Origin: Geodia barretti
Taxonomy: Eukaryota
Assembly (NCBI GenBank): GCA_030341885.1
Contig: CASHTH010003779.1
Coordinates: forward strand, 8,806 to 72,805
Direction: 5' to 3'
DNA: 64,000 bases
Positions 1 through 64,000 of this stretch are shown piece by piece. How positions within the stretch are numbered: the stretch's first letter is position 1; each line of letters starts with the position of its first letter. The position numbers were made by a program, and so were the translations under genes. Under the pieces are notes generated by a model. It did not search any database. It was not told the origin of the DNA and was given only the letters and a program-made list of their open reading frames with translations.

Positions 1-3000
1 ATCCGTTACCAGGGCCGCACTGTTCCAAACTCAGACAAGGGAGCCCTCTCCCAACACATCATGGGCTACGAGACTGATACACAGTCGGTGCGTGAACATT
101 GCCTCTCTACTGGCTTCTTGGGCCATTGCATCACGGTTTACCTCCACACAAGTACAAACATGTTTTCCATTGTCTTTCCATTGTCTAGTCTAACCCCTAG
201 CCCTGCCCACTTCTTGTAGTCCATTGTCTATGATTTATGTGAAGTAGGAACCTTCTTTAACCATAGAAATGGTGAGTGTTCCAGAGCCCATATATTCCCC
301 ATGTGTAGTGGTGTGCTGGGATTGTATAATGACTCCAGGGTTTACTCAAACAGCCCTGTTGAGGGTGGCTTATCAAGTAATGTTTTGCTGTTTTTGGAGT
401 AGATGTGAGTCTGTGGTCTATGAGACTAATGACTGTTGTAGTGCCCCTTCTTCCTCCAAACCACTCGCATTATTTTTATTTGCCATACAGCTGTACGTGT
501 CCAAAGACCTTGGGGACACCTGGGTGTTCATGGGGAGTAACATCAGTCGCTACCGGTGGAGGGTACTGGATGAAGAGTTTGAGTCCAACACTTCATTGTA
601 CTTTGAGAAGGACATCAATGGTGAGCATAATGCACAGGCCCGCAGGCGGTGGGCAGTGGCTGATTATTGTGCTTACTTGGCATGGGCTGAACCGGAAGCA
701 ATCGCCGATGCTTTTAATTTCTTACGCTGTTTGCCGTGAGAAAAGTGTTCATACTTGCTGGGAATGCAAGGCGGCGTGTGCCTTCATTTCCTGTGCCAGG
801 GTTTTACTCCTTGATTACCAATTATTGCCAGTCCCTCTTTTAATACTACAGTTACCCCTCTCTCACAGACACCCACGCTGTCCTCATGACTTCCCGTGAC
901 CCGTACTCCGAGACCGAGACCGTGGAACTGGATCCGGGGCTGGGACCGATAAAAATCAACTCCACAGTCTTGAACCACGAGTATATCCTGGTCCAGAGGA
1001 TCACGGAATCAAACCCCGTACCGCTCTGGGTCAGCGCTTACCGACGCCCTTTCCGGCAGGCCGTCTTCCTCGAGCCAATGGAACAAGCAGTAAGTCTCAC
1101 ACTTATAATAACTATTGCTCTTAACTTCCATTTTTACACTTGGAGTTATAGTGCCCCTTTTAGCCACTTTTATTACCACGATTGACCGCTTGATCCTTCA
1201 TGTGGTGTGTTTGCAGCACTATGCAGTGATGGACGCCAGCGAGCACCGAGTGTTCCTGGCAGTAGAGCACGCCAACAGCAGCGACATACATCTGTACATC
1301 TCTGACGCGGAGGGAGTCTACTACAGTCTGTCCCTGGACCACGTGGTGGCCACTGAGGACTGGGGAAACGATGACAAGCCTTCCTTTGATATCCACGTGG
1401 TCAGTCACATTTTTCACTGGGGGGAGGAGGAAGAGGAGGAGGGGGTCGAAGGTATAACGGAAGACAATTCGTCGGCCCAGTTAGGGAGGAGTAAAGCTGT
1501 TTTTGTGCCCCCTTTACCTCCGTCTTTGTAGGAGAGAATAAGTGTAGAAAGCAGTGTATTGTTGTAGGAGAGAGTGACAATAGTGTATATATTCTGTTGT
1601 GTATTAGGTGGGAGGTATGGATGGGATGTACATGGTTAACGTGTACGATGGAGACAATGTCAAGACTGTCATCACCTACAACAAGGGAAGTCGCTGGCGC
1701 TCATTAGCAGCTCCTCCCGTGGACTCAGACGGCCAGCCGACTCTCTGTCTGCCGGTTAGCAGGGGAAGTCCCTGTAATCAGAAAGCAATTACCACAGTTT
1801 CTGTCCTTCACCAGGGCTGCTCCCTCCATCTCCGCATGGACACCGATGCACCTCTCGGGTACTCTTCCATCAGCTCCAAGAGATCGGCAGTCGGTCTCAT
1901 TATGGCTCAAGGTAAACATGTGGTAATACCTCCGAACCCACACCCACGTTCCCTTACACTGTCTATTGAGTGGTTTAAATGTATGTGCATCTTTTTCTGC
2001 CAAATTATATCATTATGCTCATTAGATTTTTAAGGCCCGCCACCTGCATTTGGCAGACAGCCACACAGTGGATTCCTCAATGCCTACTCTTGTAAGAGGC
2101 TGTGCATGGCCCTTGTTACGAAGTCAAGATTGCGCAACTTGTTTTGGATGCTCTGACAGGGTCGCCCGCCCACACACTCGCATACTATAGTGTCTACAAC
2201 CATATCATAATACACCAAAGTCTTTGGAGCGCTTAATAATAAATTTACAATTATGTAACAGCGGAAATACATTCAGCATGTACAATGACATCGTAGCAAA
2301 GCTCCCAAGTGCATGCAGCATCAAAACACACCATTGCGATAGACTCTGAACGGTGGCGAATGTACGAAGAGCTGTGTATACTATTTCCCATTGGGGTTCA
2401 TGTGTTTGGCAACGGTGCTTACAATAGCAAAGCTCCCAAGTGCATGCGATATGATAGATAGAGTGGCTAATATATATACACATTTTCCCCCAAAGGAGTT
2501 TATTTCATAGGTGTGTTTGGCAGTGGTGCTATTGTGTGGTCTCCCCTCCTTCCCTCCCTCCCTCCCTCCCTCCCTCCCTCCCAGGAAATGTTGGGGAAGG
2601 TCTGAGTGGCGAGGGAGATCTCCTGGGTTTGTACATCTCTCGCGACGGAGGATTCTCGTGGTCCCAGGTGGAGAGAGGACACTGGACCTTCCGGATGGTG
2701 GCTCTTGGCTCTGTCATAGTCATGGCTCCCAAGAGAACTACGGTGGACCCTCTGGACTTTGTCACGTACGTTTACACCACCTCCATCACACACACACACA
2801 CACCACACACACACACTCACACACACACACGTGTGCACACGCAATGTACGTATTAAACCTTCCGTGTCGGTAATCTAGTAGTTGAACACATTGAAAGTTG
2901 CTGACAGCACACGTACATATGCACGTGCAGGTGGGCAGTGTACTTAGTGTCCCTTCTGTCATCTCCCACTCTCTCTAGGTGGTCGTGTGACGAAGGAGTC

Positions 3001-3457
3001 ACCTGGACCCGCTACGTGTTCACCACCACACCAATGAGACTCATCGGGCTCCTGTCACAGAAGGGGGAGAAATCCAGACGTGTCACGTACGGAGCACTCT
3101 CACTACTGTATATACTCCTCCTGCAAGTAGTGAAGCTCACACAGCAGGGCCTTGCTAGGGATTTACTCTTCTCTTTCTTTGAGTTCTCACTCTATTGGCT
3201 CTGTTACGTACACAAACTCTAGGGAGCTACTCCAACAATGTGACTCTCTGTCTCTGTTGTCGATGGCCGCGACTATAATATTGACTCTGTTTTACTCAGG
3301 CTCTTTGGCTACCTGCGTGGCGTCTCTCCCTTCTCATGGCTCTGTTATTGATCTGGACTTTTCCGTCGCCGTCCCAGACCAGTGCTCCTACCCCAACGAC
3401 TACTTTGAATGGCTTCCTTCAGATGGGGTAAGCCACACACACACACACACGTAAACC

Positions 3458-3519
<62 letters not shown>

Positions 3520-6500
3520 CTCTCTCTCCTCTCTCATACTCTGCCATGTACTGTATCTGTTGTGTACAATGCAGAGAACTGACAGGAGGTGTGTACTTGG
3601 GGTGGAGAAGACATATGAGAGGCGAAATAGCACCGCCTGCTGCTACATCGATCCTGACTATGTGCGAGCCATTAACAATGCCTCCTGTCCTTGCAGTCGC
3701 GAAGACTACGAATGGTAATCTTGTCTTGCATAGTTATAGTAGTAGACAAGTTTTCATGTACTGTATTTAGTAGTGTGCACAAAACTTTATGGTGACATTT
3801 ATAATATAGCTATCTACTTTTGACACAACAACACGTTCTGCTATAATTTTGAGTGCCTTGTTCTTCTTTGTGTGTGTGTGTGTGTGTGTGTGTGTTGGCA
3901 GTGATGTAGGGTACAGACTGGAGGCACCAGGTGGGAGGTGTGTTGATAGATTCCCTCCTCCGCCAGACAACTGCACCGAGGGAGCATACTACCTCAGTCC
4001 ATCTGGGTACATACATACGCCTACAGGGAGGGGGGTATGCAATACTTTGCAGGAGTAGCTGCAGAGTATTGGGCTGTCAGTTTTCGTAGCTCTGCACCGT
4101 TTAGCAGTGTGGAAACAAACCCTGTAGAGGTCAATGATGAGAGTGCATGTGTGTTTTTCTACAGGTATCGTAAGGTGGTTGGTGACATGTGTAACGATCT
4201 GCTTGGCTCGCAATTCCTGGCTGGCCATGTACCGTGTCCGCCAGTGGCTCCGGAAGGACTGGGGATACAGATTGAAGGAGGGCCCAGTTCCGTCTTCCTC
4301 TCCAACCGCAACATCACCTTTGTCATTATGCAGCAACTCGTACGTCTCTCACACAACACCCACCAGCAGAATCCACAGTTTGTCGACTCTCGATGCTAGA
4401 GTTGCTGTGTGTCTTGTGTTGAGCCCTGCTTGCCAAGCTATAACTCGGGGGGTATATAGAGCACTCTGCCTAAACTGCAGTGGCACATGTTTGAATCCAG
4501 CTCTGTTAGAAGATAGTTGCCTTGGGTGTAGTTGTGCTGTTGGCCTTGCCAATGCCCTGGCAACTCTTTGTTGTTCAGCCACCCAATGCACACTTACGCC
4601 CTCCTGTGTTCCACAGGGTTGGGTCAAATCCACGAGCTACACGTGGAACTTTGGCGATGGTATCGTCATCTCTGGCGCTGGACTGGAGAGCATGGCGACC
4701 CAGACCCACAGCTACAGCACCACTGGTCGCTACACCGTCAGTGTGCTGGCCTCCAACCCAGCAGGGAGCAGTTCCATAAACCTCATGATTTTCATTGGGG
4801 GTGAGGTTCTTGGTGTTCTCTATTAGGATATAACGGGAAGCCTGATTGTATTCTTGTACTGGGTCCTTTTGATAAGCCATTATGTCCCTGAAACCTTCAG
4901 TTTAGCCATGCTCCACTGGACAATAATTGCAAAACTTTGAGAAGTGTTTTTGCACACGGCTGAATAGTTTCTCCCTCAATGGGTTTCATGCCTGAGAGAC
5001 TAGGAAGTGAAACCACTTCAGTAGAAATCTACATCGGAGGTATGAACAACAACACGTGCAACTACCAAAGGGTGTCTAACTCGTGTTTTGGAGTAAAATG
5101 CAGCAATGCTGTGATTGCTTGCATGCTTCATCTTCTCAGCTCCAGAAATACAGTCAGTGGTCTTGACCGGAGACTACAGTGAGCCTGGAAACGATATCAC
5201 CATCACAGTCACCATAGGAGAGGTGTGTGAACGTATACTATAGGTCTCGGTCCCACGGGAGACGAGTCTAACCTTGTCTCGCGTAGGGCTCTGCTACTCT
5301 GTACGAGTGGGACTTTGGTGACGGGAGAGTGGAGACCACCTCGGGACACGACAGGGTGGAGGTCCTGACTCACTCCTACGCCAATCATGGAGTCTACACA
5401 GTCTGGGTGACGGCCTCCAACCCAATCGGGAAAAGTTCCATGTCAGTCATCGTACACATCGGAGGTTAGAGTAATGACTGCATTTCCGCCGTTTAACCCC
5501 GTTTTAGCTGCAAACGTAGGCGTTCTTTTAACCCTTCTTCTCCACCTTGCTTCCCTCCAGAGGTACTGGCACAGGGTCTTTCCATAGGTGTCCAGGGAGA
5601 CCAGAGCAAAGCAGGACAAGAGCTCACATTTTCACTCACACAAGAAAAGGTCATTACTTTTCTAACTTTGCGTCAACAACAAATAATTTCCCCCTGGGTT
5701 TCCGAGTAAGATCCCATCGTTTAACGTCAATGCAGGGATTGACCGAGGAGACTATTTACACTTGGGACTTTGGTGACGAATCAGACGAGGTTGAGATAAA
5801 GGGGTTGGACGCGGCGGGTACACAGAGGTACACGTACGCCAGCGACGGTCACTACAGTGTCAGAGTGACTGCCTCCAACGAGGGAGGAAGGAACAGTATC
5901 GTCATCGACGTCACCATTGGAAGTAAGAGAGAAGGAACGAGCGCTTCAATACACGTTCGTAGCTTTTGAGGGGTTAGTGAATTTCGTGGTCGGGAAGAGC
6001 CCATGTACAAGATCTTTTTTTGGTTTGGAGACAGCATATTAATGTCTTCTCCACAACGCAGCACCTCCGTCTCCTGGTTCGGAAAAGTTCATCGGCAGCG
6101 ATGATGAAAAGGAGAAGAAGAGAGCAACTGGTCTTGGGGTGGGTCTGGTGATTCTGTTCCTCGTGGTCATCCTGGTTGTTGGAGCCTTTATCATTGTCTT
6201 CTTCTGGTATAGAAAGTGAGTTTCCCACTCCTACGATAGACAATGTTTTTAATTACTCTCCTTCTCCACATTGTGCTGTACTCCTCAATTTTCCTCCCTA
6301 ACTCTCCTACGATAGACAATGTTTTTAACTGCTCTCCCTCCCCTTCACAATTCTTCCATCTCTTCTTTCTTCCTGCCCCTCTCCCCTCATCAGGCGATAC
6401 GTGAACCTTGAGGGACAGTACAAGACACTGCGAGCGGGGACCACTGGAGATCCAATGGCCCTCTCCATATCTGCCAGTGAGCTCCAGGTAAATGCTGGTC

Positions 6501-6617
6501 GTGTCGCGATAGTTCTGTCTCACAGGTCTGTCTGTCTGTCTGCAGGAGGATATTGGCTACTCAAAGGATTCTGAGGCTGATGACACGCGCCTTGTCAGTG
6601 ACGATGGTGAACTATAA
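1..6617 (+). CDS. VPS10-domain receptor, SorCS/sortilin-like; the 5' end lies outside the window. Multi-exon. The ectodomain contains VPS10 beta-propeller and 10CC segments followed by three PKD-like domains, then a single transmembrane helix and a short cytoplasmic tail. Approximate exons: 1-87, 491-620, 869-1089, 1217-1399, 1608-1911, 2586-2764, 2979-3088, about 3300-3430, about 3575-3710, about 3901-4008, about 4163-4339, about 4616-4800, about 5165-5245, about 5290-5465, about 5557-5650, about 5737-5925, about 6063-6215, about 6398-6490 and about 6543-6617 (TAA stop).
   Basis: Translated exons carry VPS10 signatures: 'LYVSKDLGDTWVF', 'HYAVMDASEHRVFLAVE...LYISDAEGVYYSLSLDHVV' and 'MVNVYDGDNVKTVITYNKGSRWRSL...CSLHLRMDTDAP'. 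The 10CC region has a cysteine pattern ('RTDRRCVLGVEKTYERRNSTACCYIDPDYV...SCPCSREDYEW', 'YRKVVGDMCNDLLGSQF'). Three PKD-type motifs follow: 'YTWNFGDG...YTVSVLASNPAGSS', 'YEWDFGDGRVE...VYTVWVTASNPIGKSS' and 'YTWDFGDESDE...HYSVRVTASNEGGRNS'. A hydrophobic helix 'LGVGLVILFLVVILVVGAFIIVFFWYRK' precedes the tail 'RYVNLEGQYKTLRAG...EDIGYSKDSEADDTRLVSDDGEL*'. Exons are flanked by GT/AG. The splice phase around 3088/3300 could not be made consistent, so one boundary there is uncertain. Confidence 0.8.
2541..2583. repeat. (TCCC)n microsatellite in a SorCS intron
   Basis: The tccctccctccctccc run is seen directly. Confidence 0.95.
2786..2830. repeat. (CA)n microsatellite
   Basis: Direct cacacaca run. 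Confidence 0.95.
3434..3530. repeat. (CA)n followed by a long (CT)n microsatellite
   Basis: Direct runs. Several ORF-track entries here (for example 3400-3633 and 3767-3976) are translations of these repeats. Confidence 0.95.
3869..3896. repeat. (TG)n microsatellite
   Basis: Direct run. Confidence 0.95.
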
Positions 6618-8181
6618 GTAAACTGCACGCATCAACTGTTTTGGGAAGGTTTTTGCTTGGTTTTTGATTTTGCATGATCTATCATTACATTTTGCGCATG
6701 CACGAATCGATACGTCCCTTGTGGTCCGCATGCAATAGCATTAAAACTTCAAAACTCCTCTACTAGCTTAGCTGCAGGTGCTACGTGTAAACTTTTATGA
6801 ACAAGTATGGGTGTACAACTAAAGTATGAGTAGTGGGAGATGAAGGTCAAAACCAATAGAGCAATTTTCTCTGAAACGGGCTTTGTTGCAAGCTCAAGCT
6901 TGCAGATTAACGCATTAAAAATGCTTTCTCGCTACAAACATTGACAATTAATCCTGCTAGTGATGGGAAGGCACCCACTCTCATGGGAAGTAATTACAGT
7001 TGTCTGAAAGATCAAAAGAAATGACATCTCCCCGTTTTCAGCCACTTGAGAGGTTGGTGCTGTCACATCAAAGTCAGAGAAATAAATTGGATACTTGTAT
7101 ATACCCACTTGAAAGACTGCAGTCAGTCTAAGGCCACACGTTGTGACCTAATCCTCTGCAGTATAAACAGCACGCCCTTAGGGGTGCGACTAAGAGACCA
7201 TGAGGACCACTCCAAACTAAGCTGTGGCAGCTCTTATCCCACTTGAGGGAGAGATAAGGGGACGAGGGGCTGGCAGATGCTTGTCGGCTCATCTTTTCCC
7301 AGGACTCTGTAGCACTTGGACAAAGGGGAAGCGGTTGCTGTGGGTGTTTTGCTACCCGCAGAGTGTGTGGCTGTGAAAACTCTGGGGGGATACTCACAAT
7401 GAGCACTTGAGATCTCCTCGTAGACTCCTTAGGAGCCCTGCAACCTCAAATCCATGAATATGCTTGTTGGCCAGCTATATAAATGCCTTTGCTATAGCCC
7501 CACATATTCTGCTCTGGGAGTCAGCATTCTCTGTGGCCGTTGCTCTACTATGTTCAGACCAAGTTTCCCCTCCCCCCACCACCTGCTCCTAACTCCATGA
7601 TATCTTCTCTTGAAACCTCCAAAGCCACCACCATTACACATTTGAAAGGTGGGGATGTTGAATGCAAAACAGGCCTTTCATTGCTGCTTGTTGTTGGTGT
7701 AATGAAAGGGAAATGAAAAACACAGAGTTCAAAAGGAGTCAGGGGAAATGGTTATGTCACTAGCCATTGTGTGGAACATCAAAGCCTTGATGGAGTGGAT
7801 CATGTCCAGACAGTTGGGTGTCGATCATTTATCACCTCATTAGGAGTCACTTTGCACCCAGCCAGGGAGTGTGCCAGCTATATTTTAAGTGTGTGTAGGT
7901 GGTAGATAAGTGATAAAGTGATAGAGTTGTTACCAGCTTGTTTTCTTTGCAGGGGCGACCCTGAGTATGGGCGACCCTGAGTATGCAGCAAACATAACAA
8001 AATACGCTTAACAAAACGATATCTTCCATTTTCAGCAGCAGTCATCGAACGGCACTTAACAACTGCCCGAAGTTTTCTTCCAGTCCCACGCTGTGTTCTT
8101 TTCTAGGCCTACTAAAACAGTGCATTAGGTTTTTGTTGTTTCTGACGGGTTTACCTTTCACTGATATAACAAAACTTACCA

Positions 8182-8208
8182 CTCTCTCTCTCTCTCTCTC
8201 TCTCTCTC
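8182..8208. repeat. (CT)n microsatellite
   Basis: Direct run. Confidence 0.9.
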
Positions 8209-9056
8209 GCTTTGGTAATCGTTGCTAATGCACAGGAAGACTTTAGCGTGTATGTTTGCATGAGTGTGTGTGTGTGTTTATGGGACACTGATGCATAATA
8301 ATAATAATATAATATGGGTGAAGGTCTTCAGTCAACCCTACAAGCTGCCATGTGGGCAATAGAGAGAGAGTATACTACCTAGCTGGTATGTTGTAGTGTG
8401 TGCCACTTAGCATCAAGTGTTTTGTTTACTGCAACCCACTTACTGGCCTAGCAGTGAACTCTTCTGCCTGAGCTTAATGTTACACTTACTTATTCCGTTA
8501 TCGCGGCTGACTGGCTTGATATCATTATTCAAGACACTTTGCCCTTACGTAGCCACCCTTCCATGGAAACGTAGTGTTTTTGGCATTGAATGGGTGTTTA
8601 ACTACTCACAGTTGGTCCACAAGCCACCGCGTTTACCTAGTTACACACACGACACACATACTTCCCCTGCAAGCCTATAATTATGCATTTGTTAGTACGG
8701 CGGCGGGCGTAGGTCGAGAGTGTCGGTCTGTGTGTTGTATATAATGAAGTGGTTGGTTTGAATACAGGGCAGGATTGGAGGACTGCCTACCACTTCAGCT
8801 CACAGGAGGTCAGAACAGTAGTCATTTGCTGGGCCAATAAAATCTCCACTGGCAGCCTGTCAGTTGCTATACACCTCCTCCATTCACCATTCACACACCA
8901 ATTCCGACACACTTAGCAGACGGCCATTACAAAACAGCCCACTCCGTTCAGCTTCTTTCACGAGTGCAGATGAGTTGTGTGTCTGGAAACAAAGTGTACA
9001 CTCTGTGTTAAAGTGGAAGCAGACTGCCATGGCAGTGTTTTTTAACACTGCACTGT

Positions 9057-9058
9057 GT

Positions 9059-9092
<34 letters not shown>
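9057..9092. repeat. (CA)n microsatellite
   Basis: Direct run. Confidence 0.95.
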
Positions 9093-9095
<3 letters not shown>

Positions 9096-9949
9096 CAGAG
9101 GTGGAAACAGCCGATGCATGCAGGGAGAGTTGGTCGACCACAAGTATTTCTTTCCCAAAGCGGGTCTTTGAGGTATATGGGTTCCTCAAGTGGCTCTTAG
9201 CTGGTGCTGGCCTGATGCACACCCTTGGCAGTGTCCCTGTAGTGGTTTGGGCTTGTCTGCCTCAAAAATGCCGTCAAAACTCACCACTGCCTCAGTAGTG
9301 GCTGGATCCATGACGGAGAGATATAACAGTACACACTCTTAAGGACGCTGTTCCTAGTAATGATGGTGCTCTTAAATAACGAACAGGGTCCCCTCCCTAG
9401 CCTTCGTTACCCTTTTTAGGGCACCTGTTAAGGGGTCAGGTGAAGGAATGTCACATTCTCTGGCAGAGCCTGTTTGGTGATGGCAGAACCAGCTCACTGT
9501 ACTATCTGGGCCTGTGGATCTTTGCCTGGGTAAACTATGGTCACAGATTCACAGGACTCTCTAGATGATAGGTGTGTTTGTGGCCCAGCAGCCCACTTGA
9601 AGCCAGAGTACAAACTCGTCTGGAGTGAGTGCTGTGTAAACACAGCGTGGGAATGCCCGGCCCAGCAAGTGCCCAAGGTATTGTGCCTCAGCTCAGTTTA
9701 GTAGTAGCAGCCCCACTGCAACTTGGAGGCATCTTAGCACCAAAAGGTAAGTATATACTGTGTCCTGCCTTGCCTGGGCTTGAGAGGAATTTCCAGAAAT
9801 GGAAGAAGTTTACAAGTACCTAGGATCAGTTGTGTGTGTGTACACATGCATAGTGAAAGGACAATGGTGCCAAGCCCGTGACAGGGTTTCTAGTGCATAG
9901 AAGAAGCATGTGATTCATGCTGATGAGATTCCGCTCCTCCTAGAATACC

Positions 9950-10121
9950 AATCTTCATGCCTGGCTCCATTTGGCGGGTATGTCTTGTAAGGGAGTGGAC
10001 CACAGCTGAGTTGGCCCAGCGTCAGTCTCGCTGCCTGCGCCACTTAGTCCACTCTAATCTCCACAAGCATGCTCTTCACATTTCCCGACCGCCTCTTGCC
10101 AAGAACCTGAATTCCTCCTTC
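9950..10121 (+). repeat. Dispersed repeat copy A, about 170 bp. It is the inverted partner of 17348-17520.
   Basis: The string 'atgcctggctccatttggcgggtatgtcttgtaagggagtggaccacagctgagttggcccagcgtcagtctcgctgcctgcgccacttagtccactctaatctccacaagcatgc...cccgaccgcctcttgccaagaacctgaattcctcc' recurs as its reverse complement at 17348-17520 with about 2 mismatches. Confidence 0.85.
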
Positions 10122-12702
10122 CCCTGATGTACAGCCTTCTCCATACTCTCCCTGTGAAGAGCCAAGTACACTAGTAGACCGTCATTTGTTAGTCCAAAAC
10201 ACCCTCTCCTCATCCCACACATCTCCACTATACTCTACACTTTGTAGCTCACCATAAATGCTCAATTTGGGAGCACACATGTGTATTTTTAAGTGGATTT
10301 ACTAACTCTACAGTTGGATAATTTTCTAAGGGTTTGGTGCTAATGGTGCAGCAAGTGGCTGACTGGGTGATCACATCTGGCCCTGGGTGCTGATCAGTGT
10401 GTGTGTGTGTGTGCTACTGGATCACACACAGGTGTAGATGCAATGGGTGAGCCATAAAACTGCCCACCAGGCTGATTTCGCCACTCCAAATTCACTGCTT
10501 GCGTTCCTAAAGCTTGCTTGCCGACCGTTTTAACACTTTGTTGTGGATCCATGCTAGCTGATCATGAAGCCTGTGTTGATACGTCAAATTGGACGCAAAA
10601 TTGGAGATGACAGACATACAATGTAAACGTACGCCAATCCATAAAAAAATCCCTGTTGCACTGAATAGTTGGGGCTTGCACGTGCTCTCCTATTTCTCCC
10701 TCTTTTTAAAAACATATGCATCTTTCTCACAGAGTCACTTTCACTTCGCATTCTTCCATAGAATAAAGAGCTACACTATAAACAAAGCGACACAGTCTCC
10801 TTTCGCGGACTACTTGAGCCTCTATGGGTCTCTTCCGATTAAATGCAAGAGTGTGCTTCAAAAACCTGTTGTTGGCCACTCTAAGCAGTGAAGCTGCCTT
10901 TAGTGAGTGCACATTATTGCACATCGTTGTCATTATCGAGAGGATTGTTCGACTGGCCTCTGGCCAAATGCCACTGAAACGGGTTCAGGGAAATTATTAG
11001 GCTACTTCAAAGTAAATCTCATGGCCCCCATAGAACTGCTCTTCCACTGGTGACAGCTTGTACAGCTAGTCCTATGTGAAGTTGGGAGTGCTGCCAAAAT
11101 GCCTATCTTCCCAACCACCCACCTGGCCAAATTCACTAATAGCTCTAACTGCTCCCTTTGTAGCAGGTCCAAAACTGATTAAGCGCCACTCTGAAACTTA
11201 TTAGGTGCTGAGTGGTGGATCCTAGGGGCGCAGGTGCACTGAAGCCACACTGTCTGACCACTTAGGGCTATTGGCCACTTACACAATGCAAATACTCACG
11301 TGGCGGTGGCTTCAGGTATATCAGCAGAAGAGGCATGTACTCTAGGTCCGCCTTCCCACTTTTGTGGAGCCACTCAAGTGTTCCTCATGATCTGCCCACT
11401 AGCCAGTGAAGTGGAAAGCAACAAGTGGCGTCACCCACAGCACAGACCAGTAGTTCCACCCCTGTCTTCCCCCTGGGGTTATTGATGTAGAACACTAATA
11501 GTATGCCTACTTTATGCACAGTCAACTACCTTTTCTTTTGAAGAACAGAGTTAGCTACTGATTTTTGCACTGTTGAACCGCAAAGACCTTTTGTTCAGTA
11601 TGGGGTCGCCATATGCTCTGCCAGTCTCCTTTAACAGCTTCTCATACTATATACATATCTCAAGGTAAGGGTGAACAACAAGGCCTGATACACTCTAATG
11701 CAGATCACTTGCCTCCTAATGGGCCACCTTTTGTTTGCACTAGTTGCTGAACCGGAGATCACGAAAGGAGCCAGTTATAATTCAGTGTTCTCAACGGCGC
11801 AAACACCTCTCCATGTCTACACTGATACTGCTAGGCCAACACACTCCCTCACTGCTGCTAGTATATATGTTCCTGGTTTCGGGGAGACTAGAGTTCTGCC
11901 ACGCCTCGTTGGTTACTGCGGTGTGGTGCTCCAGGAGTGTACCTTTCCCCGCAACTTATCTCAAGTGCGGAGCGCAGAGCAGGCTCATTAGCTGTGGAAA
12001 CTCCACAAGTGGCCACAGGCCTCTATGAAAACATACACACATTCAGGAGCACGCTGCTCCGTGTATTCCCACGACTACCCTAAGTTTGGTCAGAGTACAC
12101 ACACTTCCTGGCACTGGGCAGTTTCTACTGTGTCTCAGTACAATATGAGAACCGTGCAAATCAATGTACAGAAAATGAACTGCTCCATGCCTACTGTGTA
12201 GGGGGGGCAGGTTTCTAAGCATCAAGTTTCGCCTGAGAAACGAGCTGCCAATTTGTGTGGATCGGCCGGTGAATGCCCAGGCGGGGCACGACGCAGTGGT
12301 GGGCACGAAAGGACCTGTTAATCAAGTCATTAATAAGGGCCAATCCCCCTCGTGTGCTGACCATTGTCTTCCTCTTTTCACTCCCTGTGGTGGAGAGGGA
12401 GGGAGGGATGGAGAGGAAGGGAAGATGCTGCCAGAAAGATTCTATTTCCTATGCACATACTTGACACAGTGTAACTTGACCTGCAGACAAATCTCAGTTG
12501 GGGAAAGCACGAATCTGATTTTAAAAATGCAAAGCTCTGCGTGTATCTGCTTTACAAGCTCCTTTTCAGAGAGTTGTGTCGCAACACAAACAATAAATAG
12601 CGAACAAATGAGCGCATCCTCTTATGTCAGGTGGATCGGATTTCTCCGCCAAATTCGTAAAGCGCGGCGTTGTGCGCGTGCGCGGACAAGTCCGCGGGCC
12701 CT

Positions 12703-12709
12703 ATAAAAC
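12703..12709 (+). promoter_or_regulatory. TATA box (TATAAAA) of the NK homeobox gene, about 100 bp upstream of its ATG and preceded by a GC-rich stretch
   Basis: 'gcgcgtgcgcggacaagtccgcgggccctataaaacacgaacg'. The position relative to the ATG at about 12807 is canonical for a TATA promoter. Confidence 0.55.
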
Positions 12710-12806
12710 ACGAACGAGTGCCCAACGCTCGGCTATCACTTACACCGTCTTTGCAGCGATAGCACTTAGTGAAACGAAAGCTACCAAAGCTACCCCTTGT
12801 AGTGCC

Positions 12807-13170
12807 ATGCTGGATATGGACACCTCTGATACCACTGCATCTACATCTCCGGGCTACAAGGCCGACGACCGGTCCCACGGACCCTGCTGCACTTCATTCA
12901 TGATATCGGACATATTACACTCGTCCCTACGTTCTCCGAGGCAGCGCTCTGCGGAAGACTGCAACAGCGAGCCCGACGACGACGCCACGAGCGTGGACGA
13001 AGAACGCAACCACGCCGCCGTACCGAACGGCGCGGCTTCGGACACCGAGTCTGCCGCAGACGGCGAGCGAGAAGACGACGGCCGCGACAGTACCGGCAAG
13101 AACGGAGACGATACCCGAAATGAGGATTGCTGCGGAGCGTCTCCGAAATCGTCCACTGCAGGCTCGCCTG
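12807..13170 (+). CDS. NK-class homeobox gene, exon 1 (N-terminal region with an eh1/TN repressor motif 'FMISDILH')
   Basis: ATG at about 12807, reading 'MLDMDTSDTTASTSPGYKADDRSHGPCCTSFMISDILHSS...'. The exon ends at the donor ctg|gtaagt (13171). Confidence 0.8.
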
Positions 13171-13284
13171 GTAAGTTAGCAACCAAGTCGTTGTAGATAT
13201 TCCCGCACTTCTAACCAATGTTGATGGTGTTGTGGAAACATAGATGGTCACTGACCACTGTTTGTTTTTCTCTGACGTGTGCAG

Positions 13285-13862
13285 GTTCTGCCATTGACTC
13301 GAGCAAGCACAAGAAACGGCGACCCCGGGCCCTCTTCTCGCACGCCCAGGTCTACGAGCTGGAGCGACGCTTCACCGTCCAGAAGTATCTCACGGCGCAC
13401 GAGCGGGAACAGCTCGCGTCTATGCTGCACCTCACCGAGACGCAGGTAAAGATCTGGTTCCAGAACAGGCGCTACAAGAACAAGAGGCAGCAACTGGAGC
13501 ATGCCAGACTCTCCCCCAAGAGCTGCAAAGAGCTGAAAGACTGTACGGCTCTGTCTGGCTCGCCTCTGCCAGACTTCAAGCCCCAGAACTTCCCCGTCGC
13601 CACTGTCCCTCCCTTCGGTCTCAGCTTCACTACCCCGTCTACAGTTCCGCACACACACGCGCACGTCTGCACCCCGGAGGGCTACCTTCGTTACCCTCTC
13701 ATGAAACCGAACTTCTCGGCGCTCTCCAGCCCTCTTTACTGCCCTCCAACTGCAGCTACCAGTTTCCCTGCATTCTCTCCCCTCTGCCCCAGCTCACTCT
13801 CGCCCTACCAACCATTCCCCCATCCGTTACCTCACACACTCAAAGTCCCCGCCGAATTTTAA
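13285..13862 (+). CDS. NK-class homeobox gene, exon 2. It holds the full homeodomain (NK3/bagpipe-like) and a Pro-rich C-terminus.
   Basis: Acceptor gtgtgcag| at 13284. The homeodomain reads '[60 protein letters not shown]'. [22 protein letters not shown] and the absence of the NK2-specific tyrosine (QNHRYK) favour NK3 over NK2 and NK4. Stop at 13860-13862. An AATAAA signal lies at about 14051. Confidence 0.8.
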
Positions 13863-14176
13863 TTTATAGCACATCATTCACTGCATTTTGTTCATGATTG
13901 TAATCCGGCAATTTGTGTATGTTATCACCCTCACAAACTATATCACTTTTCTGGTCTTAAATCTTTTTCTGTGTTCACCACCACAAGTATACATAATCAC
14001 CTGATGATTCTCACAGCCTCCAAATCAGTTTCACAATCAAATTTGATTCTCAATAAACAAACGCAGTCGTGCAATAGAGAATGAAAGGGAAAACAAAGAG
14101 TTCCGAGCGGTGCTCCAAACAGCTTCAAAAACCACTAGTGCATGAACAGAGTCATGTGTACCATTGAATTTTCTTA

Positions 14177-15110
14177 TCAGTCTGCTACTTGGAGTCCGGA
14201 GGAGTAAGACTTTCTCTCATCCTCAATCAGCTTGTTCAAGTAGCACTCGTTTCCAGGTCTTTTGATCATGCCATCCCTGTGGTGCAGGAAATCACAAAAA
14301 TGGTATCCTAGCACACCAGAGTGCTGACAATATCTAAAGTACAATGTCCAATTAGTTTACGTAATGATCTAAAAGGAGCCGCAGGGTATTGTTGGTTAAC
14401 ACAGTATACTGTGACAACGCTTACTTACCAAGGCAGGTCGACCAGCCCACCCTTCTTGCAAATGTCGGCTTTGACTCTGGCCGCAAATTCAATTGCAGCC
14501 TCGTCCTTCTGCAAAACATGATGCACGGATGACATTAATACTCACTTACCGCCAGCCATCCCTGGTCTGATTGGTGCTAATTGCACGTTACTGACTCCGA
14601 TTGTGGTTGGTTCTAGGTAGTAGACGTCGCACACGATGGCCCAGCTGGTCATGAGCATGAAAATGTAGGTCAGCATGTTCTGTTCCTGGGAATTCCAGAA
14701 GGGGTCGGCAAACTCTCTGCGGTACTGGACCAATGGGACAGTAAGGGTGACCGAGACTTTCAAGACAAACACTGTCACACAGGCACAGAGGACATCTGTG
14801 CATGCAGAAGCTCAAGTAGTGTTTGCATAGCAATCTATTGGCACTTTCTGTGTTTCCACAGCTAATGAGAACGCACTAGCCTCTGCACTTGAGATAAGCA
14901 GTTGGTAAGGAGCTGGCAAGTAAGCACCCCCTACAGTAGCACCTAGGTCTAAAATAGTCACAACTTGCATGACCTGACAGACACGTGTGGGCATAGTATG
15001 TTTACCTTTATCACGACGGGATATATGGTGGCCCCGAGCTCAAAGCAGCCCTTTTTGAACATGAAAACGCCGGTATTATTGATGCATGTCCCTGCAGATG
15101 GCAAGAACCG
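14177..15110 (-). CDS. Multi-pass membrane protein of unknown family. At least 4 exons: about 15005-15107, about 14596-14775, about 14440-14518 and about 14177-14273 (stop).
   Basis: Conceptual splicing gives '...TCINNTGVFMFKKGCFELGATIYPVVIK / FVLKVSVTLTVPLVQYRREFADPFWNSQEQNMLTYIFMLMTSWAIVCDVYYLEPTTIG / KDEAAIEFAARVKADICKKGGLVDLPW / DGMIKRPGNECYLNKLIEDERKSYSSGLQVAD*'. Splice phases between the last three exons are consistent. Several hydrophobic helices are present. I recognise no family. Upstream exons were not resolved. Confidence 0.5.
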
Positions 15111-16569
15111 CTAATGAAGACACACTGCATGTTGTGAGCTAGTAAAAAACACATGCCTTTCCAACAGAGTGCCCTGGCAAAGGAATGGCTAGAGTTTCAG
15201 TTTTTTGTCTCTGTGACCACGTTATTTTTACAACTTTACTTTGTTTATTTTTTGGTAAGGGAGTTTGTTTATTCTGCTCACCCCATAGTATATACCTAAA
15301 TGTAGATGTGTGTGTATGTCCATATCAAATCCATCTCTTAGTCCAGTCAGTTTCTTTTTGCCTCACGCTCCAGCCACCACTAAAGCCCATATTAAAAACA
15401 ACCTTTCTCCAGTATCTAAATTCAGAACACTGTGTTTATACCATCAGAGAGGTAAAAACGCAATACGGTGGACACCTGCGTACTAGTTCCTTCGCTGTTC
15501 ATCCGTCACACACTCTAAACGCACAAGCACACACAAGTGCATGCACAGACAGTTGATTCCAAAGGAAAGAGTGCGGTATGTGCTCTCTGAGCCAGCCTTC
15601 AATTTATCACCTGGCACTTCCCCAACTCTTACATTATCGAGGCAGCTCCGGTCGGCCTTTGAAGTCGCCCGAGTCTCGCGGAGTTGTGGGCGCTGCCGGT
15701 GTAACTGCTGATGCACTCACACACACACATGCACACAGGCATACACTACACGTCAAAGGATGGGAATAAATGCACAGACTCTGTGTCAGCTCTTAGGATG
15801 CAGAGCCAGTCAGCTCAGCTCTGCAGCCAGCAGCAACAGTTCTCATCCATACACTAGGTGACTCAGCCTACACTCAGAGCCACAACAACCGGCTACCGGA
15901 ACGCACCTTAAAGGACCGTCCATTAATCCCAGTGCCTAACAACACTCCGTCAAGTCTCGTCGCACGTGTCGATCAAAGAACACTGGCAGGTCATTATTAA
16001 GCAGTTTCAATCCTCTGGATTCCAATTTGGCCACAGGACATCAAACAAACGGACTAGATCAGAGGATATGCTCGACAACAAACACCCAGACACCTTCCCT
16101 TAATCTCGAGCTCAGGCCACAGCACATAATAATTCTTAGTGTAAGCTACGCACATGACGTGATTAGGTGCCTGACCTTCTGGAAATATGAGGATCGGACT
16201 ATTGGACGGTTCCGAGATGTGCTCCTTTAGCCTGAAGCAGAAAAAAAAACAGCAGGACATTCAAAAGCTGTGTTTTTTAACTTATGTGCACACACACACA
16301 CAAGACTACATGCGTTTCCTTCCACAAGCTCGCACACACGCGCACTCACACGAAGAAAAAAAGCATGGAGCTGTTTGCTTATTTCAGTATGCTGTGTGCT
16401 GAGTGTAAACAGGCAACAGAGTGAAACTAAACCAACCCCACAAGAGGTGGAGTAGGGAGTGGGGGTAGCTATGGATCTTCAGCTGTCCAAGTGAAGACAC
16501 TCACCGTACTCTACGTACACACAGCTGTAGACGGTGTACAGATGTATGCCCACGCGATGCAAGAGAGGG

Positions 16570-16573
<4 letters not shown>

Positions 16574-16600
<27 letters not shown>
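16574..16600. repeat. (TG)n microsatellite, with a (GA)n run nearby at 16756-16787
   Basis: Direct runs. Confidence 0.9.
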
Positions 16601-17347
16601 CTCATCCCGTGACAACAGGCAGACTGAGTCACCTCTTGGCCACCATCTTACGGTCGGCGGCGACTTTCCTCTCGAACCAGATGTGTCTCTGGGCAAGGGA
16701 GCAGGCACTCTGGATGATCCCAGTGAACCCTCCATGCCTCTGACCAACCTGCAGCAGAGAGAGAGAGAGAGAGAGTGAGAGAGAGATACATTCAACTAGT
16801 AGGTATTAGCTCTTCCTTAGTGAGACCTTAGCACACAACGCAATGGTGCTAATTTTGATCACTGTTACTTACCACCACCAGCTAGTTTTACAACAGTTAG
16901 AATTCAAGGTCATGCCTCAAACATGCAACTACACCCAATAAAAAGTAGCTGTCACCAACATTAGGATCAAGAGGGCTTGTATATTCACACACACAACATC
17001 TCTAAGAGACACTCATACCCTCCCCAACCCCCTTAGAGCTGTATACAATAGAGACAGAGGCAAGAAGCCAGTCTCTGGGGTGTCTGCAGGTAATAGTGGG
17101 CTGAATTGAGGGTCTTTCTTTCAGATAGCCTTACCCTGTCTGCCAGTGTGTACCCTCAGAGGCCCTTGTTTTGCCCCGAGCACCAAATGAGAGCTCATTG
17201 TTATTAGATGGTTATCCACTTATTTCCAAGACAACACTCGACCAAAAACAATGAGCGCTGAGTGAAGGCACATGTGTGGTGCCATAGCAAAGTGTGTGCG
17301 TACTTACACACACTTACAGTGGGGAGTGGGGCGACGCTACATTTGCA

Positions 17348-17520
17348 GAAGGAGGAATTCAGGTTCTTGGCAAGAGGCGGTCGGGAGATGTGAAAAGCAT
17401 GCTTGTGGAGATTAGAGTGGACTAAGTGGCGCAGGCAGCGAGACTGACGCTGGGCCAACTCAGCTGTGGTCCACTCCCTTACAAGACATACCCGCCAAAT
17501 GGAGCCAGGCATGAAGATGG
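17348..17520 (-). repeat. Dispersed repeat copy B, in inverted orientation relative to 9950-10121
   Basis: Reverse complement is about 98% identical to copy A. Similarity ends abruptly at both edges. ORF 17204-17512 (-) is a translation of this repeat and is not a gene. Confidence 0.85.
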
Positions 17521-19550
17521 CATTTTACAGATGCAGGCTAGAGGATATAATAAATAAGAGGGCCTAGCTCACTGGAAAAGGAGATCTCAGCGAATCCGAT
17601 TTTATTTGTACCACAGACTATTGTGAGCCAGGAAACAATGAGGGGACAACTGACAGGGAGTGAGGTCCCTCAGCACAAGGCAAGTCCCAGACCCCAGACC
17701 CTACATTCCTGACAGGATGCCTGATGGTCAAGGCCACAATGCAGGCTCCCACAGCCAGTGTACATTGACCCGTTACCCACAGCCAGGGTCTGCCCACCCC
17801 TCATTGTGGAGACCTGGCTAGGAGTGGCCATATTAGACCACAGATGATCAACATTCCACAGGTTACTCAGCCCTTCTGCCCTTCACCCTCCTTCTCCCTT
17901 CTCCCTCACCCCTTGAGGTCCCTCTCCTGTTAGTCTACAGCCATTTGTGTGTTATCTTTCCTGCAGCTTGCAGGGAGTTGTTGTTCTGCTGTAGCTACGC
18001 TAACAAGGACACCATACACCAGTACAGCCGCAGTCCGCACACCTGGCCTATCAAGCTCACTGGGTGGAGGTGCTGCACAAGCACTCGTAAGTAACAAATC
18101 TAATCCAAGTATACACACACTGAATTAGTTTAGACTGTAGTATCTGGAGAGCCACGAGATAAGTGTTTTCATTCATAATGCAGCGTCAGTATAACGTAAA
18201 CGTATTGTACATCGATACACACAGACAGACGTGTACAGTGTGTGTGTGTGTGTGTGTACATATACAGATGAGCTGGTAATCTAGTGTGATGTGTGCAAAA
18301 TAAAGAGTGGGTTTATACCCACGACCTCTTGCACTAAGTATTCTCCAAGTGTCTGTCCACTTGACTGCTCCCACCTGTGGCAGGTTGGCAGCTGGCCTCC
18401 GTCTTCAAGAGCACCTGAATTCCTCCGCTGGCAGAGCCCAAACCACTGCCCCCGAACGCTGCCAAGGAGACAAATGCAGCCTACGAGTCCACCCAGTGGA
18501 GAACACCTCCGCCTCTGTACTGCTGTCTCGCGCGCGCATGTAGCGGCGGTCGCAGTTTGCTGGCAGGTTCCCCTTCCTGCCCCTTAGTTTTGAATGCAAA
18601 TCAAATTCTCGTTCCAAGGATGGTGTGGGAGCGCTGTGTTACATATGGAAGAGAGCTATACATCCCAGAATGCTCCCATTAGTCCAAACACTCTGCGGAA
18701 TTCCACTAAAACACTCTATCTTTCATTTCGAGCTCAAATATAGTGGAGCTGGCAAGACTACAATACAATACGGAATATCATGTATGTATGTATGTTTGTA
18801 TGCCCACTGGCATGTAAGTGTTTGGCTTACAAGAGTGAAGCAATTGTCGACTGCCAGCATCACAATGTCAATTGGAGTGGTGTGATTAGCAACCACCACA
18901 CTCCCACACTTTGCTCTGTTCTGCCTGCGAGAAGAAAAAAACGCAAAACACACAAAACCATGAAAAAGAGTCGGATTATTACACCTGAAACAAAGGCGGG
19001 CCAGCTGAACCGGATATTATATCATTTTTTAGCTCCGTGTCAATGCACACGTGGTAGCTAAAAAGAGTACGATCAACCAGCTATACACCTTGGCTCCATG
19101 TTACACTAATTGTATATGGAGAGAGTGCTACTAGAGTATAATATGTGTATGTAGTATGACAAGGAGAGTGGTAGGTAGGTAGGCATACACACACCTGGAT
19201 ACAACGAGTGCATCGTGTTTTTGCTGTGTACCGCCACTTAAAACACGATGCGGTCTCCATTTCCCCCAACAAACGTTTGCACAAAGAGAAAGGAGCGCGG
19301 CGTGAATGGGCTGTTTCCAAACGGGCGCCAGGTAATGGAGTGGCAGCGTCAAAGGTGAATGGAGGCAGGCTAACTCGGCGTCTTGTTGGTCCAACAAATG
19401 ACCAATGTCATGAGGCAAATCGGTGGGTAGACCTAGCAATTCTCCACTTCCACAAGCTACATCTACACCATATGCCTGTCTGGGCATTCGGGACCCAAAA
19501 CCTGATTATTAGAGGTCCCCGTATTAGCAGAGGGAAAGCAGTTTATACAC

Positions 19551-19835
19551 GCGGCATTCAACATCATACGTACTGCCAAACTCATAGTAGCGTAATGTAT
19601 GTGTGTGATATACAACGGGTTGTGTTGTTGTGACAGCTGTGAAGTAGCGCATGATCGACTGACAGACCATTTGAGTAGCGTCGGCATTCAACATCATACG
19701 TACTGCCAAACTCATTACGTAGCGTATATGTATGTTGTGTGTATTATACTAACGGGTTGTGTATGTTGATGACAGCTGTGAACGTAGCTGCAATGAGTCG
19801 ACTGCAGACCATTGTACAGTAGCGTTCGGCATTCA
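19551..19835. repeat. Tandem repeat, about 130-bp unit, about 2.2 copies
   Basis: 'g(t)cggcattcaacatcatacgtactgccaaactcat...gggttgtgt...gacagctgtgaa...' starts again at about 19680. A third partial copy begins at about 19823. Confidence 0.8.
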
Positions 19836-20384
19836 GCTTCCACCTGAAATACGACACACAATAAACACACACCACACACACACACACGGAAATACGAACA
19901 ATTGGTGGCAGTACACAGAGGTGGCACGAGGCATCACTCGCACCTTCCCCTGAAATCTGGCATGTTCGGGTGACCATGTTGAGGTGTTGTAGATGCAGGA
20001 CAAAGAGCCAAAAATCGGGGCATTTTCCAAGAAATGGTGCTAATACTATGATTCTCTGTCTCTCTGTCTCACTCTCTCTCTCTCGGAATTGCTTTTGGCG
20101 TAATCTACTAGAGGAAATACCATGCATTTTTGGCGAGCAAGCAAGACCGAGAGCGTGCGTGACCTTTGAACCACTCTAATTGATGTTCACCCACGTGCAA
20201 ATGTCTTGTCTGAGACCATCGGATAGCTTACAGAAAAATTACGCAATTCACTTTTCTTTGCTCACTCACCACACTAGTATATTATACTCACGGAGCGGTG
20301 GGTACAAATAGGTTGAGAATGGAGAAGGCGATCATGATTGAGAACAGCCATATCAGACTGGTGAGCCCTATAGGGAGTCTGTAT

Positions 20385-20478
20385 AGAGAGGAGGGAGAGG
20401 GAGAGGAAGGGAGAGAGGAGGGAGAGGGAGAGGGAGAGGAAGGGAGAGAGGAGGGAGAGGGAGAGGAAGGGAGCGAGA
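20385..20478. repeat. Purine-rich (GGGAGAGGAAG-type) minisatellite
   Basis: The gagggagagggagaggaagggagagaggag unit is repeated. ORFs 20288-20665 and 20298-20552 are translations of this repeat. Confidence 0.85.
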
Positions 20479-20799
20479 TGAGACAGCTAAGTACATCCTC
20501 CCCAGCAGCAGGAGTGAGAAAATTTAACATGGCGGAAAACAACAGTAAATAGTACGATGTGTACCTGACAATGAAGAAGGCACCAAAACGGAAGAGTATG
20601 GAGAGCCACAGGAGAATCTCATATCCAATTCTGTACCACATACACACACACACACCACAACACACTCAGTGTCAGAGTAGAGGAGGTTAGGGAGAGAGGC
20701 TTAACCCCATGTTGAGTTGCATCTGAGTCCTCGTCAGGAAATTCCACTGCTCCACCTCTGGAAACGAGGAGCACACTGCTGACTCTCAACAAACACTAT

Positions 20800-21150
20800 A
20801 GTTTATTCATCCACTACACTATTGTCCGATACACTAGTACGACATTGTAACATTGTATATACACACATAAGATTATGGAGAGAGGCTGGTTCGATGCTCA
20901 CAGTCGCAAGCTCGCTCACCTTCAGTTGTGAAACGATGGGTGACCTCATCATCAACAATAACCTGCAGGAGCGAGTGTGGAATTTGGATACTTTCAAATC
21001 ACATATAATTATAGTGACTGACAGGTCCAGCGTTATGACCTTTGAACTGATTACAAGGCTTAGAGTCTCCCTGGGTAGGCCACGACACTCTGCTTTCTAG
21101 GCGAGCGCTCTACCAACTGAGCTACCAGGATATCTTTACCCTGTGTGGGC
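20800..21150 (-). mobile_element. tRNA-derived SINE, with its tRNA-like head at about 21075-21135
   Basis: The minus strand reads 'tcctggtagctcagttggtagagcgctcgcctagaaagcagagtgtcgtggcc'. This is a canonical tRNA D-arm/box A (TAGCTCAGTTGGTAGAGCGC) and anticodon-stem-like region. There is no T-arm (GGTTCGANTCC) and no acceptor 3' end, which points to a SINE and not a tRNA gene. The 5' extent of the body is undetermined. Confidence 0.5.
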
Positions 21151-21539
21151 CACGGTGGATGAGCATGCTCACTCTCGACGATTATTCTTTGCTACTGATG
21201 TTGACGACCATACAAACCTGGACTCCGGTCTTGACAAAGTCGCACACGTCATCCAACTTAAATCCTCGTTTGAACGAACCAAATGACTTCACTCGACTCA
21301 TTCCCTCCATCCCATAGCCATCGAACTCTGACCCCGCACAGACATTGATAGGGGGAGGGGGAGGAGTCCAAATGGAGAGAAAAGTGATTAATACTTATAG
21401 AGTTTGTTGCCAGTGCCAAATCATTACATTTGGTTGTGCAAACATGTGTACATACTAAGTGTTCTTAAAACCCATCCAAAATGGTGTAGTGGAACAGTTA
21501 GAGCTCGCATGCACACACACTATATATATACAACTGTCT

Positions 21540-22895
21540 TTACCGTCCCCATATTGCCGCTGCATGCTCCCATTCTTAGGGGCCGGCTTCATCGGCTTCA
21601 TACCTACCAACTGGAACAGAGGGAAAAGTGGGGGGCATTTATGAGCATACCAAACCCTTCAGTGAGGAGGTGTGGGACTGGACCTCATAATCAAAGTTAC
21701 TGAGTGTGTTACCCGGTAGAGCCATCTCAGGAGCTCGATGTACTTCACGCGGAAGGTGTTGATCCCAAACAGTGCCGTGATGAAATTGTAGACGAGCAGA
21801 GCGGCCCAGAGGGTCCCTGCTATCCAGAGCACCGTGCCCATGATGGCCACGCCTACAGCTAGCAGCTGGCGGTTTATATGGCTTGCAGTCAAGACATAAA
21901 ATACTGAAGACTTGGGAAACGATTCTCACCGTCAGTGTAAGAACGCCTCGGCGGTCTGGACGAGCTCAGAATCACTACTGGGCTTTAGGGAGTCGAGAGA
22001 AGCCTGCATGCAAGTCAGAAGCCACACCTACTGCAATGCGCATGCGCTGTATACGGGGTAAGTACGCATGCGCAAAAGGTTTTCTACATACACACCGACG
22101 ATAAGTAATCTACGGTCGCCACTGTCTGTCTTGTGACTCGTCTTTCACGACTCTTGCTTTTGACCCACTCAGCATCCACTGCTGGGTGTTTAAACGACCT
22201 CCTCATCACTCAGAACTGATGGAACAGACAATTGATACCATTGCCATGGAATGCACAACTCACCTCGATCGACAAAATGTACCACTAGTCCTCTCATGAA
22301 CTGCTAACTCTCTTTCATACTCAGCTGCAGATATAATAGCACTCATGCAGGCAAATATTAATTTTCCGCACTCACTCCACAGGAGACGGCCGTAAGCCGG
22401 TGAATGAGCCAATGCAATGCTGCTACACACGTCCTCAAATTTTGCAGGCTCTCTCTCAACAGCCGCTAAAATCTCCTGCACAAGGTATTCTGACTTGCCT
22501 ACGGCGTTACTGAGACCAGAAAACACTGGCGAGCCGGTCACGTTGTTGGAGTAGAGGATTGCAACGAGGCATGTGATGCTGACTCCCTTGCAGAGCTGTG
22601 TGGAGTGCCGGTGGAGGGTGGCCATGATGGCGGCTTTCTTGTTCTCCGTAACCTCTCCCACTTCCATCACCTGCTCTATCTCCAGGTCTAGAACAGCTGC
22701 AAGGTCCACCAAAAACAAATCGTTAAAGTGTTTTGGGCTTTTGTTTGTGTTGGTTAGTTCCAACAACGCGAGTGGCTGGCAGTTGAATGGACAGTGTTGA
22801 TACAACTCACTCTCGTGTTGAGCATCCAGTGACCAGTCAACACTACTGGTGCTTGGGGAATTGTTGGAGACTGTCTCATCAGCACTGAGCAGCAT
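21540..22895 (-). CDS. Multi-exon gene of unknown family. Exon 1 is about 22262-22895 and encodes a 210-aa N-terminal region. Exon 2 is about 21716-21888 and encodes a transmembrane/hydrophobic segment. A possible third exon lies at about 21540-21650.
   Basis: Exon 1 reads 'MLLSADETVSNNSPSTSS...NDLFLVDLAAVLDLEIEQVMEVGEVTENKKAAIMATLHRHSTQLCKGVSITCLVAILYSNNVTGSPVFSGLSNAVGKSEYLVQEILAAVEREPAKFEDVCSSIALAHSPAYGRLLWSECGKLIFACMSAIISAAEYERELAVHERTSGTFCRS'. It ends exactly at the consensus donor AG|GTGAGT; the apparent TGA stop is part of that donor. With matching phase, acceptor gcaag| leads into 'SHINRQLLAVGVAIMGTVLWIAGTLWAALLVYNFITALFGINTFRVKYIELLRWLYR' and then donor CGG|GTAACA. I cannot name the protein. 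A Bcl-2-like reading is speculative and is described in the findings. Confidence 0.5.
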
Positions 22896-23650
22896 TGCTG
22901 GCTGTGGCACTGTTTTGGAAGCATATCAAGACAGCAGAATTATGCAAGCATTTTCAATGCAAAATAATTAGCTACTGCTTCTAACCACTTTTTTTATCAT
23001 GTGCGATAATGTTGCCCATAACAATTGAGTCATCATCGCTTAAGTTCACATGCTCCACAGTTTCAAGACAGACATCCACCCATGATCCTCTCAGTTTCCA
23101 GTTGCACACTTGCGGCCCCACAAGATACTCATCAGGGTCTGGTTGACATCAAAGCAAGCATGCTTATATACTCACACAACTGTAGAAAAGGGGCTTCATA
23201 CGCTTTTGAGTGCAGATGTTTTGGTAGTGTAATTGACCACATCTCACCAGAGCTAGCTGGTCACGCTATTTTATACAGCCCACCGCGTATACAAGGCAGC
23301 GATAGCTATTGGCTCATGTGCAAATCTAACACCAGATTTCGAAGTTCAAGGTCGACAGATGACGTTTGTCGTAGTGGTGAGGTTTTTATCACTGCTGTGC
23401 AATGCAGTTTGCTAGCTGTATATATTAGCAATCGGGGCTGACGGCAGTGCTCCTGTGCAAATGTTCGTCACTCACTAGTGCCTACTGCTACCACCACCTT
23501 ACCAGATCAGGCAGCAGCAGGACTCACCGGCTTTCTTTCTCCACGAATTTCCCATTTCAGGTCACTCTGGCATCCATCACGATCATTGCTAGCTGAGCTA
23601 GCTGGACGTCGGCGTCGGTCGACGAGCGAAACGGGACTTGATTCAATCCC

Positions 23651-23687
23651 GCGCATGCGCAACCACGCATTCACACTGCGCATGCGC
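23651..23687. promoter_or_regulatory. Two perfect NRF-1-type palindromes (GCGCATGCGC) 27 bp apart. This is the likely promoter of the minus-strand gene at 21540-22895. It also lies 3' of PDCD4.
   Basis: 'cccgcgcatgcgcaaccacgcattcacactgcgcatgcgcatatcg'. GCGCATGCGC is the established NRF-1 consensus. Confidence 0.45.
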
Positions 23688-23964
23688 ATATCGGAGGGCG
23701 TCCAGCGCGCGCGCGCACACACGCGCCACGATGCAATTTCAAAGGAAAGATCATCTGACAGATCATTACACCGAGGTCTTGGTTTATAAAAGACAAGTGA
23801 CCTGAATGCGACAAGATGAGAGGGATGGGGCACACACAGGCTAGTGCTGTAATACACAACTTGAGGGGACACGACAGGTTGATAGGTTCAGTCACAACTG
23901 AGGTATGTACTACAGTATTACAGTGTCCAATCCTTTTTTGTAGTCCAGATTAAAGGGGTTTGCC

Positions 23965-26900
23965 TCAGTCCTCGGGAACCTTGATGGCTCCTCCGTCACC
24001 CTCACTCACAAAACGCTTGCGGCCCCTGCACCCAGAGAAAAGAGAGAGTGAGATAGTCTCCACACAATGGACAGAGAAGCTTGGCATCTTCGTGCAGATC
24101 ATTATTATGCTCGTTATGTAAGGGGCCAACCTCTGCGGTAGCTCGTCAACCATGGATTTGGAGACGAACCCAGCACTGAAGCAAAGCTCCACGAACTTGC
24201 TCAGAGTGTGGTAGGCGTTTGGTGCGTCCAGGACAATCTCAGTCATGTCGTTGAAAACTCGCATGAAACCCTAGGAGAAGGAGGAAGTGTGTGAAAAAGA
24301 GCAGTGTATCATGTCGGGCTGCATCAGGCGAGTTCAATACACTCACCATGTTTATCTGGTCCAGGGTTAGAACAGTGCTCTCTGCAAGGTACTTGAGCAG
24401 ATTGCACATCTTCTCGGCATTCCCGTACTCCAGAACCATGATGATAGCCTAGGAACACACACAGAGATGCTACACTGGCCCTATCAGCAGGATCTGGTGT
24501 CAGCAACAGAGTCCTGACTGATGCAGGCACACGGGATTCCCCAAGGTATTACCCAACATTACAAAATACCATCCTGGCAGCAGACTGGTCACATGGTGCT
24601 AGACTTACCTCATAGACAAGCTCGTGATGAAAGTGAGGTACTTCCAGTTCATGGAGGCAGCGGTCGGCCTCACGACAGTCACCAGAGGACAAATATTCTT
24701 TCAGCAGGAGGTTCATCTAAAACAAGAGGGAGAGATGGAAGACGGTATGCGGAGGGAAAGAAGAGACGGAGAGAAAGAGAGAAACATTCACGGGTTGCTA
24801 GTCCTACACAATGCAAATGTCTCTGTCAACAATATTTCATGCTAAATGCAGCAGTGCCGGCATTTCACCCGCTGTACAATGATACCACAAAAGAGCACAA
24901 GTATCCAAGACACACACACAACAAGAGACTTCACACTTTGTTTGTACAGCAGCACAAGCTACACGCTCACATGATTGATGTTGTTACAAGTACATCTCTC
25001 TCCAAACTGAGCATTTTATACAGCAGCATAACAGCCGTAACAAGGCCCAAAACAAACCACCAACACAGTATACACACCAGATGTGTAAGCTAGAGACAGA
25101 TGAACTAAAGATACATCTAAATTCTTCTTCACCTTGCTGATAAGGAACATGACTGGACGCTGTCCACCACCGACTCCCCACACATTGTCCAGACGAGCCA
25201 TCCCATGCTTGATGTTGAGCAGCAGTTGGGCACGTTTCAGAGCAGAGCTGCAAGTGTGGGCAGGAGGAGGAGGAAACCAAGAGGAAACGATAGCCGTGGA
25301 CCTTGTTTGTAAAAACTTGGCAATGGCCAATAGTGCTACATGCTCCAGCTCAGCAAGTTGTGTGCATACTAATTGGCTAGGACAGACAGTGCAGCAAGCA
25401 ACGTACAGTGCCTTGGGGTCCTGTACGTCAGTCACATTGACAATGTAGGCAGGAGGAACGCAGTCGTCGGCTACAGCACGAGCCATGAAGTTCCCCAGAA
25501 CCTCTGGAGCATCTGGTGTGTCGAGACTCAGCTCATCCAGCTCCTCCAGGAGCATGTTGAACCCTGAACACCAACAAGAGAGAGAGAGAGAGAGAGTCAT
25601 GTGAATCCACCCAGCGAATGGTAGCGGATTGCAATAATGTCCAATTTCCTTTCTAGTACAAGTATATACAAACACTGCACAGCAGGTTATTATCGTGTAC
25701 TCTGACATCCAATTAACCCACGTTAGAATTTAATGGCTTATGTGTACACAGCACACCAGCAGCAACGCACACTAAAAGCATAAAATCACAACGGTTTTTC
25801 GGGGGACTATTGACCAAACATAATGCACCACATGGTATTTACTCCATCTTCAAAAAGAAAAAGCCACGAAAACAGCAACAACCTATATCTCTTTTGCATG
25901 GGGCGCCCACTCAAAACAAAGGGTGGAGGAAGAAGTGATGTTTCAGACTATTATGCACACTAAGTCACAGTGGAGCGTAGTAGTTGTTTTTTTTTCAAGA
26001 TTGGATACACGAGTTACATGTATTTGCGTGTGTTTGTGTTGGGAGCTCACCTTCAGTGACGTCGCGCAAATTGATGACGGAGTAGCCGTAGAGGTCAGAG
26101 ATGAGGACTGAGGCGAGCTCGCGACGAGAGGCGCTCTCCTCCAGAGCCACCGTCACCAGCATGTGCACCACCTCTTCCTTGATGTTCTGGATGTTGCACT
26201 CGGCAAGCGACGCCTGTGGACAAAGGCAAAGAAATTCGATGCGAGATACATATCTAACAGGCAGAGAAGACAGCTTAGTACTGCGTGGGAGGGTGTGTGT
26301 TGTTTCGCCAGAGAGCATAAACTGATGATCTCCAACAAGCAGGCGATTGGAATAAACAGATTTCCATGTATCTGCTAACTGGGATGCATGTGGAGGGAGA
26401 TTGTGTGTGGATCACTCACAGCCACATCAGTCGTGTCTCCATGCTCAAAGTACTCCTTGAATATGGCCACTGCCTGCTTCCTGAATTCCTCGATGCTCAG
26501 GTGTGGGGAAGACGGAGACACTGTATATGTCCCCTGTGCAAGAGAAAACAAAGAATATATAATGGCCGGTAGGAAGGAGGAATGAGAAAAGACGTAAAAC
26601 ATGGGGATGACAGATACTTGCTTCTATGCTTCAATATTGGTATATACACACACCAATCAAAAAATTTCAAGGTTTTTGACACATACACCTATACCTCTTC
26701 TTCCTCCGAGTCATAGTTTGGGTCTTTTTGGTCGTGAGTGTGTCCATCGTCATAGTACACTTCTCCCAGCTTCCCCCAAGTCCCCTTCCCACCTGCCCCA
26801 CCTGGACAAGCAGATTGAAGCAGGGTAGTCAACATACAAGGCGGTGGTAAGTTTACTACAAAATGTGTCTACTAGGGATTCAGCTTTGCTAGGTTACTTC

Positions 26901-27366
26901 TAAAACAGGTTATGTCCATCAAGGGGCTTGCTGACTATTTTAGTATGCAAGGCCAGGCATCTGTATACATCTTGACACATTAGAAACAACCAACACAACG
27001 TGTTTCAAATTTCAAATTTGTAACATATGCAGTGGACATTCCACCTTTCTTGGGGAGACCTCTCATTCCACTCCTGGAGTGACGGTTTCTCTCGGCCATC
27101 TTGTGGACCTTGCACGGAGAGATGGGCTTGGGCACTCCACCATTCTCTAGGTCCTCCGACTTGCTCGGGTGTCTGGCCCGGCGTCGAGCCTTGTGTTTCG
27201 GCTTTACACTGCTCTCGCTCCTTTTCGTCACGATGGTAATCTCGGCCGCTGTGGTTGCGTTGGCAGGAGCAGGAGGGGAGCCAAAATGGACGGATTTTTT
27301 GGCGACCTTCGAGGGGTTGTGAGCAAAGCCATTCAATTGTGGTACGTCTACTTCCATTGACGACAT
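23965..27366 (-). CDS. PDCD4: Programmed cell death protein 4 (PDCD4; two MA3 domains). Multi-exon, at least 7 coding exons. Anchors are ORFs 26980-27366, 26375-26602, 25995-26318, 25016-25708, 24239-24439 and 23965-24264.
   Basis: N-terminus is '[13 protein letters not shown]...[12 protein letters not shown]', matching human '...[13 protein letters not shown]'. '[15 protein letters not shown]' matches '[14 protein letters not shown]'. '[18 protein letters not shown]', '[16 protein letters not shown]' and the second MA3 domain are present. The C-terminus '[21 protein letters not shown]' matches human '...[16 protein letters not shown]'. Confidence 0.9.
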
Positions 27367-28049
27367 GGTTGACTTGTCAACAGACGGTATACAATTTTCT
27401 GAAATTTCTGAGTTGACTAGCTAGTAGAGAGGTGAACAGAAACTTAGTTTTTGACTAAGAGGCACAGGTAGAGAGAAGTAACGGGTAGGTAGGAGGGCTG
27501 TCTAAAAACTGGTGTGAGGTCTCTCGTGGACGTGCTGTGTCATAGAGCTCACACTGTGTCCACGGAGAGTGTAGCAGGTATGAAAAAACACCTGTGGATG
27601 ATCGGGTAGTAGTAGTGGCTGTAGTTGGAGAGGACGGACCGACGGTGTGTGGAGGGGGAGCTCAGCGGGTTCGGGCGAGGCGGAGGACCTCAGAGCGTGA
27701 TTGCAGCAGACACGATGCGAGCGTGCGACATGCAGAACCGCAGCGGCTGGTGCTCCAGTGACGGCGCGGCACACGCAGGATGATGCAATTCCTTCCAGAG
27801 CAGCTGTGCATGCACGGTCGTCGTCAGTTGCTTTCTCGCGGGTCTCGCTCTGTCTCGCAGCGCCGCGCTGCAGCTCGTCGTGGCCCAGCAGCTCTCCTTC
27901 CGCCTTCTGCTCCTTTCGCCGGGTACGAGTAAACAACTGCACCGCCCGCCGCAGTCAATGTGTCGCTCCTAACTCTGTAAAAATCTGAGAGAACCTTCTC
28001 GACCCAGCTCAATTATACCCCTGTAAACAACATTCCTTGCACACGGCAC

Positions 28050-28125
28050 TAATCATTCGATAAGGATCTCTGACCAATCGCAGCCGCGAACGTCACGTTA
28101 ATTATAGCTTCTCAATTACGTCATA
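28050..28125 (-). promoter_or_regulatory. Putative PDCD4 core promoter elements, a CCAAT box plus CRE-like TGACG half-sites. They overlap the MVP 3' UTR.
   Basis: 'ctgaccaatcgcagccgcgaacgtcacgttaattatagcttctcaattacgtcat'. This lies upstream (on the minus strand) of the PDCD4 ATG at 27366 and about 70 bp downstream of the MVP stop. Confidence 0.35.
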
Positions 28126-28187
28126 ATTCACAAAAAAAGGAATTTTTTTAGAGAACACTACGAAGTCTGCAGTCAATCTGCTGGTCT

Positions 28188-31100
28188 CTAGTGGGCAAGT
28201 GGTGGGGAAAGCAAGGTGCCCTGTGAGGCCTGGTATACGTTGAGTGGAGTCTTGCCATCCGTGATCAATGTGTTCTGTATTCCCAGACCTTGGAGCAGCT
28301 GCATCTGCAGAACATGAGAATTGCATCAGCCAGTACTACGTTGCCCTCCAAACCAAACAACCCCTAAACTTCCAGGCCCCTATTGAGTTGCATCACAGCC
28401 ACCTACACTTGCCCTCTCTCTGAGAGGTCCACAGGTCAGTACTCCAGACAGTACACTGTACCCACCTTTGCCTGGGGTCCAGCTTTGGCAATGGTACTGA
28501 TCGTGCTCTGACCTATGCAATCCACCGTCTTTGAAAACTTTTCCACCTGTGCAGCAGAGAGGGAAAAACTGACGGGCCAGGTGCAAAACCTACACCCACA
28601 TTTCAGTTGTACAAGTGTGGGCAGGTCCACACAATGCCCAGCTCCCTCCCAGCATTGTGTGCCCTTACAAGCTCAGGAGGGTTGCAGACAAATCACCCAA
28701 TCACCCAATCACCCAATCACTCACGTGCTCACCTCAATATTGCCCAGTTCCCTGGCCCTGCTGGTCTCCAGTTCATTCTGTTCCTTCAGGAACTGGATCT
28801 CTGCCTCCCTGGCCCTTGTCTGGCAATCCAGCTCTGCATTGGTCTCGATACGCGCAGCTTCCGCTTTCAATTCTGCCACTACACAATAAAACACGCGAGG
28901 TGTGTGGTGCAGGTGTGTCTGCATGCAAATCCTTCACTAACAAGCCCTCGACAAGACCCCGAGTAGGTGGATGTAAGGATGCCCCCCAATACATGAACCT
29001 TGAATAATACAGTGCAAGTCTTAGGAGGTGGTCTGTGACCTACTAGCCATGTGTTTGAAATTGTATGGACTGAGAGCAGACAGTGCCAGTGGTACTGGGC
29101 AATGAATGGAGGCATTTGTCTGACATTCACACCTATCCAAGCACATTCAGCGCCCGCTAGAGGCTTGCTCGCGAGCTAAACAAGCTGATGGCAGCCTCCC
29201 GGAGGTATGGGGTGACCGCAGCGGCACACACACGCTGGCAATTGAGTTATGCGTTTTGACAGCGCTGTCAGCCACATTCTCACATCAACTGCAACCCTTG
29301 ACTTCAGCCTGGCATGGCAACAGCAGATCTGGCTACTCTCATACTATCACCTTAGCTCCTTAGCTGCTCAGCATTTATTATCACTCATTCTTACAGGGGC
29401 AGGCAGTGAACCACCTCATAAACTACTTACGTACGTATATTGGCATGTGGAGAGTAATGTCGATGTAAGAATACAGGGGCGATTGAAAAGACCCTCACTT
29501 GATGTGCACACATGCTACACCGGTAAACACTAGAAACACTGGTAGTGTGCAGATTACAGCTTTCCTTGTTCTGACCCGCACCACCCTCTTTTCACCGAAA
29601 CGACCCACACACAAAACGTGGATTAATCCACCGAGCAGGTGCAAACTGTACTATACTAAAGTGAGCACAATGCCTTCCTCACCCACGCAGCAGGTTAAGC
29701 CCTTCAGGAGGACAGCAGAGTAACAATTGCATATTATGAGACTATTTGCTGTGGGCTTTGAGCGAGGTGGTACACATTAGGAGAGTGGGGGAGTGAGAGT
29801 TGCCTCACATTCAATAGCACTCTGTCCCTCAATGAGCAGTCTCTCAGCTCTTGCCTGTGCCTCTGCCTTTGACTGGCCCGAAGACTCCACAGCCGCAGCC
29901 ACCGCCTGCAGCTCTAGCAGAGTGCACCGAGCCTCCTCTGCTTCCTGTACACACGCACACAACCAGGCGAAAGTTGAAGACACACAACACAAGAACCGTG
30001 AATGTATATACAGCGTGAGCCCACAGGCCAGCCAAAACAGAGCGCTCGGGAGATAATGCGTGGTTTTGGTGCAGGCAACCACCAGGTCAAAACAAGTGAC
30101 AGACACGTTTTTCTGCTTGCAGCTGGCTCCTCTGTGTCCTCGTGCAAACGGCAGGACACTTGGAGCCTTGCCAAGTGATCAAAAGTCGGTCTAGACTAAA
30201 GATCATGCATGCTGGATTGTTTTGCATACCAGTATCAAATGCCTTCTTATGCATACTATTTGAATATACATCACCTTCTCGTTTTGTAGCTTTTGTCTCT
30301 CCAGCTCTCCCTTTGCCTTCTGTTCAGTCCTCTTGGCCTCATGCTGTGCTGCACGCTCTATGGACCTGTTGTATCAACATACAACGCTAACCCTCTCAGC
30401 TATGGTGTTATACACACCATATGTAGGCATGTGTATGTATACAGTGCACGAGGCAGTATACCACAAATGTCTTTTGTTTCAACTCACATCATGCTGGCAC
30501 CAGACACTGAATTATCGAACGGACGAAACTTAACATAATAATAATTATGCTGCCCTACACTGATTAATGATGAGTAAAGCAACCCCCCCTTAATTAGAAC
30601 TTGGTCGAGACAAATTACCCACCATATGCTGACTGCCACACCGGCCACAAACCACTCATAATGTATTGAGACAGTGGAACCAATATACTGTACACAGCAT
30701 GTGCTATATACATGTTTGGAATGCCGCTACTATGAGAAGAGTTTACACACACGCCGGTCCTTATCAGAAATGAGAACCGTCCAGCTAAACAGGCATGTAA
30801 TGAAAGGGGTGGGGCTAACTTGGTGGAGATCTCGATGGCCATCTGGACAGACTTTGACAGACTGTCTCGCATCTGCTGGTCCACTGGCTCTATACTCTGA
30901 ACATCTATATTGGTGATCACCTGTGGTGTGTGTGTGTGTGTGGTGTGTGTGTGTGTGTGTGTGTGTGTGTGGCATATGACAGAGAAAACAAATGCAGAGA
31001 GCTCAGAAGTAAGAACAATCCTGAGCAAAGTGTAGACTGGTTTTTCCACCACAACAATGCATTTTTAACACCGGTACCCACCTCCGAATGCTATGTTGAT

Positions 31101-34100
31101 TTTGTAAGCTATAGACATACAATTCCTGTTTTGGTGGTACTACACACCTGCCGGCTTGTGGTGGGAGTCGAAAATGTATTAGTGGACTTTGCCTTATCTG
31201 TGTGATTATCTTGCAACACTACAAAACAATCTACTGTTTGATTGGCGACTATGAATTCTCTCTCGAAACGGCAGGTTTAAGGGCCACTGCATTACAACAC
31301 ACACTATGTAGGGGTACATAATATAGAAAAGCATAGTAAACAAGCAATGCCAGGCGTCCACAATTGGCGAGTACAACCCTTTCAATAATGGGCTAATTGT
31401 GCAGGGGCAAGGTGCAACTCACGAGGTTGTTGGCAGGGAACACCAGTTGGTCTCTCAGCTTCCCGTGTTCGTCGCGACCAAACACGCCGGCACGAATGAT
31501 CTCGCTCGAATACTTGTGGAATTTCTCGAAGGGGATCCCAGCAACCGCCCCTCTAATTTTACTGGCTATGGAGCAAGACACAAGATTAAACGGAGAACTA
31601 TATACGTGTAGTATGTGTGTGCTTTCCTCACCGACTTCTCTGCAGGCAAACCCTATGAAGTCGGGGACTGAAAACAACTTTGCCTCAGATTCTGCATCTC
31701 CACACTTCACCTGACAGGAAACACACACACACACAAGAGTATGGACACACCCCTGCCACACCTCCTTCCAGCACTACTCACTACTACCACACACCCATAC
31801 CCACACCCACACCCACACACGCTCAGTAGGGACACAGGTGATGAGCTCACGGTGAAGTAGTTGTTCATGGCCAGAGCCACCTTGAGTCTAGCATGGTCAG
31901 AGGTCTCCACCACAAGCTCGTCTGAGATAAAGTCTGGCCCCAGCATCAGGCAAATGGTAATGAGGGCCCCTGGCTTCTTGGGCTTGCCAGCTGTGGTATA
32001 ATGCAATGTGTCAGTTATATTCATTGGGAGAGAAGTGTATACATAGTCCCTGTTGTCAAAATGTAAAATACTGTGGGTGGCAAAAAATGATGCAATATTT
32101 CATTTGCCCACGAAACACCATGTGTTCAGACCAGTATTCACAATTCCTCTGAGGATTAAGGCTCATTAGCCTCGTTATTGATGTGTTTGCGTCTCAGTCC
32201 CAAATCACAAATTGGAGTTCTGGGAACCGGACGCACAGTGTGTTACACGGTTGAGGTGAGACCGAGTGAATTCAAGACTTTTGGTGGTATTGATCAGGTG
32301 ATGATGATTCATGGGCAGCTGGGTCTGGCCCACCTGAGAGAAACAGGACGTTGAAGGTCTCGTGGGGATCCAGGACAACCAGGTCAGGTCCAAACACCAC
32401 GCGAGCCGTCTTCTCAGCATAGTTATAGACCTTGTCGGGGGATCAGCGGCAGCAATGGAGGATAGGAGAAGAGAAGAGAAAAGGAAGGAGAGAAGAGGGA
32501 AGGAAGGAGAGGGGGAGGAGGGAGGCAGGAAGAATGGAAAAACAAGGACAACGGGAGGGAGTTTGCATGTTTATGATTGTTGAGTATGTCAGTTTTTACC
32601 TGGACAGCACAATTGTTTGGGCATCGGTATGTAATGACACGGGTCTTGTCACGTTTCTGTATACACAGGGATGCAGAGGTGTCAATAGGGAGAGGTGGTG
32701 CTACACACACTTGCCTTGTAAGAGTCGTCCACAAAACTCTCAAAATACGCCATTTTCCTTATGTTGGTGTCACCAATCCCGCCTCCCTTCCTGTGCGAGT
32801 GTGTGCGTTGTATGGTACACAGAGCTGTAGACTGACAGATGGCGGGGTCTGTACTTGAGAATATCCTCAACCAGTGGAACAAGTGTCTTCTCAAACAGCT
32901 CCTCGTTTGCCTTCAACATGTAAGCCTGTGGCCCCAGTACACTCCTCACCTACAAAACAGACATGTGCACGAACAATAGTCGCACACACACACACAGATC
33001 AACCATATCCTGTGTGCAGTCGTATTGTGTGCTGTATAATATACAGGAATGCAATAACATCAGCTGGGCAACTAGGCAACACACGCTAAGAAAGAGCACT
33101 CAAAGCAAAACGCACAATAGGATTACTAGCCCTGCCTCTGCGCCAACTCCCAGTAGAGATGTAATTACAGCCGCCACCACTGTCTCACCTGGCCGGTCTG
33201 AACGTCACGGACATAGATTCCCTCATTCTCATTCAGAGGAATTGCCTTCCTGTAGGGTGAATGGAGCAGCGTTTACTGGACTGGGCACTGTGCCATCCCT
33301 CCCTCCCTTCTCCACTGTTGAGACTATCCTACCCTTTACTATTGTGCATAATATGCACAGAGTTGTTGAATGGAGGTACAAGGACCCACCTGGTCTGGAA
33401 GGCCCCAACCTCTATAGGGGGGATGTAGTCCATCGGTCCATTCAACATCCACCGGTCCCCAGGACTGCGGTGGACTTTCTTACCTGAGGGTTATGCATTA
33501 TTACATAGCTCAGCTGTAGGTGATTGACTAAAATGGTATTTATTGAGCAGACCACACACACACACACCCTCTCACTCAGGGGTATATAATGTGTGTGGCG
33601 ACCAGCTGGCGAGCCAGGAATCCTCACTCTATGCATACATAAACTGGACTATTGTTAGATAGAAGCCATTTTCAGTAGTCTGTAGTCCTTTCCAAGAGTC
33701 AAACAAACACACTCCGGACCGGTTCTAAACCGGTAATTCGTGTAACGAAAACAGGATCTTGGTAGACGTCCAAATCTCTCGCCCGTTACTCACCGTTTGG
33801 CAGTATGTCGTCTAACTCTTCCTGTGCAGTGACGACAATCGCCTCATCTGATTGCAGGAGCAGCGCGTTCTTGATCCCCGACTCCAGACGCTCTCCTAAT
33901 ACACAAAACATACTCACAGTACACTAGCCATCAGTGAGTACTGTAGGAGGGTCTTTTGCACTATAGAACCTCCCTCATGAACACAAACACAATGGCATTA
34001 TACATGTGTAGTCACCCACTAATACATCCTTAATATAATTATACAGCAGTGAAACTATATATAATACTACTGGATGAGATTATACTTGCCTGGTTGGAGG

Positions 34101-35791
34101 AAGAAGGTGAGTGGTCCGCAGCGGAGCTCCCTGTGACCGAGCTGCGGGCGTCCATCTTTCCCGACTGCATCAACCACCACACAGTACTGCCTGGGTTTGA
34201 GCACCGTCAACCGCACCACCTTCACCACCTCCTACACAGGGCAACCATACAGATAATATATTAACCCCCCAAGGGTCATCTATGTATGTCAGTCCTATAG
34301 TCACAATGCATGGTTTACCTCAGTGACGTCAGGGATGTAGCATTCAGTGTCCTCGTCAGTTACCAGCCATTCATCCCCTACATGCCTAACAGCGATGCAG
34401 GGTGATGAGTCCAAAGTGCCTGAACATAATGCTACACACCTTTTCCTACCAAACTGGTCAGTGTAGGAATCAATGGCACGGATATGGAGAGCCAGCTTTG
34501 GGGTGAGCGTGACTGCCTTCACCATGCTTACCACCTGTGGAAGGATCACCAGTAGTTGTAACTTTATTTCGCTTCCATTGTATATTATACTTTGAAGTAA
34601 AATCGGTTGAGGAAGTGAAAGAGAAGGAGGGGGGAAGGTAAAGAGAGACCCTGTATATACCTCTTCAAAAACCCCAGGCAGGTAGGCACCCACATCTCTG
34701 ACCAGCCACTCTTCCCCAGTGGCTCTCGTCTCCCCACTGGATGTCTGGAGGACCTGAGTGGCCCTCAGTCGCAGAGCGTGCCCGGGACTGATGATATGGG
34801 GAGACATCGCACGAACCACCTCCTGTAAACCAATCACAGGGGTAAAACCCTGTTCGTTTCCACGTTGATTGCTCTCGACTAACCACGACTCCCGGGCAGG
34901 GGATGTAGGTGAGAGGCCCACGGAGCTGCCACTCTTCTCTCTCGGTCCTCTTCGCCCCAGATTCATCTTTGTCAATGGTGGCCAGGGCTCTCAGATGAAG
35001 GCCGTGGTCTGCCTTTACGTGCGGTAGAGCCTTAACCGCTCGCGAGAAGTCTGCACCAGTGACATACAAGGGAGGGGCAGTATATTATTTATGGTGGATG
35101 GAGGAACGGGGACACGTTTGCTACCTTTTGGAGGAGCTCCCTCGAGCTCTTCCCCGGGGTACAGAGGGAATGGCTCCTGTAATCATAGCCTCATAACGAT
35201 TCATTCTGACGGAGCACACACACGCTGTGATACTCACCCCATGAAGACGTACTTCTTGGTGGCCAAATGAGAGCTCGTACAACTTTCCCTCCACCTTTAC
35301 ACTTGCTGTATAAATAGAAACAGCACACCTCTATTACAAACAGCACACCTCTCCATCATCGGATGTATATACAGTATGTATGTATGTACTCAGAAATACA
35401 GCCAGCATTTCTGTACAGGTCTAAATAAGAAAATGAGTGTTTGGGTCTCACGTCATGTCAATGGGGTTGACAACCACAGCATAGTGGCCTGGAGGGATGG
35501 TAACAAAGGGGAGGGGCCCGGCCACCAGTTTGTGGTTGTCCTGCATGATGAGGTTCTGCGGTCCCACCTCCAGCACCGTTATGTTCGTGTTCTAGAAGTT
35601 TAGGAGGGAAAGGGGAGACGTTACCCTGTATGCTAACGGAATACACAGAGCTCAATGGTCCGTGCAGGCATAGCTAGTGCGAGGGAATGGGACATAACTC
35701 TGACATTCATTACATAGCTATTGCCACTCACCAGATCCAGAACGTGGACGTACTGGTTGGGCAATATGCCCACGATCTTCTTGTCTCCCAT
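28188..35791 (-). CDS. MVP: Major vault protein (MVP). It is complete, with the ATG at 35791-35789 and the TAG stop at 28190-28188. More than 15 exons. Exon anchors are 35732-35791, 34301-34975, 33200-33480, 32330-32440, 31707-32024, 31393-31761, 30800-30920, 30296-30370, 29777-30106, 28721-28924, 28436-28630 and 28188-28326.
   Basis: '[20 protein letters not shown]|gtgagt' matches human '[20 protein letters not shown]'. MVP-repeat exons show '[21 protein letters not shown]' and '[22 protein letters not shown]'. Shoulder-domain exons show '[37 protein letters not shown]' and '[17 protein letters not shown]...[15 protein letters not shown]...[12 protein letters not shown]'. '[31 protein letters not shown]' matches '[29 protein letters not shown]'. 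The cap-helix reads '[41 protein letters not shown]'. The C-terminus '[29 protein letters not shown]...*' matches '[31 protein letters not shown]'. Confidence 0.92.
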
Positions 35792-36079
35792 GGTCAAAAG
35801 TCTTCAGACGGTGAGGCACTCAGCAAAACTACAACTAGGGCCAGGGTTGGGCGTGAATCAGAGAGGTCGCAGAAAGGAGCCCCACCTACAACATCTGTGT
35901 TGCGCATGCGCACCCCGTTGCAGCATGCTGCTGATTGGCAGGTTGCTGAGCAAGACGTCTCCGTCTCTACTCACTCTAAACCGCCCTTTCCTGACTCCAG
36001 CGAGTTTCTTGAGGTAGCCTAGCATCAGCTCACTACGACTGTATCCCTTGTCACATGAAAACGATCCAGTTACGGAGCC
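35792..36079. promoter_or_regulatory. Bidirectional promoter interval between the divergent MVP (-) and FAHD2 (+) start codons. It contains an NRF-1-type palindrome, TGCGCATGCGCA, at about 35901-35912.
   Basis: The start codons are 288 bp apart and head-to-head. 'gtgttgcgcatgcgcaccccgttg' is seen directly. Confidence 0.5.
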
Positions 36080-37421
36080 ATGGCCGACGTGAAACTGCGT
36101 CTCGTCCAGTTCGAGACGGCGAGCTCTCCCCAGCGGGTCGGAGTTCAGCTGGGAGACGGGGGCAGCGTGGTGGACGTGTGCGCAGCGGAGCCAAGCCTTC
36201 CCAGGGACATGCGCTCCTTCCTGCAAGGCTGGGACACCAACCTCCCTCTCGCAGCCAAGTAGCTACTGCTACAGCCTTTCACTCTCGTATGATTTCTGTT
36301 CAGAGTTGCAGAGGCGGTATCGTCATCGTCAGACCATATCTTCGCGGCTGCCAGCTGCACCCTCAAGGCACCCATCTACGACCCCCAGAAGCTGTTGTGT
36401 GTTGGGATGAACTACGTGGACCACTGCAAGGAGCAGAACTACCCTGTCCCACAGGAGCCCATCATCTTCAGCAAGTTTGCCTCAGCCATCACTGAGCCCA
36501 ATGGAGCTGTCATCCACCCCAAAGAGACTGATGTCAGTGTACCTGTATACTACCACCACCTATGTAATCGTATGTGAATACTCCCACTAGAGTCTTGATT
36601 ATGAGGTTGAACTCGCCTTTGTCATTTCAAGAAGAGGCAAACACATCAAGGTATGAATATACTTGTCTACTGGCTTCACTAGTGATTTTTTCATGAGCAG
36701 GAGAGTGAGGCGATGTCTCACGTGGCAGGATACACTGTGGCTCACGATGTCAGTGCCAGAGACTGGCAGATGAAGAAGAACGGGAAACAGTGGCTGCTGG
36801 GCAAGACTTTCGACACGTTCTGTCCCCTCGGCCCAGCAATTGTTACCCCTAGCTCTCTCTCAGGTATACAACCATACACTCTACCTACTATGTATGCATA
36901 TCCTTCAACAATGTCTAGGTTTCATCATATACACTCTTCACTAGGCTCTGGTTAAATCTATGATCATACAAGTGGTATTATTCTGTCAGCTTCCATGCTT
37001 TGTATATACACGCCTTAGACCCACACAAGCTGGGCATCCGCTGTCGTCTGAATGGAGAGCTGGTACAGAACTCCAATACAGAGCAACTGGTACACAAGAC
37101 TGGGGCTCTGGTGGCCTTCATTTCCAGGTAACTCGGTACTGCCTAGCAGGAAAATCTTTTGATGGAGAATTTAACCAATGGTGATAAAATTGGTGTTCTG
37201 TAGGTTTATGACTCTGGAGCCAGGGGATGTGGTACTGACGGGCACTCCACCTGGTGTGGGCTGCTTCAGAGACCCTCCAATTTGGCTCAAGGTATGAATT
37301 AAGAAATAAATCACGAATTCAAATTGACTCTGGCTGCATTGCATGCTCATTGCAGAAAGGGGATGTTGTAGAGTGCGAAATCGACGAGATTGGGAAAATC
37401 ACAAACACAATAATTCAGTGA
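36080..37421 (+). CDS. FAHD2: Fumarylacetoacetate hydrolase domain-containing protein 2 (FAHD2). It is complete, with 7 exons: 36080-36258, 36304-36532, 36591-36650, 36701-36863, 37019-37127, 37204-37291 and 37356-37421 (TGA).
   Basis: All splice phases close. The product reads '...[47 protein letters not shown] / [20 protein letters not shown] / [54 protein letters not shown] / [36 protein letters not shown] / [30 protein letters not shown] / [21 protein letters not shown]'. It is near-collinear with human FAHD2A ('[31 protein letters not shown]', '[39 protein letters not shown]'). Confidence 0.9.
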
Positions 37422-37487
37422 ATTTATTTTTCTGTGTGACATTTGAAACCTCACAGCCATAAAAACAACGAGAAAAATGGGATGCGC

Positions 37488-38693
37488 TCAGTCCACAAAC
37501 AGTTCGCCATCCTCTGCTGTGGGGCCAAAGGCAGTTTCACCACCTTTTCCAGCCTGCAAGACAACAGACAGTCACACGCATCAGGTTGTATTGGCTTTGT
37601 AACACACAGACCTGACAAAGACTAGTGTGACTTGTACAGCTGTCGCCAAGTGATGATGGAGAGTTTATAGCCTCAACATTACCATACATCACTGCATCAT
37701 AGGCTGTCCTCATCTGTACACAGTAGAGGAGAGAAGACTCACATATGGTATATAATAGTGCTAAGAACATAAGACCTGAATGGCAGACCTGGAGTAGGGC
37801 ATCCTTCCCACCGCCGTACCCAGCCCAGGACAGAGAACCCTGTGGATCTTGTCCTCGCTACTGGCTCCTGATGATTGATACTCCAACACTGTGATATGGA
37901 TAAGCCATTTAGTGCCCGACAGACGATGCAAGGATTCACCAGATCTAAGAACTGCCCGAAAGGCGAGGTAGGAGTTGACTGTTGTGGAGATATTGGTGGG
38001 TATTCTCATGGTGGGAGCTGAGACCAGGTGGTGGATGGGCCGACCTTCGTTGACCGACTCGGACAATGGAGTCTTGCTAAAATCATGATCAGGAGGGTAG
38101 GCCGGCAACACCACAGCACAACCCTTTGTTTCAACACACAGAATAGTAGGTGAAATAATAGTGCAAGTGAGTGTGGTGTAACTAATCATTGCAGGGTCTA
38201 CCATACCACTGGGAGTTCCCCACTGTACTGCTTGCGCAGGAGTTCCTGCAGTCTCTTTTGTCTGTATCAATAAACATCCATTGAAAGAGATGATGTTGTG
38301 TGGTGCTCGGTGGCTCACAGGTCCCATCCAAAGTGAAGGGAGTATACCATGTCTATGCCTCCATCCATGAACCCAAAGCTATTTGCAGGAGAAACCTACA
38401 GAAGCAAAGACAGAAAATATAGCTAGTAGGAGAATCTTTACGCTTACAATTGCATCTGCAGCTGGGGCTCCTTCGAATATATCCCCGCAGGAGATCTGGC
38501 GGGAAGAGATACTCTAGAGTAACGTGCTAGTGGTTTTTGCACCCACCTCTACGAGGCCGTCAAATCTCTCCCGATCTCCGAAAGCCTCAGGGTCCTTCCA
38601 AGCCGCCACCATGTCTGGGTTGATGTCTCGGAGAAGAATCTTGAAGAAATGATCGCTACCAGACCCCCAGCTTTCGGGTGTTCCTGTCGCCAT
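37488..38693 (-). CDS. Macro-domain-like (ADP-ribose-binding fold?) protein of unrecognised family. About 6 exons. An alternative upstream start lies at 38804.
   Basis: Exon 1 is about 38548-38693, reading 'MATGTPESWGSGSDHFFKILLRDINPDMVAAWKDPEAFGDRERFDGLVE|gtgggt'. Exon 2 is about 38449-38498, 'ISCGDIFEGAPAADAIV|gtaagc'. Exon 3 is about 38312-38375, 'SFGFMDGGIDMVYSLHFGWDL|gtgagc'. Further coding lies in 37761-38262. The terminal exon at about 37488-37555 reads 'AGKGGETAFGPTAEDGELFVD*'. The poly-A signal AATAAA on the minus strand sits at about 37423-37428, within 10 bp of the FAHD2 stop. The 'GDI...DAIV(N/S)xAN...GGID' pattern resembles the macro-domain ligand-binding loop. The assignment is tentative. 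Confidence 0.35.
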
Positions 38694-38991
38694 TGCACTT
38701 TGTGTGTTGTTATCCCCAGCGTGTTCCTTTCCTAGATCCTCTCTCCGCTTTCGGCTGGCTCTGCTCACGTGATGGGCTCCAGGGGGGGTGGGGCTCAACC
38801 CCAATCAAAGCGCACCATAACAACAACAACAACGGCGTTTGCCTTCTCCTGCAAGAGTCGAGAGGTTTTCTGCGCACAACTAAGCACTGAATATACGAAT
38901 GCTGCACAATGAATGAAAAAGGTTAGACAATACGACAATAACAACAAAAAAAGCTAGCTGCATTCCTGCAGGAGATCTACTGTCGGAAAGT

Positions 38992-40703
38992 TTGCAGAAG
39001 TTGGAGCGACTCCCAACTGAAATAGGAGGAGGGAAGAGTAGGGGAGACAGAGATCAGCAATGGATCGAAGAAACGGAGGAAAAGGCGCAAAGAGGTATAA
39101 GTACAATACAGCCAGCTAGAGCCAAACCCAATAGCCACTGTTCTGTTCAACTGACAGGTAATGCAGACGCCCAGTTCTCCCTCGGACAGTATCACTACTC
39201 CCAGGGCAACCACGAGACTGCACTGCGGTACTTCTCCAGTGCGGAGGGCGGTGGGAGCGCCCAGGCCTCATACCAGCTGGGAGTAATGTTCTATGACGGC
39301 GTTGACGCTCCCCAGAACCCCGTGAGTTCATTAGTCATGCAGATCAAGGACCGTCGGAAGTGCCTTCCAACTTCCTGCGCACCCATAACTTCCTCTCTGC
39401 CTGGGGTCCACAATTCACTCATCTACTCATGTTTTCAGAAGAGAGGTTTTCAGCACATGCTGAAGGCAGCACAGTCTGGAAACTCGGTTGGTGCTGGAGC
39501 TCAATACAACATTGGCCGGGCATTCTACCAAGTGAGTGACTACATCTATTTGGTTACACATGCAGACCTCTCTCGGTTGATGAGAACCGGATATGATTAA
39601 ACCTTTAGCACGTCTCCACCCCCAATAGCCAGTGACCCAAAAACCACAATTATTCAACCAGGAAGTGTTCCATCGCCTACGTAGAAGGGTCTTTAAAACT
39701 TTGTTATAACAGGGATATGGTGTGGCACAGTCGGATGAGGAAGCAGAGAGATGGTGGCTAAAGGCGGGAGAGGGAAGAAGATCAGTGGAGGGGGGAGAGG
39801 GAGAGAAGGAGGAGGAACAAGGGGGAGAGTGGGAGAGTGTTGTGAGAGCACAGAACACACTAGGCATGTTTTACTCCCGACAGGAAACTCAAGATTTGGG
39901 GAAAGTGAGTTATAGTTGCAATGGGCAGGAGGTAGCAACACACCATACTATAATAGTGCAACAACTCTTCAGTCCCTTTCTTCACTACTATTGCCAACGT
40001 TGGAGGTGTTTGCTATAATATAACAGATTTCTCTCTTATATTCCGAGTTTACAGACAGTTATATCTCCTGCAGTCACTCCACTGGCACTCGTGTGCTGCT
40101 GAAAATGGCCATTTGGAATCCATGGGTAAGTCAACAGTAATCACTGATAGACATCAGCCAGTTTCCACCCTCAGCGGCGGCAGGCCTGATGAGACTAAAC
40201 GGTAGGGGCTGCCCGCGAGATGTGACTGCAGGGCTGCAATTGCTGAAGAACGCTGCAGCTGGAGGAAGTCTGTATGCAGCAGGCCTACTAGCACTCCACT
40301 ACTTCACTTCAAAGCTTTTCTCCAAGTCAACTGAGACAGCACTCAGGTATATAGGTATGATTACCCCTGTTGTATCAAGGAACAAAGCACTAACCAAATG
40401 CAGTGTGTGTGAGTTGCAGAGTGATGCAGGCAGTCTGTCAGTGCTGGAGAGAAAAGGAATGTCTCTCGCTTGCTTCACTCTGGCCCGCTCTCTCCAGCTA
40501 GGCCAGGCTGTTTCTCAGGACCTCGATAAAGCCATCCAGTACTTCACCAAGGTGACAGGCTTTTATAATGCCGGATGCACCAATAGCAATTGCCTGCTTC
40601 TCTCTTCTCCCTCTCCCTCATCTCTTGCTCTCTCCAGGCAAAAGGTTACGACAAAGACACAGTAGCTGAGCTGCACACCCAAGTTATTCATGGACTGTTA
40701 TAA
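38992..40703 (+). CDS. LRP2BP: LRP2-binding protein (LRP2BP; Sel1-like repeats). Exons are about 38996-39095, 39159-39321, 39439-39530, 39713-39905, 40074-40125, 40175-40551 and 40638-40703 (TAA). There is no in-frame ATG in the first exon, which begins at an acceptor-like tttgcag|. The initiator may therefore lie in an unrecognised upstream exon.
   Basis: 'QKLERLPTE' matches human 'MKLTSEKLPKN'. 'ASYQLGVMFYDGVDAP' matches 'ATYQLGVMYYDGLG'. 'AQYNIGRAFYQ' matches 'AAYNLGRAYYEG'. 'SDEEAERWWLKAGEG' matches 'SNEEAERLWLIAADNG'. 'SLHWHSCAAENGHLESMG' is present. '...ALTKCSVCEL...KGMSLACFTLARSLQLGQAVSQD' matches 'FFTKCVAFSK...[23 protein letters not shown]'. The C-terminus 'AKGYDKDTVAELHTQVIHGLL*' matches '[21 protein letters not shown]'. 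Confidence 0.8.
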
Positions 40704-40856
40704 GTGTACAGTACTTCTCGAGTGCAAAACTCCGCGCGCGCATGCATTTCCGGGGTGCAGAACCGAACCGCCACGACGACAGGTCGGCGGGTTTTATAAA
40801 AATGCGTGCATGGAGCTCTTCAAAACAGAAATATCCGATTGTGCTAGAGAATCGAA

Positions 40857-41677
40857 ATGGCTGAAGAACGAAACAGATTTGCTTCCCTATGGGAAAAAGT
40901 AACGTCCACAGGAGAGTACTTGAGACTTGGCGCAATTGTACGTGAGTGACGGGACTCGTCAATTTTGCATTGTAGTGGCACTAAAGCGACATGCATATCT
41001 CTTACGCAGATCGCCAGCAGCCTTACCTTGATCGCAGGAGCCATAGCTCTCAACACAGCCATGAAGTATGAACCCAAGACGGCTGAGGAGGGAGATGGTG
41101 GACTGGTCGAGTCCGGAGAACGCCCGGCGAACGGACCACTCATCGATCAGACATTGGTCGTGACGGGGATTCTGACGGCCGCCGCCGCAACGACACTCAT
41201 TCTGCAGACGGCGCTCATTCTCGCGTCGAAATGCTGCGTCTACGTCTACGAGCCTTCCCTCTCCACTCTTGTCTACCTCAAGCTAACGGTACGTTTTTAT
41301 GGTTCGCAAAAAATCACACTGCATTCTTCATATTATACTCTGCAGGATTTCTTGGCTAGTTTCGTACTGGTGGTGGCTGCAACGGGAAGCACAACTCTAG
41401 AAGGTGTAGTGGCATATCACTGGTCCAACATCAACCAAGACAGTAGAGATGACAGTCTGTTCAGAGCCGTAGCTGGAAGCACCGTGAGTTATTCTAATAA
41501 AATTCACTTTCTGATTCCAAATTTTTCCTCTCTGTTTCCCTGCTGCAGACATTTGCCTCTCTGCTGTGCCTAATTTTGTTGGCTCTGTGCATCGTGACTT
41601 TTTACACTTTCTATTTGCTGCACAAATCATCATCACGCAACAGACAGAAAACTGTCAGCAGTATTGCAGCTGTGTAG
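40857..41677 (+). CDS. Small four-transmembrane (tetraspan-like) membrane protein of unknown family. About 4 exons: about 40857-40937, about 41011-41291, about 41346-41486 and about 41549-41677.
   Basis: 'MAEERNRFASLWEKVTSTGEYLRLGAI|gtacgt' is followed by 'IASSLTLIAGAIALNTAMKYEPKTAEEGDGG...TLVVTGILTAAAATTLILQTALILASKCCVYVYEPSLSTLVYLKLT|gtacgt', then 'DFLASFVLVVAATGSTTLEGVVAYHWSNINQDSRDDSLFRAVAGSTV|gtgagt', then 'TFASLLCLILLALCIVTFYTFYLLHKSSSRNRQKTVSSIAAV*'. Four hydrophobic helices. An imperfect NRF-1-like GCGCGCATGCA element lies at about 40732-40746 just upstream. The exon 1/2 junction is uncertain. Confidence 0.45.
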
Positions 41678-41873
41678 TTTGCCTATTGTGTTACGTGTGA
41701 TTCTCTCTGTTTATTTTCATTCAACCATCTTGTAACATTTCCCATGGGTACACCCCAAACTCAATTATTGTCGTGGACATACATAACTACACACACTCAA
41801 CAATCTTGACATATTTCAATGGCAGTGGCTGCACAAGTTATATCAACGACCGTTCATTGAGTTGGCTTCTGTG

Positions 41874-44800
41874 TTAGTAGTTGGGTGCGTACTGGTGTAG
41901 CTGCTCCTGGAGGCGTTTGTTTTCCTCGCTCAGTCTGTCAATCTTCTCGTGTAGCGCAGACACTGCCGTGCCGACCTGTTGCTGTGGAAAGAACATGAGA
42001 GGTTAATTGTAGCTATAATTATTATCTCAAACACCCACACCCCCTCCCTCCCTCAATACAAACATTGGCTCATTACCTGCAACATTAGAAACTGTCTGAA
42101 CATGTCGAGACCCAGAGCTCTTATGTCGCGATGCACTGCAAGTCTGTTGGCAGAAATATACAGTACATATAGCATAGAGTCATCTCATACTAAGGGGACT
42201 AGCCTCATTTCTTCATTGGAGTCACGGATAAGGTTCTCCATGTACTGGAGGTGAACGCTGCTGGCCTCAGGGACGACTGGCAACTGAACCACTGCCCGTG
42301 GGTCCTTGGGAGAGGTCTCAGTGTGACAAGAGGTCTGTGTGGATACAAGTGGTCTTCCGGTCTCTGGGCCATCCACCTCCGAACCCCCTCCTTTGGTCAT
42401 TGGAGGGGAATTTGTATCACCGGGCGGCAGTGGAGATGAGTCGTTCTCGGAGGAGAGCTGAGACAAAAGTGAGGTCTGTGAAGTACTCGAGGTAGTGGGA
42501 AGTGTGTGTGGAGCACTCGGAGGATGAGTAGGTAAACACCCTTCTGACTGCCCCCCTGCAATCCCATCAAATTGTCAGTTAATGAGGGAGAAAAAGTTAA
42601 TTGACGCAAAATTCCATAGTCAACATGGTTCCACTGTTAAAGGTACAGAGTGACTTGTTTACCGGCGACTGGGTTTGGAGGAGGTTGGAGGGCACCCACA
42701 CCACTCAGAGCTGGAGTAGAAGCAGACGGAGTCATCGACGGAGCATTTCGCGGCCCCTGCCACCGTTCCCCCTCCACACCTCGGACCCCGTGAATTGGAT
42801 CCCCCACAATCGAACTCTTTGTTGTCAGACCCCCGACGAGGGAGGCCGGAGTGGGTGCATCCAGAGGCGAAAATATCCCAGACATACCTGGGCGACGAAC
42901 AACGAGCGGAGAAGAAAGTGCACAAATAGACATGACAAATGAGATGTATGAGAGCTACCATTTAAGGAGCTAACCAAGTGGAGGGTGTTGCATTGCTGGA
43001 GTAGAGGAAACAAATGTGGAAACAAGAGGATATCGGCCCCTGCAAAGCACATACACAGAGAGGAAGACAGTACAACGCAGTACTTTGATCACATTACGGT
43101 CACATCCTGGGGGCACCATTAAAGGAAAAGAGAAGCAACCAGTGTGCTCATGCAAGTCTTCCCCACAATATAACTGGCAGAGGAAGTAGGAATAAGATCA
43201 GAGGAAGTAGGCATAGTGATCGAATGGTGAGAAAGAAAGAAAAATCTTTGCTGAGATAGTATGGTCTCTACTGATAAGACTTCATAGACAACAACTTGGG
43301 AAAGTTTTCTAATTGTACAGTTAGACCTAGTCTCAGATGAACTGCTAGCACCAGCCGATGAAGCCTGCTGCCCCAGTGCGTACTGATGTGGAGCTGTGGC
43401 TGTCTTTGCGCCGCTACCACCAGTCTCACTAGCGCCAGAGGAAGGGTGGGGGGTGCTCAGCGTGGAGTCCACAGGACTGAATATCCCTGGGGTGGGGTAG
43501 AAAGGGACAGAATGAGTTGCAACCTTCTGAAAATGAAGCCAACCACAGTGTCAACGTTTGGTCCTCTTAATTACTGCACACCTTCTAAACACAAAAGGAC
43601 CAGTTCCTATGTAGTAGGAGAGGCTGCCATACCTGTGCTGTCTTTGTCACCGGCTGTCTGAGCAGGAGTGGTGAACTGGCCCCACTGGACTGCACCTCGC
43701 TGACCGGCTGGGAAGGGGGTCTGGTGAGGTAGAGCAGGGACCCTGCTAGAGAGAGCTACTACGTGAGAGGCGAGAGGGAGAGGAGGAGGAGGCTGTTGGG
43801 GCAATGGGGGAGGAGCTGTCTCGAGGGAAGGAGTGGTGGTGGGGGCTGGATGGGTGTGCTGATTGTTTAGTGGAACAGTGCAGTCAGCAGGGGTGGCAGG
43901 ACTGTCTGATGGAGTCAGACTGCTGAGTCTGGATGACTCCTTGGCTGCAGACAGTACACACACAGATAATATACTGCTTCAATAGTGTGACTGACATACA
44001 CACAACGGGAAGGAGATACTAAGACATAAGTACCTGATTTCTTTGCCTTCTTCATTGAACTTCTAGAAGACTAAAACATTAAAAGTTCAATGTATTATCC
44101 CCAACCAGGCTCTAAAACCAACCTTGGCAGAGTTCTGTTCAGCAATGCAGGTGATTGCTCCCTGGTGAGCTTCCAGCACGTGCTTCGGACTCTTCATCGC
44201 TCGCAGCTCGTAAACATACAACTTCCCTGGGAATCACAGTTCAGTTAGCATAGATACACTGAGCACCAAGCAGATCAGAGTGTCTGTTGCATGCAGCCAC
44301 TCACCATCCACTCCGCCGGCAGCGACAGTGTAGCCGTCTCTGAGAATGGTAACCGAGCTCAGCGGAGATGGCGTGGAGACCATCATCACTTCCCTGCAGG
44401 AACAGACACAGATACACCACGGTTGGTTCTTTCGTGACTCAAAACTTAGTCTACACCAAAGTACGCACAGCCAGTAAGAAGCACGTGGAGGTATATGGCT
44501 CACTTTCTCTGCTGTGTGTCGAGGAAGTGGATCTTGCAGTCCTCGCCAACGCTCACGAGAAGTTTGTTGTTGCTCTGGGCAAAGCTCAGGTCTGTAGCAG
44601 GACCTGTGCATGGTTGCAACAGCAGCCCATAACACACCTCTCAAAGTGGGGATTGTAGCATTGCGTGTGTACCAGAGGAGGGAAACTTGTGTAGCAATCT
44701 CTGAGACTCGACGCTCCAGAGACAGACACACCCACTATCGCTGGCCGAGGCAGCCACTGCTCTGTCCATGACTGAGAACCTCAGTCTCAATATGACACCC

Positions 44801-45745
44801 TGGTACACAGGGAGAGAGAGAGGTGGGTGTCTAGAGCTGGGAACTTTAACAGCCTTCTTTTTCGGATGGCATGAAACTACAAGTACACATCTGCTAATAC
44901 ACGCAGTAGGGAGATTAGGAGTTTTATGGCTCTGACTAAAACTGTTACACTGTCCTTTGCTACCGTATGTGTGCATCTGCAGACATGTTATTTTCACCTG
45001 TTCAGCTGTGTCTTTGGTGGAGAGGTTGACTGTGTTCTGGAGAGAGTGAGAGGAGGACAGAGAATGGAGGACGAGCGTCTTGTCCTGACCAGCGGACAAC
45101 ACTAGCTGGTCGCTGGAGGCACTTGCTACTGCCGTCACTGGACTTGAATGACCCTGTGATCACACACAACAAACATATTATCCCTCCCACTAGAGTGAAA
45201 CCATTCTCTATTAGATCACGCATGAAATGAGGACACCTCTCTAATCCTATTCTTTCCCAAAGAACAGTTTTTGCATGCAATTTTACCCCCGAAATAAGGA
45301 CACCTCGCCCATTTCCTTATGTCTCATTGGTGTTCTTATTAGAGGGGTTCACCGCTATGTTCCCCTGGAAAGACTCCACCCACCTCAATGGTTTTGGTGG
45401 AGTTTTTGTTCTTGAGGTCCCAGAGCATGAGAAGTCCATCGGAGGAGCCCGAGAGGAGGTAGCGGCTGTTGCCCAGGAAACATCCACACGTAAAGTGACC
45501 TCTGTCCTGGCCAGGCACAAGATAAAACAGTGAATGGGGGGGGGACCATGGAAAGAGGAGGGAGAGAGGGATGAAGAGGGAGAGGAAAGCGGATAAAGGG
45601 AAGAGATAGAAGTATACATTGTGAAGCAGCACACCAAATCAGTTTGAGGAGGGGGCCCTACCTTGTGCCATATTGTGTTCCACTCTTCACTGGCAGAGGC
45701 TGGCTCACACCAGGCAATACAGTCGCCCCACTTGGGAGCCACCAT
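41874..45745 (-). CDS. Unidentified protein with N-terminal WD40 repeats, a long Ser/Thr/Pro-rich low-complexity middle and a C-terminal coiled coil. It has at least 12 exons.
   Basis: Exon 1 is about 45662-45745, 'MVAPKWGDCIAWCEPASASEEWNTIWHK|gta'. The WD exons read 'GHFTCGCFLGNSRYLLSGSSDGLLMLWDLKNKNSTKTIE|gtgggt', then 'GHSSPVTAVASASSDQLVLSAGQDKTLVLHSLSS...TAEQ|gtgaaa' at 45001-45146, then 'FSVMDRAVAASASDSGCVCLWSVESQRLLHKFPSSG', then 'PATDLSFAQSNNKLLVSVGEDCKIHFLDTQQRK', then 'SVTILRDGYTVAAGGVDG|gtgagt', then 'KLYVYELRAMKSPKHVLEAHQGAITCIAEQNSAK' at 44150-44225. Next come 'SSRSSMKKAKKS' at about 44035-44070 and large S/P-rich exons at 42600-43990 (ORFs 43607-43963, 43119-43472 and 42637-42933). 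The terminal exon at about 41874-41990 reads 'QQQVGTAVSALHEKIDRLSEENKRLQEQLHQYAPNY*'. I do not recognise the family. Confidence 0.55.
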
Positions 45746-46252
45746 TAGCTTGCTGTCTGAGAGAAACTGTCAAAGAATTTACCCAAGAGAAAGCTATCCA
45801 GCTACAAAACAATGTATAACGGAGGCGGATACTGCTGCTGCTCCAGCCCGCCGACTGAATGTGGTAGCCAGAGCCACCGAACGGTTGGACGGATCTCTTG
45901 GAGGAAACGGACTTGTAGTCCCAGAAGACGACGCTGTCCTGGGAACAAGTGGCAAACTCCGCCATTTCGATTCTGTGTGGTATTTCTTGAAAATGCCCGC
46001 TAAAACATCGCCCCGCCCATTTTTCTCAGCCGGCCCGCCCAGCTAGCTGCGCGCGCGCGCATCTAAATTAGCCCTGCCCCCTTTTTCTTACGTGTGTGTG
46101 TGGACACGTGTATATATACGACGAAAAGCAACTTCCGCTGCTAGCTCAGCGGGTACACACCTCTCTGTCGGTGTGTAGGTATCTGCCGTCGTTCTTAGCT
46201 CCAACTTGGTGAGCTGCCTCGCCTTTGCCGTACCATCGGACGACCGAGGAAG

Positions 46253-48198
46253 ATGAGGATGCGATCAAAACTGGTGAGTCCTCCAGAGCTGCTGCGGGCT
46301 TGTCACTCTGTTCGATAGCTACCTGCGGCGTAGGCTGTCGCTGACAGACCTGAGTGTGAAGGTTTTTTTGAGTATGATTTTTTGCCAGCTCGTATATAAA
46401 GTGGCTATCAGTAGCTGCTATATATGACTATTAGCTAGTACCCTAGAACGCCTTCCCGCATGTATAGGATTCTGTTTATGTCCTGCTGCAGTATCCAGTG
46501 CCAAGAAAAGATAGTATCCCACTAATCATTGCCCTCAATAACAATTAAGACTTTTGGTACAGTTCCAAGTGTTGTATCCATCTACAATAGAGGTTGTTGC
46601 TGGGCGTGTCTTCAGCAGTACTGCTAGTCTGCCTGCTACATTTTCTACTTGCGGCACAAACCAGCCAACACTTGTAAGAAAACTCAATGAAATTTCTGCC
46701 TAATAACTGCTGCAATTCATTCTGTCCCAGGAACTCTCAAATTGCTATCATTCCTCAGAAAAATCAACAGCCAAGATTCACGTAAGTGAAATAAACAGTA
46801 CTGCATTGGAGTCAACAGAAATTGTATAGTGGACGTGCTGTTCTTGGGGAAGAGAGCCGCACTAAGGAGGACAATACCTCTAGACTGACTACAAACCAGC
46901 AACGAAGGCCCACACAAGTAACAGAGGAGCACTTAGTCAGAAAGCCACAACTTCATGTAGAGTAAGTGCTGTGTAGTATAGTACTATTTTCTACAAGGGG
47001 TTATATACATTATGGGGACCTTTTAGGTATAATGCAGGTCGAAACACTACTAGAAGGAAGTATTTAAGACGCCCTCCAGATATTCCGGACGAGGCAATGA
47101 TGGACAACGACTCTCCATGCAATTCAATGCGGTATGTATGTAACAACATTACTGTTTTTGGGTCATACCATAATAACTTTTCATCTTAACCAGGAAACAG
47201 GCTAGAAGGGCAGCCATCATAGACAGCATAAACAAAGAGAAGAGCAGGCGGAGCGATGTGGAGAGGATGGATGGTCAACCAGACGACCCCTACCTCCGAC
47301 ACAATCGCCTTAATGGCTACGGTCTTCTGAGTGAAAGAGACGTCGAAAGCATCGAGGCATTTGTCTTCTTTGTCGGGTGGCAGAGGAGCGGTCACAGCAT
47401 CATTGGCAGTCTTCTCGACGGCCACCCTGATGTGGTGATAGCACACGAGTTCCTACTCTTCTCCCACCTTCACGAGTTCACGAAAAAGAGACAGAATCAG
47501 AAGGTGTCCCGGAAGGTACTGTTCAACCAGCTTGTCGCCAACAGCTTTCGCAATGCTCGGTACGGGGAGAGGTCCTTCTTTCGTAACGAGAAGGGATACA
47601 ACCTGAAACTGTCCGGGTCTTGGCAGGGCTGTTTTCGGAGCCTGCGAATCTGGGGGACAAAGCTGCAGGTGAGGTGACAAACATGTACAGAAAGAGCACC
47701 ACGGATTTCGTTCGTCACCTCAGCAGCCTCCGATCGCTAGTAAACCTCCCACTGAAAGTCATAAACGTGATCCGGAACCCGTACGACATGATTGCAACAC
47801 TCTCGCTCTACCGCGGGTCCCCCATTGAAGACGTTAAGGTAAATGCTTCAGTGGGACACAAGTACAGTAACCAGAAAGTCATCCGCGGGGCAGCAGACAC
47901 TATACTTACAAAGGCCCACTACCTGCACATGATGTTAGGGGAGGACTACGATTGGGAACTGATTCAAATCCACTCGGAGGACTTTATCCGAGATCCGACA
48001 GCAATAATGACAGAAATCTGCAGTTTCCTTCAACTAACATGCACCAAGGACTACCTCGCACAGTGCGCCGACAAGACCTTCAAGTCGACGTCGAAATCCA
48101 GGGAAATGATTGAGTGGGACCCTGTAATAAAGGCACAGGTTGAGAACTCCATCCGCGAAATCCCATTTTTTAGGCGCTATTCATTTGACAGTGACTAG
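46253..48198 (+). CDS. P-loop sulfotransferase-like gene (PAPS-binding motifs). Multi-exon: exon 1 is about 46253-46273 ('MRMRSKL|gtgagt'), an internal exon is about 47047-47131, and the large 3' exon is about 47193-48198. An apparent +1 frameshift lies at about 47600-47690.
   Basis: The 5'-PSB-like motif is 'FFVGWQRSGHSIIGSLLDGHPDVV' (compare 'GVKKGGTRALLE'). The 3'-PB-like motif is 'VINVIRNPYDMIATLS' (compare 'RDPxxRxxS'). The product ends '...IHSEDFIRDPTAIMTEICSFLQL...PFFRRYSFDSD*'. The two halves are in different frames (ORF 47258-47677 versus ORF 47620-48198), and no credible GT-AG intron joins them. Confidence 0.55.
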
Positions 48199-48410
48199 AG
48201 TTTTAAACCACTTCCCACATTTTCACTTTTACTGCTCCACTTCTCTGTTTTCACTGCTATCCATGTTGCAAATGACAACATTTCTCGATGAGTGACAGAA
48301 AAATATATAACTTTGGGTATTGGCAGTACAATACAAGTTTGCTATGGGATCTACAGAAACGGTGTACAGTACAAGACTTACACATACATTGTGGAGTAGA
48401 GTAGGCATTT

Positions 48411-48416
48411 TTATTC
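48411..48416 (-). other. Poly-A signal (AATAAA on the minus strand) of the beta-TrCP gene, about 220 nt 3' of its stop
   Basis: 'tttttattc' on the plus strand is the reverse complement of gaataaaaa. Confidence 0.4.
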
Positions 48417-48637
48417 ACAGAGAGAGATTCTTGACATGTGCAGTAGGTCATAGATAATAGAGCGAAGGAGAGAGGGAGGCTTAAAGACTCAATGATTGAA
48501 GCAGAGAATGATATAGAGGTGAGGCCACAAAGGAAAAGTGCCAAGCCCGGAATGGCAAGCAAACAAACGTGGTGATGTTCATACATGAACTCACACACAC
48601 ACCACACACAAACACACAGAGAGAGAGAGAGAAGCTG

Positions 48638-51600
48638 CTATGCACTCGGAGGTGGTTTGAAGGTACCCGAGTCTGGGGAGGAGGCGGAGTCGTCGTGGTC
48701 CTGTACCGAGTCCTGTGTGGCCAGGCCGAGTGGCTGCTGGGGTCCCTGCGGAGTGTCTGGCGTCGCCTGCTGCGCCTGCTCTACCTCCATGGGTCCCGGG
48801 GCCACCGGATCAAGGAAATCCCATATGAGGATCGTGTCGTCGTGTGAGCTGCTGATGATCTGGAAGTCGTCAAACTGCAGCCGAAACACCCTCCCCGAGT
48901 GCTCCTGAAGAGAAATACGGCGAAAAAGGTGAGATTGAGAAACCGTGATTGAAGGTGCACATGGAAGGCTTGTTTATTGAAAGAGCCACTTAACGTTGTA
49001 GAGAGCTCAATTAGGGAATACTTAGCTGCACTTTTGTGTGGTAAGCAATTAGCAGCCATTAAAACTCCCCAAGGAACACAGGGTGTTTGCTGTGTGTCTC
49101 TCTCGTGAGCTTACACTGAGTGTTCTGACACACAGGCTCTCAGTCGGAGCCCGGGGGTCCAGAGCTGCCTGGAAGTCCCATACTTTGATGGCTCTGCGGG
49201 ACAAAGGACACAAAGCATAGTTGGCAAAGTCAACCAAATATATAAACTAGACACACAGTACAAAACTCACCCATCGTAGGCTCCACTGACAATCCTCTTG
49301 TCATCGAATCTGATGCATCTGAAAAACACACAGGACCATGACTCATGGATCATAAATGAGGTACGTATGTATAGAGCAAGGCAGACAGAAATTAAGTGGA
49401 GCTCACCTGACAAGGTCGTCGTGGCCTTCTAATAGTTTGAGACAGGCCCCACACTCAATGTCCCATATCCTACACGGAATAACAGAGAAGGTTGTCACTT
49501 CAAAGTGTACAGTTCATTTGACTGTCAATCGGGGCAGGGGCCACCCACCTGATTGTGTTGTCGGAAGAGCCACTGACCACGTGGTTCCCTCGGTACTGCA
49601 GACAGGCAATCCCGCGACGGTGGCCGTGCAAAGTTCGCACAAACTCACTGGTAGAAGTCCTCCACACCTGCAGACACACACACAGATAGACGGACGGTGG
49701 TAAAAGCAATGCGAGGGGGACAACTTTGGCAGGAGTCAGTCATTCAGACCTTGATTGTTCTGTCGCCAGATGCAGAGACGATATATCTGTCGTCAAAGTC
49801 GACGACATTGACTGCCGCCCGGTGGCCCACCAGTACCCTTCGCAGGACAATGTCGTGAGGTGCTCGCATGTCCCACACCGCAATAGTCCGGTCCTGGGAA
49901 ATGGAGACAGAGAAAAAGGAGAAAAGAGAGGAGAGGAGAAGGAGCAGGAGAGGTTGTAGTAGTGAGGAGGAATGAGGAGCAATTCATAGCAGAGGAAAGA
50001 CAGACCCACCTTGGAGCAAGTGACCATTGTTGCATCGCTGAATCGGAGGTGAAGGACGGCCTCACAGTGGTGGACCAGAGTATTCAACATCTGTCCACTG
50101 CTCACATCCCACACTCTGCAATCAATGACACAGTAATACATTCTCTCCCCCCCTCACTCCACTACACACACACACAACGTCTCACCGAATGGTGGAGTCA
50201 CTGGAGCCAGTGACAATAACCTTCTCGTCATACTGCAGGCAGAGGACGGAGCCCGTATGACCCTGCAACACTCGCTTGCACTCCAGCGATTCCCGGTTCC
50301 ATATCTACACACAACAACAACGTGGGAAGAAGTGAAGCATGGTAATATGTACATACACAAGCTGTGTGGCCTGACAACTGACTGGTGGGAGCCACGCGTG
50401 TGTGATACGCACAGGAAATGGTACACGTGTAGATCAATTTCTGAATCAGAACATTCCACTGGTTCATGAAAAGCCACAACTATTGCATTTACACATGTAA
50501 GATATGCGGTATTCGTGAATTACACACACACACACACACAGAGTACACAACTTACTCGCAAAAACATACACGACAACCTATGAAGTACGTACAGCTGCAG
50601 CGTCAGAATGGAAGTATGGTATATTATACCTTAATGGTGTTGTCCCTCAGGCCGCTGATGATCTTGTGGTCATCGTACTGAAGGCAGTAGACTCCCTTGC
50701 TGTTCTCGCTGTGGCACTCTATTCGAGTTAGAGTGTGTCTCGCGTTCTTCCAGTTGCTCTCCATGTTCTGAGTGCAGAAGAAAGGTAAAGACAACCAGTA
50801 ATGTAGCTTTATACACACACATACACACATACAAACACATCCTTCCTTAGAGGAAGTCAGACTGTATACTCCATTTCATAGCGAGTCAGAGGAAGCTAAA
50901 TTTCATGGAAGTGTATATATAGCTAACTGAAGCCGAGACAATGTGTGTAAGGGTCGAGCACACAGGGTATTGAGAGTTGTGCAGCAGTAACGTAACCCAC
51001 AGAGATGTCACTGATGATACTTGGGTAGAGCTGACGGAAGAACTGGTGGTTGATTCCTTCCGACGGAGCCACATGTCGGAAAAGATACTTACCCCTATGC
51101 ACACACACACACACACAGAGAGGGATGGGTCACAATAATATGCACACCCACGGAAGGGATAGATTGCAATGTGTACACGCAGTGACACGTGGTACTATGT
51201 ACGACGTGCAAGACACCCAATCCTATAATGTGTGTGAATATGGCAGTGGACTGTTTAACACAAGGATTACATGTCAAGAAGTACTGTTTGCACACAGTCC
51301 CCATGTGTGGCCACAACAATATGTCGGCACTTTCAAAATACCACCACCAGCTATAGTATAAGGCGGTGTTACCATCCCTGTGCCCTAGGCCTGAACTAGA
51401 CGGAGAAAATTTTTTATTTTCACAGTTAAAGGTTCTCATGGTTTTCTATGCAAGAAGTTTGGTATAGTGGGAAAAGCAATCGGAAAGTTTACTCCCTCTC
51501 TCCTTACCAGCCTCTCCTCTCGGACAGCCCCTCCCAGACGGGCTCCGAGGCCACCTTCCTCTCGATCAGCTTCTTCCAGAGCAGCCCGTCTGTGATGACC

Positions 51601-52930
51601 TGGTACCACTCGTGGCAGACCAGCTCGGCGCGACACAGCGAGCGCTCGTCCAGGTAGGACAGTATCTTGTAGGCGATATGGTGGAGCCCCTTACCTGCAG
51701 TATATCACAAACAGTACCAGGCATATGTACTAGTCGCAATGTTTCTGTGAGCGGAGCAAGCTAGAGCCTAACGCGTAAGATACACACGGCAAGCGGTGTC
51801 AAGGTAAAATAACCACACCGGGGGAAGAGTCCAGAGTAAGTACATATAACTGGATGCGAAGTGGGACAGGATCAATTCGATATCCCACAATGGCACTGCG
51901 TCAGACCCCCGAGTGCAGGGTACAGTACAAGTGCAAGTCCTGCTACGTACATACGCAGCAGCTGTCAGTGAGAGAAACCGTGGATGGAGGCACCGGCTCC
52001 GCCGCCAAATTAGATGCCAACTGGCAATGTGATTACTCTTGCAGAGGACAGCTTTAAGGCTGGCCCTCATGTGCACTTTCTCACACACACACACACCGAG
52101 AGAGGTGTGCCCCCAACAGAGCCACACATCCAAGAAAGTGTATTTATGTAGCAGCATGCAAAATGGCATCAACTACAAACTATGTCATTGAAAGTAGCTA
52201 GAAAGGTGTTTGCGGGAGAAACGTTTTCTGATTTGGTATCAGGTGTATATATAGAGCAAAGAATATTTCTGTGAGCAAACATTTCATGTACATATCGACG
52301 ACCGACTTGGAAAGGGTTGCTGCTGACCCTCAAATTTAACAAAGAGCACTCCACATACCATTGCTATTCGCCAAGTTAATATGGTGTGAAATTTATATGA
52401 AAGGCGAGCGAGACAGGGAGAAAGAAGATAATAGGAGGGTAGCCGAGATTGATTTAGGAGAGAGACAAAAAGACTCTTTGCTCCTTAGTGCAGTGGAGAA
52501 GGAGGAACAGACCTGGTAGAGCGGTGATGAAGTCTCTCTGTAGCATGGGCATGAGGATGGAGTAGATGTGTTCGTGCTGATGAAACGACATTCTCGCCAC
52601 CAGCTGCTCCACAAACTCGGTCTGGCGGGTCTGTGCCCAGCTCTCAAAGTAGCGCATGCACAGTTCGCTCTCATGGTCAAAGTGCTCGCGAGGGGACATG
52701 GAGAACTGGCTGGAGTCCTCGTCGCCGTCCTCGCACATCATCGGCATGTCCACCGCCATCTCATGATTGAGGTGCTCGCCGAGAGTAAGGTCTCTTAGCT
52801 TGGAGAGGGAGGAGGGGCCTGGTTGACTCATCTCACGGACAAAGGAACAGGAGGAGGGGGAGGAGGAGGAGGAGGGTTTGTCGTGGTCTTTGCTGATTGG
52901 CGGAGACTCCAGAGAGGCTAAGGGCATCAT
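48638..52930 (-). CDS. BTRC: F-box/WD-repeat protein beta-TrCP (the BTRC/FBXW11 orthologue, Slimb-like). About 11 exons. Anchors are 52511-52930 (N-terminus and D domain), 51480-51690 (F-box), 50640-50830, 49740-50141, 49500-49709, 49049-49237 and 48638-48889 (C-terminus).
   Basis: '[52 protein letters not shown]' matches human '[52 protein letters not shown]'. The F-box reads '[46 protein letters not shown]'. '[46 protein letters not shown]', '[36 protein letters not shown]', '[35 protein letters not shown]' and '[25 protein letters not shown]' are present. The C-terminus '[32 protein letters not shown]' is near-identical to the human protein. Confidence 0.92.
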
Positions 52931-53449
52931 CCGGCGTGAGAGAGACTGGACAGTGTGTCTACTGCACCACCTCTGTCTTGGTCACTGTGTCCCAGACGTC
53001 ACAAATGGTGTATCAATGAGTGTGGTTAGGACAGAGACGAGAAGGCAAGTGGTGGGGTGTGGAAATGAGGCCCAGTGTTGGCAGACGAGGCAACTGATGA
53101 ACAAGACAGCAATCTGTGAGAGAACACGAGCGCCAATTACCCACGAAATTACTAGGAAACGCACCGGATTCCCGCTTCCCCGATAATTACGTATGCAGGC
53201 ACTACTTTCTAATGAAGGAGACGGGATAAATCTCTATCCAAGCAGCACACTCTACACATCGAGTCTCCAGGTCCACCTACTCCCCTAAAACGAGTACACA
53301 CATTGCACAACTTTTCTCCCATAACCCAACAGCCACCGAGTTACGCGAGACAACGCCCCGCGGTCTCAAAAGGCTGAGCTAAGCTAACACCCCACGTCCG
53401 TGCAAACAACCCACCTTATCCTCAATAAACCTTGCCTCTCTCTCATCCA

Positions 53450-53650
53450 CGGACGCAGGATCTTCCCTCGACCACAGAGAGTTCGGGGTCAGTGAGCTCC
53501 GGCTTTAACCACGCCCAAAATGACACAGCAAAAACTAGTGACGCGCGCCCGCCAGGTCACTGCGCGCGCGCGGCTGGCTTGACCGGCCCGCCCGGAAATG
53601 ACAATGACTCAGCAAAACTTTAATGACGGCGCGCGCATTTCACATTCTCC
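53450..53650 (-). promoter_or_regulatory. CpG-rich putative beta-TrCP promoter. It contains GC boxes and two copies of a roughly 35-bp composite motif, AATGACA...AGCAAAAC...TGACG(G)CGCGCGC.
   Basis: 'aaaatgacacagcaaaaactagtgacgcgcgcccgcc' at 53517-53553. 'gaaatgacaatgactcagcaaaactttaatgacggcgcgcgc' at 53596-53637. 'ggcccgcccgg' between them. Confidence 0.4.
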
Positions 53651-54176
53651 GTTCCGGATTCCGTCCTCGCATCGAGACCAGGAACTCGCATGGCTGATTT
53701 AGAGGAGGAATTGAGGGCACTTGTAAAGTTGCCTCACTGTTTTTTGTATACCACTTATTATCTATGCACAGGGAGTAGGTGGTGCTAGTTCTGCAGGAGG
53801 AGTACCCTCAACTCGAGCAGAAGACTATTCCAATTTCGTGAGTGGCATCTACACCTCCAGACTCAGCATTTATATTCTCCCTAAAGGGTGGCTTGGAGCA
53901 GGCATGGGCTCTAAAGGCCATCCATTACGCCGAGACTCATTTCAAGGTTCGGCGTTGTGTTGAGTTAATGTGGCCACCCCAGCACGGCCTATTCTGTCAT
54001 TCCAGCTGCTCCAGAATGTGGACGCAGCCAGCCTGACTCTAACCAGGTGCCCTGATACCATTGACTGGTGGTGTTCCATGTATACCTAGACTCCTATGGT
54101 AGACAAGATGAGGACCTGTATCAGGAATTCCAAAAGAAATTTAAGGGGTTGCAGGTTAGGGTCAGTTTGTATATAC

Positions 54177-54305
54177 CTTCCCTCCATCTCCCCTTCCTTC
54201 CTCCTCATCTTCCCTCCATCTCCCCTTCCCTCCATCTCCCCTTCCCTCCATCTCCCCTTCCCTCCATCTCCCCTTCCCTCCATCTCCCCTTCCTTCCTCC
54301 TCATC
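54177..54305. repeat. Minisatellite with a 15-bp unit (ccttccctccatctc), about 8 copies
   Basis: Direct tandem copies. ORFs 54068-54340, 54086-54304 and 54096-54320 are translations of it. Confidence 0.9.
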
Positions 54306-54900
54306 TGCCAAGGTCGATAAGATCAGTCAAGATGACTTGAAATCACCAGAGGCGAAAGAGGTCCACTAGCTATAATTATAGCATGGCATTCCAGAGTGTT
54401 ATTGGCTTTACTACAGAGGTGGAGAAGTTTCTGCAAAGACTTTGAAGGAATTGTCAAAGACTACAACTACGGGACCCTACTGAGGTTGGGGGGAAGCTTT
54501 ACTGGTTGAAGTTTGTATCTCCAGCCATAATTGTACTTCACAGATTGGACTCCTCTCAGGACTACAGCAAAGAGAATACTATATTGGGTGCAGACCCTCA
54601 ATTATTGTAGCAATTGTTTACCTTTTTTCATTTTTCAGTTCCTCGAGTACAGTTTCTGGCGGTGGAGATTTCAAGGAATAGACTGGGGCTCAATTCTGTG
54701 CACTTTTCCCCACAAAGCTAGCTAGGGCTGTGTATTTTAGCAGAGGTGTGTTTACTGTGCGCATGTTGATGCTTGCCCTCACTAAGTCTGAATGAGTGAA
54801 TGTGTGTGGGTGTCTTGCGTGGGAATAGCTGTTTCTCGATCTAATGCTCTTGGAGTTCATAACTAGCAAGGCCGGTTCCGTGCATATCAAGTTGTTGAAA

Positions 54901-56350
54901 ATGTCCGTGTGTGCTGGCAAGAGTACTCTCCTTCCTCGACTACTTTGGCTGCTGCTGCTGCTCTGTGCAAATGTACAAGCCCATGGAGACATAGCTGTAA
55001 CTGCAGATGATCTGTTCACCTCTGCTAAAGGATGGCTGGTTATAATTACTGTTCTCGTGGGCTGTGTTGTTGCAGTCCTCCTGTGTATCCTCACCATCTG
55101 CTGTTGGTACAACCACTGCAGTAAGTATTACCAATTTGGAGTGGGCCCCTTAATTTCCACTGTAATATTACCACTGCCTGACTATTTGCAGAAGTGGCAG
55201 AACTGCAGCATATGCCTGGCAAGGAACACAAGGAGGGAGGCGTGAAGCTGACAATGGTTGAGAAAACCGAAGATGGTGGAGGAGAGGAGGGAAATGGTGA
55301 GGGCGGTGAATCAAAAGTCACAACAGTTCAGGTGGAACTCGAGGCGGAAAACACGTTATCGACATTTGGTCACTCTACTGATGAGAAGAAAGAGAGTTCC
55401 AAAGACCAAGCAAAGGTATGGGAATAATCACTTGTTTAGCAGAGTACATAGTGTTGTGTGGTTCTAGGGTGCTAGCAGTGAACAAAGCAAGAAGAACCAA
55501 GGGACAGAGGTTAGAAGGCTAGCCAGATTATAGGATCATGTCAGTGGTTGATACCATAGGAGTCTGAGAAAGATGACCAGACTAAGACTGGAGATGAAAA
55601 CAAGCAAAAAGTAGAGGCTGCAGAGGGCCAAGTCAGAAATGAAAGAATAACACCCAACACACACAATAGATTTCCACCCTTATAGGGTGGTGCCAGTGTA
55701 CCGCAGGCAATACCAGTCCCCCCTCCCCCTCCAATTATGCTCGACTTGTCCCCTGCCATTTTGAAACAAGTACGTTATACTTGCACAATGGACAATTTCT
55801 CAACTAAGAGCATTGTTATGACTGCACAGAAATCGGCTTCATCTGAACCTGGTACAACTGCTGTCAACACTACTAAAGAGAAACCAGTCAAGGAGAGCAG
55901 TGCCCCTTCCATTATGCTTGAATTGTCTCGTGCAATTTTGAAACCAGTGGGCAAAAAATATACATAATGTGTGTTGGTAGATACTCAAAAATTTTTGCAG
56001 AGACTTGTCTCAACTGGAGCTAGTGGTGAAGCAGAGAACAAGGCTACTAAAGAGACTCCGACCAGTGAAGCAGTGAGTAATGCCCAAACACTACACACAG
56101 CTGAAATCTAACTTATCTCCAGAAAGCCACCACGGATGAAAAGTCAGATAGTCCCGAAGAGAAGAAATCGGAAGTTGTGCTATCGCTGGAGGTAGCGACA
56201 AATCAAAACAATTACTAAGCCTCTATTGTGTCACTCTTTATAAAGCCCACAGAACAAGACGCTGAGATTCCTCAGGAGAAGGCGTTCATGAATTTTGTGG
56301 ACATTGACTCGGCACTGGGTCAAGCTCTGAAAGACTTGGGAGACTTTTAG
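54901..56350 (+). CDS. Small type I membrane protein with a signal peptide, a short ectodomain, one transmembrane helix and an acidic Lys/Glu-rich cytoplasmic tail. Unknown family. About 6 exons: about 54901-55119, about 55185-55419, about 55560-55650, about 55990-56065, about 56127-56200 and about 56258-56350.
   Basis: 'MSVCAGKSTLLPRLLWLLLLLCANVQAHGDIAVTADDLFTSAKGWLVIITVLVGCVVAVLLCILTICCWYNHCS|gtaagt'. Then 'EVAELQHMPGKEHKEGGVKLTMVEKTEDGGGEEGNGEGGESKVTT...KDQAK|gtatgg'. Then 'RLVSTGASGEAENKATKETPTSEA|gtgagt'. Then 'KATTDEKSDSPEEKKSEVVLSLE|gtagcg'. Then 'PTEQDAEIPQEKAFMNFVDIDSALGQALKDLGDF*'. Confidence 0.45.
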
Positions 56351-56803
56351 CTTTGACAACACACACACACATGTAGTCACACATAGCCAAGAAACATGAA
56401 GTACCTATAGATTATGCACAGCACGTGTAGTGTGTCGATTTACAAGAGTGTTTGACATCTAACAAAGAAATGGGTATTCATAAAATGGCGTTTGATTTCG
56501 TCTGTGACTGAAAGGCATTAAATGGGGTAGCTGGCCGGCTTGTGGCATAGCGAGTGTGTGAGGCAGTTGTAGTTCTGAATGTTTTTGTTTTTGCACGGGA
56601 CCCACAGAAAGAGCAACATCTCGCCACATTTGTGATGACACAGTGTGGGCTGCGTCCACTGTGTGAGGGCCATCCATTAGCTAGTTAAGTAAGGTTGTGT
56701 TTCTTCAAAGTCTGCCGCCTATGAACATTGTGCTGTCATATCATTGTCAAAGCACATTAGTAAGAGTGCTGGATCGTGTGTAGAACACAGAGTATAGTAC
56801 ACC

Positions 56804-58397
56804 ATGGAGAGGCTGGCTGTTCTCTTGACACTGGCTGTGGTCAGTATTGCATGTGAGTATATCTCTGTGTTATATACGATGTATGTAGCTCCCACTGTTG
56901 TGCAGTTGTGGAGTGTGGTAGAACTGAGAGGTGGTTATGGCCAAGAGACCTGGAAGACCTCGGTAGTGGCTCTGATAACTATGAGTCTGTCACCCCAGCA
57001 TCTCCTGAGTCTTCAACAAGGACCACAGAGTCTCAAGCAGCAACTCTCGAGGCCGAATCATATCCTAGTTCTTTTCAGATGATTACATCATTCCAAACAA
57101 CTTCACTACCTTCAATGATGGCCAAAATAGAGTTCTCTTCTGCCATGCCACTGTTAGCTACAAGGCCCTCTTCAGTCACAAACAGCACTGAGATGCCTGA
57201 AGCAACTTCAACACTTTCCATTACAGCCACACCGGTTTTCTCTAGCAGACTAACGTCTGAGATATCGGCCACAGCCACTACAACATATTCTGGAGTCAAA
57301 ACCATTAGTTTCCGTACAACCCCACAACTTGAGAAAACTTCACAACTCTCTGTGGGAGTTGCACCATCCTCTACTGCAGTGATACCCAAACTAACACCAG
57401 AAGTACTTGGCACTGGAACATCTTCTGCTGCTGCCACATTCCCCCTCTCTGAAGTGACAGTGATATCTGGTGAAGAAAGCCCCAGACTGGTCCGCTCTCT
57501 ACCTCTCTCAACCTCTGCCCTGCCAACCCCTTCTCTCAAAACCAAACTAGCTCACATCGAACTGACACCCACAACACCACCAGAGGGGGTACACACTTCT
57601 CCACTCAGCTTCAAATCCCTGGCAACTGCAACTCTCCCCTCACTGCTTCCCAAATCATCCAACTTTTTCACCTCTACTCTCTTCCTGGCTGCCGGAGGGG
57701 GTGGTGCTGCAGCCCTACTCCTGGCGCTAGTTCTCCTGGTGTCAGTACTAGTTGCCTGTAGGAAGAGAATGAGAAGAAGGTGTCCCTGCTGCAGGACCTC
57801 TCACAAGATTGAAGGCCCCATCATTTCAGTCTCCTATCGCGGCTCAAACCAGAGAGAGAGGGAGAGCTACTTCATTAAGACTAATGAATTGGGTTCCACC
57901 TCTGCCTTTACCACACGTCGGGGAGAAGGCGACGCCAGTAAAGAGTTTACGACATTTTTCACCACTCCGTCTTTCAGTGGGCCCAGCAGCATGCCTCCTG
58001 CAGATCCAGTCACATATGATGCGGATCCATTCACTAATGTAGAGCCACCAGTGACACACTATGTGGACCCAGTATCAAGGGATCATCAAGAAGTGAAGAG
58101 TGTAAAGTTCAAGAGTCTTGAGAGGAGCTGGAAACTTTCTCCTCAACATCAGGTATGCCATATTACATGGCTAGCTCACACTCAGTGTGTTATTCTCTCA
58201 CAGAGAAAAGAAGGAGGAGAAAGAGGGGAAGTGGAGGACATTGATGATGTAAGGAACGCTTACTGTGTCTTTATGCCCGTGTGATCTTGTGTGTGTTGTA
58301 TGTGTGTTTGTTACAGGACTTCAGACTTTCTGACCTAGAAAACCTCGAGAAAGTGTTGGACAGTGCTCTGATCCGGTTTGAAACATCAACGCTCTAG
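56804..58397 (+). CDS. Mucin-like type I membrane protein. It has a signal-peptide exon at about 56804-56856, a large Ser/Thr-rich ectodomain plus transmembrane exon at about 56889-58152, and a short 3' exon. Unknown family.
   Basis: 'MERLAVLLTLAVVSIAC' looks like a signal peptide. The large exon is S/T-rich ('...TESQAATLEAESYPSSFQMITSFQTTSLPS...TSEISATATTTYSGVKTISFRTTPQLEKTSQ...'). It includes the helix 'GGGAAALLLALVLLVSVLVAC' and the stop-transfer 'RKRMRRRCPCCRTSHK', then a cytoplasmic tail. The terminal exon is 'DFRLSDLENLEKVLDSALIRFETSTL*' (about 58316-58397) or alternatively 58201-58284. The exon 1 donor is ambiguous: the strong GTGAGT donor gives the wrong phase and the weaker GTATAT donor gives the right one. 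Confidence 0.4.
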
Positions 58398-58577
58398 CCA
58401 GGACTCTGCCCATTTATACCTCACAGTTCTCCCTCAGTCTTTAGTTTAGAATGAGATTTATGGTCGTATCAGAGAATGACAGTATCAGCTAATATAATAT
58501 TATAATAATGCAGTGTTCTAGAAAACTATAATGCTTAAAAATATGATGCACACAATGATTCGTGGTGGGATGTTGAG

Positions 58578-61500
58578 TCAGACGACGGTAAACATGACAG
58601 TACGGCGGATTCTCCTCACACAGTTGTCCCCATTGGGCCTCACCTTCACTCTGTGTTCTCCCAGTGACAAGTTCTCATACTGTACTGTCCTGTCACCTGT
58701 GTGATGGACAAATTAGGGGTAACTGCAGATATGGATGAAATTGTATAGCTGTTCTAGTAGAGATGTACAGCTATCTCTTTGTACACGGCACATTTCTGTG
58801 AGTCTTACTCACATGGCGTGAAAGTTCCGCCATCGAGTTGGCATTCGGTGGAGGTGGTAGGACCGACCACTGAGAAGGCAATGAACACGTCGCCCTGGAA
58901 CACCAGGGCCCCTTCCACACCATTCAGGAAGTTGACTGAACAGTCTCCGCTGAGTCCTGCAGTCAAAGAGCAGCAACACACATGCAGACTGAGCTACAAT
59001 ACAGCAGTGGGGTTGTTGCTATTACCTAGCCGGATGGTTCTGGAAATGAAGGCGACCTGCTGCCCCTGCTGGTTAAGGGCGGCAATCTCCAGAGTCACCG
59101 GAGGGATACGGCTGGGTGCTAGTCCAGTGACAACAAACGTCCCAGAAGAGCCTGTTGAAGGTTAGCAGTTATCTCGCGTACTGTGCTGGAGGTAAAACCA
59201 AAACTCACAGTCTTGCTGAGGCGCAACGTCGCGAAGGGTACACAGTGCGTTGGTGATGTCGGGGCTCAGAGTGAACTGCACTCTCACGGTCCCTGTCCCG
59301 CCCTCTAGCCTCACTTCAGGTGTGCCGTCCACCAGTACAATAATCCCAGTCTCAATCGGAAACACTGCCAGAGAGAGAACCACATTCATATACGGTGAAA
59401 AACCTCTGAATGTAGGACACTTTCAAGGTGTCCCTTAATTATTATTGAGAGGTGTCAACTGTATGAGCCATGGGTGTATTATGCAAGGTTATGCAACACC
59501 CAGGACCACACTAAAGGAGCTGTGAATAGTATAGAAGTGACCATCTCACTGTCATCATTGATGATTGTGACCACTGCAGTGCTCCTGTCAGGGATGAGGG
59601 CTACTCCGCTGGGTCCAGAGAGCTGGAACACAATGGTCTCATCCGGCTCGTCTATAGTGTCTCCGTTGATGGTGTAGAAGACTCTTCTTGGATTGTCGGA
59701 GTTGATGTTGAATTGCAGGACCGCCATGGAATCAGTGAAGTCATCATTGACTGAGAACGAAAGAACGAGAAAGAGATAAGACATACCCTGTACTATCAGC
59801 TGGCTGCCTGTGGCACAGGAAAGGTACTATATACTTCTCTTGAAGGGAATGTGTCAATAGATAAGTAAAAATGTTCAATGGGGGGCCCCAAGGAACACTT
59901 TCTTGATTTAGCCCTTATCTACTGCCACATTCCCTTTAATTTCAGATTTACGGTAGATTTGGAGTTGTCACCAAGTATTGATTACCTGTAGCTGTGCCTC
60001 CTGCGACAGAGACACTCAGTGCAACGGGCTGTGTTATGCGCCCGTTAACAAAGGCCCGTAGCCTGGCGCCTGTGAGACCGTCTGTCTCGGGCTGTCCAAC
60101 ATCAGTCTGCACGAACCCAGCACTCAGACTAGGGTCTGTGTAAGAAGAAACAAAGTGTTGGTGTCTACGTACCCAATTCAAGCTGCAGCAAATAGTCTCA
60201 CTGTCATTGTCAACTATGATGATGACTCCAGAAGATACGATGAAGGAAACTGCACTATCTGACGAAGTGAGTGTAACTCCAAAGAGCTCGATATCTTCGC
60301 TGAGTGTGTCGTGAATGATAGTAATGTTCTCGCAGATGATGACCTCTTCTATAGGTGAAAAGTAGGTGATATCCATACTCTCCCTGATATAATCCACATT
60401 TTCTGTTGATCAAAAAAGAAACAAATCGTCAACAGCTGACCGAGCAATAACTGACTGGGTAAGGAAGATAGACTGAATCAGTTCTCACCTAGTGCTGCTC
60501 CAGTTTCGATGGTAGTAAGGGTGACAACGGCGTCTCTATTGAGGTTTGAGCCGACAAGATCGACACACACGGGGAACGTCGAAATGCCTTCGTCCGCGGC
60601 CATTATAGGCTCTTGTAGGGTCACAATCAGCTGTCCATCTATACAACATCAATCACACAATAATATCTTGTACCACCCTTGGTTCAGTAGCAATGAGGGA
60701 AAAGCAGGTTTTTTTAGTTTGATGCATGGTCTACAATGAAGCCGCAAGCCAAAGGCAAGCCAAACAACACAACTGGACATATGAAATGGTCTTTGGCTGG
60801 AAAACTTCAGTTACCTTGGTCCTGGAGGATGTTGACTCTAGACAGGGACCTGAAGAAAGGGAGCGTGCTGCCTGAGAGGAGAACCGTGAACGACTCAAGT
60901 GGCTCTCCCATGGAATCGTCGATCAGATCAATCTCGACGCATTCCCGAAGATCATCTTCGGCAAACGTGAGGGTGACGGTCCGAGCAACATAGTCAGACC
61001 CAGCTGGGTTGGAGGCACAATGATATGGAATGAGATAGATGTCAGGAGGTGTGGGTGTGTTGTTACCTGTGGCAGTCCCATCTGAGGTGGAGACAGTGAC
61101 CACCACTCGAGAGGACACCTGTTGTGTGAGAGAGACGCACACTCTCACTGCCTCGTCTTCCTCGCTGACTGTGTACGCAGACAGCTCCAAGCCAACACTT
61201 GCACCAACTACAGCCACTGGATATAGCGTATCATACATATCGTGTGAAAAGGTGGACATTAAGAGAGAGTATTGTGTAAGAACACCTACCATTAGCAATT
61301 GTAACAGTTGCTGTCGCCATATCTCCAGTCATGGTGTTGGTGAGAATCAGTGTAAACTGCTCATCTCCTTCAGTCAGTGAATCGCTATTAGTACTGATTG
61401 TCAGGAATACTGGGCCACTGAAGACAATGTCTTGATTGATGGCAGTAAAGTCACCAACAGCTGTAGGGGAAAGAATGAGTTGATTGCCTCCACTTGTTAA

Positions 61501-64000
61501 TGGATATGCATACATGTAGCAGTTCCATCCTGAGATCTGACATTCAGTTGGAATGGTCCATTCTCAAAGAGTCTGTTTGCCACAACAGACACTGTCAGGC
61601 TAGCTCCCTCGTTCACAGTGTAGGCATTCTGGCCAAATCTGAACTCCACAGGATCTGCAGGCGTGGGGGAAGTACGTGAGCTTAAAATTATACTGACACA
61701 GGCTCTGCATATTAACCATTATCCCTGATAGTGACAGTGGCTGTGCGTCCAGTGCTGAGACGAAGGGTCAGAGTCTCATCGTTTTCTCCAATCTGATCAT
61801 CAAGTATGACCAGATTCACACACATTCTGGTGGAGGCTCCAGCAGTGAACGTCACGGAATCACTCACACTACTGTAATCTCGACCAGCTGTAGAACAAAG
61901 GTTCATTCAAGTATTTCCTCTGCTACAGAACTACTGCAGTTTACCTGTGGCGGTGCCTCCTAGTTGGTCTGAGGTTACAGTCACTACAGTGGGCTGACTG
62001 ACTGTCCCACTCTCCAATACCACACAAATTTCGACTCTTCCATCATCCTCATCAAAGACAAATAATTGAGGATTCTCAAACCCAAATACTGGACCCTGTA
62101 TTATGTCTATAATGGTGACAGTTGCTGTTGTCACAGCTCCAGTCATGGTGTTGGTGAGAATCAGTGTAAACTGCTCATCTCCTTCAGTCAGTGAATCGCT
62201 ATTAGTACTGATGGTCAGGGACACTGGGCCACTGAAGACAATGTCTTGATTGATGGCAGTAAAGTCACCAACAGCTGTAGGGAAAGAATGAGTTGATTGC
62301 CTCTATTATTTAATGGATATGCATACATGTAGCAGTTCCACCCTGAGATCTGACATTCAGTTGGAATGGTCCATTCTCAAAGAGTCTGTTTGCCACAACA
62401 GACACTGTCAGGCTAGCTCCCTCGTTCACAGTGTAGGCATTCTGGCCAAATCTGAACTCCACAGGATCTGCAGGCGTGGGGGAAGTACGTGAGCTTAAAA
62501 TTATACTGACACAGGCTCTGCATATTAACCATTATCCCTGATAGTGACAGTGGCTGTGCGTCCAGTGCTGAGACGAAGGGTCAGAGTCTCATCGTTTTCT
62601 CCAATCTGATCATCAAGTATGACCAGATTCACACACATTCTGGTGGAGGCTCCAGGAGTGAACGTCAGGGCTTGAAACACACTAACATAATCTTCATTAG
62701 CTGTACAGCAAGGAGACAAAGTGTATTTTGTATTCACTAGTTTCTTTTACAGATCTACTGCAGTTTACCTGTAGCAGTGCTTCCTGATTGGTCTGAGGTT
62801 ACAGTCACTACAGTGGGCTGACTGACCGTCCCACTCTCCAATACCACACAGACTGGGACTGTTCCAGCATCCTCATCAAAGATAAGTTCCCCAGGATTCT
62901 CAAACCCAAACACTGGTGGATCTACACAGAGATTGTTTGTAGTTTAAAGAGGAAAATGAGGAAATAGGAAATATCAACTCACCTTGTCCATCATCATCAT
63001 TGATGGTTACGATGGTACTGGACTGGCCAAACTCGGGGCTGAATATTTGCATGGGAAACCTCTCAGTTTCCTCCTCAATGTCATCTCCCAAGATGGTCAC
63101 ATTGATACACATCCTGCTCTCTCCAACATTGAAAGTGAGCGTTTCAAGAACTCGCAAAAAATCTTCATCCTCTACACAATGGAAGCAGTGCATGAAAAAA
63201 CTCAAAAAGTTTTCCGTTTAGCTCATGTCACTGTACCGGTTGCACTGTCAGTGAACTGAAACGAAAATGCAATGGTAGTGATGCCGTTTCTGGTGACGGG
63301 GGTCTGGGATATCACACAGACAACAAGGATCTGACTGGAGTCTGTCTCAGTCACGGCATAGGCCGATTGCTCGAATGACAGCATTACTGGTCCTGCAGGT
63401 GTTTCAATTGAAAAAAGAAAGTGGAGAAAGTGCATAAGCCAACTGTTAGATGACTGGAATTGAAGTGAACATGCTCTATCTACCTATGGCTGGTATGCTA
63501 TGAACTATAATTCCATGCACAAAAATGCCGCTTGGCCACGTCTGGGCGTTAGTTAGTGGCATCTCTAACCTTCATCGTTGCTGAGTATCGTCACGCCGGC
63601 CATGGAGTTGCTGAGTGGTTCTCCCGACAGACTCTGGAGGTTGATGGAGAAAGTCTCTGGTTGCTCACTCAGATCATCGTCCACTATTACTATGTCCACA
63701 CACATCTCCAGGTCACCAGAATTGAACACAAGTGTCTGGGTGGTGCTGATGTAGTCAACAGCATCTGGAAGAAGGGGGAAATAATAGTGTTTTTGTTTGT
63801 GGTGTGTGTGAGTTGTGTAACGGGAGGGTGTGGGAGGCTGGGGGAGGCTTACCTTGAGCGCTCCCATCAGCAGTGCTGACCTGGACCATAACTCCGTCCC
63901 TCTGCAGAGGTCTGTCAAGACTGACACACACTCTGACAGTGTCATCTAATCCCTCAGTGGCAGTGTACTCCTGTGGATCAAAGCCAACCTGAACCACATC
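58578..64000 (-). CDS. 3' portion of a very large secreted or ECM-type protein made of tandem Calx-beta-like domains. More than 20 exons are visible and the gene continues beyond the window end. It ends in a distinct C-terminal domain.
   Basis: Repeated Calx-beta signatures (DY-x-motif, T-F-x-x-G-E, I-x-DD-x3-E-x-(D/E)-E-x-F-x-x-L) appear in ORFs 63565-63945 ('DAVDYISTTQTLVFNSGDLEMCVDIVIVDDDLSEQPETFSINL'), 62900-63205 ('EDEDFLRVLETLTFNVGESRMCINVTILGDDIEEETERFPMQI'), 62525-62737 and 61712-61906 ('DYSSVSDSVTFTAGASTRMCVNLVILDDQIGENDETLTLRLS'), 61931-62224, 61231-61515, 60807-61298, 59948-60397 and 59479-59784 ('FYTINGDTIDEPDETIVFQL'). The C-terminal exons are at about 59000-59160 ('TFVVTGLAPSRIPPVTLEIAALNQQGQQVAFISRTIRL|gtaata'), about 58805-58950 ('GLSGDCSVNFLNGVEGALVFQGDVFIAFSVVGPTTSTECQLDGGTFTPC|gtgagt') and about 58578-58705 ('...QYENLSLGEHRVKVRPNGDNCVRRIRRTVMFTVV*'). 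Confidence 0.7.
61298..62935. repeat. Intragenic tandem duplication. Two copies of about 819 bp (61298-62116 and 62117-62935), each spanning 2 exons plus introns of the Calx-beta gene.
   Basis: Long near-identical blocks cover exon and intron alike. One example is 'ggtgttggtgagaatcagtgtaaactgctcatctccttcagtcagtgaatcgctattagtactgat...gggccactgaagacaatgtcttgattgatggcagtaaagtcaccaacagctgtagg', including the intron 'gaaagaatgagttgattgcctc...taatggatatgcatacatgtagcag', through '...catattaaccattatccctgatagtgacagtggctgtgcgtccagtgctgagacgaagggtcagagtctcatcgttttctccaatctgatcatcaagtatgaccagattcacacacattctggtggaggctcca'. ORFs 61712-61906 and 62525-62737, and ORFs 61231-61515 and 61931-62224, are near-identical pairs. 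Confidence 0.85.

Follow-up and report, generated by a model that had tools for sequence, protein, structure and literature searches.

The stretch of DNA analysed here (the window, 64,000 nt) carries the 3' part of a gene for a secreted-type Calx-beta array of a Geodia barretti-like demosponge (Table 1). The gene lies on the minus strand, a correction to the initial annotation, and its 5' end is beyond the window, which covers the last 1183 amino acids of the protein. The gene model was built by hand and its 1183-aa ORF is uninterrupted, with introns that are all GT-AG, 52-235 nt in length and in phase 1 (20/20), and with exons whose lengths are, without exception, multiples of three. The model is colinear with the intronless cDNA-like contig P0001/L002, with no gaps at the exon joins, and Pfam assigned nine stretches of the 1183 aa to the Calx-beta family (PF03160; E 3.8e-134, 440 bits against a gathering cutoff of 27). 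Totals of 15, 18 and 19 Calx-beta domains are inferred in three contigs, and the "giant protein" of the initial annotation is an overstatement for a chain in which 15 to ~18 domains are seen once upstream contigs are added. A candidate first exon, at positions 271-462 of contig L011 and unjoined to the model, begins MEKRRGMQSLLQVLTAVLLVCGRGTHG, where a possible signal peptide was judged by eye.

P0001 was also considered as an orthologue from a related species and was dropped in that role: it may be a paralogue, since the same JGI transcriptome sample holds a 97%-identical sulfotransferase transcript. Its use was therefore restricted to support for exon joins, and a relative-rate test with it (7 vs 6 changes) was uninformative. 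Protein searches with the duplicated and downstream parts of the gene returned only Calx-beta matches of 25-41% identity, mostly bacterial, plus P0001, and no transcript of the gene itself was found in them, while a metagenome scan gave a single, unrelated locus at 37% identity. The C-terminal tail had no match of its own in the Pfam search, and its relatives, more than 2000, include Ig-like Big_13, Big_7 and Y_Y_Y repeat proteins.

Table 1. Features of the Calx-beta array gene and of its duplicated module (positions in the window)
Feature	Position	Strand	Remarks
Calx-beta array gene, 3' part	58578..64000	-	21 exons in the window; stop TGA 58580-58578
C-terminal tail	58578..59364	-	181 aa; four small exons, X11-X14, of 119-156 nt
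Copy B (upstream module)	62111..62921	-	4 exons and 3 introns; two Calx-beta domains
Copy B exons	B1 62921-62769, B2 62700-62530, B3 62467-62327, B4 (part) 62274-62111	-	
Copy A (downstream module)	61290..62092	-	4 exons and 3 introns; two Calx-beta domains
Copy A exons	A1 (part) 62092-61945, A2 61887-61717, A3 61654-61514, A4 61460-61290	-	
Junction filler ATAGACATAATACAGGGT	62093..62110	-	18 nt, in frame as IDIIQG
Fused exon B4/A1	62274-61945	-	330 nt; contains the filler, without intron
Perfect block, copy B	62342..62655	-	314 nt; end of exon 2, whole intron 2, most of exon 3
Perfect block, copy A	61529..61842	-	match of the copy B block; putative donor
Diverged 5' third of copy A	61843..62092	-	exon 1, intron 1 and first 45 nt of exon 2

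Inside this gene, two copies of a module lie adjacent and head-to-tail. The initial annotation had placed two adjacent direct copies here, and they were recovered both by blastn (62111-62916 against 61297-62092, 91.1% identity over 810 nt) and by a repeat search, which gave direct-repeat spacings of 813, 814 and 824 nt; Tandem Repeats Finder was silent at the locus because its longest period is 500. The pair is the sole long DNA-level repeat within the 64-kb window. Similarity extends across introns and exons alike, which upholds the claim of a duplication at the DNA level that carried introns along, and adjacent copies of this kind, introns included and beyond chance similarity, are those of an intragenic tandem segmental duplication. 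The internal structure first proposed for the unit did not stand, since each unit has four exons and three introns rather than two exons, and the two supposed domain types, one of each per copy, turned out to be halves of domains, each copy coding for two complete Calx-beta domains (four PF03160 stretches in the 425 aa encoded by A and B). The copies differ at ~70 sites and have distinct flanks, and copy number at the locus, as read from assembled contigs, is at least two. Retention of the reading frame, which the initial annotation had anticipated, is borne out by the exon lengths and intron phase and by an ORF and splice sites that are all intact in three haplotypes. Both copies are probably expressed, adding two domains to the chain. 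We consider it likely, at a probability of roughly 0.8, that a four-exon module with two Calx-beta domains was genuinely duplicated in tandem within this gene and that its copies later underwent gene conversion with each other.

At the junction between the copies, exon 4 is short by 7 nt and exon 1 by 5 nt, and no hybrid intron is present; the fused exon formed there holds the only intron-free domain boundary in the gene model. The filler had no significant match to the upstream and downstream introns, and its string is present in contigs L003, L004, L011, L013, L014, L019 and L020 and absent from L010. Because the junction has a filler, lost exon ends and no hybrid intron, unequal crossover, which had been proposed as the origin of the pair, is not indicated. 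We infer that a non-homologous join may have linked the copies, deleting the inter-module intron together with 7 nt from the end of exon 4 and 5 nt from the start of exon 1. With the 18-nt filler that it left, such a join would have added 6 nt net and yielded one fused exon in frame and two more domains.

Identity between the copies is far from uniform. It had been described as above 90% over exons and introns, and this holds for the overall value (91%) but not for every segment, as they range from 56% in intron 1, which has an 11-nt indel, to 100% in intron 2 (Jukes-Cantor distances of ~0.44 and 0; Fisher p = 1.3e-7 for the contrast in identity), with 91% in intron 3 and 84%, 92%, 99% and 91% in exons 1 to 4. 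Along the copies, identity falls into zones of 74%, 98% and 77%, the 98% zone spanning 520 nt and containing the longest perfect run, whose 314 nt were reached in 0 of 200000 permutations (maximum 165). The 5' third of copy A has 74.4% identity to copy B (266 alignment columns, gaps counted as mismatches), and 32 of the 41 fixed A/B differences within it are derived in A with respect to the outgroup. Over the 45 nt that open exon 2, copy A differs from both copy B and the outgroup at 14 positions, while copy B and the outgroup differ at none. No donor for this diverged patch was found in the window, L003, L004, L010 or the P0001 cDNA, and conversion between A and B alone is an insufficient explanation for the strong divergence of the first 290 nt of copy A.

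Contigs from five further ENA samples, assembled with two pipelines, carry the same junction and copy order. L003 and L004, separate assemblies that agree at 99.985%, match the window at 99.0% identity along 6.5 kb, and the junction is also carried by L014, L011, L013 and L019/L020. Within the 314-nt block, copy B of L003/L004 and of L019/L020 differs at 14 sites or more, and some variants could have been placed on the wrong copy, or the wrong allele, because these other haplotypes are short-read metagenome assemblies of low coverage (~4-6x), in which two scaffolds (L011 and L019) are interrupted by runs of N within the near-identical core of their copy A. Of the 14 sites at which copy B of L003 alone differs, five show the outgroup state in that copy, so the state shared by copy A and copy B of the window is the derived one; the b-type allele of L003 copy B is also present in L019. 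Copy A is nearly invariant among haplotypes (5 differences in 796), while divergence between the window and L003 is 3.8% in copy B and 0.4-0.6% in the flanks (Fisher p = 1e-8). The window and L003 alleles of module B are unlike at 15 amino acids, with dN close to dS in the diverged part. In copy A of L014, intron 3 and exon 4 are of the B type, and L003 has a third sequence type in both copies. The match of 39/39 polymorphic sites to a paralogous base was discarded, as any ordinary new mutation in one copy fits it trivially.

Since copy B in other samples keeps older, outgroup-like variants in the 314-nt block, the block reads as the product of a recent A-to-B conversion, one that differs from individual to individual. 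The mosaic of identity is tract-like at neutral intron sites as well, and the acceptor bears the derived states of its donor where other acceptor alleles are ancestral. Judged from sequence, the copies have evidently exchanged segments repeatedly and in both directions, and individuals appear to carry differing mosaics. Our results indicate that the near-identity of the copies reflects continuing sequence exchange (gene conversion) and not a very recent duplication.

The age of the duplication was approached through L010, a syntenic contig from a related sponge that is ~90% identical to the window and has one copy of the module, without the filler (its positions 7279-8090 align to both window copies). 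L010 offers an unduplicated state in a related genome, with secondary loss a possible cause, and its copy is B-like at the 5' end and A-like at the 3' end. It also has a 1.79-kb tandem repeat of its own, comprising four domains. Copy number in the array thus changes between lineages, a point on which the initial annotation is upheld. The duplication would have either preceded or followed the divergence of the L010 lineage. Placing it after the split, with the 5' third of copy A subsequently altered in a burst, is an account to which we give somewhat less than even odds; the burst would have come from error-prone repair synthesis at duplication or from a patch of an unsampled paralogue. This account fits the single copy in L010, the preponderance of A-derived changes in the 5' third, the untemplated look of the filler and the least-converted alleles, in which A and B are ~4% apart from exon 2b to exon 3 while both are 7-8% from L010. 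It requires, however, that one third of a single copy, with its intron, gathered an eight-fold excess of changes, and it lacks a patch donor among the sequences searched. At only slightly longer odds, the duplication could have two to three times the age of the split, L010 having lost a copy by unequal crossover between the two and everything 3' of exon 2a having been homogenised first by a long, older conversion and then by recent ones. Such an age is clock-like, with A and B ~19-25% apart in exon 1, intron 1 and exon 2a against ~7% between B and L010; conversion is demonstrably frequent at the locus, and a core so homogenised lends itself well to deletion. The mixed B-like and A-like ends of the L010 copy would also fit, but they are equally expected of an unduplicated ancestor, and both an extra loss and an extra old conversion are needed.

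That the pair arose in a single recent unequal crossover, with copies more than 90% alike because little time has elapsed, is very improbable. The overall identity, introns included, and the single module in L010 agree with such an event, but it does not account for the sharp mosaic and its 314-nt run, for the copies B of two other samples that lack the perfect block and partly match the outgroup, or for a junction with filler and without homology, which is unlike a crossover between repeats. The initial argument from intron conservation to a recent event fails for the same reasons, given the distance in intron 1 and the samples without the block. Scarcely credible is an artefact in which assemblers or polishing made the second copy or the mosaics: the core of 314-520 nt exceeds short-read length, the L011 and L019 scaffolds break within it, and the published G. 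barretti assembly, if it is the source of the window, was Pilon-polished (PMC10542158), yet the ~70 differences and distinct flanks, the agreement between L003 and L004 and a divergent copy B core with outgroup states, which chimerism of A-type reads cannot yield, all speak against it, and the existence of two copies is settled because the same junction is found in the assemblies of five other samples.

Duplication followed by exchange is an ordinary evolutionary route for such repeat genes, and the locus gives a checkable example of growth of a sponge Calx-beta array through block duplication at the DNA level, in which the copies were kept similar by conversion tracts that differ between individuals. 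It also cautions that percent identity is unreliable for dating such duplications. A more ambitious reading, in which the module pair is a built-in diversity generator of an aggregation-factor-like adhesion or self-recognition protein, seems unlikely to us; conversion between modules would reshuffle variants so that individuals differ in module B, in a gene where blocks of two and four domains have also come and gone between lineages. If the gene does act in the aggregation factor complex or belong to an allorecognition system, allele-specific mosaics may be one source of the individual-specific variation on which such molecules depend. Otherwise this is routine repeat-gene evolution, which matters mainly for annotation (the fused exon and the domain count) and for quality control of assemblies at the locus.

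Concerted evolution by gene conversion between tandem paralogous segments is a general phenomenon, and the Geodia copies share with it a mosaic of sharply bounded tracts a few hundred bp long, two-way exchange and an acceptor copy with elevated allelic diversity. The partners here are two modules of one gene, ~815 nt apart, which is nothing unusual. Under Patthy's exon-shuffling rules, to which PMC5400394 also refers, symmetrical phase 1-1 exons allow module duplication, and the Geodia exons, being multiples of three, would permit duplication of whole-exon blocks in frame. In contrast to that scheme, the breakpoints lie inside exons and a fused exon was formed; because the join is within exons, intron phase did not guarantee retention of the frame.

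Among known systems, the demosponge aggregation factors (AFs) are the closest for comparison. The Geodia gene shares with Group 1 of the AF family (Grice et al. 2017) a demosponge host, several Calx-beta domains and a strong phase-1 bias; the window is placed in a demosponge by MVP exons almost identical to those of G. barretti. AFs vary in Calx-beta number, from 3 to 15 domains among MAFp4 isoforms of Clathria prolifera (PMC5400394) and from 1 to 66 in Halisarca (PMC12749355), with high polymorphism between individuals, as the Geodia contigs also do; MAFp3/p4 differ in having phase 0 introns. The Amphimedon queenslandica AFs belong to an AF gene cluster and have at their end a Wreath domain, which is reported from demosponges only; neither trait was seen at the Geodia gene. 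The four short exons of its tail, set beside last two Wreath exons that average 523 and 336 bp (PMC5400394), and the large number of tail relatives, Ig-like repeat proteins included, are indirect indicators against a Wreath domain. No AF gene cluster was present in the 58 kb downstream within the window, where the genes (a mucin-like gene, beta-TrCP, sulfotransferase, MVP and others) are unrelated.

The nearest parallel is AqAFC of A. queenslandica, which contains two-domain repeats, introns included, that are ~85% identical (Grice et al. 2017, PMC5400394). Both are demosponge Calx-beta array genes with units of two Calx-beta domains comprising introns and exons, and both have short introns almost exclusively in phase 1 (154 of 155 in AqAF genes; PMC5400394). 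They differ in that AqAFC has three units, not all adjacent, while the two Geodia units are strictly adjacent through the fused exon; in that an AqAF Calx-beta domain is described as spread over three exons and a Geodia domain occupies two; and in the allele-specific conversion tracts, which are not described for AqAFC. The Geodia duplication has, in these intron-bearing AqAFC repeats, a published counterpart of almost the same kind.

The two-domain module of the Calx-beta gene is a real in-frame tandem duplication, homogenised by gene conversion that still segregates between individuals. Its two copies, B upstream and A downstream, lie head to tail at the place where the initial annotation had put them: blastn aligned 62111-62916 with 61297-62092 at 91.1% identity over 810 nt, and a repeat search returned spacings of 813, 814 and 824 nt. 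Self-comparison of the whole 64-kb window gave no other long repeat, and Tandem Repeats Finder, which handles periods up to 500, missed the duplication for that reason alone. Similarity between the copies extends across the introns, and the proposed identity of more than 90% over exons and introns holds for the copies overall, but not for exon 1 or intron 1.

Coordinates and identity of the duplicated module and other features (window positions unless a contig is named)
Feature	Position	Strand	Description
Copy B	62921-62111	-	upstream module
Copy A	62092-61290	-	downstream module
Duplicated unit		-	exons of 153, 171, 141 and 171 nt plus three introns; encodes two complete Calx-beta domains
Fused exon	62274-61945		330 nt; contains the junction
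Junction filler	62110-62093	-	18 nt, ATAGACATAATACAGGGT, translated IDIIQG
Exon 1, A vs B			84% identity
Intron 1, A vs B			56% identity; 11-nt indel
Exon 2, A vs B			92% identity; differences confined to first 45 nt
Intron 2, A vs B			100% identity
Exon 3, A vs B			99% identity
Intron 3, A vs B			91% identity
Exon 4, A vs B			91% identity
Diverged patch of copy A	61843-62092		exon 1, intron 1 and first 45 nt of exon 2
Domain d1 compared	63570-64000		exons X1-X2; vs L010 3696-4090 and 5479-5873
Four-domain repeat	L010 2831-6808		unit of 1787 nt, 2.2 copies, 99% identical
Equivalent four-domain block	L011 3237-5377		two copies with N gap
Equivalent four-domain block	L004 2612-3128		one copy
Mucin-like open frame	56857-58281	+	475 aa, stop to stop
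Sulfotransferase gene (L021)	47177-48195	+	short intron near 47.6 kb
Inverted repeat pair	9941-10121 / 17348-17527		180 nt, 97% identical; flanks NK-class homeobox gene (12.8-13.9 kb)
Minisatellite-like array	54176-54309		intergenic; overlapping self-matches at offsets 32, 48, 64 and 96 nt
(CA)n and (GA)n microsatellites	e.g. 3460-3505, 9060-9092, 16574-16600, 30930-30971		

The gene model was built by hand on the minus strand, between the window end at 64000 and a TGA stop codon at 58578, and comprises 21 exons with an uninterrupted ORF of 1183 aa. Introns range from 52 to 235 nt, each with GT-AG ends, and all internal exons are multiples of three, so that 20 of 20 introns are in phase 1. Pfam recognised Calx-beta in nine stretches of the model protein (E 3.8e-134) and returned no match for the 181-aa C-terminal tail that follows them, whose relatives are Ig-like Big_13 / Big_7 / Y_Y_Y repeat proteins. 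Each Calx-beta domain is encoded by two exons, split after a conserved G-T-A-T motif, with an intron also at each domain boundary. The duplicated unit has four exons rather than the two first described, and the two domain types assigned to each copy turned out to be halves of domains. Another 6-9 Calx-beta domains, together with a candidate exon for a signal peptide, are found on upstream contigs, so that the protein, with about 15-18 domains, is large but not the giant that had been announced.

The splice model is supported by an intronless, cDNA-like homologue contig (P0001/L002), which aligns colinearly with the spliced model at 51% identity over 391 aa and has no gaps at the six predicted exon joins that it crosses. 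This contig ends in a retained GTATGT intron (L002 1330-1389) located exactly at the exon 3/exon 4 position, and the position of this intron is therefore conserved in the homologue. P0001/L002 may be paralogous rather than orthologous, since it comes from a JGI transcriptome sample in which the window's sulfotransferase gene is represented by a transcript of 97% identity. The short intron of that gene is removed in this transcript (P0186, JGI sample 3300047102), which identifies the sample as a transcriptome with a Geodia very close to the window's species; no transcript nearly identical to the Calx-beta gene came from that sample.

The copies are joined within a single exon, at the sole domain boundary without an intron. 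Homology of copy B ends at 62111, 7 nt before the exon 4 end seen in copy A, and that of copy A begins at 62092, 5 nt inside exon 1; the filler between them shows no significant match to the introns on either side. The net change at the junction is +6 nt, so the reading frame is kept, and the ORF and every GT/AG site are intact in the window and in two contigs from other ENA samples (L003 and L014), which bears out the predicted frame retention. With its lost ends and its filler, the join resembles a non-homologous or replication-based event and not a crossover between homologous repeats, and we infer that the unequal-crossover origin proposed initially does not fit this junction.

A second copy created by assembly had been offered as an alternative explanation. 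Exact-sequence lookup with a 75-aa ORF over exon X11 and a 97-aa ORF over the junction recovered other assemblies, of which L003 and L004 (in 99.985% agreement with each other) contain both copies and match the window at 99.0% identity over 6.5 kb. The junction is also spanned by L014 (98.7%), L011 and L013, and is present in L019 and L020. Because it recurs in assemblies from five ENA samples, built by two pipelines, the second copy was not created by the assembly of the window. In L011 and L019 the core of copy A, nearly identical to that of copy B, is interrupted by scaffold gaps where short reads fail, and the locus holds at least two copies.

Conservation of the introns had been taken as the mark of a single recent event, but identity between the copies is a mosaic that one recent duplication cannot explain. 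Three zones can be distinguished, of 74%, 98% and 77% identity, with a synonymous divergence of 0.20 and a dN of 0.22 in the first and a synonymous divergence of 0.03 in the central one. Introns 1 and 2 differ sharply in identity (Fisher p = 1.3e-7), and perfect identity runs for up to 314 nt, against a maximum of 165 nt in 200000 random mismatch placements.

Within this 314-nt block, copy B differs from copy A in L003/L004 and L019/L020, the L019 copy B being of the same variant type as that of L003. At 14 sites the L003 copy B alone differs, window B, window A and L003 copy A being identical. Since L003 copy B has the outgroup state at 5 of these 14 sites, the state common to the A copies and window B is derived, and window B would have obtained it from copy A. 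The converted copy B is found in the window, L014 and L011. In intron 3 and at the beginning of exon 4, copy A of L014 is of B type, which points to conversion in the opposite direction (B to A), and a third sequence type occupies the same stretch in both copies of L003. Window and L003 differ at 5/796 sites in copy A and 30/806 in copy B; divergence of copy B between these haplotypes is put at 3.8%, vs 0.4-0.6% in the flanks (p = 1e-8). The haplotype contigs are of 4-6x short-read depth, and some variants may have been assigned to the wrong copy or allele. Module B differs by 15 amino acids between window and L003, and L003 has one additional codon in exon A4, close to whose end the L003/L004 haplotype carries an in-frame insertion polymorphism of 3 nt (L003 near 2860; window about 61322).

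The age of the duplication was approached with L010, a 486-kb ENA contig of a related sponge, about 90% identical and syntenic through beta-TrCP, in which the module is single-copy and lacks the filler. From exon 2b to exon 3, A and B are about 4% different in the least-converted alleles and 7-8% from L010. Over exon 1, intron 1 and the first 45 nt of exon 2, A and B are 19-25% different vs about 7% between B and L010 (0/45 in the exon 2 part). In this diverged patch 32 of 41 fixed A/B differences are A-derived, intron indels included, and a search of the window, L003, L004, L010 and the P0001 cDNA for a donor of the patch found none. These data fit a duplication after the split from L010, followed by a burst of change in copy A beside the junction. 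They also fit an older duplication, with one copy lost from L010 by unequal crossover and the remainder homogenised by an earlier long conversion.

Other parts of the gene change as well. Just upstream of the duplicated module, beyond the window end, L010 has a tandem repeat with four Calx-beta domains per unit, and the difference between L011 and L004 in the equivalent block is either assembly collapse or true copy-number variation. At the protein level, the window species and L010 share only 48-61% identity in domain d1 but 83-87% in d2; d1 is either hypervariable or has been replaced by a non-orthologous domain.

The window is gene-dense, with a GC content of 0.46-0.53 in 2-kb bins that is consistent with the 49.3% of the G. 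barretti genome, and the neighbours are unrelated to the Calx-beta gene. The major vault protein exons, at 28-35 kb, are essentially the same as the NCBI entry 'Major vault protein [Geodia barretti]'. A Ser/Thr-rich mucin-like frame, convergent with the Calx-beta gene at the 3' end of the latter, is predicted to have a single transmembrane stretch and a basic start on the cytoplasmic side. The inverted repeat pair around the homeobox gene may represent two copies of a small mobile element.

In Amphimedon queenslandica, the repeats of the aggregation factor gene AqAFC each comprise two Calx-beta domains, introns and exons included, and are about 85% identical, and 154 of 155 introns of the AqAF genes are in phase 1 (Grice et al. 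2017, PMC5400394). Calx-beta number varies in MAFp4 (PMC5400394) and in the Halisarca aggregation factors (PMC12749355). The Geodia gene is at most a candidate member of the aggregation factor family: there is no aggregation factor gene cluster in the window, and indirect indicators speak against a Wreath domain, the C-terminal domain defining aggregation factors, in the Geodia protein. The Geodia locus operates in the same way as AqAFC, MAFp4 and the Halisarca factors, and adds to them allele-specific conversion tracts and a fused-exon junction.
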